From the NCBI GenBank assembly GCA_965644295.1, contig CBFFRP010000201.1, forward strand, positions 1 to 64,000: a DNA stretch of 64,000 nt. The letters run 5' to 3'. This DNA is from Paraphysomonas bandaiensis (lineage: Eukaryota; Protista; Chrysophyceae). Made by a program: the position numbers and the translations under genes. The notes under the pieces were generated by a model that was not told the DNA's origin, made no database searches, and worked only from the letters and a program-made list of their open reading frames with translations. Position 1 is the first letter of the stretch, and every line of letters starts with the position of its first letter. Of this stretch, positions 1-64,000 are shown one piece after another.

Positions 1-2347
1 ATGCGCAGTATCCATCACTTGGGATATGTTGTTGTGTGCGAAGGGCTGAGGGTCTGAGGGTGAGGCGATAGACTCTGCTCATGTCGCACATATGGAGCCT
101 GAGTTGTCGACGGTCCGTGGGGTTCATCTGCCGTAGTTGACGTCGAGCTCTCGGTGACAAGGAGACTGCAATTACTTCCCTCTGTTCCTGTTGCTCTCTT
201 TGCTCATGTAGCATAGATGGTACAGTTGACGGTTCAGAAGTCCAGATGATGTTGGTGCTCTGTCTGGAGGTCTGGTGTTGTAGAAAACAGGATAGCCGCT
301 CCTGAGTTCGTGTTAGAGCGTGCATGATGGAGGTGGGGATATTTGTTGCATTTAGTATGTGAAACCCATGCTGGCTGCGTATGATGTCATGGGTTACCAC
401 AGTGTTGGTAGAAGCGTGCACTGTTAGTGCCTGTCTGGAGAATGGTGATAGCTGTGCCCAACCAGGCGCCAGGTGCGGTTGAACAGCGTCCCATAGTCTG
501 TATGGTATGGAGAGAAGATCGAGTAGCAGTTGGAAATCCTCCGTGTCTAGATGTAGTCCTGTGTGTGGATTCGAGGATTCATATTGCATAAGTGTCTTAC
601 GGAGAGTGACAGTGGCTGTTGAGGGAATACCCTTTGTCAGGCAAAGGGTCCGCACATGCCTAGATACAACATGAGTGGAGTCTGCCCAGGGTTTGTTGCC
701 ATTCGCGAGATGCTGGGCAACTAGTAGGGCGCTGTGCGTGGTGTCCAATTTGTGCTCTGGTAGCGTGAATGATATCATGAGATCATAGTTGTCCGTCCTG
801 GAAGCCTTGGCTATGAATCCTTCCCATATGTCTAAACAGGCAGGGGATAGCATGTGTGCGTATATTTCTTTTAAAAGGTTTCCCTGTGGGGAGGCAGCAA
901 TAGTTTGGGTTTCATCATATCTAACCCAGTTGTTCAGCAGATCGGAGTGAAAGGGCGTGTGACCCCGGCCCTCTGTGTAGTGTAGGGGGTATGTGGCAAT
1001 ATCCTTGGGCAGTACATCCGGCCTGAGGTCAGGAGTGGTAGTGGAGAGTGAGGATGGGCCGTCTGGGGCTAATGCTGGAGTTCCCATGGTGTTCAGTTGA
1101 GTAAGGTTGGTGGTAGGTGGCTTCCGTTTGACTGGGAAATAGTCAAATAACGTTGCATACGGTGTGGTGGCATCCTTAGTGGGTAAGGGTAATGTGTGGG
1201 TGGATTTGCTAGGTCCGTCACCGCTGTTATCGGAGGAGAATTCCTTCCCCTGAAGGGCGTGGGAGGGATGGTTGATGGACCTGGCACGGTGGACTCCTTG
1301 CATTCCCTTGGAATGACATTGCAACACATTTTGGAGACGCATGATGACGAGGTCAGGAATTCTCTCGAGTAGCGCGTGTAGTTCCAACTCCACCGGGTAT
1401 TTGGTGTCCAGGAAGAAGTGATCGTTGGAGCAAAACACATCATAAGATGGAAGGAATTGAGTTTGTGGAAGGAAGGAGGAATAGTGGGTGGACCAGTACG
1501 CCCAGTAAGGGAGAGGAGATAGTTTGTCTGGGGGTTTTCTAGGAGGAGGTAGAGTGTACTGTGTGTGTGTATGACACTGCAGTGGTGTTATGAGTGTGTT
1601 GGACAGTGAGAGAGAGCTGGTGATGTGTCCAACAGTACAGGTAGACAGGTACATGGACATGGTGATGTGTCCAACAGTACAGGTAGACAGGTACATGGAC
1701 ATGGTGATGTGTCCAACAGTACAGGTAGACAGGTACATGTATATGGTGATGTGTCCAACAGCAGTAGAGGTATACACGGAATGGTATACATCCTGTAGGA
1801 CACAGTAGTACAGTAGTCGAGTATACCGTATGCGGAATACAGTGTCTATCCAATGAGATGGATGGGCTGTGGGGGTGATAGGTGAACAGGGTGAGGGGGT
1901 AGCCTGCTGGGTGGATGGACCACAGACAAACCATGTTGGGTTGGGTTGAGTGGGCGGCAGAAGGCAGCCCTGTTGCACAGTTGAGAGGGATCGAGAGTAT
2001 TCAGTGATTGCATAGGGGGTCCATGGGGGTCGTTTTCGTGAGCCTGCTCGCACGAGCCATGTTCTGAGAGGTTGTAGCCGTAGAAAGCGATGGGTGAGAC
2101 GAAGTTGTCTGCTGAGGGGATAGCACGTAGGTGCGGTCAGCGCTGCATTGGTGCAGGCACGTGGTTTAACTGAAGTAGTTGAGTAGGGTGAAGGTTGCAA
2201 GGCCAGGCAGGGGGGCTTGGAGCGTGTACAACATGGTGTGACAGGTAATTTGTCAGAAGCGTGGTGGTCAACAAAATGCAGCAGTAAGGGAGTGTAAAAG
2301 GCCCTGGGCACACTGATGTGACTCAGCCACAGTCTCAATAGAGACAT
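1..2347 (-). CDS. Partial long intron-less ORF (>=782 aa, runs off left edge); probable transposable-element polyprotein with OTU-like cysteine protease motif
   Basis: Manual translation from ATG 2347 (MSLLRLWLSH...) is stop-free to position 2. It ends ...QQHIPSDGYCA, resembling the OTU catalytic loop (I/V-x-x-D-G-x-C). The sense strand is C/A-rich and lacks introns, unlike neighbouring host genes. Absent from the ORF track, presumably because its stop lies outside the window. Confidence 0.6.
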   Translation of the reverse strand, partial: MSLLRLWLSHISVPRAFYTPLLLHFVDHHASDKLPVTPCCTRSKPPCLALQPSPYSTTSVKPRACTNAALTAPTCYPLSRQLRLTHRFLRLQPLRTWLVRAGSRKRPPWTPYAITEYSRSLSTVQQGCLLPPTQPNPTWFVCGPSTQQATPSPCSPITPTAHPSHWIDTVFRIRYTRLLYYCVLQDVYHSVYTSTAVGHITIYMYLSTCTVGHITMSMYLSTCTVGHITMSMYLSTCTVGHITSSLSLSNTLITPLQCHTHTQYTLPPPRKPPDKLSPLPYWAYWSTHYSSFLPQTQFLPSYDVFCSNDHFFLDTKYPVELELHALLERIPDLVIMRLQNVLQCHSKGMQGVHRARSINHPSHALQGKEFSSDNSGDGPSKSTHTLPLPTKDATTPYATLFDYFPVKRKPPTTNLTQLNTMGTPALAPDGPSSLSTTTPDLRPDVLPKDIATYPLHYTEGRGHTPFHSDLLNNWVRYDETQTIAASPQGNLLKEIYAHMLSPACLDIWEGFIAKASRTDNYDLMISFTLPEHKLDTTHSALLVAQHLANGNKPWADSTHVVSRHVRTLCLTKGIPSTATVTLRKTLMQYESSNPHTGLHLDTEDFQLLLDLLSIPYRLWDAVQPHLAPGWAQLSPFSRQALTVHASTNTVVTHDIIRSQHGFHILNATNIPTSIMHALTRTQERLSCFLQHQTSRQSTNIIWTSEPSTVPSMLHEQREQQEQREVIAVSLSPRARRQLRQMNPTDRRQLRLHMCDMSRVYRLTLRPSALRTQQHIPSDGYCA
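1619..1761. repeat. 42-bp tandem repeat, about 3.4 copies
   Basis: Unit GGTGATGTGTCCAACAGTACAGGTAGACAGGTACATGGACAT at 1619, 1661, 1703 and a partial copy at 1745. Encodes TVGHITMSMYLSTC repeats in the minus-strand ORF. Confidence 0.95.
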
Positions 2348-2772
2348 TGGGCTTGGAGCTGGTTAATAGAGTGAAACTTTATGTTGGACTGTATTTGCCA
2401 TCGTAGGGCAGAGAATTATTTTGTTGTTAAAAGGTACCTATTTAGGCTGTATTTATTGCAATGAAATTATAAAGAAAATACATGTGTTGACTCTACAACA
2501 ACCACATTATCTATATCAACAGGTGTTAATAAGTGAGCCTTGTACGAGACTGTTTTTCGCTGAACCATATAAAAGTAGTATGTCTTAAACGCAACAGCTT
2601 CCAGCGATGGATATGATTAGTGACAGGGCCAGTATATATTGAAAGCAGAAATATATAATAATATTTTCAAGACCAATAATGATATATATTGGGCGCTAAG
2701 AAGAAAAAAGGGCTCGATCGGTAGTATCTAGTTAGTAGAGGTTACAATATAATATGAAAACCCAATAACTAG

Positions 2773-3648
2773 TGAGACACCAACGTCTCTGATTCGATCT
2801 CAGACAACCCAAATGCCAAGCCTATATCCCGGATTTGATCCTCACTGGCATTGGCAATGGAAGGGTCTAACCCTCCAAGCATAAGCCTGAGGGTCCTTCT
2901 CACTGACTCGAATTTAGTAGACTCTTGTGCGCTATCAAGAGTCTCCTCCTCCATAATAATAACAATATAATCAAATCACAATGAACAAATATATGTCTAC
3001 AACTACAATGCTATCTACCAGCAATTTCAAGAGTAAGGAAATTGCATCTTATTATCAATAATATAAATATGTCTACCTACGATTCCGTGATCAATGGAAT
3101 GAACATCATTCATATTCAATACCAAACACATCAGTCTAACACAGTTGATCATAATAACTCATCACAACTGTATAAGGGAAGATACATTCAGTATTCTCTT
3201 TGTAGTTGAAGCCTGGTATTCGTACTCCTTAGTACAATCAATCCCCAATAAGCACTGAAGGAAATACGTAATGTATAACTGTATTACTGGATAATCTGGC
3301 AATACACATCTATCAGCGTGGATATCAAACCCGGAATTCTCCAGTAAACTTCTCCAGCCTTAAAGTCAATATATATATATAATAAGAACATATATATATA
3401 TCATCCATCATCAGTATCATCATTATGTCTCATTATTGATAATCATGTCTCTCTTTGTCTTTTGAATGATTATGTAAATATCAATAATAAGCATGAATTG
3501 TCATAGTCATAATACATCATATATCTCAGTGTGAGTTATGGTAATAATAATAATATTCAATCTATGTTTGCACAGATAGTATGTACAAACTTAAGCATAT
3601 ACAATAGAGAGCTTGTAGAATAGAATAACCTGATAGCTGGTTATTACA
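2773..3648 (-). repeat. 3' LTR (876 bp)
   Basis: Matches 12174-13049. Minus strand begins TGTAATAACC and ends GTGTCTCA. Contains a copy of the first 60 gag codons (ORF 2769-2954). Confidence 0.97.
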
Positions 3649-3660
3649 CTACCCCCTCCA
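3649..3660 (-). other. Polypurine tract (plus-strand primer)
   Basis: Minus strand TGGAGGGGGTAG lies immediately before the 3' LTR TG. Confidence 0.85.
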
Positions 3661-3703
3661 GCAGTCGCATACGCCAGTATGCGGAACGAAGTTCACTGCG
3701 AAC

Positions 3704-6700
3704 CTAAAATGGCTTCATATTAGTAGCATTTATTCGAACCTCTTTTCCTTCAATTTCAGCATCATAAAGTATTGGACTTAGTCGCCGAATAACTTTATAA
3801 GGTCCTTCAAATCTAGCTTGTAATTTGGCATTGATTTTATACAATTCCTCATCATCAGCCGATTTAAACACATTAATTGGACGTCGAATTCTGAAGAATA
3901 AGTCACCAGCATTATATTCTTTGAACTCTCGAGGTCGCCTAGATACTATATTATGTCGAAGATGATTCTTTTGAGCCTTCTTCGTTGCATAATTCCAAGC
4001 TTGTTCCAAAGAAATCAACAATTTATCTATCCATTCAGCTTCAATAGTTCCAGGTTGTAATCGAAGCTCGGAAAGTTTCGAGGACAATGTAAACTCTATA
4101 GATGGTAAACGGCATTCTCTACCGAACATCATATAATATGGAGTAAAACTTGTGCTCGAGGACACTGTAGTATTATACATCAATTGTACTGTAGGCAAAA
4201 ATGTATCCCAGTCATCCTGTAATACACCTACAAAATGGTACAACTGATCCTTCAACGTCTTGTTGTGATTCTCAACTAAACCCTGGCTCCTTGGAGTATA
4301 AGGAGTAGTGTTAATCCTTCTATACTTGAATAACTTGGATATTGCTTTGGTCAGTTTATTGACAAACTCTGTGCCTTTATCACTCACCAGTAATTCTGGT
4401 AACCCAAATGGACAAAACACATGAGTAATCAAAGCATTAGCCACTTCCAAAGGCGTCTTGTTCTTAAGAGGCATAAGCCAAACAAATTTAGTAAGGAAAT
4501 CCTTTACCACTAGAATATAACTGAAACCACTTTTGGTTTTCACCAATCTTCCTGTTAAATCAATATGTATTCGTGACAAAGGAAATTTTGCATCAGGGTA
4601 TTTCATTATTGGAATCTTTGGTCGCGTTTGATAGGTCTTACGTAATTTACAAGGTATACATTCCTCCACATGTTTCTGTACATCCTTGCGTATTGACGGC
4701 CAAAAATATCTCAATTTCAAAGTTTCAAGCATTCGTTGTGTTCCTGGATGCGTATATCCTTCATGGAAATACTTCATTAGTTGAAAACGTAACACCTGAG
4801 GGACCATAATTTGCCAATCTATTGATCCCTTGTTTTTCTGAACATGTTTTCTCAATAGTGTCTTGTGCGATGGTTCATCTGCATTCTCATGTAACTTGTA
4901 AACATGACCATCCACTTCTAACTCATGGCCAGTTTCAAAATTTGATAACTGTGATATAATCAATCCAAGTTGAGTATCATTTTCTTGGATCTGAAACATA
5001 CTCTCTCTACTCGAAGGCCACTTAATCTCCGGATCTTCTTCCGGATGATCTAATAAATATTGATCTGATAACTCCCATAATCCAGATTTTCCACATACGG
5101 CGAATGGGTGAGTATCATATCTATCCAATTTCCCTGACAAAGGCCTCCTATGACCAACCACTAACTTATGCATTTCATCATAATGTATTGAAGCAATCTC
5201 ATATTTTTGGAAATTATCGTCATCAATATACTTTCTGCCTACCAGATATTGCAATTCGTCAGCAAGTGATTGGCATTGTACTAGGTTCTCATAAGAGTAC
5301 TTCTCCAAAGCGTCGGTTTCTAGATATCGGAGAGTTCTCTCGAAATTCCTAGTATTTCGTTCCTCCATCTCAACAAGTTCCTGTATTCTGGAATTTTCTT
5401 CATCGCTGTACTTAAAGATTTTGGAATATAGTTTCTCCTGAACTTTCCGTTTTTGATCGTACACAATTAACTCAAATTCATCTTTAAAAGACACGGTAGT
5501 CTTCCGTCGAGATCCATCTAAATTCAGAATTTGATTATCTTCTGGACTAAGTTGATCACTTCTAGTACTCCAAAATTCTTTACCATAGTCAAAAAATATT
5601 TCATCCCCAGGCAAGATCTCTCTAAGAGCCATCAAAACTCCTTTAGATTTTTTCCATATCAATTTCGCATTAATCAATTGTTTGGATATCCCATCATTCG
5701 CATATCGACCTAAGCTTGAACCAGGTTCCCATCCATCAATAACAATCTTACGATGTGCTCCAGCAATCATCTGCATCCCATAATTGGAGCTTAATTGATC
5801 CACTCCTTCAGATACAACCGGACCCACATAATCACAAATCTCAACATTTGGACAGATCTGTTTGGTGGCAAAAAGTCCCCATCCTGCTCTTAGCTTTGTC
5901 GATGGAAGAATAGTACATTGATTGTAACCAGAAATTCGTCGTTCTCGAATTAACTTCATATCTTCTGACTCATCTGGATTATCCATATAGTTTGTTCGAG
6001 ATGGATGAAAGCTAGTTCGGTTCGTGTGTGCAGTTGCATGTTGTATATTCTGTCCCGAATTGCTGAATTTCATCCTTGACTCACCAGTTTCCTGAACTTC
6101 CGTGATATTCAATTCTTTAAGTAGATTCTCGACTTGGCAACTATATTGTTCTACATCGATACAAAGCTGCTTCCTTCTTTTTAATGTAGAGCCAGCAACT
6201 TTAAATCTAACTGCAGAATTTTCTAATTCTGAACTTTCCCCTAATACTCCCCCTTCCTTGACATCAGGCAAAGAAGACAACAAATCCAAATCCAGCGCAT
6301 CACAATTACAGATTTGAACCTCAAATTTGCTAGAGCAAGTATGAGTTTTCTTAATAGTTTGCGCCTCCACAACCGCTTGGCGTTTCAATTTACTCAACTG
6401 TCGTTTTGCAGCCCCCCATGATCGGATGAGGTCTGGATCCTCATTATCAACCACCGGCCCGAGATGATCGGAGAGCTCCTCCCTAGTAGCTGGCGGTACA
6501 TCCCCTATTTGCCAAAGGCGACTTAACATATCAGCAACTACATTTTCCACCCCTTTTTTGTAATGTAAAGCAAAACGATATGATTGAAGATCCATGAGGT
6601 ATCCCAGCAATCGTGGATTAAGTGTTGCAGTCACTGAATGGACCATATATTTCAGGCAATTGTGGTCAGAGTGGACTTCAAATTTACGACCACTACTCAG

Positions 6701-8284
6701 ATAAATATGCCAATGGAGAATAACATCCCTGAGGGCCTTACATTCCAAATCCGTGGCCGAGTAATTTCGTTCAGCAGGAGTTAACTTACGACTGAAATAT
6801 TCCACCGGATGGAGCTGCCCTGCGTCATCATGCTGCATGAGAACCCCACCGATACCACGCTTTGTCTTGGAAGCATCCAGGTGAATGACAAACGGTTTAG
6901 AATTATCAATGTAACGAAGCACAGGAGCCTTCCGCAGCGCCTCTTTAAGCCTCTCCATGGCATGGCCGTGTATCTCTGGGCGCCAGAGTTTCTTCACGTT
7001 GACATTTTTCTTCGTCAAGTCATACAGAGGCAACGCAACGTCTGCGTATTGAGGAATATACTGACGATAGAATGAAGTACTTCCTAAAAAACATCGAACA
7101 GCCGTAACGTCCTCTGGGTCTGCAAGATTTGTAATCGCCTCAACCTTCTTCGGATCAGGGCATCGGCCGTTTCTGGACAGAATATGTCCAAGGAACCGCA
7201 GCTCCCGATAATTAATATGAGTCTTTTCAATTTTAAATGTAAGATGACGATTTCGAAGTCTATCGTATATGGACTGCTGTGTCAGGAAATGTGCACGAAA
7301 ACCCCCAGTATGGTTAAGCACATCGTCCAGGTATGCAGAGACTTGAAACCGATCCATGTCTTCAAAAGTCTGGGCAATGACTCTACTAAAGTGTGAAGGT
7401 GCATTGACCCAGCCTTGTAACATCACCGTATACTGTAAATGAGCGTTATGAGTGCGGAATGCCGTTTTAAATCGACTATCAGCGTCAAGCTCCACACAGA
7501 AAAATGCATCAGCAATATCGCCCGCTGAAAACCGGTCAGTTCCCACAGGAATGCTATCTAGCAAGTCATCAATCCTGGGAAGTGGAAAAATATCTACCTT
7601 AGTTTTCTGATTGAGCGATCGGACATCTGAACACATCCGAAAAAATGTGGCCACTTCAGGCCAGTTAACCTTTTTGAAGATTTCTAAATGTGCCGTGTCT
7701 CCCCATTTATCTAAAAATTTCTGAATACGGTCATGATAAGGAACCAGAACTAAACCATGGCTCCAATCACTGTTTGAGGGTTGAAGCTTTTTCTGACGAA
7801 GCATCATACCAGTTTTAGCCTCTAAAAATGCTTGTTGCAATAAAGAATATTTCCGAGGTCGCGCCCGAACCGGAACTTCATCAGTAGTTTCAATACTCAC
7901 TTTATAATCCTTAATCCGTGGAGGGTTATCGGGATCAGGAAAACAGAAAACATCAATATTGGCCAAAGCTTGAGCCAAAAAATAATCACGTTCATTATGA
8001 TGTGAAGCTATAGTATCCGCGTCGATAGAAATCTCCCCTTGCAACGAGACTGCTTCATCATCCTTATATATATCCAGCTTAGTTAAAATCAGTTCAATAC
8101 ACTCTTGAAGACGGTCAGGAGTGTACTTGTCAAATCGTGGTTGAACTGAATTTCGCTGACACAAATCCACTAAATTCCATAATTCCACAGGGAATGACTC
8201 CGGTCGTGGACAATCCGAAGTCGTATCGGCTATGTTAACAGGCGGTGGCTCCGGAGGTGGCCGATTCACCTCTTTGCCGTCAAC
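3704..8284 (-). CDS. pol: Pol: reverse transcriptase, RNase H, SET domain, integrase
   Basis: RT: RMCSDVRSLN, FPLPRIDD, YLDD at 7322-7333, FLGH. RNase H: HLDAS, ERNYSATDLE, SDH, NVVADMLSR. SET at 5570-5917. Integrase: HEGYTH...CIPC, IHIDL, SDKG, GLVEN, GPY. The frame is open from 8284, directly after the gag stop; the track start (8269) is a GTG. Confidence 0.95.
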   Translation of the reverse strand, partial: VDGKEVNRPPPEPPPVNIADTTSDCPRPESFPVELWNLVDLCQRNSVQPRFDKYTPDRLQECIELILTKLDIYKDDEAVSLQGEISIDADTIASHHNERDYFLAQALANIDVFCFPDPDNPPRIKDYKVSIETTDEVPVRARPRKYSLLQQAFLEAKTGMMLRQKKLQPSNSDWSHGLVLVPYHDRIQKFLDKWGDTAHLEIFKKVNWPEVATFFRMCSDVRSLNQKTKVDIFPLPRIDDLLDSIPVGTDRFSAGDIADAFFCVELDADSRFKTAFRTHNAHLQYTVMLQGWVNAPSHFSRVIAQTFEDMDRFQVSAYLDDVLNHTGGFRAHFLTQQSIYDRLRNRHLTFKIEKTHINYRELRFLGHILSRNGRCPDPKKVEAITNLADPEDVTAVRCFLGSTSFYRQYIPQYADVALPLYDLTKKNVNVKKLWRPEIHGHAMERLKEALRKAPVLRYIDNSKPFVIHLDASKTKRGIGGVLMQHDDAGQLHPVEYFSRKLTPAERNYSATDLECKALRDVILHWHIYLSSGRKFEVHSDHNCLKYMVHSVTATLNPRLLGYLMDLQSYRFALHYKKGVENVVADMLSRLWQIGDVPPATREELSDHLGPVVDNEDPDLIRSWGAAKRQLSKLKRQAVVEAQTIKKTHTCSSKFEVQICNCDALDLDLLSSLPDVKEGGVLGESSELENSAVRFKVAGSTLKRRKQLCIDVEQYSCQVENLLKELNITEVQETGESRMKFSNSGQNIQHATAHTNRTSFHPSRTNYMDNPDESEDMKLIRERRISGYNQCTILPSTKLRAGWGLFATKQICPNVEICDYVGPVVSEGVDQLSSNYGMQMIAGAHRKIVIDGWEPGSSLGRYANDGISKQLINAKLIWKKSKGVLMALREILPGDEIFFDYGKEFWSTRSDQLSPEDNQILNLDGSRRKTTVSFKDEFELIVYDQKRKVQEKLYSKIFKYSDEENSRIQELVEMEERNTRNFERTLRYLETDALEKYSYENLVQCQSLADELQYLVGRKYIDDDNFQKYEIASIHYDEMHKLVVGHRRPLSGKLDRYDTHPFAVCGKSGLWELSDQYLLDHPEEDPEIKWPSSRESMFQIQENDTQLGLIISQLSNFETGHELEVDGHVYKLHENADEPSHKTLLRKHVQKNKGSIDWQIMVPQVLRFQLMKYFHEGYTHPGTQRMLETLKLRYFWPSIRKDVQKHVEECIPCKLRKTYQTRPKIPIMKYPDAKFPLSRIHIDLTGRLVKTKSGFSYILVVKDFLTKFVWLMPLKNKTPLEVANALITHVFCPFGLPELLVSDKGTEFVNKLTKAISKLFKYRRINTTPYTPRSQGLVENHNKTLKDQLYHFVGVLQDDWDTFLPTVQLMYNTTVSSSTSFTPYYMMFGRECRLPSIEFTLSSKLSELRLQPGTIEAEWIDKLLISLEQAWNYATKKAQKNHLRHNIVSRRPREFKEYNAGDLFFRIRRPINVFKSADDEELYKINAKLQARFEGPYKVIRRLSPILYDAEIEGKEVRINATNMKPF
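5570..5917 (-). other. SET domain within Pol
   Basis: AGWGLFATKQI...EICDYVG...IDG...SLGRYAND...NA...ALREILPGDEIFFDYGKEFW matches SET motifs I (GxG), II (YxG), III (RxxNH, here RYAND) and IV (ELxF/YDY). Confidence 0.9.
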
Positions 8285-11200
8285 TCATTTCGATGAGGAC
8301 ACCAGCCTAGTGACATTTTCGTGATTCTCTTCAGATAACATAGAAATATCTGAATGCTGGAATTTGTCATCAGTAGGCATGATAGTGGTATCCTCCGTCT
8401 CGACACTGCCTTTCATAGCAGATTCCACCGTCTCCTGATTATGAACCTGCATCCCCAATAATATGGGTTGAAGTCGTACAACTAAACGCGGTCTACCCGG
8501 TAGATGGATCCAATCATCGGTATGATTAGAAGCCCATATATAAGGTCTGTTCGCCGTACAAATAGCATCTTCAAATTGTAAGACGGGCTCATTAGCATCA
8601 TCACCTGAATTAATCCTTGCAACCTCTGGCTGAGTCTGTATCCATCCACCTAACGGAGCACCCTTGCCCACTTGAACAGGAATCCGCATCTTAGAATGCG
8701 GTGGGATATGTTTCGATATGCAGACTGCAGCCTTGTGAGGTTGAGGTTTGTTTTCACGGAGATGGCGTGCAACACATTTCTGTACCACAGGGTCCTGAGC
8801 TGATGCCATTTGCGTAACAGTCTCATTCCAGTTGAATTGAGGCATTGCATACTGAATACCATTAGTTTGGAACAACAGCAGTTTATGATCAAACAAGTCA
8901 ATCATTTTGATACGTCGTAATGCATGCCCTCCAAAGATTACATTCATGGAACAATTCGGGATAATTGGTATCCATGCTTTCAACTGAACTTGTTCTTTTG
9001 CATTGTTCAAAAGTGGTGCCTCTCCCGGCAACACTGCCACAGGTAAGACCCGTTGTGCAGTAACAGTGTAGGTAAGACAAGCTCTCCAACTCACAGCGAT
9101 ATCCTGTGAACCTATTCCCCGAATAATGTACCGGTCTCTCTTTGGGATTCGTACTCGCTTAAGATTCAAGAGGGCTGCACACTCTTCGTCGATCAAGGAC
9201 TCCATAGAGCCATGATCCACCTGGTGCCAACCGACTCTCTGTACTGGTTTACCAGTTTCATCAACTGTATCATATAGAACACGAAACATGGATAATGTAT
9301 CTTGAGATTCATCCCTAGGTGTCACAGTGTGCACTAAGTATCGAACTTTTTGTGCAGCATGAACCTTTCGTTTGGGTTTTGATTTTGACTTAGTAGATCG
9401 TGAACCGGAAAGTGAGTCTGTACTGTGAGCAGGTATAGAGTCATCCAGTGTAGAGAAAGAAGAGTCATCATCACTATCCGCCCAATGTACTTGTGGTGTA
9501 CTAGAAACACTTGATGCTATGGAATTGGATTTCTTCCGTTCGCCACCAATGAATGTCGTATGCAAAGCACTCCCTCCATCCCACCGGCTAGTCAAATCCC
9601 GAAATGCTGCCTGAAATTCCTCCTTCTGAGCCGTAGGCAACTGAGACCAAGGTTGGCTATACTTATTCAATCTGGACAACCAAAAATTGTATATTCGATT
9701 CCTTTCAATGTTACGTGGTGTCTCAGACACAAATCCAAGTGGGTCAAATTTCCCATTCGTGATGCGTCGGCATTGAGCGTTGTTAATACTATGTCGAAGG
9801 CCACATCGTGAACATGTAAGCTTCGCAATCTCAATCGGTGTGAGAGATGGTTTGGGTTCCTCGCGTATGCCGGCATGAACTTTGTGATGTCGTCGTAAGC
9901 CTCCCTCACCCTTAGTTGTGTCTGGTTGTTTACTAGATTGGACATCAGGACGTATAATGTATAGCAGCGTTCCCTGCTGGAATTCTTCCTGAATCTCTCG
10001 CCAGATTGATTCTACCTCCTCCCATGATAGACTCCAATTTTCAGTCGACTTCGCCCTTTCAATTTTTGTGATCTTATTGTCGTACGCTGCAACCAACGAT
10101 TTACCCCAAACAGGCTCTTTTCCTACCACTCGGCGCATAGATTCTTCCATCACCTGTGCCGTCTGGCGATCCGGCGTATTATGTTCAACTACCTCTTTTA
10201 GTTCATAATATAGTTGCATAACTGCTGTAGGCGTAGCGAGATCAGGAGCAGCCCAGTCCTCAATCTGTTTGGCACGCTGTTCATTGGTCTGTACGGGACA
10301 ATAATTACGGATAGCCCAATGGCAGAAATGCACCCAACGACGCATCCAAAATTCATATTCAGTGGCTAATTGGCTATCCTCCTGGTCATCCCATATCTCT
10401 GGCACACGATTCAAAGACAACCGTTGCAGTTCCTCTTTAAAGCCGCCCTTAAAACACCAACCATTCTTTGTCTGTATGACCAAATCTTTCAGCCCCATCT
10501 TGGCCTGACGTGCCTTCTGGACAGCAAAACGGAGTCCTCTTTCAATGGGGTATCGATTAGAATGATCTTTCTCTAGACGCATCTTGTCATCAGTCTTCAT
10601 GTAGAGAGTAGGCTCCTTGACTTCTCTTCTCCATGGAGTAGCTTTGGGCAATGCTTTAGACATTAACCGCATGGCTCTAGACGATCGCATTTGGTTACAG
10701 AGCAGTGACCAGTGTTGCTCTCCAATTTGTTGAAGGTGACACCCGAATGCTTGTGCGTCTAGCAGTCTGCCATCTTCAGTTGGATAAATACGGGAATTCG
10801 ATCTTGAACCCCTAGAACTCAACACTCGGGATGTACTTGATCTGGTATCCGCTGACCGACTTCCTCTGCTGACAAAGGAACCCCGACTACCATTGCTGAC
10901 GAAGGAGTGGTATGACTCATCGTCAGAGTCAACGGTCCTCTCTTCCCAAGATCCAAATTTTTTATTTTGCTGACTGAGTTGTTTGCTGAGGAGGTTGCAG
11001 CGCATCATTAGTTGGCTATCGGCCTCCTCCCACATAGTTTCAGCCATGTCTCTTATATCAAGGTATTGGTTCAGCACCATACACAATTCCGCTGTTTCGT
11101 AAATGTGCTCTTCAGCCACTAACTCATGTACATTGTCAAGAACTGTCAGCCTACTTAACCACTCGCGAACATTTGATGGTAATTGCAAGCCGTTTCCTCG

Positions 11201-12355
11201 ATTTAAGACTAGTTGGGCAAGCTGAGAAATATCTTCCGCAGAACTCTCTCTTGCTATTTTCATTTGCTCAAAAAAGTGGTCCTGTAAACGATCAGTGACC
11301 TCAGTAGCTGTACAAGCCATGTAAATCTGCTGCTCCCAATGCTGCAGTGGCTCTGCTATATGAGCGGTGTATCGCTGTCTTGACCATCTGGTGGTATGTA
11401 CCCTCCGTCGATCTGCGTACTGTTGCAGGATGTTAAGAGAAATCTTTAGGTCCATAGGGTCTCTAGCCCCACGATCCAGGTACAAATGCTCCATATATGT
11501 GTCCTCGTTTAGGTCTGGCCGAGGACGCAATCTTCTATGGCCCAATATTATGCACTTCTCTAATGTGTCTGTGGTGGGTCTCTTTGATCTGAGTATCCCC
11601 CTTCTTACTCGGCATCGATAACATAGACCACCCTGAATTTCCATTGAATTTACCTGGTCCTTACAATCGATACATTGATTTTCCGAGCAATAATAACATA
11701 TTCCTCCTGCGGTGAGACGCTTGGGATCTGTGAGTCGCTGACAGATTTGACACCTATCCGCATCTCTACCTAGTTGGTCTGGTCTGCTGGTGTTATATAC
11801 ACCTTGCAATCCAGAGGTGGAATGTAGCACATTGTGTGCCTCATCCCCTGCGTGAGGTAAGGGTGTATAATGACACTCCTTTGCCTCAGCCTCCTTGTTA
11901 CTTTGTTCCTTGAATGGCAAGGGGTCCATATGCAATGGACTATCTCCTGTCGCATCTGCATCAAACGAACAAAAATCATCCTGAGCCCTCAATGGTTGAA
12001 TAGCGTCCTTACCGAATGCGAGAGGTTTTCGGGCTGACAAGGGTACCTCCTCCGGACTACTAAGACGATCCACCAGTTCTGGAACAGTCGTTGCTTGACT
12101 GTCTGCTTCATGAGTTTCTGTCTCTCTAAAGTCGTCACTTTGTTTATTGAGAGATGAAATTTCCTTAAAAAATTGAGACACCAACGTCTCTGATTCGATC
12201 TCAGACAACCCAAATGCCAAGCCTATATCCCGGATTTGATCCTCACTGGCATTGGCAATGGAAGGGTCTAACCCTCCAAGCATAAGCCTGAGGGTCCTTC
12301 TCACTGACTCGAATTTAGTAGACTCTTGTGCGCTATCAAGAGTCTCCTCCTCCAT
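8285..12355 (-). CDS. gag: Gag plus aspartic protease (1356 aa)
   Basis: Lies upstream of pol. CxxC pairs at 11612-11752. Knuckle CSRCGLRHSINNAQC at 9770-9814. Protease-like VDHGSMESLID...IRGIG...VIFGGHAL at about 8918-9235. Confidence 0.85.
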   Translation of the reverse strand: MEEETLDSAQESTKFESVRRTLRLMLGGLDPSIANASEDQIRDIGLAFGLSEIESETLVSQFFKEISSLNKQSDDFRETETHEADSQATTVPELVDRLSSPEEVPLSARKPLAFGKDAIQPLRAQDDFCSFDADATGDSPLHMDPLPFKEQSNKEAEAKECHYTPLPHAGDEAHNVLHSTSGLQGVYNTSRPDQLGRDADRCQICQRLTDPKRLTAGGICYYCSENQCIDCKDQVNSMEIQGGLCYRCRVRRGILRSKRPTTDTLEKCIILGHRRLRPRPDLNEDTYMEHLYLDRGARDPMDLKISLNILQQYADRRRVHTTRWSRQRYTAHIAEPLQHWEQQIYMACTATEVTDRLQDHFFEQMKIARESSAEDISQLAQLVLNRGNGLQLPSNVREWLSRLTVLDNVHELVAEEHIYETAELCMVLNQYLDIRDMAETMWEEADSQLMMRCNLLSKQLSQQNKKFGSWEERTVDSDDESYHSFVSNGSRGSFVSRGSRSADTRSSTSRVLSSRGSRSNSRIYPTEDGRLLDAQAFGCHLQQIGEQHWSLLCNQMRSSRAMRLMSKALPKATPWRREVKEPTLYMKTDDKMRLEKDHSNRYPIERGLRFAVQKARQAKMGLKDLVIQTKNGWCFKGGFKEELQRLSLNRVPEIWDDQEDSQLATEYEFWMRRWVHFCHWAIRNYCPVQTNEQRAKQIEDWAAPDLATPTAVMQLYYELKEVVEHNTPDRQTAQVMEESMRRVVGKEPVWGKSLVAAYDNKITKIERAKSTENWSLSWEEVESIWREIQEEFQQGTLLYIIRPDVQSSKQPDTTKGEGGLRRHHKVHAGIREEPKPSLTPIEIAKLTCSRCGLRHSINNAQCRRITNGKFDPLGFVSETPRNIERNRIYNFWLSRLNKYSQPWSQLPTAQKEEFQAAFRDLTSRWDGGSALHTTFIGGERKKSNSIASSVSSTPQVHWADSDDDSSFSTLDDSIPAHSTDSLSGSRSTKSKSKPKRKVHAAQKVRYLVHTVTPRDESQDTLSMFRVLYDTVDETGKPVQRVGWHQVDHGSMESLIDEECAALLNLKRVRIPKRDRYIIRGIGSQDIAVSWRACLTYTVTAQRVLPVAVLPGEAPLLNNAKEQVQLKAWIPIIPNCSMNVIFGGHALRRIKMIDLFDHKLLLFQTNGIQYAMPQFNWNETVTQMASAQDPVVQKCVARHLRENKPQPHKAAVCISKHIPPHSKMRIPVQVGKGAPLGGWIQTQPEVARINSGDDANEPVLQFEDAICTANRPYIWASNHTDDWIHLPGRPRLVVRLQPILLGMQVHNQETVESAMKGSVETEDTTIMPTDDKFQHSDISMLSEENHENVTRLVSSSK

Positions 12356-13049
12356 AATAATAACAATATAATCAAATCACAATGAACAAATATATGTCTA
12401 CAACTACAATGCTATCTACCAGCAATTTCAAGAGTAAGGAAATTGCATCTTATTATCAATAATATAAATATGTCTACCTACGATTCCGTGATCAATGGAA
12501 TGAACATCATTCATATTCAATACCAAACACATCAGTCTAACACAGTTGATCATAATAACTCATCACAACTGTATAAGGGAAGATACATTCAGTATTCTCT
12601 TTGTAGTTGAAGCCTGGTATTCGTACTCCTTAGTACAATCAATCCCCAATAAGCACTGAAGGAAATACGTAATGTATAACTGTATTACTGGATAATCTGG
12701 CAATACACATCTATCAGCGTGGATATCAAACCCGGAATTCTCCAGTAAACTTCTCCAGCCTTAAAGTCAATATATATATATAATAAGAACATATATATAT
12801 ATCATCCATCATCAGTATCATCATTATGTCTCATTATTGATAATCATGTCTCTCTTTGTCTTTTGAATGATTATGTAAATATCAATAATAAGCATGAATT
12901 GTCATAGTCATAATACATCATATATCTCAGTGTGAGTTATGGTAATAATAATAATATTCAATCTATGTTTGCACAGATAGTATGTACAAACTTAAGCATA
13001 TACAATAGAGAGCTTGTAGAATAGAATAACCTGATAGCTGGTTATTACA
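12174..13049 (-). repeat. 5' LTR (876 bp)
   Basis: Direct repeat of 2773-3648, followed by the CTAG TSD. Includes a TA-rich tract (about 12770-12802) and the gag ATG (12355). Confidence 0.97.
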
Positions 13050-14205
13050 CTAGTACTCTAAGTGTTCCAACTCTTCGTCACTGTCGTCTTCATTCTTATA
13101 ATCGGACAGTCCATCATCGATGACCTGTGAGCCCACTGAAGTATACTGTCAAAGTAAGAAGAACAAACTGTTTCGTCGTCTGTTCACATGCATATTGTAC
13201 GTAATAAATATGAAAGAGATGATGGCCGAATAGTTTGGACCGTATACTGTACAGTGATAGTTTAGTGTAATAGTTTGGGTAGATATGGCGATCATTCTAC
13301 TGGCATCTTACTTTTATTCACTGTTTAGACTGGCTTGCTCTTACAGATTACAAGAAAAACATGTTTGTATGAGAATGACAGATGACAGCATCAATTTAAG
13401 CAGTTTGGAGTTTACTATTTGGTGAGTAGCTTGGCAGAGACAGACAGTACGATTTGAAATATTGAACATGAATTGTGTTCTTCGTTGCAGGTATGTATCA
13501 TAATTGTTCGATGTTTAAATAGTATACCAAATTGCAATATATTTCCATCGCCCCATGATAGTAGATAGAAGATGAGTTAGGTGATTATGAAGAGTAGTTT
13601 ATGATTAATCAAGTATATATTATAAGACACACTAGCATGAGCAATACATATCAATTATCAATATATTGCGAGGCCAGTTTTTTCTAAAATAATAATCAAT
13701 ATATTGTAGCAAGCAGGAATAAATAATTACAATATTTATATTGCAATCCAATATATTTCTGACTGCCCCTGATAATTGATGTTGCTTTGAAATTGGAAGT
13801 GTGTAAATGATTATTCTGTGATGAAATAAACCTAAATAATATTCCTCTTTATGCATTTATTAGATAATGATTTGGATGCAATTTCTACCGAGATTTTAAC
13901 TTTTCAATTTCGAGGAGTTCAACTATAATCAACACTCTAACCCTATTATTTTCAACCAATCTTAATGTATGAAGCAATCCGGACACAATCAAAACGCCTA
14001 TTTTTTTAGTCGCCACCACATAGCAGATACTAAACTTTCTAATCTCAAATTTTTGTATGGTCGCCGTTGTGGTCATTTTCAACTTTCCTTGTGTGAATAT
14101 TCACAGAGGTTGCAATACCACAATATCCCCAGGCACCCGATACAAAACTTCTGCAGCACGAGGAACATCCTATCGATAGGAGATACGCAAGCATAGACAC
14201 AAACG

Positions 14206-15474
14206 TCACTCCGTACATCCTGTAGCACATGCTGTACCTAGAGAACTTTCAAGTGAAAAGCAAGCCATGGTACAGGAAAGGTCAGCCTCAACAATACTGG
14301 ATGACACCGACGTGCGCACATAAATGCCAGCACGAGGAACCTGGATGCGACGAAGAGAGACCGGGGTTTCGATCAGAGTACTTAAGGCAGGCTCATCAGC
14401 GAACATAGTCAAAACAAAGCGCTTTGGTCTAAAGCAGTGTAGCACATTTCTCACGAGGGGGGTGTAACTTGGGAGACTAGCGTTGGTCTCAAAGGATGCG
14501 TAGGAGCATTGGGGCTCCGGGGTGACGTGGATAGTGGAGTACGCGTCATGTAGTATAGCATTCATGGAGTACCCACAGGGTGTGAAAGCGCACGCATCAA
14601 TCGTTGCACCAGGTACCAGCTGGTGAATTCCAGACATTAGCGTCATTTCTTTTCCTGTAATTGTGTCCCTACTTTTGTAAAAAATTGAAGCCACTGCTCT
14701 ATCCATGTCAAACATCATCATGTTAATGGTGATACCTTCCATGGAAGCGGGCAGTGGGAAACTGGGATTTTGTGAGTTTATATCGGGTCTTCTTGAAGAA
14801 ATGCCAGGTACGGACAGGGCCCCATGAGGACTAGGAAGATGATTCGTAGCAGTGCCGTGTGGAAGGTCCGCCACATATACAAACCAGTGATCATCGGTGA
14901 CAGGCCCAAGGATATGTCCAGATCCATTTAGACGGGCCTGCAGCTTCGAGTGAGAGTCCAGGAATTTTATCTCGTCACCGAAATTAGAATGTGGCCATTT
15001 CTGAGCACTGGGGTTATTAAGATTTTTCCGCGAGTATCCTACCCATCGAAGCTCCATGTTTAGGTCGTCGGCGTATTTCAACAGTGAATCTAAACAGTGA
15101 AGCAGTGTCGTGGTTCCACATGTCTTCATAATATAGCGATGCTTGTACACAAAGAGCGATGACTCAGATAAAACGTAAGCATCCACATAGCTACTTGATA
15201 TTTTACTTAGAATGCTACATTTAGCTTCCGTACATAGGAAATCAAGCTGCTGACGGGAAAGTGCGCGGAGGCCACGTTCGTGGCCGACGCCGGGTTGAAA
15301 GCACACCTCCATCGTCTTCTCCGGTCCCTCAAAGCACTCCTGGGAACTGTATTGGCCTTCAGAAGATACAATGATTTGACCCTCATCGTCCGAGCAAGAC
15401 GTAGCACACTCAGGGATTGGACTATATGTGCGATCATATATCTCAATTACATCATTTCTGTTAGTTATACTCAT
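14206..15474 (-). CDS. AMD1: S-adenosylmethionine decarboxylase proenzyme (eukaryotic type)
   Basis: FEGPEK, YVLSESSLFV (E-S autocleavage site), MKTCGTT, FTPCGYSMN, TIHVTPE...SYASFE. First ATG at 15474. The extreme 3' end may include another exon. Confidence 0.93.
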   Translation of the reverse strand: MSITNRNDVIEIYDRTYSPIPECATSCSDDEGQIIVSSEGQYSSQECFEGPEKTMEVCFQPGVGHERGLRALSRQQLDFLCTEAKCSILSKISSSYVDAYVLSESSLFVYKHRYIMKTCGTTTLLHCLDSLLKYADDLNMELRWVGYSRKNLNNPSAQKWPHSNFGDEIKFLDSHSKLQARLNGSGHILGPVTDDHWFVYVADLPHGTATNHLPSPHGALSVPGISSRRPDINSQNPSFPLPASMEGITINMMMFDMDRAVASIFYKSRDTITGKEMTLMSGIHQLVPGATIDACAFTPCGYSMNAILHDAYSTIHVTPEPQCSYASFETNASLPSYTPLVRNVLHCFRPKRFVLTMFADEPALSTLIETPVSLRRIQVPRAGIYVRTSVSSSIVEADLSCTMACFSLESSLGTACATGCTE

Positions 15475-16367
15475 TCGAGGGGATGCAACTCGCGTCTCTG
15501 TTAGAAATACCAGTAAACCCAAGTCGTTAGCCCAGCCAGTTGACCTGCAAGGCAAGAGAATACCGTTAGACAATGTTAAATGCAAACTTTGATGTGTATC
15601 TCACCTATACACAACAATCAATGGCTATTGCAAGCACTTCTTTTCAATCGATCGCTAGTAACCTAAAGCACAATATGCATCATCCCAATACAAAACAATT
15701 CATAAGCAACATCACAACTCACCGACAGTAAAAGAACTTCAGTATTTCAATGCATTCGTTGATTTACTATTGCACTTTAAGACATATGCACTTGGCAGTT
15801 GAATCCGGCGTTACTGATTGGATGGATGGGTCACGAGCTGTATACGGGGACCGTATCTTCAGTGGATACAATGTATTCAGTTCAATTGAGGGGTTTAGAG
15901 CCATAGAATACATATAGAAATACGTACGTGTGTATGTAGATAGAAGGTGTAAACGTACCTGTCGATAGAGTACTATTATACAGTAACGTACACACCACAT
16001 CATGTGCGCGTACCTACAGAGTATGTACAATCTAGACGTACAACTCATAAATACCGTATATGGTACGCCATATACATACATACTCCACAAGTACATACCT
16101 CACATACATCCATCCTATAGGCATTCCGCATCGTGCTGTACATACACACCACCATAAACCATACATACCTCATATACAGTACATACAGCAGTACATCCTA
16201 TTCCACTATACTGCAGTACATCCCCACCACCTCCCCATATATATGTGTATGGTATACGGTATACATGCATCGCATATGCACACCTCACTGTTGGTCATAA
16301 GAAACATTAACATAACATGCAATAACCACACCTCATAGCCTCCCCCTCTCATGACCGATACACCCTA

Positions 16368-18153
16368 ATGTCTTATCTATATCGCATTAATCTTAAGAGA
16401 GTTATAAGTAGTCACATAGGGACTCTACGAGTAGCTAGTCGCAGTCGCTCTACTCGCCATAGATTCAATATCCCTCTAACCTCTGCTGCTATATCTCATG
16501 CTGTACTCTACTTCACATATAATCAACACACTGGTAATAGTGATGTAGCTCTATGTCAACCTCAGACTGTATCAGCCTCACCATCAGCAGTTAAGGCTCC
16601 TGTTAACTCAAGTGTATTGGAAGCTATAAAGAAATCAATTGCTTGGATTGTGGATCTGATTCGACTGCTCATTAGATTAGGTTTACTTGCTTTTCATTTT
16701 AGTCCTGCTGCAGTTACTGCTCCGGCATTACTTATAAACTCTGAGCGCTTTGAGCAGTTCTGGTGGGAACTTGTTCGATCAGGAATTTTTGCTAGTGGTC
16801 CATGCTTGACTAAATTTGCGCAATGGGCAGCGACACGACCAGATATATTTCATCCTCGATTCTGCAAAGAGTTAGAGCATCTTCAGGCACATTCTTACCA
16901 GCACAGTTGGAGAGATACTGTTCGAACTCTGAATGCTGTTTACGGTGAAGACTGGCAAGATGCTCTGCATTTGGATCAACGTAGTGTTACGGGGTCAGGC
17001 TTGATTGCCCAGGTGTACAAAGGAAAATATGTAGACTCTGAGACTGGAGAACACAAAGAAGTTGCTGTGAAAGTTCTCCATCCAGGGGTGCGTAAAGCTA
17101 TGGAAGCAGACCTGGTCGTGATGAGATTTCTCGCGGAGTCCATTGAGACCACAGCCGCATTGATGGCTTGGGTAGGCCGTCTTGGCAGCTCCAACGAGAA
17201 GGAAAATCGTTTAAGCATTTTGGAGACGACTCTTTCCTTGTCTGACAGTGTGGAAGAGTTCAGGGAGATGATGCTTTCACAGCTGGACCTTAGCAATGAA
17301 GGCGACGCCATGTTGAGGTTTAGGCGGAATTTCAGCCAAAGCAAGTGGAAGGACAGGGTCATTTTTGCTGAACCCATTGATTTGAAAAATAGTAAATACG
17401 CAAAGCGCCACCCAGATGTTCTTATTGAAAGCTATCAACATGGACAGCCGATGGCTGATTATTTAACACAACGCGCGGCTGAAGGAATGCGGACGAATCC
17501 TGGATGTGTTACGCCATCTACCAGTTGCGATAAAAGCATTGCTGCTCTTGGTCTGGATATTATTCTTAAAATGGTATGTATGATATTTGCTGTTCCGATT
17601 AATGTGTTCTCACTCTTTACTTCAGATTTTTGAAGACAACTTTATTCATGGTGACCTACACCCTGGCAATCTCTTACTAGCAACGTCTTGTGCTCCAAAG
17701 AAGTCACCAGGTCTTGTTGTGCTAGACACCGGTCTTTGTACAGAACTGCGACCACAGGATCGACAAAATCTTATTTTGTTGTTCAAGGCAGTCCTTGATC
17801 GTGATGGTGCTCGAGTTGGCCGTCTAATGATAGAAAAGTCTCGTTACAAGGATGCCAAGCACAACGTCATTGATGCCGCAGGATTTGAGAAGAGTATGCA
17901 GCAGGTCATTGACGATGCTTTTTGTAATGGCTTGAAGCTCCGTGATCGGGGTGTGAGTGATCTTTTGTCACGAGTACTGAGATTGTGCTATAAACATCGA
18001 GTTAGGTTAGAGAGTGGATTTGCATCTGTTGTCCTCTCTATAGGAGTCGTGGAAGGACTTGGAATGCAATTGGATCCTGAAGTAGATGTTATATCACGTG
18101 CAGCGCCGTTTATTCTTCGAGCAGCGGCGAATGACTGTTTAGCTAGTTCATAA
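16368..18153 (+). CDS. ABC1/UbiB/ADCK atypical kinase (ADCK2-like), 2 exons
   Basis: GPCLTKFAQWAATRPD, GSGLIAQVY, VAVKVLHP, HGDLHPGN, LDTG, VEGLGMQLDP. GT-AG intron at 17574-17625. Confidence 0.9.
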
Positions 18154-19543
18154 CTAGACATATTCTAAGTTGTAAACAATGTTGTACCGCAGTCATGCCG
18201 TCATAGCAGTATAACGAGTAGCATATGATAAGGAGCGGACGGTGTGACTGGAGAATATTATAAATGAGTAGTGTCAATAATAATGAATCGTGTTGTATAT
18301 CAACAAGCAACTGCTGAAAACGTGCTGTATTCTTTCAAAACTAGGTTTACTATTTTATATTTTCTCTCGCTTCGCACTAGTCAGGATGCCAGTATATATT
18401 AAATATTGCTAGTTAGAAAAAACATATACATGCTTTGTTTAGCAGCACTATCTACTCTAGAAAAGCCAGCGTTCATCATCAAGTGATATAATGATATTTA
18501 TTCATTATATGTAGTAGGGGTCAATGTAAAATGTTGCAATATAGAATATGTGGGTTTGATGTTTGAAATTGATATATAGAATATTGCAATATGAATCACT
18601 AAATGTTGTGACATTGCACAAAGAGCGCTCGATTACAGTTGTATGCAGTGATATATATAACACTGATCTATGACGTATGACGGTGTACAGCATGTTAGAT
18701 AGCAGTGCATCAAGCTATTTATATACATGTATGCATGTATACGTACATGAAGCGAACTACATCATGTCTCTATATATGATACACTAGGCAGAATCTTATC
18801 GAGAAACCGAGGCGACATACATACAATGCATGGATATCTATGTACCTCTCCACCATACCTCTCCATATATGGATGCACCTCTACGTGCATATACAGTGTA
18901 TGTGTATCATACATGTATACCGCATACACTTGACACATCTGCTGCTGATATCCCTCATCGCTCTTCGCAGAAACCATAAGAAAGTAGAGCTCTGCATGAA
19001 CACTTGAATAGGAATGAGTGGAATCTTGAATTCCGTATATGGATATATGGATATATGGATATGTGAAGCGTCCAAAAAAGAGGAGTATTTGACATACAGG
19101 TTGGGAAAAAACGCAATACACACAAAAAGCCACTCTTTTCGATCAAAAAATGTGCTTATTTACTTATTTGGCGTATATAAACCCATATAAAATGAACCCC
19201 TAACTGTATTCTGCCTCTGTGTACGTGAACTGAGCAAGTACATAGACACATCTATATGTACAGCAGTACACTATACCAGTACACCTGCATAGACATGGTA
19301 CGGAGGTCCACCAGATTCCATTCCTGATTGGCTGACAGTATGCTCCCTATATATACCATACGTATGTATATGTACAATACACTCCCCTCTCCCTCTATAT
19401 ATACATGTACATGTACAGCTATATATATGGCTCATCATGCACCCATACCATAACATACACCTATATATACACATATCTCAATCACCAGTGCTGTACACCT
19501 TAACACTACACCACTTCCCCTCCATCTCTACCTCACTATAATC

Positions 19544-20620
19544 ATGGCATTACGCAGAGAGGTCAGACTGCGCAAAGAGTTTCTATTAAGAAAGGAACAC
19601 GAGTCTCATACCACTCAAACACTACAAAAGAAACGACAATTACAGGAAGCTATTAATGAAGGTCGCATAACTAACGTGTTTTTCATAGTTAAGGTGATGA
19701 GTGGTGTGATTAGGTAAGCCCATCCCTACTGAGATAAGGAGTCAAGCACGGAAGTTAGAGGTACAGTCGTATACATGCAGTCATTCGATAACATGATGTG
19801 ATATATTATGTATTATGTAGCATGATATGGCCCTTGATGTATGCCCGATTGATGAAGACAGAAATATTGATGATGAATATGCGAATGCTGCCCAAAGAGA
19901 ACCGAAGGTCTGCGTATCAACCTCACGAGATCCAAGCAGTCGTTTGAAGCAATTCGCAAAGTAGTACATACATTTTCTCTCGCTTGTGATTATCTCATAG
20001 TTTGAATACAGAGAAGTCAAAGTTTGTATTCCTAACTCCCAAGCGGTTAACCGAGGCAATCACAGATTGGATGAGCTCGTAGATGCTGCTAAAAAGGCCG
20101 ATTTCACCGATATTGTACTGTTGAATGAAACCAGGGGACAGCCTGATGGCATGATCATATCGCATCTACCATTTGGCCCAACTGCCTATTTCACTTTATC
20201 TAATTGCGTTCTTAGACACGATATTCCAGAATGTACTCCAGCATCTCAGGCTTATCCCAATATCATTGTTGACAACATGAGTACTAAAATGGGTGCTAGA
20301 ATTGGTCGAATATTACAGGCTTTATATCCTGCAGCGAAATTGGACTGCAAGAGAGTAATTACTTATGCCAATAGAAATGACTTTATCTCTTTCCGCCACC
20401 ACATGTATGTTAAAGATCGCGGTAATATACAACTGAAGGAAGCAGGTCCACGTTTCGAAATGCAGCCGTATGAAGTATGTAAAACATATGTGGTCGTACT
20501 ATGCTGACTTTAGTTGTTGTTTGTTAGGTTAAGCTTGGTACATTAGATCAAGAGCATGCGGAATCTGAGTGGGTACTAAGACCGTATATGAATACTTCTC
20601 GTAAAAAGCAAACCCTGTAG
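19544..20620 (+). CDS. IMP4: U3 snoRNP protein IMP4 (Brix domain), multi-exon
   Basis: MALRREVRLRKEFL start; GKPIPTE; IDDEYA; TSRDPSSRLKQFAKE; ETRGQPDGMIISHLPFGPTAYF; DFISFRHH; EAGPRFEM; EWVLRPYMNTSRKKQTL*. Confidence 0.93.
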
Positions 20621-21286
20621 CAGCCTAGCTTTTTATTGGATAATAATTAGATTCAGTGCAGTGTATGTGCTTCTACGTTTCGGCTTATTAATTGCTACGA
20701 AGTTTTTGCCCTTTCCCAGTTCTACGAATTTGCACTCCACTACTGTGGATTTTCACTTCAATACTGTGGTAAGAGTATAGCTATACCACAAGCTATAAGA
20801 TAATAGACCGAGAATTGAATATCGCCAAGTAAAACAAAGTTATTGAATAGAGGGAAAAGCGATATGCAGCTTAATTAGTTATTTGGAAACTTATTTTCAA
20901 TTAATGTAATAGGCTAATATATGTATTAAGCTTTACTGGTTTGTTCGCTAAATGCTGTGTATAGTGTGTAAAACAGAGAGGGAGATAAAAATATTTGCAT
21001 TGCAACGTTTGTGGGATGCTCAAATAATAATAAATAAGCTTCTACACTTGGTTGTTTCAGCGAAGTGTCAATGAACAAGAGAGTGCAGATACAAGTAGTA
21101 GGTTGTATAGATTGCTAATCCAGTGAGCCAAACGTCTAAAAACGAAATTCATATTATTGAATACATACTTAAGGTTTGCTTTTGCACTACAAAAATACCG
21201 GTGTCCGCTACATGTTCACTAAATATCAACGCAATTTATTATGGAGATTACATGCACCACAATACCGATAGTTCATTACCGATATC

Positions 21287-22717
21287 TCATTTTCGGCTTG
21301 AGAATCCATTAGCTCGCAACCACTCATCTCCACTTCCTGTCTCATCGGCATACAGGTAATCATTCATCACAACTCTATACTGATGCACAGAACATCCCCC
21401 CTGGCCTTGACTGGCAATATCATAAATAAAGGCCGCAATATCTGACGGAAGACTGTATCCAATTGCTTTGAAAGTATTTATAATTTTCTCCAGCGCCATA
21501 GGAGTGTGAAAGACGCTGGGATCAATGGACAAATTGGAGAAATCTTCAGGTGAAATTAGCTCTCGCGCAGATACATCGTCTCCGTAATTCATTGGATCGG
21601 CCATCGACCTTTTGTTGATGGGTATTCGCGGTAAATCACTCCGAATACTTGGAACCCCAAATGCGCGAGTCTGGGGACAATACGGTTATGCATAAAATTG
21701 TTAAGCGAGTTCACATACCTCAGTTGTAATGTTGCGAAATCCCGGTGTTATTGACCTGCCCAGATCTCCAACCGTGACGCCATCATCTCTATCACATCCA
21801 TACTCCCCAGTAATTGTTTCAGCAGCACCCCATAAATTAACTTCGTTTGCAGAAACCGACGGCTTTCCAAACACTGTGCCTTCAGGGATCTTGTCAGCAC
21901 CAATTCCAAGATTTCTGGGTCTTCCAAGAACATCACCAAGGTCTTTGAAGTTTTCGACATTTCTTGTCGTTACTAGGGGACCTTGGTCGGCATCAGCGGT
22001 TGAAAGAACATCGGCTATATTCTTTGAAACTCCATTGAACGCAACATCCTTGCTCTTTGCACCAAAGGTTGCCTGAGTCGGGTCAAATTTCCAATCATAG
22101 TTTCTCTTCTTTTGCTCTCCAACACCATACAAGCCATGACTCTTTTTATAAATTTCATCCGCATATTCTTGAGATTCACAAAGACGGGGGAAAATTAAAT
22201 TTTTAGCTGCTTCATCCTTTGTAGTTGGGACCTGACCAAAGGGTTGCCCTGATACATATATTAGACGCTGCGGTGGGTAGGTCATTTACATACCATCAAT
22301 ATATTTCTGTGGAAGCTGATGATTTCTACAATAAGTTTTCCCAAGAGGCTCTCTCGTCGTCGTGTGATAAACTTTTTCCGCTTTTATGAAATTTAGTTTA
22401 CCCACTACGCCGGACTGAGATTTTTGAGAGAGCAGCTCAGCTGTAGTAGCTTCAGATGTCTTGGAAGTAACGCCAAATGTTCTCTGATCCAGTTTTAGAG
22501 TCTGGATATCTGCAATCGTCTTCGGATTCTGATATCTCTTTCCTGGCTCTAAATTAGCAGATCGTCGAAATTTTTTAACATCTTCAGGAGTTGCTGGCCG
22601 CTCTTGAAATAACATACACTCCTGTGCACTTCCACGAGCTTCATGCTTTGCAGTCAAACCTGCAGGTGGCATTAATTTCGCCTCCATTTCCCTTTTTGTC
22701 TTGTACATTGTGGTCAT
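21287..22717 (-). CDS. EFHB/CFAP21-like ciliary microtubule inner protein, 3 exons
   Basis: Motifs typical of EFHB: RPATPEDVKKFR, REPLGK, YKKSHG...GEQKKRNYDW, FGVPSIRSDLP...MADPMNYGDD. Confidence 0.7.
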
Positions 22718-23592
22718 TGTCCGCTTGATTTATTATATGATATATGTCTAACAGACTGGCAGACAAATAGAGTGATATACAATTGCCGTACAGGTTATGA
22801 TAAGGAAAAGACGTAAGAGAATAACAGATATGTTATTCCTCTGGTATTCCTTCGACTATAAAGTGTTACTTGATGCCTATAACTTTATTAGTTCGTGCAG
22901 TTAGTAAGTGTCTCAACAGATATGTGCATGTATATATATGTGTGTGTGTGTGTATGTGTATATGAGCGTTTGAACGCGCAGTTATTGTCAGTTACTCTCT
23001 CGACTATATCATAATACATTGGAATACAGTGAGAATACGGTGTCAGAGAGATGCGGTTGTGGTGATCTGGAGATCGGGCTGTATTCTTGTATTCTGCGGT
23101 ATTCCTGCCCCCAACAGATTCGTTCATATGAGTGTGGAGATTCCTCTTCATCCTCACCAGCAGCAGATGGTGATGGAAGGGTTACATATCATCGAGAAGG
23201 TCAAGAGAGTGGCGTCGACTGCTGTAGTGTGTGTATGTATTGTGTATGGTGTAGACAGGTGTACAAAGCAACTTCTACTGGTATTGGATGATGCATATGA
23301 AAGATAACATACACATGCAGTGAAGTCGAAGTCGAAGTCATCTATCTCATACTATCCAATCATATCATGCATACAATCCCCCTGTAAGAGGATCTATAGT
23401 TAGATTACTGTAAACTACCATACAATACACTATAGAGACATGGTTCATATGTATAAACTATAGGCTCCAGCTCTCATATAGAACCTTATCGTATACTCGA
23501 TATATAATTACTGCATTGTGTATACTGTAGTGATTAGATCCATCATACTATAGTCTCATAGCTATGAACCCCTCTATTACACACTGCATAGC

Positions 23593-25252
23593 ATGTATAT
23601 AAATCAAATGGAAGATCGTATGAATACTAATCATCAGACTGTGTGTCGTGTGGGATATGCTCTTAATGCGAAGAAGCTTCGTAAAGGTGGAGGTGATCGT
23701 AAGCTAGGTGAGAATAAGAGGGGGGTATGGAGAGGAGGGGGGCTGGCAGATATACTAACAGATGATGTGGATGGGGGGGTGTCGTTTGAACCAATTGATT
23801 TTGATAAACCTGATTACGAGCAGGTGTGATATGTGTATATGTGTGTATATATAATCTAATCATGTTATACAGCCGGTATACAATGTAATTATACACAAAA
23901 TAACTGAAGATATTCGAAGCGATGATGAGGACTCAAAGGCGAAAGTGAAATTATTGCAAAGCTACTTAGCAAGAAATCCAAAAACAGTTATTGTTGACCC
24001 TCTTTCTTGTGTAGAAAACGTTATCACTCGGTCACGTGTATGTCGTGTGCTGGAAAAAATTATTAATTCTACAACAAGCGCCCGTGGATTCTGTCCGTTT
24101 ACACAGCCGAAATATTTAATAGTGGACGATGTGAATTCACTGGTGAGCAAGGTGAAAGCATCGTCACTACAATTTCCATTAATATGCAAACCCATCGAAG
24201 CATGTGGAACGCCGAACTCTCATTCAATGGTGAGTTGTATTTTGAATTTAGCTCATCTGTAATATTTCCACCTGGCCAGGTTATTGCGGTATCACCAGAT
24301 GGCCTCGAACTTGTCAACAGTCCATGTGTCATTCAGGAATACCGGGACCACTCAGCCTCATTTTTTAAAGTGTATGTAATTGACGAAGAGGTAATGGTGT
24401 ACCAACGCCCTTCCTTACCGGATTTGGAGCAGTTGCGAGCTGGGGGAAGTCATAGTCGCAATCGTAGCGGTTGTGATCTACACTTACGAAGTATTGCTTT
24501 CGACAGTCGATATGCGTATCCTACGATTGAAGATTTTATTGATTCTACATACACTGGAGCAACTTGCTCTTCCAATGTGTCAGTCTCTCCCATTCCATCA
24601 GAAGACGAGTCGATTCCCGGATGTGGCTCTCCATCTGAAGATCCAGTTTTGGTCTCGTCTTCTTCTGGTCTTGCTGAATTTCCCACATTCAGTGATGTGC
24701 TATCACATGATCATACCAAACACAAATCAAACAATATTTTGACGGACAATTTTGTAACCAAATTACAGACTCCCAATTCCCCTAATACACTGTGGTGTGA
24801 ATCACCCCAATTACCACAGTGCGAAGTGGGACACCTGCCACGTTTAGATGACGACCTGGTATCGACTCTGAAATCATATAACAGATTCAGAAAGCCCAGT
24901 GCAGCGGATCTTGAGAGCGCTGATTTAGGGGGACGTTTCAATGTTGAGAAATTTCCTCACAAAGGTACTCAATACTGGTATGCATGTTACTTTCCTAATG
25001 TACATATGTCGAGCAGAAAGATTCGAAAGAATTGCAGAAGATTTGCGAGAAGGTTTCGGATTAACCCTCTTTGGATTCGACGTAATATTACCGAAAACTT
25101 ATCATCGCAGCTCAGATGATGCCCTTGACTTCGTTGTAATAGATGTAAATTTCTTTCCCAGTTACAAGGAAGTGGAAGACTTTCCCTCCCGGTTGAGGCA
25201 ATTTTTGAGAAGACGCGCGGGCCTACAACCGTATATAGATGATGAACACTGA
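23593..25252 (+). CDS. ITPK1: Inositol-tetrakisphosphate 1-kinase (ATP-grasp), multi-exon
   Basis: VGYALNAKK, LHKITED, FPLICKPIEACG...SHSM, IQEYRDH...FKVYVI, FGLTLFGFDV, VIDVNFFPSY. Start ATG uncertain (several in-frame ATGs from 23593). Confidence 0.88.
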
Positions 25253-26166
25253 TCTAATATCTAACTTATTAATAAGAATAGTGCTGTTTTATTAAAGTAT
25301 ATGTCTGCCAACAGTCAACTACTTCGTATGACTTGAGTACGCTGTCGTGTATTACTGGATAAGAATACAGTTAAATATACTAAGGACAAGATAAATAGCA
25401 AAGTAACGAAATAGCATGTTATAAGATATCAGAATAACAAAAAGGAAAATGATAGCTACATGGCTGCGTGGCGTGGGAGTTCATCCCTCACTCGGTCAGT
25501 TGTTAAGTTGAGGTCTCCTTCCAAAACTGATATTTGGATGATAGAAAGTAATCAATAACCAACTACCAACTGAACTTGTAAACTTACACAATAATCCATT
25601 AAACTCACAACTAATATCAATCCGTATTATTAGATCATAGATAGACACGAACTTATACCGTCAACATATTTAAATTTGTCTTAACTACCTCAATACTCAC
25701 AATTACGCCCGAACACCTGACCCGGTAGCCGGTAGGGGGAATGAAACCCCACTCTGACATCTATTATTTCGTATAGTTTTACAAGCAATTATTTTAGTAG
25801 TTTTCTAGAGTATTAGAAATCATTGAAAGTCACGATGATTTCATTGGCTACTACGTAAAGTCAGAGTGCTACCACGTAAAGTCATAAAGTCATGCATGAT
25901 TAATGCCATGTGAACAGTCTTCTGATGACATTCGATTAACTAGCACATTAAAAATGCGTAATCTATTTATTCGCGACATAGTCTTCTACCAGCTATATAT
26001 AGATACATTGTTCGAGTACAATTTATTGTCGAGTGAAGCTCTATTCTTATTTCACAATATGATATTTCACAATACTGTTTACTTGTTACCTATGACTATC
26101 CACGTAATTTTCAGCATACACATGGCAAGCAACAATAAAAACCAATAAAAAACTAGACACTATGAA

Positions 26167-26618
26167 TTACTCGAAATCCCATTCTAACTTATCATCACCC
26201 TCAGAATACTCAGCTAGGTCTTCCGGTTGTATTTTTTCCAACTTCATATCATTCGCCTCTCGCACTGAGTCCAAATCCCCCACAAGCACAATATTATCCC
26301 CACGAACAATGTATACACCAAGTGGAATATCGCAATATTTACCTACAAAGACATTAGAGTAATACCATATGACAAAGTATCGTACCAGGTAATAAAATTC
26401 GCTCCGAGGTATCCTCCAAAACTAAATTCAAGAACTGATCAAAGCTTCGAAGCGTTCCAACTGAAATAACAGCAGCGGTTACATGTGTCTGTGTATGTTA
26501 AGGTATGGACTGCACCTATATGACGACCATCACGAAGAATAATAAGCACACGTTGATCTAGTTGGTCAAGTAGAGAGGCTGCACCCGGCAGGTAGATATC
26601 ACTAGACAGCTCACTCAT
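26167..26618 (-). CDS. LSM1: U6 snRNA-associated Sm-like protein LSm1, 3 exons
   Basis: Spliced by eye: MSELSSDIYLPGAASLLDQLDQRVLIILRDGR...GTLRSFDQFLNLVLEDTSERI...KYCDIPLGVYIVRGDNIVLVG...EWDFE*. Not in the ORF track. Confidence 0.9.
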
Positions 26619-26842
26619 TAATATTATAGGATGATATAACTAACTGTGGAGTGAGAGGAAGAGGATGTCAGATAGATTGGTGTTGAGTGATGATCGATCC
26701 TTGCTGTATATATATCACCTTGAGATATGCTGATATATACATATATATATATATATATGGCCTTGTGGAGTATAGTGCAGTATGAGAGGGAATAGCTACA
26801 TACACATACACATATATACCTATACACTCCTATGCCCACTGC

Positions 26843-26932
26843 TGTACCTATATACTCCTATGTACATATGTACATACTCCTACTGTATATATGTACATAC
26901 TCCTACTGTACATAAGTACATATGTACATCTC
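26843..26932. repeat. Degenerate ~22-bp tandem repeat
   Basis: ATATGTACATACTCCTACTGTA-like units, about 3-4 copies. Confidence 0.6.
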
Positions 26933-27349
26933 CTGCACTCCGTACTGTACGAGTACTATGACTACAAGCCTGTATGAAAATAAATTTATTTCAAATTCGT
27001 CATACGTTTCATTGTACACTCTGCGATCGTAGTACACACACAACTGCATCCTGCATACTTCGATCACACACCTCAACAGAATAAAATGGTCATCAAAATC
27101 GATGATTTTCAAAGAAACTAACAATATTAGCTACATAAATACCCCCCTTTTCTTCATAAAACCCCCGATTATAGAAATTCCAGTAATATTTTTGAAAAGT
27201 TCAGAATAGTTTCTTCCAATCCTCGTTTTTAAATATGAACTCAGTCACAGATACATACATACATACAGAGTGGGTCAGATCTCTCTATGGGCTGTCGATA
27301 CCATACAAGATCAAGTTTAATATAGAAGTTATTACAGTATTATTGAGTG

Positions 27350-30300
27350 ATGGAGATCGACTTATCTACACAACAAATATCAGAATCTGTTCATTACTCG
27401 TTAAGAAACATCGTCTCACTGGTATGTCACTCTATCCCCTTATATACCTCTATATACACTAATATTAACACAGGAGGAGGTTCTTAAACTATGGCATACA
27501 CTTGGATTAGTTGTGAGAGAACAACTTATACAAAAGAAAGGCGTAAGACTTGAAAAACTTGGATATTTTGGTTTTGATGTGATGGGATGTCCGTGTTTTA
27601 ATGTCGCTAATGAGTTTATGAGAACATATAAAGTACGACATGTTCCTACACCAACTAGTGATAATATTCCGATATCAAAATTAAATTTTACTCAATTGAG
27701 TCGAATGTGTGGGGTTGATAGATCACGTGCTGAAAAGATATATGCAAAGTATGTGGAGTTATTTGGTGCTGGTGTCCGAACAGGTCAGAATGCTCTGTTG
27801 TCCATTCATCGAGTGGCTGAAGTATTTGTTAACAACGACTCTGTTAAATGTTCTTTTCTTCCTGAGTTTGTTGATATGATGTCAACTAAGTCGAAGGTGG
27901 CTAATCGAAAAAGACCCAGCTCTGCACCCCGCACACGGGTGAATCCTCGTGATACTATAAACGCCGCATCTTCACCTAGCGTGCCTGTGAGGTCTCACGG
28001 GGCAGTTGTGCGAGGGAAACGCAATGATGTCGTGAAAAAGAATGCGGTCAGAGGTAAGAAGCGGATTGAGGCACCTGGCAACTTCCACGGTCATAACCCC
28101 ATAGTTGGTGATGATGATGATGATAACTTTGAAAACATCAGTAGACCGAATGTTAACAGAGGTAAGAAGGCGGTTGCAGGAGGTGCCAATCAGAGGCATC
28201 GCAACCCTATCCTTGAAGGTGACGACTACGTAAGTATTGCTAGTAGTGACCAGGGTTTTGGATATTCGCCGCGTCCGATGAGTGCAGGAAGCAGGTCTAC
28301 AACGTCAAGGGCCAGCAGCGCCAGTACGCATAGTATAGATACTAATAGTCTGCTGCACTCTCCTAGAGGCAGAATTCCTGATGGAAGGCGTGGTGTGTCG
28401 CGTGGAACGGGTGGGCTCAGGAAGGAGACACTAGCGAGACACAACTCGTCTGCCCCTAGAGGAACAAGGAAAGAAGCAGCGCCCGCTGTCCGTCCGAGTA
28501 CCCCAGCATCGTCAGTTGCGGTTGATGCCAGAGCCCTAGCAGCACGGGCTATGGGACCTGGAGACATTGTGGAGAAGATAAAGCAAAAAATAGTCGCTCG
28601 TGGAGGAGTGAATGGTATAAAAGGCTTCGCTCGTCTTCTAAAAATTATGGACGACAATGGAGACAAACGTTTAACGAAAGATGAACTGATGTACGGTATG
28701 CGTGACTATGGCATAAATTTAACAAAAACTGAAGTAGAACAACTGTTCTTGCTCTTTGACCGAGATCGTAACGGGTTCATTGACATAGATGAATTCCTTA
28801 TTGGAATTCGTGGTGACCTCAATGACCGGAGGAAGAAACTCGTGCGAATGGCTTTCGATATTCTCGATACAGATGGGTCCGGATTAATCACAGTGGATGA
28901 ATTAAGTGCAGTGTACGACGTGTCATGGAATCCTGCTGTACAGGCAGGAAAAATGACGGAGGCGGAAGCCATGAAAGAGTTCATGCGTCAATGGGACAGA
29001 CTTGATGGTGACGGTATGGTGTCTATAGAAGAATTTGAAGACTACTACAAGGGGGTGAGCTCATCGATTGATGATGACGATTATTTTGAATTGATGATAC
29101 GGAATGCGTGGAGAATCCCCGGAGGCAAAGGAATGGCCGCCAACACGGCTAACAAGCGAGTCCTTGTCACGAACAAAGATGGTTCACAGTCTATTGCTAC
29201 AGTCCATAATGAGCTGGGCATGAAACCTGGGGACAGGGATGCCGTTCGGTCACGTTTGGCGCAGCAGGGCATAGACGCGGCAAATGTGGAGCTTCATGGT
29301 GGTATCGATACAACAGAGAAACCCAAGAAGGTAGAGTTATTGCTGTGTTTTGTACATCTGTGTCACGGATTCTATTTATATTCAGAATCGTCGTGGAGAC
29401 GTTCGGAGAGAAGCTTGGTCAGAACCTGGCGGTGGCGATCATTCTGCCCCCCCAGAAAGACATTTTCGTGGTGATCAGCGTAGTAGTGGTCCTGGGAGAA
29501 GCGACCGTCGTGAAGGTGGTAATAGACTCGAGGCAAGTAGTTCTGCCCAGACTGGTACTACTGTGAACATTTCGGAAATTCTGCGCCAATGTCTGTACAA
29601 TCCTCCGTTGTCGTTAGAGCAACTTGCCATGAAGCTCAAGATATCACTGGTGGGTGAGAATCCTCAGATATCGCGGGCTGTATTTTGTCAGAGGTAGTGT
29701 ACCTTATTGGATACTTTTGTATATAATTATATTCAATGCAGAATTAGCCAAATTGCACCTGAAACGGACAAGCGTACATTGGCCCACATTTGGGAATCTG
29801 TTGCTGAGTCTTGTGCTGGTAAAAAGACAGCACCATCTATTGGTATCAATGATCTTCATAAATATTTTTGCAATAAGTATGGCAAGGACAAGTCTAGTAA
29901 ATCACATAGTGTGGTTGACAGAGCAATAGCAAAAATTATTGAGCGATCAGGTGGTGGTTTCAAAGGATTACAAAGGTAAGAAGCAATTTGAAATCATACT
30001 TCCAATACATAATTACAGTCCATCTATAGGACATTATCAATAATGGATGATAATGGCGATAAAAGATTAAATAAAGAGGAATTGAAGTAAGCTTTTGAAT
30101 TATTACAGTCACTGAAATAATTTTGGGATGCAAGGAACGGGTTAAGCGATTACGGAATCAATTTAAATCACAGAGAGATCGATGACATTTTCCTAGTTTT
30201 TGACAGAGACCACAATGGCTTCATCGACGTGGATGAATTCCTTATTGGAATTCGTGGTGACCTCAATGACCGGAGGAAGAAACTCGTGCGAATGGCTTTC

Positions 30301-31059
30301 GATATTCTCGATACAGATGGGTCCGGATTAATCACAGTGGATGAATTAAGTGCAGTGTACGACGTGTCATGGAATCCTGCTGTACAGGCAGGAAAAATGA
30401 CGGAGGCGGAAGCCATGAAAGAGTTCATGCGTCAATGGGACAGACTTGATGGCGATGGTATGGTGTCTATAGAAGAATTTGAAGACTACTACAAGGGGGT
30501 GAGCTCATCGATTGATGGTGACGATTATTTTGAATTGATGATACGGAATGCGTGGAGAATCCCCGGAGGCGAAGGAATGGCCGCCAACACGGCTAACAAG
30601 CGAGTCCTTGTCACGAACAAAGATGGTTCACAGTCTATTGCTACAGTCCATAATGAGCTGGGCATGAAACCTGGGGACAGGGATGCCGTTCGGTCACGTT
30701 TGGCTCAGCAGGGCATAGACGCGGCAAATGTGGAGCTTCATGGTGGTATCGATACAACAGAGAAACCCAAGAAGGTAGAGTTATTGCTGTGTTTGTACAT
30801 CTGTGTTATTGATTCTTCTTAATAGACACGCCAGGATTCTTCTAATCAGCAGAACATTGCTCCTAAACACGTACGCCATCGTGCTGCTGAGAAGCTTGGA
30901 GCCGCCTTCCGTGGCCATAAAGGGAGGAAAGAAGTTAGTAAAGTGCGTAGTAATGTTGAAGCTGCGATGCGACGTGAACAGGATCGTGAAGAGGAAATAC
31001 GTAAAGAAAAGGCGAGGCATATTTATCGGCCTAAGGGCAAGTCATACATTGGGTTTTAG
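27350..31059 (+). CDS. CCDC81-like HU domain plus two calcyphosin-like EF-hand modules, multi-exon
   Basis: N-terminus LWHTLGLVVREQLIQKKGVRLEKLGYF (HU/CCDC81-like). EF loops DDNGDKRLTKDE, DRDRNGFIDIDE, DTDGSGLITVDE, DGDGMVSIEE. Calcyphosin tail SSSIDDDDYFELMIRNAW occurs twice. Ends KSYIGF*. Confidence 0.8.
28788..29363 (+). repeat. Intragenic duplication, copy 1 (copy 2 at 30232-30806)
   Basis: About 576 bp nearly identical to 30232-30806, including the start of the following intron. Confidence 0.95.
30232..30806 (+). repeat. Intragenic duplication, copy 2
   Basis: About 5 substitutions and 1 intronic indel versus 28788-29363, counted by eye. Confidence 0.95.
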
Positions 31060-31770
31060 ATCAGTTTCTAGAAAGATAATGACCTACATTCGAATTTCTA
31101 TGACTTTGATGTAGATAGTATATGTTTGGGCATACAACCACTGAAATATGACTGAATTGAAATTACCGTCACTGATAAAACTGACATGACCATTGGTTAA
31201 TTAAGAAAACTATTTAATTTCTTGCTAGGATATACATACAACATCTATTGAGTTTAAAAGCTCTATTTCTGAGGTATTGGGATTATGACAACTCCTTAGA
31301 AACACAGTGTTGCAACCTGTAGTTCATGACTTAATGACAATATAATAAGAATGATGTTAGGTAACTGGTATTTGATATTTGAATACCTTGACTATTTGAG
31401 GTTGTGATTATCTAAGATCTAAGCGATGTATGGATTGATAGTAGAGAGTAAAAAATATAACTTCACTGAATGATAAGAGATATTGATCATAACCTGCATA
31501 AATTGATTATATTGAGTGGTGAGTGGTTACTTCACGTAAAATTACTGATTCATTATTTTGCTAGTACTTGGAGTGTAAGTGAAACATACGTCAAATGCGT
31601 AGGTGACTGTATAATAGGTACGATATAAAATACAATCAAAATTTACTTGGCGACTTGCCATTGCACGTGATTAATGCACCATATACCTTATAGCACATGA
31701 CACTGTTGTAATTAGATTATGTTAGATTTGTACACATCACACTCTGCAGTTAGCCTTGCTCAATACATTT

Positions 31771-32145
31771 TGAAAGTCTTATTATGAGCAATAGGCGTTA
31801 AGAATCAGCACCACTTAGTTACTAGTAGATGAAAACTAGTCAAGCATGATAGAGACGTCTACCTGTAACTAACTAGTACAAACTCTATTATCCTACTATT
31901 TGTGCGAAAGCTGCTTGTGCGTCATCGCAAGCATCAAAGGGCAACCACCTCTGCTATATCACTTAAAGTAAGCAGAAATTTTATATAACTTCAGAATTTT
32001 TAAGTCCTTTAGGAGAACATCCCGGATGCTTGACTGCATCAGCTGCCCTATACCCCGGATATCCTTCAAGTGGGCCCTGTGCCCTGTCCCGAATGTCTTC
32101 GATGTGGGCTCATTTCCTGATGCCAGTTTATCCGCAGGGCCCAAA
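31771..32145 (+). repeat. Dispersed repeat module A (inverted copy at 46506-46805)
   Basis: Shares blocks TGAAAGTCTTATTAT..GCAATAGGCGTTA, CTACCTGTAACTAA, TATCCTACTATTT, AAGCTGCTTGTGCGT, ATCCCGGATGCTTGACT and CAGGGCCCAAA with the reverse complement of 46506-46805. Confidence 0.85.
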
Positions 32146-32308
32146 GACGTCAACACAAATAATACTTATTAGTGTCCCTTGTACCACACAAGTATTTGGC
32201 TGTGAGTGGGCAGAAAAATATCTGAATATGTTTTCGGCTCACGTTAGTTTCCCAGAGAGTTATCCGCCAGAACACCACGAAAAGGTGCGAGTCCAACTTT
32301 GTTGAGGG
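32146..32308 (+). repeat. Dispersed repeat module B (direct copy at 45996-46176)
   Basis: Shared GTGTCCCTTGTACCACACA, TGAGTGGGCAGAA, CGGCTCACGTTAGTTTCCCAGAGAG, CCAGAACACCACGAAAAGGTGCGAGTCC. Confidence 0.85.
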
Positions 32309-32619
32309 TATGTTTTGCACATAACGAACTTTTTATCACATGATTACCAGTCACTCCTACATCTTTTAGTCCCACATCAGTAAATATTGTAATTACATAG
32401 TATAATTCTACTCAATATTCACCCGTTTCCCCAATTGCACACAGAAAAGCAATAAATTGATATGCAGCATATACATAAAATAACATTTTAATTACATAGT
32501 ATCACTTTCTTTCATGATTAAACTACAGATACAATTTTAATACAGATAAAACAGTGGGAAAAAGCGAGTATATACGTGAATGGAAATTGTCGAAGAGAGA
32601 AGCCCCGTTGGGGTGAAAC

Positions 32620-34459
32620 CTACGTAGTTTTTGTATCACTGCGTCCAGAAACCTTGCGTGAACGATTTCTCATGCTTGAATTGGATAGTTTGGAATCCTT
32701 AGATGCAGTTGAAGAAGCGGGGTGTATCTTATCTACGTTCGATTGAGTAGAAGTATGAGATACCCTTCGCAGAACTTTGCCAACTCCTATTCATTAATTT
32801 ACCTCTACATATAATTATAATCAAGGTATTCTCGGGCGTACCTTTAGCTCTACCCTCTCTAAAGAGAAACGTATCTCCAGGTAAGATATACTCGTCAAAA
32901 TAAACAAATTTGAACCTCACAATAGCTCCTGCATCGGGGTATTTCATTTAGCGAAAGCAGATAAAAAATAGTGCACTCACTCTCTCCGGTTTTCAACCTC
33001 TTTTCTTCTCCTTCAATATCAATTATCTCAGCGGATTGCCTTAGTACACCACAATGAATGACTGGTTGGTAGCCACAGGTTATAGTTGTGGAGTGGTGAA
33101 GTATCATAACGCTGGCATAAAATTCTCTGATGACGATATCATTATATAGGATTGTAATAACGCACAAGATATACCTGACACCCCGAGGAGATATATCGCC
33201 AGTCTCTTTTACGACAACCATTCCTTTCTTGAACCAGCTTCTCCGAACTGTGAATTTTCTGCTGTTCACACATTTTATCGAAAGAGTCGCACTCTGGCCA
33301 ATCTTGACCTCAGTAAACGGCACTCGTCTACATTCAATACTTCGAACAACAACGGGGTAAAAATGACCCGATCTATCGGGTCCAACATGAAGTGTTTGAC
33401 CAACTGATATAGTCCCACGAAGCACTGTGCCTCCAACAATAACTCCTACTCCTCTGACTTCATAAACGCCATCTATGGGGAAAAGTACCTCAGGCATGTC
33501 ACCATATACAACATCAGGATCACTGTCCACTCCACTGTATCGAATATGTGATCGTCGAATACGAGATATAAAGGATCGGAGGAGGTCCACTCCTTGTCCA
33601 GTAACACTCGATATTGCAAATACTGGAGTAATCCTGTTGGAGGAAACTGACTCCGCGGCGATTGTAACGGCCTCCATATCTTTAACGGGATATGGCATCT
33701 TACCGTAGGAACGAAGAATTTTTGCTAAAGTCCTCCTGGTGTGCTGGAGTACATCTCGGGGACATATATCAACTTTGGTGACAGCAACAAACATAGGTAG
33801 GTTCAGAGCACTTGCAATTGATATGTGCTCTCTGGTCATCACTTGTACTCCCATGTTGCTTCCAACAATTAGTAATGCAAAGTCCGGCATTAGCCCTGTC
33901 AGTCCAAATAGGGTAGTTTTTAAATATTTTTCATGGCCGCATAAATCAATTAGTGTTAGAGTATAATCACTTCTGTCCATGATTTCCACCCAACGCTGAA
34001 CATGACTGCGAGCAGATGGCACAACTTGCACCTCATCTTTGAATCCCAGTATTTCAACAGTAACAGCTGATGTACGTCCGTTATCTTGTTCATGACGATG
34101 TTTTAAAACAGCTGAACGAGCTGACCCACGCCCATCATCAAGAGACGCGTTAGTTAACACACCCACCAGAGTGCTCTTCCCTGAATCAACGTTTCCGATC
34201 TAAATGAACAGATCATTCACCACTTTAACAAACTGTTGTCAATACAAACCATTGCAATACGTGTGTCATTCGCTTCAAAGTCTTCGAGTGTTCTGTGTTC
34301 GATTAGAGCGGCATAGTCTCTCAGTGTATCGACAGGCTCACTGCTAGATTTCTCACACGTCTCTTGCATATGATGCATATGAGCCAATCAGATGCATGAG
34401 AGAGATATGTGTGTACCTTCATTGGATGCTTGGAATACATGCAGGACTTCGTCTTCCAT
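32620..34459 (-). CDS. GTP-binding protein 1/2 family translational GTPase, multi-exon
   Basis: [24 protein letters not shown]...[39 protein letters not shown]. Confidence 0.88.
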
Positions 34460-34650
34460 TACCAGCTCAGTGCGTGTGTATGTGTGTGTGTGTGTGTGTG
34501 AGGGGTGTGAGATACACAGACAAGAGGGGTGAGAAGATCTTTAATAGAAACACAAATCGATGTCTATTCTAGTGGTGAAGAGATTGATTGAGATCTGAGT
34601 CTGTTGAACGATATGGCTACATATACATACATCACTGAGATCTGCCTGTC

Positions 34651-34732
34651 TGTGTATGTATGTATGTATGTGTATGTATATGCATGTATGTATGTATGTA
34701 TGTATGTATGTATGTATATGTATATGTATGTG
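34651..34732. repeat. (TATG)n microsatellite
   Basis: Imperfect TATG/TGTA run in the GTPBP/UFD1 divergent intergenic region. Confidence 0.9.
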
Positions 34733-35319
34733 TACTGCGGTACATATCCATAACGAGGTTTCTCATAAGGGAAGATCACAACCAAATAACTACAAGAAAA
34801 ATTCCTTGAGGATATGATTGGCTGGGCTATAATTCCATGGTTTATGTTAAAATCAAAGGTTTTATTTATTAAAAAGCAGGGTTTATATTAAAGTTGTAAA
34901 TTATTATACAATGGCGGTATACGGTAGACTACAGAAGAAGAAGACAATAATTTTCTTGTGTGTTTATGGTATGTATGTATGTTCTATAGATCGTTCCATA
35001 CATACATATACAGTACATACACCATACAGCAGCAGCCGTATATATACATACTACTGTACATATATACCGCCATCATACGTCCAGTACATACGTGCATATA
35101 CATATACATATACATAGACATACGTGTGCTGTATATGCAGACCTAACCACAGCAGTGTACAGAGCCGAGCCCAGCAGTCTCATCACAGTGTTGTGACATC
35201 GAAGAAGAGAAGAGAACACTATCATCAACCCTGTCGACAACCACCGTCACTCCCTATCTATCTAACACCATCATCTCCTCCTCCTCCTCCTCATCATCAT
35301 CATCAGCAGCAGCAGCAGC

Positions 35320-36489
35320 ATGGAGTTCGATCGAAGCATCTCCAAACTCGAGAAAGAACAAGAAAAACGACGTCAATTAGCTAAAAAAAAGCTTGAGAGG
35401 GAGCAGAGAGCTCAAGCTCAGCACCATAAGATGGAGCACACCTTACAGTTACTAGCTAAACAACGTGCAGAGGAACATGAAGCACTTGAAAGAGACCGTC
35501 AGATACAGCAAGAGATACAGCAGAGATTGACATGCGGTGTGGATATTGTATTACAGTTACATGTAAAGGAATATGATCATGCAGAGGATGATAAAGTTGC
35601 ATTACCAGCGAGTGTATTGGAGTCATTAACTACCAAGAATGCGTTTGCAAATGGCCCCGTGATGTTTCAGATAGTGAATCCTGTGAATTCACGTATAAGT
35701 CATTGCGGTGTCAGAGAGTTCACAGCTGATGAGGGGACTGTGAAGATCCCTAAAAAGGTTTGTGATTGTTTGCAACTGACGGATACTGAGTCATCTTCTG
35801 TACAATTGAAGTATATTGTACTTCCGCCAATCAGTTCCGTTACATTTCAGCCGAAACTGAATGCTTTTACTAATGTTGGTCCCGTGAAACAAGTTCTTGA
35901 AGAGAATTTGGTACATCATACGACATTGACGAAGGGTGATGTGATAACAATATGGTATCGTGGAAAATCATATGAGCTCACTGTCACAAACATAGTACCC
36001 GATGATCCGCTGTATTCTCACGGAACCACTTTGATTAACACAGATGTTGTTGTTGACATAGACTTATCAGAAGAGTACACACGTGTTTCTGGAACTAATA
36101 GGACGGGGCAAGAAGATCCAAGCAAGCTTGAGAATAGCACAATTGTCAATCATCCCTCTACGTCCTCTCCGAATACTAGTGAAACTGTATCCAAGAAACC
36201 AACACTCACACTTCCAGATGAACCCACTGCTGATGCGGATGGTATAATAGCTTGCAAATTAAAGTTGCCCGATGGTACGACTTTGACTCGAAGGTTTCTG
36301 TTAGCTGATAGTATGAGTTGTTTATTCACGTTCCTCCACGCATCCAGAGAAGATTTTGGTGTGGATAAGACACTCCAGGTATCTACCCGATTTCCACCAC
36401 GAAAATTCCTTGAAACCAACGAACACCAGTCGTTTCTAGATGCTGGAATCAATTCCTCTCACGAAGTTTTTTTCGTTGAGCATGTGTAG
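35320..36489 (+). CDS. UFD1-domain protein with N-terminal coiled coil and C-terminal UBX domain (single exon, 389 aa)
   Basis: UFD1: DDKVALPASVL, PVMFQI, SHCGVREFTADEG, KQVLEENL...TTLTKGDVI, LINTDVVVD. UBX: KLKLPDGTTLTRRF...TRFPPRKF...SFLDAGI. Confidence 0.85.
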   Translation: MEFDRSISKLEKEQEKRRQLAKKKLEREQRAQAQHHKMEHTLQLLAKQRAEEHEALERDRQIQQEIQQRLTCGVDIVLQLHVKEYDHAEDDKVALPASVLESLTTKNAFANGPVMFQIVNPVNSRISHCGVREFTADEGTVKIPKKVCDCLQLTDTESSSVQLKYIVLPPISSVTFQPKLNAFTNVGPVKQVLEENLVHHTTLTKGDVITIWYRGKSYELTVTNIVPDDPLYSHGTTLINTDVVVDIDLSEEYTRVSGTNRTGQEDPSKLENSTIVNHPSTSSPNTSETVSKKPTLTLPDEPTADADGIIACKLKLPDGTTLTRRFLLADSMSCLFTFLHASREDFGVDKTLQVSTRFPPRKFLETNEHQSFLDAGINSSHEVFFVEHV

Positions 36490-37112
36490 TACTACTTGTA
36501 GGATAGTCGAAAACTTGAATTAAAATGGTTATACTTACATTGAAGAATTCATAATAGTTAACACAGTAATTTAATTTTTATATACGGTAGCAACTGTGGT
36601 AAATGAGAAGGATCCAAATTGACAATGAATTGCAACGCAGCCCTTCAAGTAGATAAATTAGTGCAAGTGGAATTGTTTGTATCGTAACACTCGTTCATTG
36701 ATGATCAGTACTTATCCAGAGGTAGTGTTCGGAATACAGTTGGTTTCACTAAACCGTCATTAAATAAATACACCCTACTACATTGCACTACAATATTTAC
36801 TAATGTATATGAGTTTCCATCTATTTTCTTAATATTAATTAGGGAATACCATTTTTTCTTACAGCAAGCAAGCAACAAAATATAGGTATACAACATCATG
36901 AGGATAAGGTACAATTTACTCTAGGAATAAGGAGAATCGTCCCTTGTCTAAATATTCAAAACACGAGCATTTCGCCGTAGTAAAACAGAAAATGGATTTA
37001 GGTATATATTATTAGATACAGAATCTCTGTTCATCAAATCACACAAATCAAATTATTAACGGCAAAGCTCACTCATTCCCACGACGCAATGCCTCATTTA
37101 ACCGGGAGCAAG

Positions 37113-40100
37113 TTACTTGCGAATCACTTTGTACTGAATTATACCTCTAGAACTGGCATCTAGAACAATAAGGTATTTTCCGTCCGCAGAAAATCGTAGC
37201 GCGGGCGAAAAACTTGACACACCATCTACTTTTATACTCACACCCTGCAACAAAATACGGTCAGAACAAATACTTCCAGATACAAATCTTACCCCAATAT
37301 TTTGACACGGATAATTAAAAATTCGAACTTCTCCATTGTCGTACGCTGCTGCAACTAATCCTCGCTTACCATTCGTCGTGGAAAGATACACATCCATCGC
37401 ACTTATATCGATATTTTCGGTCGGAGATTTCCATACACCTATCAATAGATTAGACGACAATACAACATCATACTAAGATGGCTAACCTTTGACCATCCAT
37501 CCGTAAGGAACATTTGTTGAGCTAAACGTCTCGTCCCTTACAGTGGTCGCCAATGGAATCGCTTGAACGTCACCATAGGGATATTCGTTCAGAGCATAAT
37601 GCAGCAAATCGAATGTTATTGTGCTCACTCGAATTATTGAGGAGTCTACATTAAAGTCAATATGGGTAGCAAAAGATTCTTTTAAGGGCATGTCTACAGT
37701 AGTCAGCAGCTTGTACTGCTGCAACCCTTCACTCTGACAATCGTGGATGTAGAGCTTGCCATCTCTGCTTGCAACCACTAAAATTGCACCAGATGGAGAA
37801 TATTTGATATCAGATATAGTAAATTTTGCTTTCCGGTCTTCAAATATTACATCCAAAGTGCCAGCAGCTAGTATCATGATCGCACCGTCTTTCGTATTCA
37901 TGGCAGGATCACCGCCAATTCCAACTGCTATGTGCTGCCCATTGGGAGACCACGATATTCCACGGCCAGCTACTTCCAACGAGGTTCGTCTGGTGCACTT
38001 GCGCTGAGATATACTCCATACTCTCACCGCCCCATCGTCACCTACAGTAGCATACTCATCGCTATTGCAAGGGTTGGTACACAAGCCATGTAACTGCCGA
38101 TGACTGTGACTCTCTAGCAGCAACATTGAGCTGTGAGTACTCAGAGTTATCTCATAAACTTCTCCACTTCTAAGACCTGAACCCAAATCAAATTAACATA
38201 CATAATATACTTTTGATAGGGACTTACCTACTGCAAGCTTTGTCGATACACTGTTGACAGCTAAAGAATGGCAGGATAGGCCATAAGGGGCAGGAGAAAA
38301 TGTTTGAACATTATAGGAATGTACGAGTTGTAGGGCAGTAGACCAAGTCTTGATGAGCCCATCTTTTCCGCCAGTGGCAAATTTCGCACCAGAAAAATCA
38401 TTCACTGCACAAATCGAAAACACAGGCGCATCATGAGCAGTTAAAGTAGATTTAACTTTCTGTTTTTCCCATATATACACATGCCCCGTAACAGTACCGG
38501 TCAACAACATTTTGGCATGCTCATCACCGGCATTTCCAGTCGGAAATTCAACTTCTACACCACATAATATTGCTTGCACTTTTCTTTTCCTTCCAAATGT
38601 ACCTCGGGCACGTTCAAGTGTCTTACCCACTGTCTTGAAAAAGTAGATACAACGATTTCCACCTGACACTATTGGATATTGTGAGTGTTCATCGGAATAT
38701 AACACCCACAGCATTTTCGAGCTCGACACATTGACAGAGGACTCAATCATAACATCAGATATCCACCTCTTACTACAAGAACGTAACACAACCACACTGT
38801 GCATAGTATCTTGTCCAAGAGTTGCAATTGCGTAACCAGAGGGCGAAAAACTCACACTTATTATTCCATTGCGATGGATATCACGAACAACAGACAGCTG
38901 TGTGGCAGTTCGTGCATCCCAAAAATGCAACTGTGGGTTAAAACCTAGTTCCCCCGTGGCAGCAATCTTACCGTCAACTCCAACATCAAGCGATATAATA
39001 GACTGCGAATGTCCTTGATAAATCCTTTGGGAGTGAACCTTGCGATCATAAACAATCCCTAAACGTGACGAAAAGAATACAGCGTTGCCATCATTATTAA
39101 ACTTTAACCCTTGACGACAGTCCCCACTTCTAATTCCATGCACATGCTCTGGCTCGACAACTATCGCGGGCTTGCTACTGTCGTCATCACGTACATGAGA
39201 GGGCGGAGCAACATTAGCCATCCAAGACTGCTGCTGAGCTCCTGATGCAGTTGTACAGTCTTCCCGTGCAACTTTAGTAAGAGAATCATTTCCACCATCT
39301 CGCTCCAATTCGCTGTCATCACAGCTCAGACCTCCCTCGTCTCCAGACTCTCGTGCAACGTCATAAGAGAGTTTCCATTGTAATATAGCGTAATCCATCG
39401 AACCAATAGATATTAGCGAGCTATCACCTGCAATCCATGCAATGTTCGATATAGGTCCGGAGTGTCCTCCATCACCAACAAATCCAGCAATATCTTGGCA
39501 TGGATTATGCGCTAGAAAGAGGCGCCCAGATGTATTTCCACATGCAAGTAATTGCCCTCCCCACGACCTCTGAACAGCGCAAGGTTCAGCACCACGAGGT
39601 TGAAATGTCCACAGACCTTTCACTGGCCAACCAACAGGTGAGCTCCAAGTGGCCCACTTTTGGTCTCGCAATGCGTTCGGTGATGGAATGTGCGTTCCAG
39701 ATGTAGTATCGCTGTAGCAAATTCGCTTTGTGATATCGATACTCATTAGAAATGAATTGTCCAAAGAAAAGTCAGCGCTCATAAGCGGGGCTCTGTGACA
39801 ATTGATTGTGCAGCGACGACTATAATGATCTCTAACATTGTACAAATAAACTTTACTATCCTCCGAACCAACAGCCAGTATTTTTGAGTCACCACTGAAT
39901 TTTATAAATCGAATGGCTTCATTCGAATCTTTACCTTCATGGACGAGTTTTAAATCATTCGCACTCAGAACGACGAAAGCGCCGTCCTTGGCGGTTGCTC
40001 TACCACGGGATCGCTTTCCACCGCAGCCAAACCCAACAGCTACTAACCTACCATCAGGTGAATATGATATCGATCGCGATGGGGCATCCATTCTGATACA

Positions 40101-43100
40101 TTTCATCTGAGTGTAAGATTTAGAATCCCACAGTCGAATAGTACAATCATCACTCGAGGTCACAAATTCCTCTTTAGTAGGGTGTGTTGTAAGTCCCCAA
40201 AGTTCTCGGCACCCGTGCGACTGCATTAACGGTTTCGCGCCAACCATTGAGCCATTATTTACGCGAACTTCGAATATTTCAGCGCCTCTAGTACCCACGA
40301 GTAAAAACTTTCCATCCTTACTGAAACAGACACTGCGTACTCTTGGACAAATGGAAGGGAACAGTACAGGAAGAATTGCTTCGACAGACATTTCCCGGAT
40401 ACAATCTAACGATGTATTCCATATTTTTATCAGTCCATCTTTGCCACCGCTCACCATCTGGTCACCAGAGAGGGACACATCTATAGCATGCACACCACCT
40501 GTGTGAGCTTTGATAGCATGATGTAAGGCGTTGTTTTCGAACATATAGAAATGGCCATCTACAGTGCCGACAGTTGGGTACCCTGCAAAATAAATACAGC
40601 ACATGAATGGTTGGGGACGTCCGCCATCTCCTATAGTTTGATTGCGACTTGACAACGACCACGTTGATATATTCCACAATTTGACCTGCTTAATGCCGCA
40701 TGTAAGAAGTTGACAGTCATCCTCTGAGAAACAAATGTCTATTATTCTGCGGGAGCTCCCGTACCCCCGGCATAGTAGCATGCTGCTTTTCCAGTGATAT
40801 ACGCTAACAGTGTGATCACTGTCCAGTCCCACGACTGCGAGAAGGTCTGAAGAATTTGAGAATGTCATACACACCACGGATTTCACTTGCTTGTCTGGAA
40901 GGATTCGCAACGTCGCACACGTTCTTGAGTCCCATATACAGACCTTCGGGGCATGTCCAAGTTCCCCAGTTGCTACGAATTTCCCATTTTTCGAACAACA
41001 AAATGCTGATATCGCCTGGGAATGGCCCTAATTAACAACACGAATGTTAAATTATTAACAACACCGCGCAAGAACTCTACCTGAAAAAACTTTTGAGTTT
41101 TGTTCACTCGATCCATTACAACTCCAACAGATGAACACACATACACTACTTGCTCCTTGTCGGTGTACCGAATATTATTCCTCATTTCTTGGCAGCGATA
41201 TCCATATACATATTCTAACTTCATAGTCACATCGGGGGCTGCGGTGTGTTGTGGGGCTGGATTATTCGGTTCAACAGAACATTCAAGCCATACACTCATC
41301 GCTTCTGTGGAAGTATTGCCAGCACGAGTTGAATCCCCTCCGGATACCGGGACAAATTCGTCCTCATTAGACGCGGACTCTGGGACGACATTGTTCAGTA
41401 GACCAGCTACCACCGCACAATCTTCAACCATAAAATCTTCACCTATATCTGACCCACCCCTCATTTCTAAACCATAATCTTCGCTTTCCTGGTACTCAAC
41501 TTGCGGGATTTCGTTAGCCTTGACAGCTGATCCACCTGCCTCATCTTCGTCAGGCTTGGGCTCTTCAACACGAGGGTAATGCACACTGCATTTCCATTGA
41601 ATCAAACATCTGTCGTATTTTCCACTCGAGTAAAAGTACTGCGAGTCATTAGAAAAACGTACTTCAGAAACAGCTCCAGCATGAGCGCACGTTCTGTGAT
41701 ACTCAGCATTACGTGGTATACATGGAAAAGGATGAAGGCAGACAAATCCCATACTAGTACCGGCAACTAAGTACTCGTAAGGACTCGATTCTTTAACAGG
41801 AGTAGTCATTACTTCGCCTGCAGCATCATCCGTGCTGAGTACACTAGGAGGAACACTGCAGGTTGTTACATATTCATTGATGAAGTTGTTGTCGTGGATG
41901 GAGGAACTTTGCCAGCTATAAATACAAGACGCAGTAGACCACCTCACATCACGCATTGCAGCAGCATTCGATTGAAGGCTCGCGTCATCTGAATTGAAAA
42001 ACAAGAAATCGCCATTCTTGCCATTAGTTCGAATCCACTCGCCATCAACGGAAAAATCCAACTGCAGAACAGGAGATGTATGCCGGATACAACGTCCAAC
42101 TAACTCATAATCGTCATGAACAGCATACAAAAATATGGCACCATCTTCTGCGGCCACGGCCAACGTTTCTCCCTCAGGAGAGAAAACAGAAAGTGTAATC
42201 GGCGTGTTTGAATCCTTCGCCTCATGGACAACTGACAGGTCTTCTTCATTTAGGATAACATAGGCACCATCCTTGGGATGGGCAACACCAGACTTGTCCC
42301 CACCAAGTCCAACTACAATGACATCTCCGAGAGGACTGTACGACACCGACCTATTGACACTGTGACATAGATAAATGAAGATATGAGATATGTTACCTTG
42401 CATTGCAATCAAAATTCGCAAGCTTTAACAAGCTTCGAGTTGTAGCGTCCCATATCCGAAGGCATTTGTCGTCACCAACACTTGCAAACTCAAGTCGGCT
42501 CGGGTGTACTGGAGACACTATCAGTTCATACAGAAATAGGGCGGGAGGTTAGGTACCTGCAACGCTACGTAAAACTCCAGTGCTATGGCCAGAAGCAATC
42601 GCGCCGCCGCGAAGATCAGATCCATCAACAGCAGAAACCTGTCCCATAAAATAAATCAACGTATCCTTAAGAGTGTGACATATACCTCATATATTTCAGC
42701 ACCAAGAGTTCCAAGCAGTATGCTAGACCCATCAACAGATAAACACACGCTCCGAATGGAAGGAAGAAGGCCGAAGTGCGACATATCAAAAGTTGCACCA
42801 GGCTCCAATTTGTGTGTCCACAAGCGGACGCGGTGGTCCTTGCCTCCAGATATCACTCCATGGAGACAAGAGTATATGACATTGACAGATCCCTGCATCA
42901 CACCCAGTTATTAGATTTCAATACAGGAAAAATACATACTTGGTGGCCTTTAATGTGACGAACACAATTTCTATCCGTCCAGAGCAACAGAAGACCAGAC
43001 ACGGTACCAGATACGAAGCTATCGTTGAGATCAAGCGGAGCAATGCATGTCACTGGTTGCAATTTAGTGTGCTTTGAAAAGTTGGCTCTCCTCTTGACAT

Positions 43101-44903
43101 ATCCCTCAGATGATTTACTGCGGTTACATAAAATTGTTAGTGTATACTCGGCTGGGAAACACTCTCCAAACCTCCACAAGTAGACGTAAGAGTCTCCACC
43201 CACAGCAAGTGTGCATCCAACATCAGACAAAAAACTACACGCAAGGCATTTACCCTGTCGCGATATATTAAAATACATAATACATGAAGTATAAAAAAAA
43301 CCTTATCGATCTGACTGGTGTACAATAGCTGATTTTCTTTCCACTGATGTACAGCTACACTATGAAATACATCTAAACCCACAGATGCCAATAGTACACC
43401 ATCCGAAGAAAAAGCTGTGTGTATGACACCTCGTCTGTGGAACCCTCTGCATAGAACATATCACAAAGTTGATTCTCCAAAGATATGTACCATTACCGTT
43501 CTGTAAATAATATAGATTTCGTAACTGAGCTCCACACAATAAGCCTTGGGAGAGGGCCTGAATCACCAGTTGCAACCATCTCTCCCTCCTAAGGATACAG
43601 TCAAAATGACAATTCCATGACACATATTTCGAAGTACCGGGTGAATAGATAGCGAAATGATCTCATCCTGATGTCCAGCAAATATCGATTGCTTGTGTGC
43701 ATCAAAACTGTAGACGACACCATATCGCCCAATATGGTACACAATGCAATGGCCTTTCGCCGAAGTATACCGAAGATTGTTCTTACTCTTCTCTGCTTGG
43801 TACCCATACACCCATGATATTTCGGCCGAAGCCTCTGGTGCCTCCTTTCTCATCGTAGCATTAGCATAAGCACTTGGGGTCAATATTGACACTACATCGC
43901 GCCATGGAGAAGATTCCAGTTGCTTTTCAGCGCACTTGCTGTCTACCCTCCACTCATTTATGTGCGCTTGATTCTCATCATCAATCATAGGAGTCTGGTC
44001 AATTAGACGTAAACAGCTTCAAGTAAAATTAACTATAGTTTCATTTACCGGATTCTCATGCTGGTAGTCAACTTCTTGTATCAAAACCTCGTGAATCTGA
44101 AGATCAGTTTGTGCTGGTTCACCAAATGAATTGTACCAGCTACAGATATCGGGATGTGATATTAAATGATCAGCTAAAACACTTATGCGAAATAGAGTAG
44201 ACTCCGATGCTTCAGTACCCGCTATGCTCCGAAAAAGCTAAGTATAACAAATTAGCTATAGCACAATTAACTTGCTGGCATCAACCTCAGAGACCAACAG
44301 TTCAATCAACTCCTCTCTGGGGAAACGTTTACCGTACACTTTGCAGATTCCTGTCGACGTGGATTTTAATGCTAAAGTTACTTCGTCAATGGACAGTTGT
44401 TGAGTTCCATCAAAATCATAGCTGGTAAGAATAACTAAAACACACACTGTTAATTTAGAATTCTTAGAGCTGATGCTTACATTCCACAATTTCGCGCAAT
44501 CTCATTCCCGAAATAGCAGCTAGACAGCTTGTGAACTCCAACGCATCAATTAATCCATTCTAGCACCCAAACAGTTACAACGACACAACATATTACACAA
44601 TAACATGTTTACACCTTATCTGTATCGAAAACAGTGAATAATGCCCCGGCTTTTTCAACCATCGCCAATCTTGATACGTTCAACTCATCCTTCAAATCAG
44701 AGCAAATTTCTTCCATTTCTTCTTTTGATATTCCGAATCCATCGGCGATATCATTGAATATTCTCCATATTAACGTTATAGCTTTCCTTGAGACTGTTTA
44801 ATTGATATAAACTATAGTTTATACGTGTGTTTATATGGAACTTACGGTTTGAGAAAGGTTCAGCCTCTGGAACGAGTTTGGCTCTTCCCAACTTCTGTCC
44901 CAT
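37113..44903 (-). CDS. EML5/EML6-like tandem HELP + WD40 microtubule-associated protein with N-terminal EF-hands, multi-exon
   Basis: Three HELP-like motifs (WVYGYQAEKSKNNLRY, LEYVYGYRCQEMRNNIRY, EHVHGIRSGDCRQGLKF), many WD40 repeats, and the EML-type WSSPVGWPVKGLW. Starts MGQKLGRAK; EF-like YDFDGTQQLSIDE. Confidence 0.85.
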
Positions 44904-45208
44904 TGGTTAGAAGATTGATGGGTATGTTCGAAAGATCCTTATCTAATGACAGTTGCAATGGTACAGAGAGTGTGGGTATATTCCCTCTACCAGAGATCTC
45001 TTGTGACTATGAGATAGAGAGATAGAGAGATGGGCCTCTATGTGTGCTGGACGTATATACATATATACACGATACAAGGCACTGCTGTACGCTCTATGGC
45101 CTATATACATACATATACACATACATATACATATACTTCTATTTTTTTTTGGCAGTTTCGCATATTTGAATAAAAAGAAATGCGTGTATGCGTTAACACT
45201 GTACAGCA

Positions 45209-45304
45209 GTACATACGTACCTACCTACATACATACATACATACATACATACATACATACATACATACATACGTACCTACCTACCTACCTGCATACATAC
45301 ATAC
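45209..45304. repeat. (TACA/TACC)n microsatellite
   Basis: Long ATAC run with CTAC variants. Confidence 0.9.
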
Positions 45305-45995
45305 TGCGATGTGATTGGTCAATCCCCGCTCTGTCTTGACGTGCAGCTCCATATGAAGGATATGGATGGGTGTGTCGACTTAATCGGCAAGATCTTGCAG
45401 AATCTTTTATATAAGATCTTAACTAGACAGTGTTGAGTGCATCTACATTATCTCCAGCATGTGAATGATTGTTTAGGAGTTGAATAGTGTTCAGCTATAC
45501 AGTCTCTTCTATTCTATATGCAGAGGAGTGTGTCTATAGAATGAGCAGAGTAGACATTGTCGAATGATTTCTTGACTTATTGACTCACGTGTCAGTACAC
45601 TCTACAGATTTTATCGCGCTTTTGTCAGTAAAATTGCTATCAAACACTTACATACAGCAGGTGCTGCACGAACTGGTGCTCATTAGAAATACTTGGAGGT
45701 AGGATCTAAGCAAATTTGTAGGCGTTGTGTACTACGAGAAGTATCATACGGAACCATTACGTCAGAAATATATGTTCTCCATAAGACTTACTGATTCCTA
45801 TCTATAATAGTTAGGCTGACAGAACCAATGTCATATACTTAAACATAGCGCAGGAACTGTACCAAGATAGGTTTCAAAGCACCAAATATAAGTAGCTGAC
45901 TCGTGTTTAGCTGAACAGTGTTACAGCTATATCATATCTTAAAGTATTACGGTTATTATAATTACCAATCATATATGTCACGATTATATATGGCC

Positions 45996-46176
45996 GACGT
46001 TTTACACAAGTGACACTTGTTGGTGTCCCTTGTACCACACATGCATTCGGCTATGAGTGGGCAGAAGAATATCTGCTGACTATATTTGCGGCTCACGTTA
46101 GTTTCCCAGAGAGAATCTCTCCGGTACTTATCCCCCAGAACACCACGAAAAGGTGCGAGTCCGACTTCGTTGAGGG
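45996..46176 (+). repeat. Dispersed repeat module B, copy 2
   Basis: Similar to 32146-32308. Confidence 0.85.
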
Positions 46177-46505
46177 GTTATTAATGTGGATTTCTTGGTT
46201 CTTGGGTATCTCATATCGTGATATATACGAGAAATTTTAATGAAGGTGATATTTACACAAATTTAGGAGTTATATCAGCACTCAGTCAACATTACTTGTG
46301 TGACGACTATGGTTCCGACATATACCCCTACTACTTCATTGACGTTATAGTATTACATACTCTTGAGTTTTGCTGTTTGAAAGCAATTAAAGCTGTAGTT
46401 TTTAAGGTATTTTTTATAATTGTTAATGGATGAATACAGAAGTGGCTAACTGTTAACTGTATTGTGAAAACTAATGTCATGGTAGTAATTATAGTAGTTA
46501 TATTA

Positions 46506-46805
46506 TTTGGGCCCTGACGAATAAACAGGCATCCGGGAGTGGGCCCACCTCAAGGGTAATCGGGGTATTGGGCTGCCTGCTGAAGTCAAGCATCCGGGAT
46601 ATTCACCTTACGAACTCAGAGCGGAAGTGGTCGCACCTTGGTGCTTGCGGCAACGCACAAGCAGCTTCCGTAGCGCTAAATAGTAGGATAAAAAAAGTGC
46701 GTACTGATTAGTTACAGGTAGAGGTCTAACTAGTTTGTCTAGCATTCATCTAGCTACTAAGTTGGTGCAGGTTTTTAACGCCTATTGCTAATAATAAGAC
46801 TTTCA
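46506..46805 (-). repeat. Dispersed repeat module A, copy 2 (inverted)
   Basis: Reverse complement is similar to 31771-32145. Confidence 0.85.
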
Positions 46806-47024
46806 ATATCACATTATGCGCTGTCAACAATCCTAACTATTAAATTATATTCGTAGTAGCACAGTACTGACTGAATTACGTTAAGAGAGATAGTGAAATT
46901 ATGATGTTGTAGCACTGTGATTGAGGAAACACACCAGTCATAACACCAACATTCTGTTATACAAATCGTATCTCTAACAGCTACTATACTTTTAGTTTAT
47001 TTGTATACTTCGAATAGCTACTCT

Positions 47025-47123
47025 CAGGGCCTGGTAACCGTTAATGGTAATGGCATTAATGGCCATTATAATTTCCGGGAATCGGACTACCATTAATGGA
47101 CCATTAACGGATACCAGGCCCTG
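47025..47123. mobile_element. 99-bp MITE, hAT-like
   Basis: 24-bp TIRs CAGGGCCTGGTA(A/T)CCGTTAATGGT with 1 mismatch. Flanks GCTACTCT (47017-47024) and GCTAC(C)TCT form an imperfect 8-bp TSD. Confidence 0.8.
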
Positions 47124-47422
47124 GCTACCTCTATAGTGTAGTCCTGTATATTCGGTATTTCATTGCTACATAGAATACTGGATAGCTACTAGCAATAGGC
47201 GTCAACAAGCTTCAAGTACGCAAGTAGGAGTTGGTTGTAATACTAACTCTTCATGACGATTAATTATTATATCAGGTCTAAAAGAACATTTTCTGTCCAG
47301 TACCCTATCCTACATGCAACTTTTACACACTCAAATTGGAGTTTTACAGCGTCTAAAATTGCGCTATTCAAAATTAACTTCGCACGCAATAGTAAACACT
47401 GTACATATCATGAGGCGTCATG

Positions 47423-50400
47423 TTATTCCTCCTCCTCCTCATCATCATCATCCATTATTCTTCTCTGCTTGAAAGGAGGTGCGGTAGTTGCCGCCCGCTC
47501 GCCATTGCTATCTCCAACTTCGAACTCTAGTTCTTCGTCTCCATCATCAGATGATCTTTCAGATCGTTTGATCCCTCCAGATACCATGAGCTTGGGTTTT
47601 GATTGCATGTCAGCGATATCCATTTCCCCCTCACTATCCGAATCAAACAATTCCTTCTCTTCATCAGGATTCGTGGTTTCCTTGGCTCTTTTATTATCTG
47701 ACGAGGAATAATCATCATCATCATCAGAGCTTCCTAAAATGTCATTTATGCTGTCTTGACCAGCAACAGTCGCATTGGACTTTTTATCCCCACTGTCACT
47801 TTCCAAATAACCAAGATCATCGTCGACGAAATCATCCGTGGGCAAATCGTCATCACCCTTGTTTTGTTTTCCTTTCTTTTTCTTTTTAGTTTTCTTTTCA
47901 CCCGCAGCTCCAGATGTTTTGCTTTCGGTGGCAGTCCATGACTCCTTCAGACGCTCAAATTCCTTATGCTTCTGTCTCGCCTTCTCCTGTTGCTCTTCAC
48001 GAGCTCGTTGTTGGCGTTCCAATTCTTCAGCTCGCTCTTTCTGTCTTTGTGCCTGCCGTAAGTTGTGCTCTTCCTGCTGCTTAGCTCTCAACTCAAGAGC
48101 TTTGTTTTCTTCACTCTGAGCTCGACTCATGTATACTCTAGCCTTATCAATATTTTCCTGTCGTATATTGTTACATATATCGGAATCTTCGTAAGTGGTG
48201 TCTTACCAGGCAAAATTTTTCATGGTCCTCAGCCTTAGAAGGCTTATACTTACTTTCCTTAGAGGACGCAGACAGTAGAGCAGGCTGCTTCAGTGCTCGG
48301 AATAGTCCAATGGCTTGTTCCAATTCATCAATTGCATGTGAAATATCGGCAACTGATTTGTGCTGGCGACATAGTTTAACTGCGTACTCTTCTTTTGCAC
48401 AAGCAATGTTAAACCAGTTATGAGTTTGAGATGGGTCACGGTAAAGTGCTTTCAACAAAACACGAACAGTATCATCATACTGCTCGTTTTTGAAATGCGA
48501 TAGCGCCAAACACTCACTGACTGCGACAAAATTATGGCACTGGGATTGTACTGCAGGTGACACCAGAATGGACTTCAGAACTGAGTGGTATATGTATGTT
48601 GCATCGACCAACTTGCCCTGTATCATGTGCATGTGGCCGAGGTTGAGACTAATTTCATGCGTCATAGGCATATGAGCTTCTCGGGCCTATGGTACAGGGT
48701 TAATTTCAGGGCCCTATCTTAAGCAAATATTATGCCATTACCCTTGAAAATATTTCGCGAGCAATGTCGTTTTGCTCTTGCGCAGCGCATACCATACCGA
48801 GACCATTAGCCGCAAATACATTTCGAGGGTCTTCTCTGAGAACGAGGTGATAAAATTTAAAACTGTCTTTGAGGAAGCTCTTCTTCGTTGAAATGTTAGA
48901 AAAGTATAAATTTCCTGCAGTAATCTTCAGAAATTCATGTTGAAAAACACATACACGGCATACCTAACGAGAGCAACGACCTAGCGTCATGATGGCGTTG
49001 ACGACATATCGTTTCATACTTCTTCTTTGCAGGCTCCCATTTCTCCATCAGACCTAGTAAATCTCCTATAAACAATTAACATCAGCGCATGCATATAAAG
49101 TGCACGCCACATCCTACCATGCACGACATTGGCATCAGCACTTTCAGGATCACACTGCAGTGCTTTGGATATCCAGTACAACGCTTCATCCAGCCTCCCG
49201 ATTTCTTTCGCCATTAAACTCAAGCGAATATAGCCTTCAAACATTATTAGAATAATAGTAATATGACGTGACGAACGATACATTCTAGAAATGCTGGATG
49301 CATCTTCGATAGTTCAACGTATATTTCTCTGGCAGCATGATAATACCCGAAATCTTCCTGAATGCGAGCCAGGTTAAAGCAGTTGGATATTGTGTCCATA
49401 TTGAAATTGTTCCCCGGGATTTTCTTCCGTAAAGTGCATGTGCGTCCTGCGGGAAAGGGAAACGAGCAGCGACACTTTATGAAATCTGCGTGGACTTCAG
49501 TTACTGTCAGCAACACTTCTCCAGCTAGAATATCATCGTCGACATGAAATGTTTCAGATAAATCTGAATTATCATTGGTGGAGTGGTGAACCCTCATAAC
49601 GCATCCTAAAGGAGATGATTCATCACATCTTTCACTTGTTGCTTCACATAACTCTTGAGACCATGAGTAAAATATATCGTTTTCTGGTCGTCGAAATAAA
49701 GGGTTCAGTGGCTTGCTAGAATCCGTGTCAGATACTGCATTTTGCTGCAGCGAGCGCCGCATGTAATCATTCGCTACAGACAACTTCCCGAGACTATGGT
49801 AGAGCACCCCCATATTTAACAACACATGACTGTGTGGAACGAGACCCTGCTTGTTCATACAATCAAGAGCCATTTCGTAACACTTCAAAGCAGTTGGATA
49901 TTCCCCAGGGCCTTTTAGCTGCATCGTATGGCCCTGGGAGAGCCACAGATCCGCTTCAAATGCGAATCCCGGTGCTACTTCACGCAACTTGTCGAAAGAT
50001 GTTGACTCCTTCAGGTGAATAGATTTCAACAAAATAGTATACGCCTGAGTGTCTCGATCATCGGGATAAGCTCTCAACACCTGCCAATAAACTGTGTAAC
50101 TTAACATCCATACACAAAACAGAACCAATACCTCTCCAAACTTCTCCAAAGCATTAGAAAAGTCTTCTCGTGCAATGTAAAGTTGCCCCATCCCAAAGGC
50201 AGCTAGAGACATGTCAGGTTGTATTTTAAGGGCTTCTTCGTACAGCCTGAACGCCAGGTTAAATTCTCTCAGCATATGATACAGTCGGCCCAATATGTAC
50301 AAACTCTCAGCTCGAATGCCGGGTACATTGGTCGAGCGCAAAGCTTTAGTGGCATGATTCTTAACTTCATTTATCTTAGAAAATCCTTTGCTCTCAACTA

Positions 50401-51799
50401 GGCAAGACTGACCAATCCATTCGTGGGGCATTTCAGTTTCTAGAGTAATGTCAGCATATGAGGCACCCTCCAGTTGGTCATCATCACTCTTCACGATGCT
50501 CTCCACAGTAGTGATGAACGCCTTCCTGATTTGCAGCACATCTCGCACACGAAGGGAGTCGACGTAAGAGTTCGTAGTAACTCGAATTTGATTTGTTGAT
50601 ATCACTTCAGCTTGTTTGCTCAGGGGTCGCCACGTGTAAAAACAGTGATTGGCCATGTGATTCAGTGCCATAGAACAGGTGGGGTCAATCTCAGCCGCAA
50701 GAAGACACAAGTCGTACGCTATCTCTCTACACTCAGCCTTGCGCTTTTTATCTGCTTTCTGGGATTCCATGCGCTCAAGTAGAGCCAGCATAACAAGTGC
50801 ATCAACATTAGCAGGCTGTGGAGTAATATAAATTATATGTAACACAATCTGCGATACACAATCCACATTATACGTACATTCGCCGCCAGTGCTCGGTCTA
50901 AGGCCGCTCGTGTTTCATCAAATTGCTCCAGACGAAACGTACATGTCGCAATTGCCACCCAGACATTCGAGCCACATTTAGAGTTGTGGTGTAGAGCCTT
51001 CGTGAAGTAATTTAGTGCAGAAGAATACTTCTTATTCGTAAACGCGACACACCCCTGAAAAAATATAAGCGCAAATATTCGCCTCTAAGCACAGGACATA
51101 CCAAGCCAAGCAGAGATCCATATAGGTATACCCTCTTATCTTTATTCCCCGGTTTGTTTGCCGCTTCATGGGCACTCTTTAGCCAGTACTCGGCATTCTT
51201 CAATGTTCCTGGATGCACTCCATCACAACCATAAAAATTTCATGATAATCTAACCGTATGCCAGCTCGTAGAATGCTTTGATTAACCAGGTATATTCGTT
51301 TAAGGGGTTCACAATTTCGGCTTTCTTTATATATTGCTCAATCTCTTTCCCCCGATCAATTTCAGAAGAAGGATCATCTACGTTCTGAGTGCAATATAGC
51401 GAATAGGCCGCTAATGCATCCAATATTTCAACGATACCATCCTTATACTCTCCTTTCTTAACATAATACTCTTCCGCCTCTGTAAGATTACACAGTCATA
51501 TACATGATCTGTGAGTTGATAAGCATACTGCACCTGGATCACTGGCTATCTCAGTGAGCACCTTCTCAAAATTCGATCTCTGTCCCTGTCTATAGTACTC
51601 CACCTGCACAGTATCACACTGTATTCACAGTAATACATAAGCATCTTACAGCAACAGATCTCCATATTTTAAGTGGTGCAAATTCAGCTCGTAGTACATC
51701 GAGTATATCATCGATATCATGAGGCAGTTCATCGGGGAAGATCTCCACACATTCAGAGCTATTGGCTATAGGGATACGCAGGGATTTAGATGAGGTCAT
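47423..51799 (-). CDS. CTR9: RNA polymerase II-associated Paf1 complex subunit CTR9 (TPR protein), multi-exon
   Basis: N-terminus LRIPI...DELP.D..DILDVLRAEFAPL..W; TPR array; ALNHMANH; RNVFAANGLGMV; NLGH; acidic/basic C-terminal tail. Confidence 0.88.
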
Positions 51800-52338
51800 A
51801 TGCGTAATAATGAGGGGAGAATGAAGGGAGGGATGTTTTCCAGTGCAGTGTTTAGCACTGTGCTGTGGTCAGATATATGATGAGGCTGTATGTCTATGTA
51901 TGTATGTAGAGTCGTGTGTGAGTGTGATGCATTGATGCATATGCTGTACGAGAGGTACAGCAGTGTAGTACTCCTGTACGTGTATTACGACTATACAACT
52001 ATACCATAGACGTACTCGTATACCTATAAGCTATACGTACTACTACACATACATATGAAGTACCCGTGCAGAACAAGCACTGTATACGCTCTGTATATAC
52101 CGCCGTATACAGTTTGAATTTTGGAATATACAGACAGTCCCAGCTGCATACTGTGTATGGTATGCTATGTACAGCAGTATGTACTGTGTGTGTATGTGTG
52201 TATGTATGATATGAAGTAGGAGTGAAGTGTGTGTATGTTCTCATATTGATTCTCATTCGAGTCATAGACCTCCATATGCTCTCATTATACATACCCATCC
52301 ATTGGTACTAACACCCACACCTCCCCCCACTATCCTCC

Positions 52339-56989
<4,651 letters not shown>

Positions 56990-58452
56990 AAATACTGTGG
57001 ATTTTGCGGTGTGCATATATTGTTTAGTTTTCGCCAGTATTAGCACTTTTTTCTGTATTGAATTGACTATAGATGTGGGCATGTATATACTGTGAATGAC
57101 TTTTTTAGTGTGTAGAATGATATAAAACGCGTTATCATTAAGTTACGTCATCATTTTGAAGTCCGGGGGCTTTAGAAACTTGTCAAAATATATTGCACAG
57201 TACCCGCGTAAATTTGAAGTGTTTTCGGCACTTAACTCTTCCCAATATAGCTCCGCGAAGACGATGTCACTTTTAGCAGTGTATTGGCACTGCAGTATAC
57301 TCGCAACTAACAGCATACGATATAACGAAGTATTATACAATAGTCATGTAAGACGATGTACATATGGGATCATTATCGGATTGACTGAATAAATTCTTCC
57401 CCATAGCCAATCAACTGTTTGAGCTGGCGATACATCAAGTATAGGTTCCTATCTTATTTTCCGGAATGTTATATACATGGACTTATATTTTGCACCCTAC
57501 AGATAAAAAGCTGTCGGTTTATGACTATCAAAATATTGATTGCACTAAATGAATCACATTTGCTGTGTAACACAAAATTAAAGCTGCCTAAAATACGCAA
57601 TATCAGCTACATTGTTCAATTATTAACTTAAAATATATAATATTAAAAAGTTTATAACCACCGAAAAAGAAGTTATACGTACATAAATAAAACACACGTT
57701 CATAAAGATCAATAGTTTATATTGCAGTATACCTGACCACGTACAGACAAGAGTTTTGATGTTGTTGTTGTGAGTTAATGGCACTTGCGGCCCCAGTGAA
57801 CCTCACGCTATTATCATATAGGGATATGTCATATATATCTATATGATAGTGTTGCATGTACACACGGGCTCACATATCGCCGCCCATGTGCACTAGTGTG
57901 AAGACTAGCAGAACATGAGTTGCATTATATGCGTAGCTATGAGAAGGCCAACACGGGTGGGCAGCAAAGATGGTGATGTGATGGCTGTGTTGTTATGATT
58001 CAACTCTGTGATCATTCTGTCTGAATGGGGCGATATCTTCATATCAACTGCTGTGTGGCCATATGCTGGACATGCACATCCATATCTCCATATGCACCTA
58101 CAGGTACCAGTGCATACAACAGTACTGTGAGGAGACAGGAGTATACACAGCACAAGATATAGAAAATCTTTGTTTTCATGAAAAGCTGCAGTTTTGATGT
58201 GTGAATATGTGAATATACTCTATTTTCAACGGGTATTCCACGATGATACGGTTCCTGTACTCTACCCACATGTACTGCTCTATAAAATGTACTGCTGTAT
58301 GTAGAGGGTACAGACATAGTGCTGTACATGTATACCGTATACGCGTACAGCATATATGTACTGTACAGCAGTACACACAGCGGTACACATGAGCCGCTTA
58401 ACACTCACATCCTCATCACATACAACACACCCTCCACACCTCCCCATCCTCC

Positions 58453-61400
58453 ATGTCACCTCTCCATCTCCTTATCCTTCTATCCTCCATCCTCTCAGAC
58501 AGTGTCGGATGGTCCTCCTATCCCCCATTAATGGATATAAGCCCCTCCAATCCCTCTGACTCATATGACAATCATACACATCATAACAACACATACATAT
58601 GCCTCTATACATGCGAGAAGGCAAGATTAAATTATATATATGGATTCAAACTTCAAGCATTGCAGATCATTCAACTTCAACTTGATGTTGTGACGGATAT
58701 GTGTCGTGATTACTGCTTATCACAACTCGCACACATACTCTGCAAAGAGAATATCACTCTGAGACAATCATCTGATGAGATTACTTATAACACGACTGAG
58801 TATGATGTGACTGTCTCACTAGATCAAAGTGATATTGTTTCATTAACCGAAGTGTGTCCTAGGTGTGTTGATTCTCTCATCCATAACAGTGAGGCAGATA
58901 GAGTGGATGTACAGTTAGTACCTCCTTCTGGCAGTAGTTTATGCACTCAGTGTACTTACAAGATGTATGAGGATGCATCTGATTGCACCACTGCTATAGT
59001 GCCTTCTCTGACGAGTCCTATGGATTGTTTGGTGGAGGGGTACCCCCTGTCTCTTGTGGAAGAAGGATTCCGGCGAAGCTTGCAGTGTCGCGAGACTGAT
59101 TACCGCCATTTCAAAGTAGCAGTTCCTGTAGTTGACCCTCGTGCAATGTCACACGAGGACGGATTCTGGCCTCCCCGATTGAGAATTGGTTTTTTTTCAG
59201 GATTACGATGTGACAGTAGTGAGTTTGATAGGATACGTATTACGGCTTCTATGATTGACAGCAAGTTTTTTTCCGTATACTTATTGTGCAGAGGGAGAAA
59301 CAGGCATGATGGATCCACACCTGAACTGGGACTACAGTCTCACAGTGATAAATCTGAATCACGACTTTGTGATTCTGTTGTAAATATTTTGAAAGACAAT
59401 GCAGATGCCGTGGTAAATCTGAAACTAGATGTACTTGTGGTGATCGTAGCTGGTATGAAAGAAACGGGTATTGAATCTTACGGAGACTGCCCGAAGATGA
59501 GAAGTATTGCTCCTTCCTTTGCACGGAGGAGTGCTATTTACATTCCACACCCCATTGATCCCACAGTGCTGTATCAACAACCTGTCGTTGGTATTTTCGA
59601 CTACGTATTTTCTCCGGAGAAGGTCGTTGTTAAAATTGATGTAAACAGTGAATGCAACAACAATACTGCTTTTCAGTATGACTATAGTTTGGATATGCAC
59701 GTGTTTTCTGTACGTGATTTGGAGAGCCGGGCACAGGTAGCTGCACCGCTCAGGAAAACACAACCTACTATTCTTTCATCCAGGTATCTGCACTCTTTAC
59801 TGCCTCCCGTGAAGCCGTATAGTATGCGTGATATTTTGTCGATTTCGTTCAGAACAGAGGATGGGCATTCTATCTCTGATCTTGATCAGTGTGGTACTTC
59901 CTGGTCAGGTCATCCCCCTCTTTCCGTATTACTACGCTGTATCGGAAAGGAAAAGTCCTTGCGCAAGGACAACTACTGGTCTGATATTGCTACACCTTGC
60001 ATTCGAGTGAGCAAACCGTCTTTCCTCGTTCGTGCAGCTTCATCCTTCGTCCTGAGGTCTGTCGTAAAAGCTTTGCGCAAACGAGATGCAGCATGTTTGA
60101 TTGTGGTGTATGCGGACTTTCACCTTACAGGCATCGACAGGAAATTACTGAATGTGTGCTCCAACGAATCTGATTTATTTGATGATTGCACGTATATTCT
60201 AAATAGTGAAAACTTAAGCTATCGCATGCGAGCAACAGTTTTCTCCTCGGCTGATGTCATTATTCACATACCTGACACTCGGGTTCAAATTACGGATACA
60301 ACAGTTTACGATATTCATGAAATGCTTTCTTCTGGTACTGCAGTATTGTCCCTTCAGATGGAAAGTGAAACGCGAACGGTTCATACTCATGGGCTATATG
60401 AAATGTTAGGCCTCCAATCGTCAAAGTTCATTGCAGCAAATGTAAATGATGTGGTGTGTATGGCATACAACGTGGCGGTAAATGCTTCAGAGAAGGAACT
60501 CCATAGACGAGCTGTTGCAGATATACTATCGAATAAAGATAGTCTTCGTGTAAATCTTGCTTGGAAAAAACTGCTATTATTTGCTGCCTTGACTCCCTTG
60601 CACCGCCAATTCACCATTGGCGGTCATTATTCCGTCGTCGATATTGAAAAGGTGGGCCTCTTAAGCCCCAGGGAATTCTTTCCCAGTCACCCAGTGGACG
60701 TTTACAGTCGCCAGAGTTATGGGTGGGTTCCTGTTCTCATATTTTTACTGATATATATGTTCACTAGTTTTATGTAGGTGGGAGCGGATTCATTACTCTT
60801 ATGATATTCCGTTAGATGATTATAACTTTTTGGTATTGCGTATTCCTGCTGCGTACCTACACCAGGTCGCATGTGATGAAAATATTCAAGGAGGCTGGGT
60901 GGTGTCTGCAGAAAAACGTTTTTCAAACTCAACATTCACAGGTTTTTCGAGATCACTGGCATTCAATGAAATTGCCGGGTTCAACCAACAGCCCATCGAG
61001 TCGCATACTGATCTGCAGTATACGAAAAGTTTCACTTCATACTCTGCGCATTCCACTATGGTGCTCCAGATTTGGAAGGAGGATGATTGGAAGCGGTGTG
61101 TGATAGCAATGACGGAATACATGGAGCGCATTGATAGATTTTATATCGGAACACTAGGTATGATATGTATTATTTCAATAATATTAGTAACATGTATCAA
61201 AGTTGGGCGATGGATGGCTCGTGACAAATTTCCCGTTACGTCACAACACCAGTATACTTTCGTAACACAACCTTCGGATAATGTACATTGGCGACCTGGA
61301 ATTGGTTCGCTGGATTATGTTGTCTCTTTGCGCGACGGACCACTGATACCCGAAGTAGTAGCTGTTGATCATCTCAACTCGCGAATGCTTCTTTATGTAA

Positions 61401-62934
61401 ACGAAAGCTGGGATACTGGTGGTTTTGAAATATCTTACTCTAATCTGCAACTCGAGTTTCCCGTGTTGTTATTGGAAGGAGACGACCCGGGGCAGGTTCA
61501 AGAGTGGTATCAGATGAAATATGGATGGGATGATGAATTCAAGCTCTCACTTTCGAAACAACTCATTATGGCTGGAGTAAACGAAGATTTTGTTGGGAGT
61601 AAAACAGCTTTACAACTTCGCCGGGAGGGAATGATCCTATTTAGTTTTCCAACTGGCAACTCTTCTATGCGAACAGCACTTTCGGGCGGTGATCCAGATT
61701 CTAGCAGTCTTTTTGACGATGTCGGAGAGCTGACCTGCTCTGAAGATACTAGCCGAGAAATTCATGATTCTCGTATGGCCTTTGCTGCGGATCCTACTAG
61801 TGAAGCTGACAATTCAATCTCGATTGTTCTTACGACATGCAGGCGACTCTCGCACTTCATACGCGTTGCGAGCTCGCTTCATTCATTGTTAGAAACGTTT
61901 CCAAGTGACTTTGTTCTCCAAGTAGTTGTTGTGGATGATGCATCCTCAGGTATATTGTTTTTAACGTCGAATACCTAGTCTAATCTGTTGTCAGTCGATG
62001 ACCGAATAAGGATGCTGACCATGTTTGAGAGTTTTACATTCTTATTTAAAAGTAGTGATTCACGAGGGCACGCAAGTAGCCTTAACCTAATGATGAGAAT
62101 AGTGACGTCCAGGTTTTTGTTGTACTTAGAGGATGACTGGCTACCCCTGGCCGTCCCTTTGATGGATCATGATTTCGCATCCGGATTACAAGCTCGAAGT
62201 GATTGTTCCGGAAATAGTTATTGCTCGTTTTATTGGATTTTGAAAGCTGCAGTGGATGTGATTAACAACAGTTTATATGGTAACTCGACTACTCTCGAAC
62301 CTGTTGCTCAGGTATTGCTCAACGAACAGGCGACAAGTGGCTGCGCTAGAGGCCTGCTTCCCATACAATACAGCAACCAAGACACTGATTTTATACTACG
62401 TCAGCGATTATCGCTGCGGTGCGATGTGAGTGTTATAGGTAAAGGAGGATGGAGCCGGATGGCCGAAGCGCAGTCGTCATGTCTCAATGAAGGTTCTATT
62501 GGCAATGAAGATAGAATTGTATACAGAATCCATGAGTTCGGATTGGCCGGGGGAATTTTGGTATGTGTGCGATAAACCGGGGAACGTTCATCCTTACTCT
62601 GTAGCAGGCGTATGACCAGCGCGTACATGGACATACAGTGTGGCCAGGCCTTAGTTTAAATCCAGGCACACTTCCCTCTATTGTGCTGATTCTAATATCT
62701 GATTATTGTTTTGCAGGGGTTTGGGACTTGGCACAAATGCGCTATGCTTTTCATAGTTGCTTTGCAAGAAATAGCATCTTTGATGAACAGGATGAGGCAT
62801 TTGAACATAGATTTACACTAATCGGAAGTATTGTGGGGTTAAACGTAGCGTTTTTTCCAATTGTATCGTTTATTCACACTGGAGAAGATATATCAGCCTA
62901 TGTACTTAACAACTTCTCTCGCCCTTGGCAATAG
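58453..62934 (+). CDS. Large secretory-pathway glycosyltransferase-like protein (GT41/OGT-like region plus GT-A/GT2-like domain), multi-exon
   Basis: Hydrophobic N-terminus MSPLHLLILLSSILS. RLRIGFFS / LKLDVLV / EMLSSGTAVLSL give weak OGT-like similarity. C-terminal SIVLTTCRR, VVVVDDASS, RGHASSLN, LYLEDDW, WPGLSLNPGVW. Confidence 0.6.
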
Positions 62935-63184
62935 GTTTATAAATTTGGTATAGTGATTATTGTGAAATAGTTACTATTTTCTTATTTTTACAGTTTTTGT
63001 TGTGTTAAGTGAGAAGAAATTTTAGTTAATCTTCTCCGGTGTATAATTGATTTTTTTACGTAGTTCTGTCATATTTGAACTTATCAATCTAACTATTCGA
63101 TTAGGGTTAGGGTTATCAATATCTCATATTGACATATTTTATGTCATAGAATGAAATGATTGTGATTTATTTAATATCAGTTAT

Positions 63185-63824
63185 TTGAATTGGATGCGAT
63201 GTGCACGCTATAATCTGGCCTGGGGGGCTGATGAATTGAGGAAGGCGATAGCGGTAACCCATCAGCATATCATCCTACAGGATGCCCACTGTTATTTTCT
63301 TTACCCCTCTGGCCTCTTCATTGAACTTGATAATACCTTTCTCAGACTTGAAGCAAGTCTAGAGCAAGATCCCGCCTTAGATGGCCCCGGTAGCAGTGCA
63401 TTGCCTATAAGCCTAAAACACTAAAAATGCATCTATGACCTACCAAATGTCTCTTAGGTCCTCAACACCACACCAGCCATCACCCAACTACCTCCTCCCC
63501 GTCACTCTCGCAGCAGACTACAACAGGACCAGATCTATACCATCCCAGCTTACTGAAAGAACTCCCAAACCCCAGGACGTCAAAATCCACACAACCACTG
63601 CACCTCGTACTAAGAGTGAAAAACAAAATAATGTCCCTCTCCAGCACTATATAACAAACCCCTTCTGTACTTCAAGGACTCACGTCCATAGAGAGCTTCT
63701 CCCTCACATACAAGAACAAAAAACGAAGAGAGGAGGACAAGGGCAAGCCTTTTTTTCTACCCCCCAACGCCCCTGCAAGGGGCTCTTCTCTTCGAGAGTT
63801 TCAAATTACAACCTTCGGTTGTAA
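63185..63824 (+). pseudogene. Degenerate C/A-rich coding-like fragment, possibly a retroelement remnant
   Basis: Two short ORFs with TE-like composition, followed by an AT-rich tandem array. No recognisable domain. Confidence 0.25.
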
Positions 63825-63843
63825 TTCCTTCTCTTTGCTAATT

Positions 63844-64000
63844 TAACTTTATATATTATTAATAACTTAATTACTTTATATATTATTAATAACTTTTAAT
63901 TACTTTATATATTATTTATATTCTTAAATAAAATTAATTACTTTATATATTATTTATATTCTTAAATAAAATTAATTACTTTATATATTATTTATAATGT
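63844..64000. repeat. AT-rich tandem repeat (core TTACTTTATATATTATT; ~26- and 38-bp units), reaches the right edge
   Basis: Core repeated five times with variable spacers. Confidence 0.85.

Follow-up and report, generated by a model that had tools for sequence, protein, structure and literature searches.

Can a retrotransposon carry a protein-marking enzyme of its own, encoded in the same polyprotein as its integrase? This question is raised by a Ty3/Gypsy element of Paraphysomonas bandaiensis, found in the window, by which we mean the whole 64,000-nucleotide stretch of DNA that was analysed. From the letters alone, an initial annotation had described a full-length Gypsy element with matching LTRs and a target-site duplication and, inside its ~1.5-kaa Pol, an uninterrupted in-frame segment of ~115 aa with four SET motifs, located between RNase H and integrase and with no chromodomain after the GPY motif. 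All of these points were borne out by the analysis reported below.

Architecture of the element and its Pol

The element occupies 2773-13049 on the minus strand (10,277 bp). Its LTRs appear as exact 879-nt repeats (2773-3651 versus 12174-13052) and, trimmed to TG...CA, are 876 nt long and identical. The features of the element outside the interior of Pol are as follows.

2769-2772, no strand: target-site duplication CTAG on the 3' side of the element, preceding the TG of the LTR, with the same 4 nt beyond the other LTR
2773-3648, minus: 3' LTR, 876 nt, TG...CA, an exact repeat of 12174-13049
3649-3662, minus: polypurine tract adjoining the 3' LTR, minus strand ...GGAGGGGGTAG, read from the flanking sequence
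3704-8269, minus: ORF2, Pol, 1,521 aa (open frame 1,526 aa), from the ORF and Pfam, in the order RT, RNase H, linker, SET, spacer, module 2, integrase
8285-8287, minus: single TGA separating ORF1 and ORF2, with both sides in the same frame
8288-12355, minus: ORF1, an open reading frame of 1,356 aa, with a Gag-like and a protease-like region (the latter ORF1 aa ~1017-1210, 8726-9307)
12174-13049, minus: 5' LTR, 876 nt, which contains the first ATG of ORF1
13050-13053, no strand: target-site duplication CTAG on the 5' side, the same 4 nt as on the 3' side

Direct TG...CA LTRs flanked by a short target-site duplication are expected of the Metaviridae, and the Metaviridae order of PR, RT, RNase H and IN is likewise present: RVT_1, RT_RNaseH, Integrase_H2C2 and rve follow one another after the protease-like region of ORF1, and SET and module 2 are additions. 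ORF1 gave no match in the Pfam scan; its residues 1017-1197 align with the stretch upstream of RT in P0023, P0016 and P0153. The TGA between the two ORFs is retained in 11 of the 11 copies read. Directly beside the 3' LTR sits the polypurine tract GGAGGGGG, and inspection by eye of the sequence downstream of the 5' LTR revealed no TGG-type primer-binding site. An AdoMetDC gene neighbours the element; none of its relatives exceeds 68% identity, and the named matches, a Mallomonas transcript and a record labelled Symbiodinium microadriaticum, stand at 64-65%.

Six copies in the genome are full-length, and no two of them share the same 4-bp target duplication; the 1,526-aa Pol frame is intact in at least seven copies, and three copies are 100% identical across 3.5 kb. 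A full-length relative with LTRs 99.8% identical resides on an unrelated 301-kb contig, and two further, diverged subfamilies in the genome show the identical domain order. The element is thus a young, transposition-competent Ty3/Gypsy LTR retrotransposon, consisting of a Gag-PR ORF, one in-frame UGA and then Pol. Within Pol, the following regions were delineated.

7178-7642, minus: reverse transcriptase, Pol aa 210-364 (RVT_1 PF00078, E 1.4e-18)
6578-6970, minus: RNase H, Pol aa 434-564 (PF17917 and PF17919, E about 1e-27)
5900-6439, minus: variable linker 1, Pol aa 611-790 (identity 0.08-0.18 to four relatives; low pLDDT in the part modelled)
5513-5965, minus: SET domain and the helices that flank it on the N and C sides, Pol aa 769-919, the Pfam core being aa 796-896 or 5582-5884 (Pfam PF00856, AF2 model, fold matches, conserved motif residues)
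5360-5512, minus: variable spacer, Pol aa 920-970 (identity 0.11-0.14 to relatives; 0.21 amino-acid identity between subfamilies)
5000-5359, minus: module 2, a conserved domain of ~120 aa, Pol aa 971-1090 (kept in every relative, with a mean column identity of 56%; pLDDT 75-90)
4292-4804, minus: integrase, comprising the Integrase_H2C2 zinc domain (aa 1156-1212) and the catalytic core rve (aa 1230-1326), both from Pfam
3707-3841, minus: C-terminal SH3-like/GPY-F region of integrase and end of Pol (weak SH3_Tf2-1 and Integrase_p58_C matches)

The Pfam matches therefore come in the order RT, RNase H, SET, Integrase_H2C2 and rve. The GPY/F motif is contained in the SH3-like match (aa 1477-1503), and Pol terminates 18 aa beyond that match. 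The same scan found no match anywhere in Pol to Chromo (PF00385), the domain by which chromoviruses are recognised. As for module 2, searches returned neither a Pfam nor a PDB sequence match, a language-model atlas gave nothing beyond noise, and the sole structural match, a CAP-Gly domain at Z 5.5, falls under the noise level of the tool. A long predicted helix (model residues 207-242) starts near the C-terminal end of the variable spacer and extends into module 2.

Sequence and fold of the SET domain

The reverse strand of 5570-5917 encodes 116 aa with no stops, in which GWGLFA, DYVG, RYAND and EIFFDYGKEFW are read in turn; the plus strand of the same interval is full of stops and was rejected, which assigns the feature to the minus strand. 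A Pfam profile search and a structure prediction had been suggested as checks on the SET call, and both supported it. Thus, PF00856 matches the whole Pol at E 3.5e-7 and 31.0 bits, over the cut-off of 22.4, and matches the segment scanned alone at E 2.4e-8 and 34.8 bits. The SETs of the family-2 elements in the same genome reach E 1.7e-13 (51.4 bits), which, together with the SET fold of the predicted model, places the match beyond chance. The AF2 model has a pLDDT of 88.3 and a pTM of 0.82. With this model, Foldseek returned PRDM9 (4c1q) on top (TM 0.60), as well as SETD8 and G9a, at E about 1e-8 and TM about 0.6, and VIA-align gave Z values of about 10 to SET structures. Against PDB sequences, the SET profile matched G9a at E 7e-14, with an identity of only 20-22%. 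Since G9a, EZH2, Set2, SETD8, MLL and PRDM9 match comparably in sequence and fold, these comparisons do not discriminate between substrates.

The motifs that form the SAM pocket and the catalytic site are present (G796/G798, Y814/G816 and E890...Y895). No Pre-SET match was obtained with Pfam, and the flanks of the domain are helices devoid of the Cys clusters that make up the zinc-binding elements of SUV39/G9a. With no post-SET zinc cluster, the conserved C-flanking helix would have to close the lysine channel. The domain is a minimal SET that lacks pre- and post-SET zinc clusters, belongs to an 'N/Q-D' subtype and is nearest to the cores of G9a, SETD8 and PRDM9.

This subtype bears on whether the domain works at all. 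The initial annotation had pointed to a change from NH to ND in motif III and had regarded catalysis as uncertain on that account. The change is real (N858-D859, with the canonical N-H dipeptide of RFINHSCxPN absent); the doubt drawn from it is largely removed. Asp occupies this position in 139 of the 148 closest SET relatives and in all 61 related Pols, so that ND is the signature of a SET subfamily and not the decay of one copy. In 36 of these 61 Pols the preceding Asn is replaced by Gln, for which we know of no characterised SET. Throughout 113 members of the subfamily the SET motif residues are invariant or nearly so. Other SETs of the N-D type adjoin PRMT5 and DOT1 histone-methyltransferase domains. 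The idea that the subfamily is specific to transposons was rejected: a retroelement domain was found in one of 40 other long members, the rest being combined with kinase, UCH, TPR, DOT1 and other domains. A LINE-like element of the same genome also bears an N-D type SET.

Alternatively, the domain could be an inactive pseudo-enzyme that binds a chromatin protein, such as a histone tail, and thereby tethers the pre-integration complex to particular chromatin. It would then stand in for a chromodomain, possibly in concert with module 2. The ND or QD in place of the canonical NH would fit such a role, as would the closeness of SET to integrase in an element that has no chromodomain and still needs to choose its target. 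In addition, the family-2 SETs exceed the cut-off of the PR/SET profile PF21549 (31.5 and 30.4 bits versus 27; the SET at 5570-5917 gives no match), and many PR/SET domains have no known activity. However, mere binding does not call for the residues that are kept across the 61 Pols, namely GxG (60-61), YxG (61), the Glu and Tyr of motif IV (61) and the Trp (61), besides the Asp of motif III (61). Moreover, the ND signature is common to more than 130 diverse SET proteins, some of them fused to PRMT5 or DOT1, which favours a subfamily of working enzymes. We thus consider a pseudo-enzyme unlikely and prefer an active methyltransferase.

Lineage distribution and constraint

Relatives were sought by ordering public proteins, clustered at 90% identity, according to the similarity of their RT-RNase H region. 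A word-based protein search limited to the SET region gave one near-identical protein; the relatives emerged through exhaustive profile searches and searches anchored on RT-RH. Of the 68 public clusters at or above 50% RT-RH identity, 63 contain SET, and the remaining five end before the SET position; SET is thus found in 63 of the 63 relatives that are sufficiently complete. By contrast, it is found in none of the 52 public clusters with an RT-RH identity below 44%, to which the RT relatives with Chromo (PF00385) belong. In the SET tree, 13 of 13 Gypsy SETs fall into a single clade (SH-aLRT 98). The lineage abounds in ocean metagenomes, where at least 63 protein clusters represent it, and the SET-bearing Pol was found independently in assemblies from ENA, JGI and Logan. 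Contigs of poly(A) metatranscriptomes from the sea reach integrase and module 2 only, and the runs that cover SET are presumed to be RNA. A search for further elements with the order RT, RNase H, SET and integrase, which the initial annotation had proposed, has uncovered many copies, several subfamilies and a wide public lineage defined by its RT. This is a diverse Gypsy lineage whose Pol always carries two inserts, SET and module 2, between RNase H and integrase.

The two inserts are also set apart by their conservation. Identity to four relatives is 0.42-0.47 for SET and 0.35-0.47 for module 2, comparable to that of RT-RH, as opposed to the 0.08-0.18 of the linkers. Between subfamilies, dN/dS is about 0.18 for SET and about 0.10 for integrase, and the copy-level values range from 0.18 to 0.43. 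Among the near-identical family-1 copies, SET alone has 0-2 changes, which leaves its dN/dS underpowered, and a SET value of 0.66 for the pair C463 and C476 was discarded as an artefact of frameshifts in the C463 copy at a contig end. SET and module 2 are conserved islands amid variable linkers, and both are under purifying selection.

These data decide a further question, namely whether SET is a passenger: a fragment of a host gene that was captured once and is now neutral or decaying, as the dN/dS analysis suggested at the outset was meant to detect, or a chimera of the assembly. Loss by single copies would agree with this, given that one family-2 copy has frameshifts within SET and that the SET region is missing from one degraded relative. 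It is nevertheless refuted by the copy, lineage, conservation and assembly data, and we give it next to no credence. Six independent insertions have intact frames, and no sufficiently complete relative at or above 50% RT-RH identity lacks the domain; its conservation far exceeds that of the flanking linkers, with a constrained dN/dS and invariant motif residues; and the same arrangement recurs in assemblies of independent origin.

Proposed function and known systems

On the basis of sequence and the predicted model, we think it probable that SET is an active SAM-dependent lysine methyltransferase, which is carried along with the integration machinery and marks a chromatin protein near the new insertion. 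As SET is common to the whole lineage, the elements probably bring a protein- or chromatin-marking enzyme of their own. SET would be produced within Gag-Pol and, being part of it, would end up inside the particle. Cleavage by the protease at putative sites in the variable linkers would then release it, by itself or joined to module 2 and integrase, and the freed SET would enter the nucleus together with the integration machinery. There, its target would be a lysine of a chromatin protein, most probably of a histone tail in nucleosomes at the fresh insertion or close to it, and the methylation would set the local chromatin state of the element. The initial annotation had likewise suggested that a SET released next to integrase, or fused with it, could mark chromatin at the insertion, for anti-silencing or target marking.

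The substrate might, however, be a non-histone protein, either one of the element's own products (Gag, RT or integrase) or a protein of the host, such as one that acts in restriction or silencing, with replication as the beneficiary. Many SET enzymes act on non-histone proteins, including SETD6, SET7/9 and SMYD, and the fold matches include SETD6 (Z 9.8), SET7/9 (Z 9.9) and SMYD3 (Z 10.4). As a member of Gag-Pol, SET would also sit in the particle next to the element's proteins. On the other hand, the top matches in sequence and fold are histone enzymes (G9a, EZH2, SETD8 and PRDM9), and a site directly upstream of integrase suits an action on chromatin. Neither point is decisive, and we rate a non-histone substrate as rather improbable.

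Returning to methylation of chromatin, a bolder version may be put forward tentatively, which we think somewhat doubtful as a whole. In this version, the entire lineage would possess its own writer of histone marks: arriving together with integrase, possibly under the guidance of module 2, SET would methylate nucleosomes at each insertion, providing an escape from silencing or a safe harbour instead of just reading host marks, and the capture of SET would be a strategy to which retroelements of marine protists turn repeatedly. Because the copy at 2773-13049 is intact and young, its function can be tested directly with recombinant protein.

Retrotransposons read host chromatin through chromodomains and through tethering to host factors, and a few have captured DNA methyltransferases. 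If our proposal is true, the present element would be a retrotransposon with its own writer of histone or protein marks inside Pol, beside integrase. A literature search found no paper on an element of the RT-RNaseH-SET-integrase type, and one survey lists SET-transposon fusions generically. Such an element would offer a compact natural system for how mobile elements shape chromatin at their landing sites, of relevance to how genome parasites of little-studied marine protists oppose silencing or turn it to their own use.

Several known systems can be compared. First, retrotransposons with captured cytosine DNA methyltransferases were reportedly described by de Mendoza and colleagues in 2018, in a study that the survey 10.1101/2021.11.30.470311 cites, and others with a captured methyl-CpG-binding domain, reportedly by the same group in 2019. 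The former resemble the present lineage in being LTR elements of protists or algae that keep an epigenetic writer-type domain across a lineage; they differ in that their enzyme methylates DNA, whereas the fold here is that of a protein lysine methyltransferase. Second, vSET of Paramecium bursaria chlorella virus 1 is a minimal SET encoded by the virus and methylates H3K27 of the host. By analogy, both are minimal SETs borne by a mobile or parasitic entity of a protist, although vSET is a free-standing viral protein; it is not among the best 60 PDB sequence matches to our domain, and no kinship is claimed. Third, G9a/EHMT2, SETD8 and PRDM9 share the SET fold, GxG, YxG and E-x-x-x-x-Y-G, and the 'YG..(F/Y)W' end is G9a-like. 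Unlike them, the present domain lacks pre- and post-SET zinc clusters, has N/Q-D for N-H, is only 20-22% identical and lies within a retrotransposon polyprotein.

Fourth, SET methyltransferases are among the chromatin genes reported as fused to transposon domains, including SETMAR, by Grau-Bove et al. 2022 (10.1101/2021.11.30.470311). Each of these fusions is a single gene model of several exons, partially supported by expression, and they are not characterised as elements; the RT-RNaseH-SET-integrase arrangement does not appear in the text or table examined. SETMAR itself is a gene of the host, joined to a DNA transposase, and not a domain of a mobile element. Finally, the chromoviruses (e.g. 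MAGGY) are Ty3/Gypsy elements whose Pol likewise has a lineage-wide, chromatin-related accessory domain by integrase, with a presumed link between integration and chromatin. Their chromodomain, however, reads methyl-lysine and follows the GPY/F end of integrase, whereas here a writer-type SET fold precedes integrase.

Anatomy and mobility of the element

The SET segment proposed in the initial annotation at 5570-5917 was borne out at those coordinates. It is encoded on the minus strand, where it reads without interruption as 116 aa carrying GWGLFA, DYVG, RYAND and EIFFDYGKEFW; a plus-strand reading was ruled out, with stops throughout. The Pfam SET profile recognises it within Pol at E 3.5e-7 (31 bits vs a cut-off of 22.4) and, when the segment is scanned alone, at E 2.4e-8. 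A weak SH3-like match was found at the end of Pol, and the Pfam scan gave no chromodomain match in Pol, as had been noted earlier.

Features of the element and Pfam domains of its Pol
2773-3648 and 12174-13049: LTRs, 876 nt each
8285-12355, minus strand: ORF1, 1,356 aa
8285-8287, minus strand: single in-frame TGA between ORF1 (Gag-PR) and ORF2 (Pol), codon context AAA TGA GTT/GTA GAC
3704-8269, minus strand: ORF2, holding the SET segment, 1,521 aa
Pol aa 210-364: RVT_1
Pol aa 434-564: RNase H
Pol aa 796-896: SET (PF00856)
Pol aa 1156-1212: Integrase_H2C2
Pol aa 1230-1326: rve

The matching LTRs and target-site duplication of the earlier description were also recovered. The 10,277-bp element has LTRs that are exact repeats (876 nt when read as TG...CA), a purine tract adjoining the 3' LTR, and a CTAG duplication on both flanks. 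ORF1 has its first ATG within the 5' LTR, 182 nt inside (12174-12355); some 60 of its N-terminal codons therefore belong to the LTR and occur again in the 3' LTR. ORF1 has no Pfam match; its aa 1017-1197 align to the part of related polyproteins that precedes RT, and we read them as a putative protease region. ORF1 and ORF2 share one frame and the intervening TGA is present in 11 of 11 copies read, which suggests that Gag-Pol is produced by programmed stop-codon read-through. In two diverged subfamilies of the same genome (family 2) and in metagenomic relatives, Gag-PR and Pol form one continuous ORF without the TGA.

In a search of the genome (62.5 Mb, 669 contigs), the SET segment was recovered nine times at 95-100% identity, and in seven of these copies the 1,526-aa frame around it is intact. 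Over 3.5 kb, three copies match the window exactly and others diverge from it by 0.4-0.7%. Both junctions were retrieved for five further full-length copies, which have the same termini as the window's element and each its own 4-bp duplication (CAAA, AGTC, AATA, TTTT and ATAT). With the CTAG copy, these are six independent integrase-type insertions, and because each carries a different duplication, an assembly chimera is excluded. These data show a genuine element that is mobile and young.

Elsewhere the window is densely packed with genes (ABC1 kinase, EF-hand protein, EML-like WD40 protein, DEAD helicase), so this copy inserted into gene-rich DNA. The host gene closest to it lies 1.15 kb from the 5' LTR and encodes an S-adenosylmethionine decarboxylase (14206-15585, minus strand; PF01536, E 2e-95), whose closest named relative, P0172 (65% identity), is filed under Symbiodinium microadriaticum. 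Left of the element, a tandem repeat of 42-nt period (1602-1761) sits in a stretch where GC content is higher, at about 50%.

As to expression, two poly(A) marine metatranscriptomes yielded contigs that match the region of the integrase and module 2, a conserved block 3' of SET, at 94-100% identity, most at 99-100%; none of these contigs matches SET. Two runs from the organism itself, presumed by guess to be RNA, cover all of Pol without joints.

Retention of active-site-type residues

A rival to an enzymatic role is that the SET would be a non-catalytic tethering domain, and the motif residues bear on this choice. Across 61 related Pols, 60 retain one glycine of GxG and 61 the other; both YxG residues (Tyr and Gly), the motif IV Glu and Tyr, and the Trp after them are present in all 61. 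The window copy has 17 of the 17 near-invariant residues of the wider SET subfamily. The initial annotation had taken the NH-to-ND change in motif III as a doubt on catalysis. This doubt is largely lifted: Asp occupies the position in 139 of the 148 SETs most closely related, all 61 Pols have it too, and it is a subfamily signature. The motif III Asn is replaced by Gln in 36 of 61 related Pols, all within a sub-lineage that also has an endonuclease-like domain.

An AlphaFold model of the SET (113-sequence alignment) reached pLDDT 88.3 and pTM 0.82. Its best Foldseek matches were PRDM9 (TM 0.60, rmsd 3.0), SETD8 and G9a, and in VIA-align, SMYD3, a Plasmodium SET, MLL1, SET8 and SET7/9 scored Z of about 10; in the sequence-profile comparison, G9a (E 7e-14) ranked first among solved relatives. 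No pre-SET or post-SET zinc clusters surround the window's SET, and a conserved C-flanking helix comes after its YG..FW end.

Because other members of this N-D subfamily adjoin PRMT5 and DOT1 domains and also occur in many contexts unrelated to transposons, the subfamily is cellular and chromatin-associated, with the Gypsy clade as one branch. A non-histone substrate is the rival to a chromatin target. Two giant metagenomic proteins, P0025 (2,700 aa) and P0035 (2,172 aa), combine N-D type SET and PRMT5 arginine methyltransferase domains, P0025 with DOT1 in addition, and are multi-writer histone-methyltransferase-like fusions. In the same genome, a LINE-like ORF of 2,795 aa (L028:1042-9426, contig C143, minus strand) holds SET (aa 874-978), Exo_endo_phos (1039-1276) and RVT_1 (1733-2025). 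Its SET is of N-D type (YINDPLD...INYGHEYW; 67.9 bits vs the Gypsy SET profile), so that a second class of retroelement in the genome has a SET of this subfamily.

Lineage-wide conservation of SET and module 2

The SET is not a one-off capture. Beyond the window's own family, both family-2 subfamilies (C476/C339/C661/C463 and C654/C75/C656; 43-46% RT-RH identity) have RT, RNase H, SET and integrase in this same sequence, and their SET scores exceed the window's (E 1.7e-13). All elements in the genome with at least 39% RT-RH identity have SET or a remnant, except one degraded copy on C297 that lost the region; among the many at 26% or less, no SET was found within 1.5 kb. Public proteins were ranked by how closely their RT-RH resembles the window's, and a custom SET profile was applied to them. 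SET occurs in 63 of the 68 clusters whose identity is at least 50% (110-270 bits; the remaining five end before the SET position) and in 0 of 52 below 44%, 41 of which are long enough to hold it. SET presence thus coincides with an RT-defined lineage. In a 113-SET tree, all 13 sequences with verified Gypsy context fall in one 24-row clade (SH-aLRT 98), whose other 11 rows are short proteins or lack recognisable context. One relative, on an unrelated 301-kb contig, is a full-length element with 608-nt LTRs 99.8% identical.

Between the putative protease region and RT, 46 of 61 related Pols carry Exo_endo_phos (PF03372, APE-type endonuclease/phosphatase fold; e.g. proteins P0016 and P0023, and L074:6206-9751), so that most metagenomic members have an endonuclease-like domain and integrase together; it is absent from the window's element. 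P0159 (NCBI CAE7285478.1), a fragment spanning SET and module 2 with at least 90% identity to the metagenomic protein P0002, is filed under Symbiodinium microadriaticum; it and P0172 may derive from that dinoflagellate or from a different organism in its culture.

Mean identity of the window's Pol to four relatives, in 30-aa bins
Pol aa 191-610, RT - RNase H: 0.4-0.6
Pol aa 611-790, linker 1: 0.08-0.18
Pol aa 791-910, SET: 0.42-0.47, dip to 0.23 at aa 821-850
Pol aa 911-970, spacer: 0.11-0.14
Pol aa 971-1090, module 2: 0.35-0.47
Pol aa 1091-1150, short variable stretch: about 0.2
Pol aa 1151-1390, integrase: 0.42-0.71

Between the two family-2 subfamilies, dN/dS is about 0.18 for SET and about 0.10 for integrase, and amino-acid identity of the spacer is only 21%; among copies of the window's element, dN/dS over 3.5 kb is 0.18-0.43. 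That SET is a neutral passenger is excluded.

Module 2 (about 120 aa) is present beside SET in every relative long enough. Its model is confident (pLDDT 75-90) and shows one helix, a sheet of three strands and additional helices. Pfam and PDB sequences gave no match, and fold comparison gave no convincing one; a role in targeting or as a reader would be speculative. A sub-lineage seen in L009 (contig C238) and the ENA contigs L029 and L030 has in common a TTG to TTTTA change inside module 2 (Pol aa 1043, window about 5141-5143), which shifts the frame and splits Pol into an RT-RH-SET ORF and an integrase ORF. As these three copies differ mutually at other positions, the change was passed on by transposition; we read the T run as a site where a -1 slip would bring Pol back into frame.

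Proposed action and known systems

In our proposed reading, the SET, synthesised as part of Gag-Pol, would be an active lysine methyltransferase that depends on SAM. It might be set free in the variable linkers or stay attached to integrase, and it would act on chromatin proteins at integration. Whereas chromoviruses have a reader domain after integrase, the window's element has SET between RNase H and integrase and no chromodomain. We found no description of an RT - RNase H - SET - integrase element in the literature. Besides chromoviruses, the concepts that come closest are retrotransposons with captured DNA methyltransferases and the SET-transposon fusion gene models of Grau-Bove et al. (10.1101/2021.11.30.470311), which are listed there generically.
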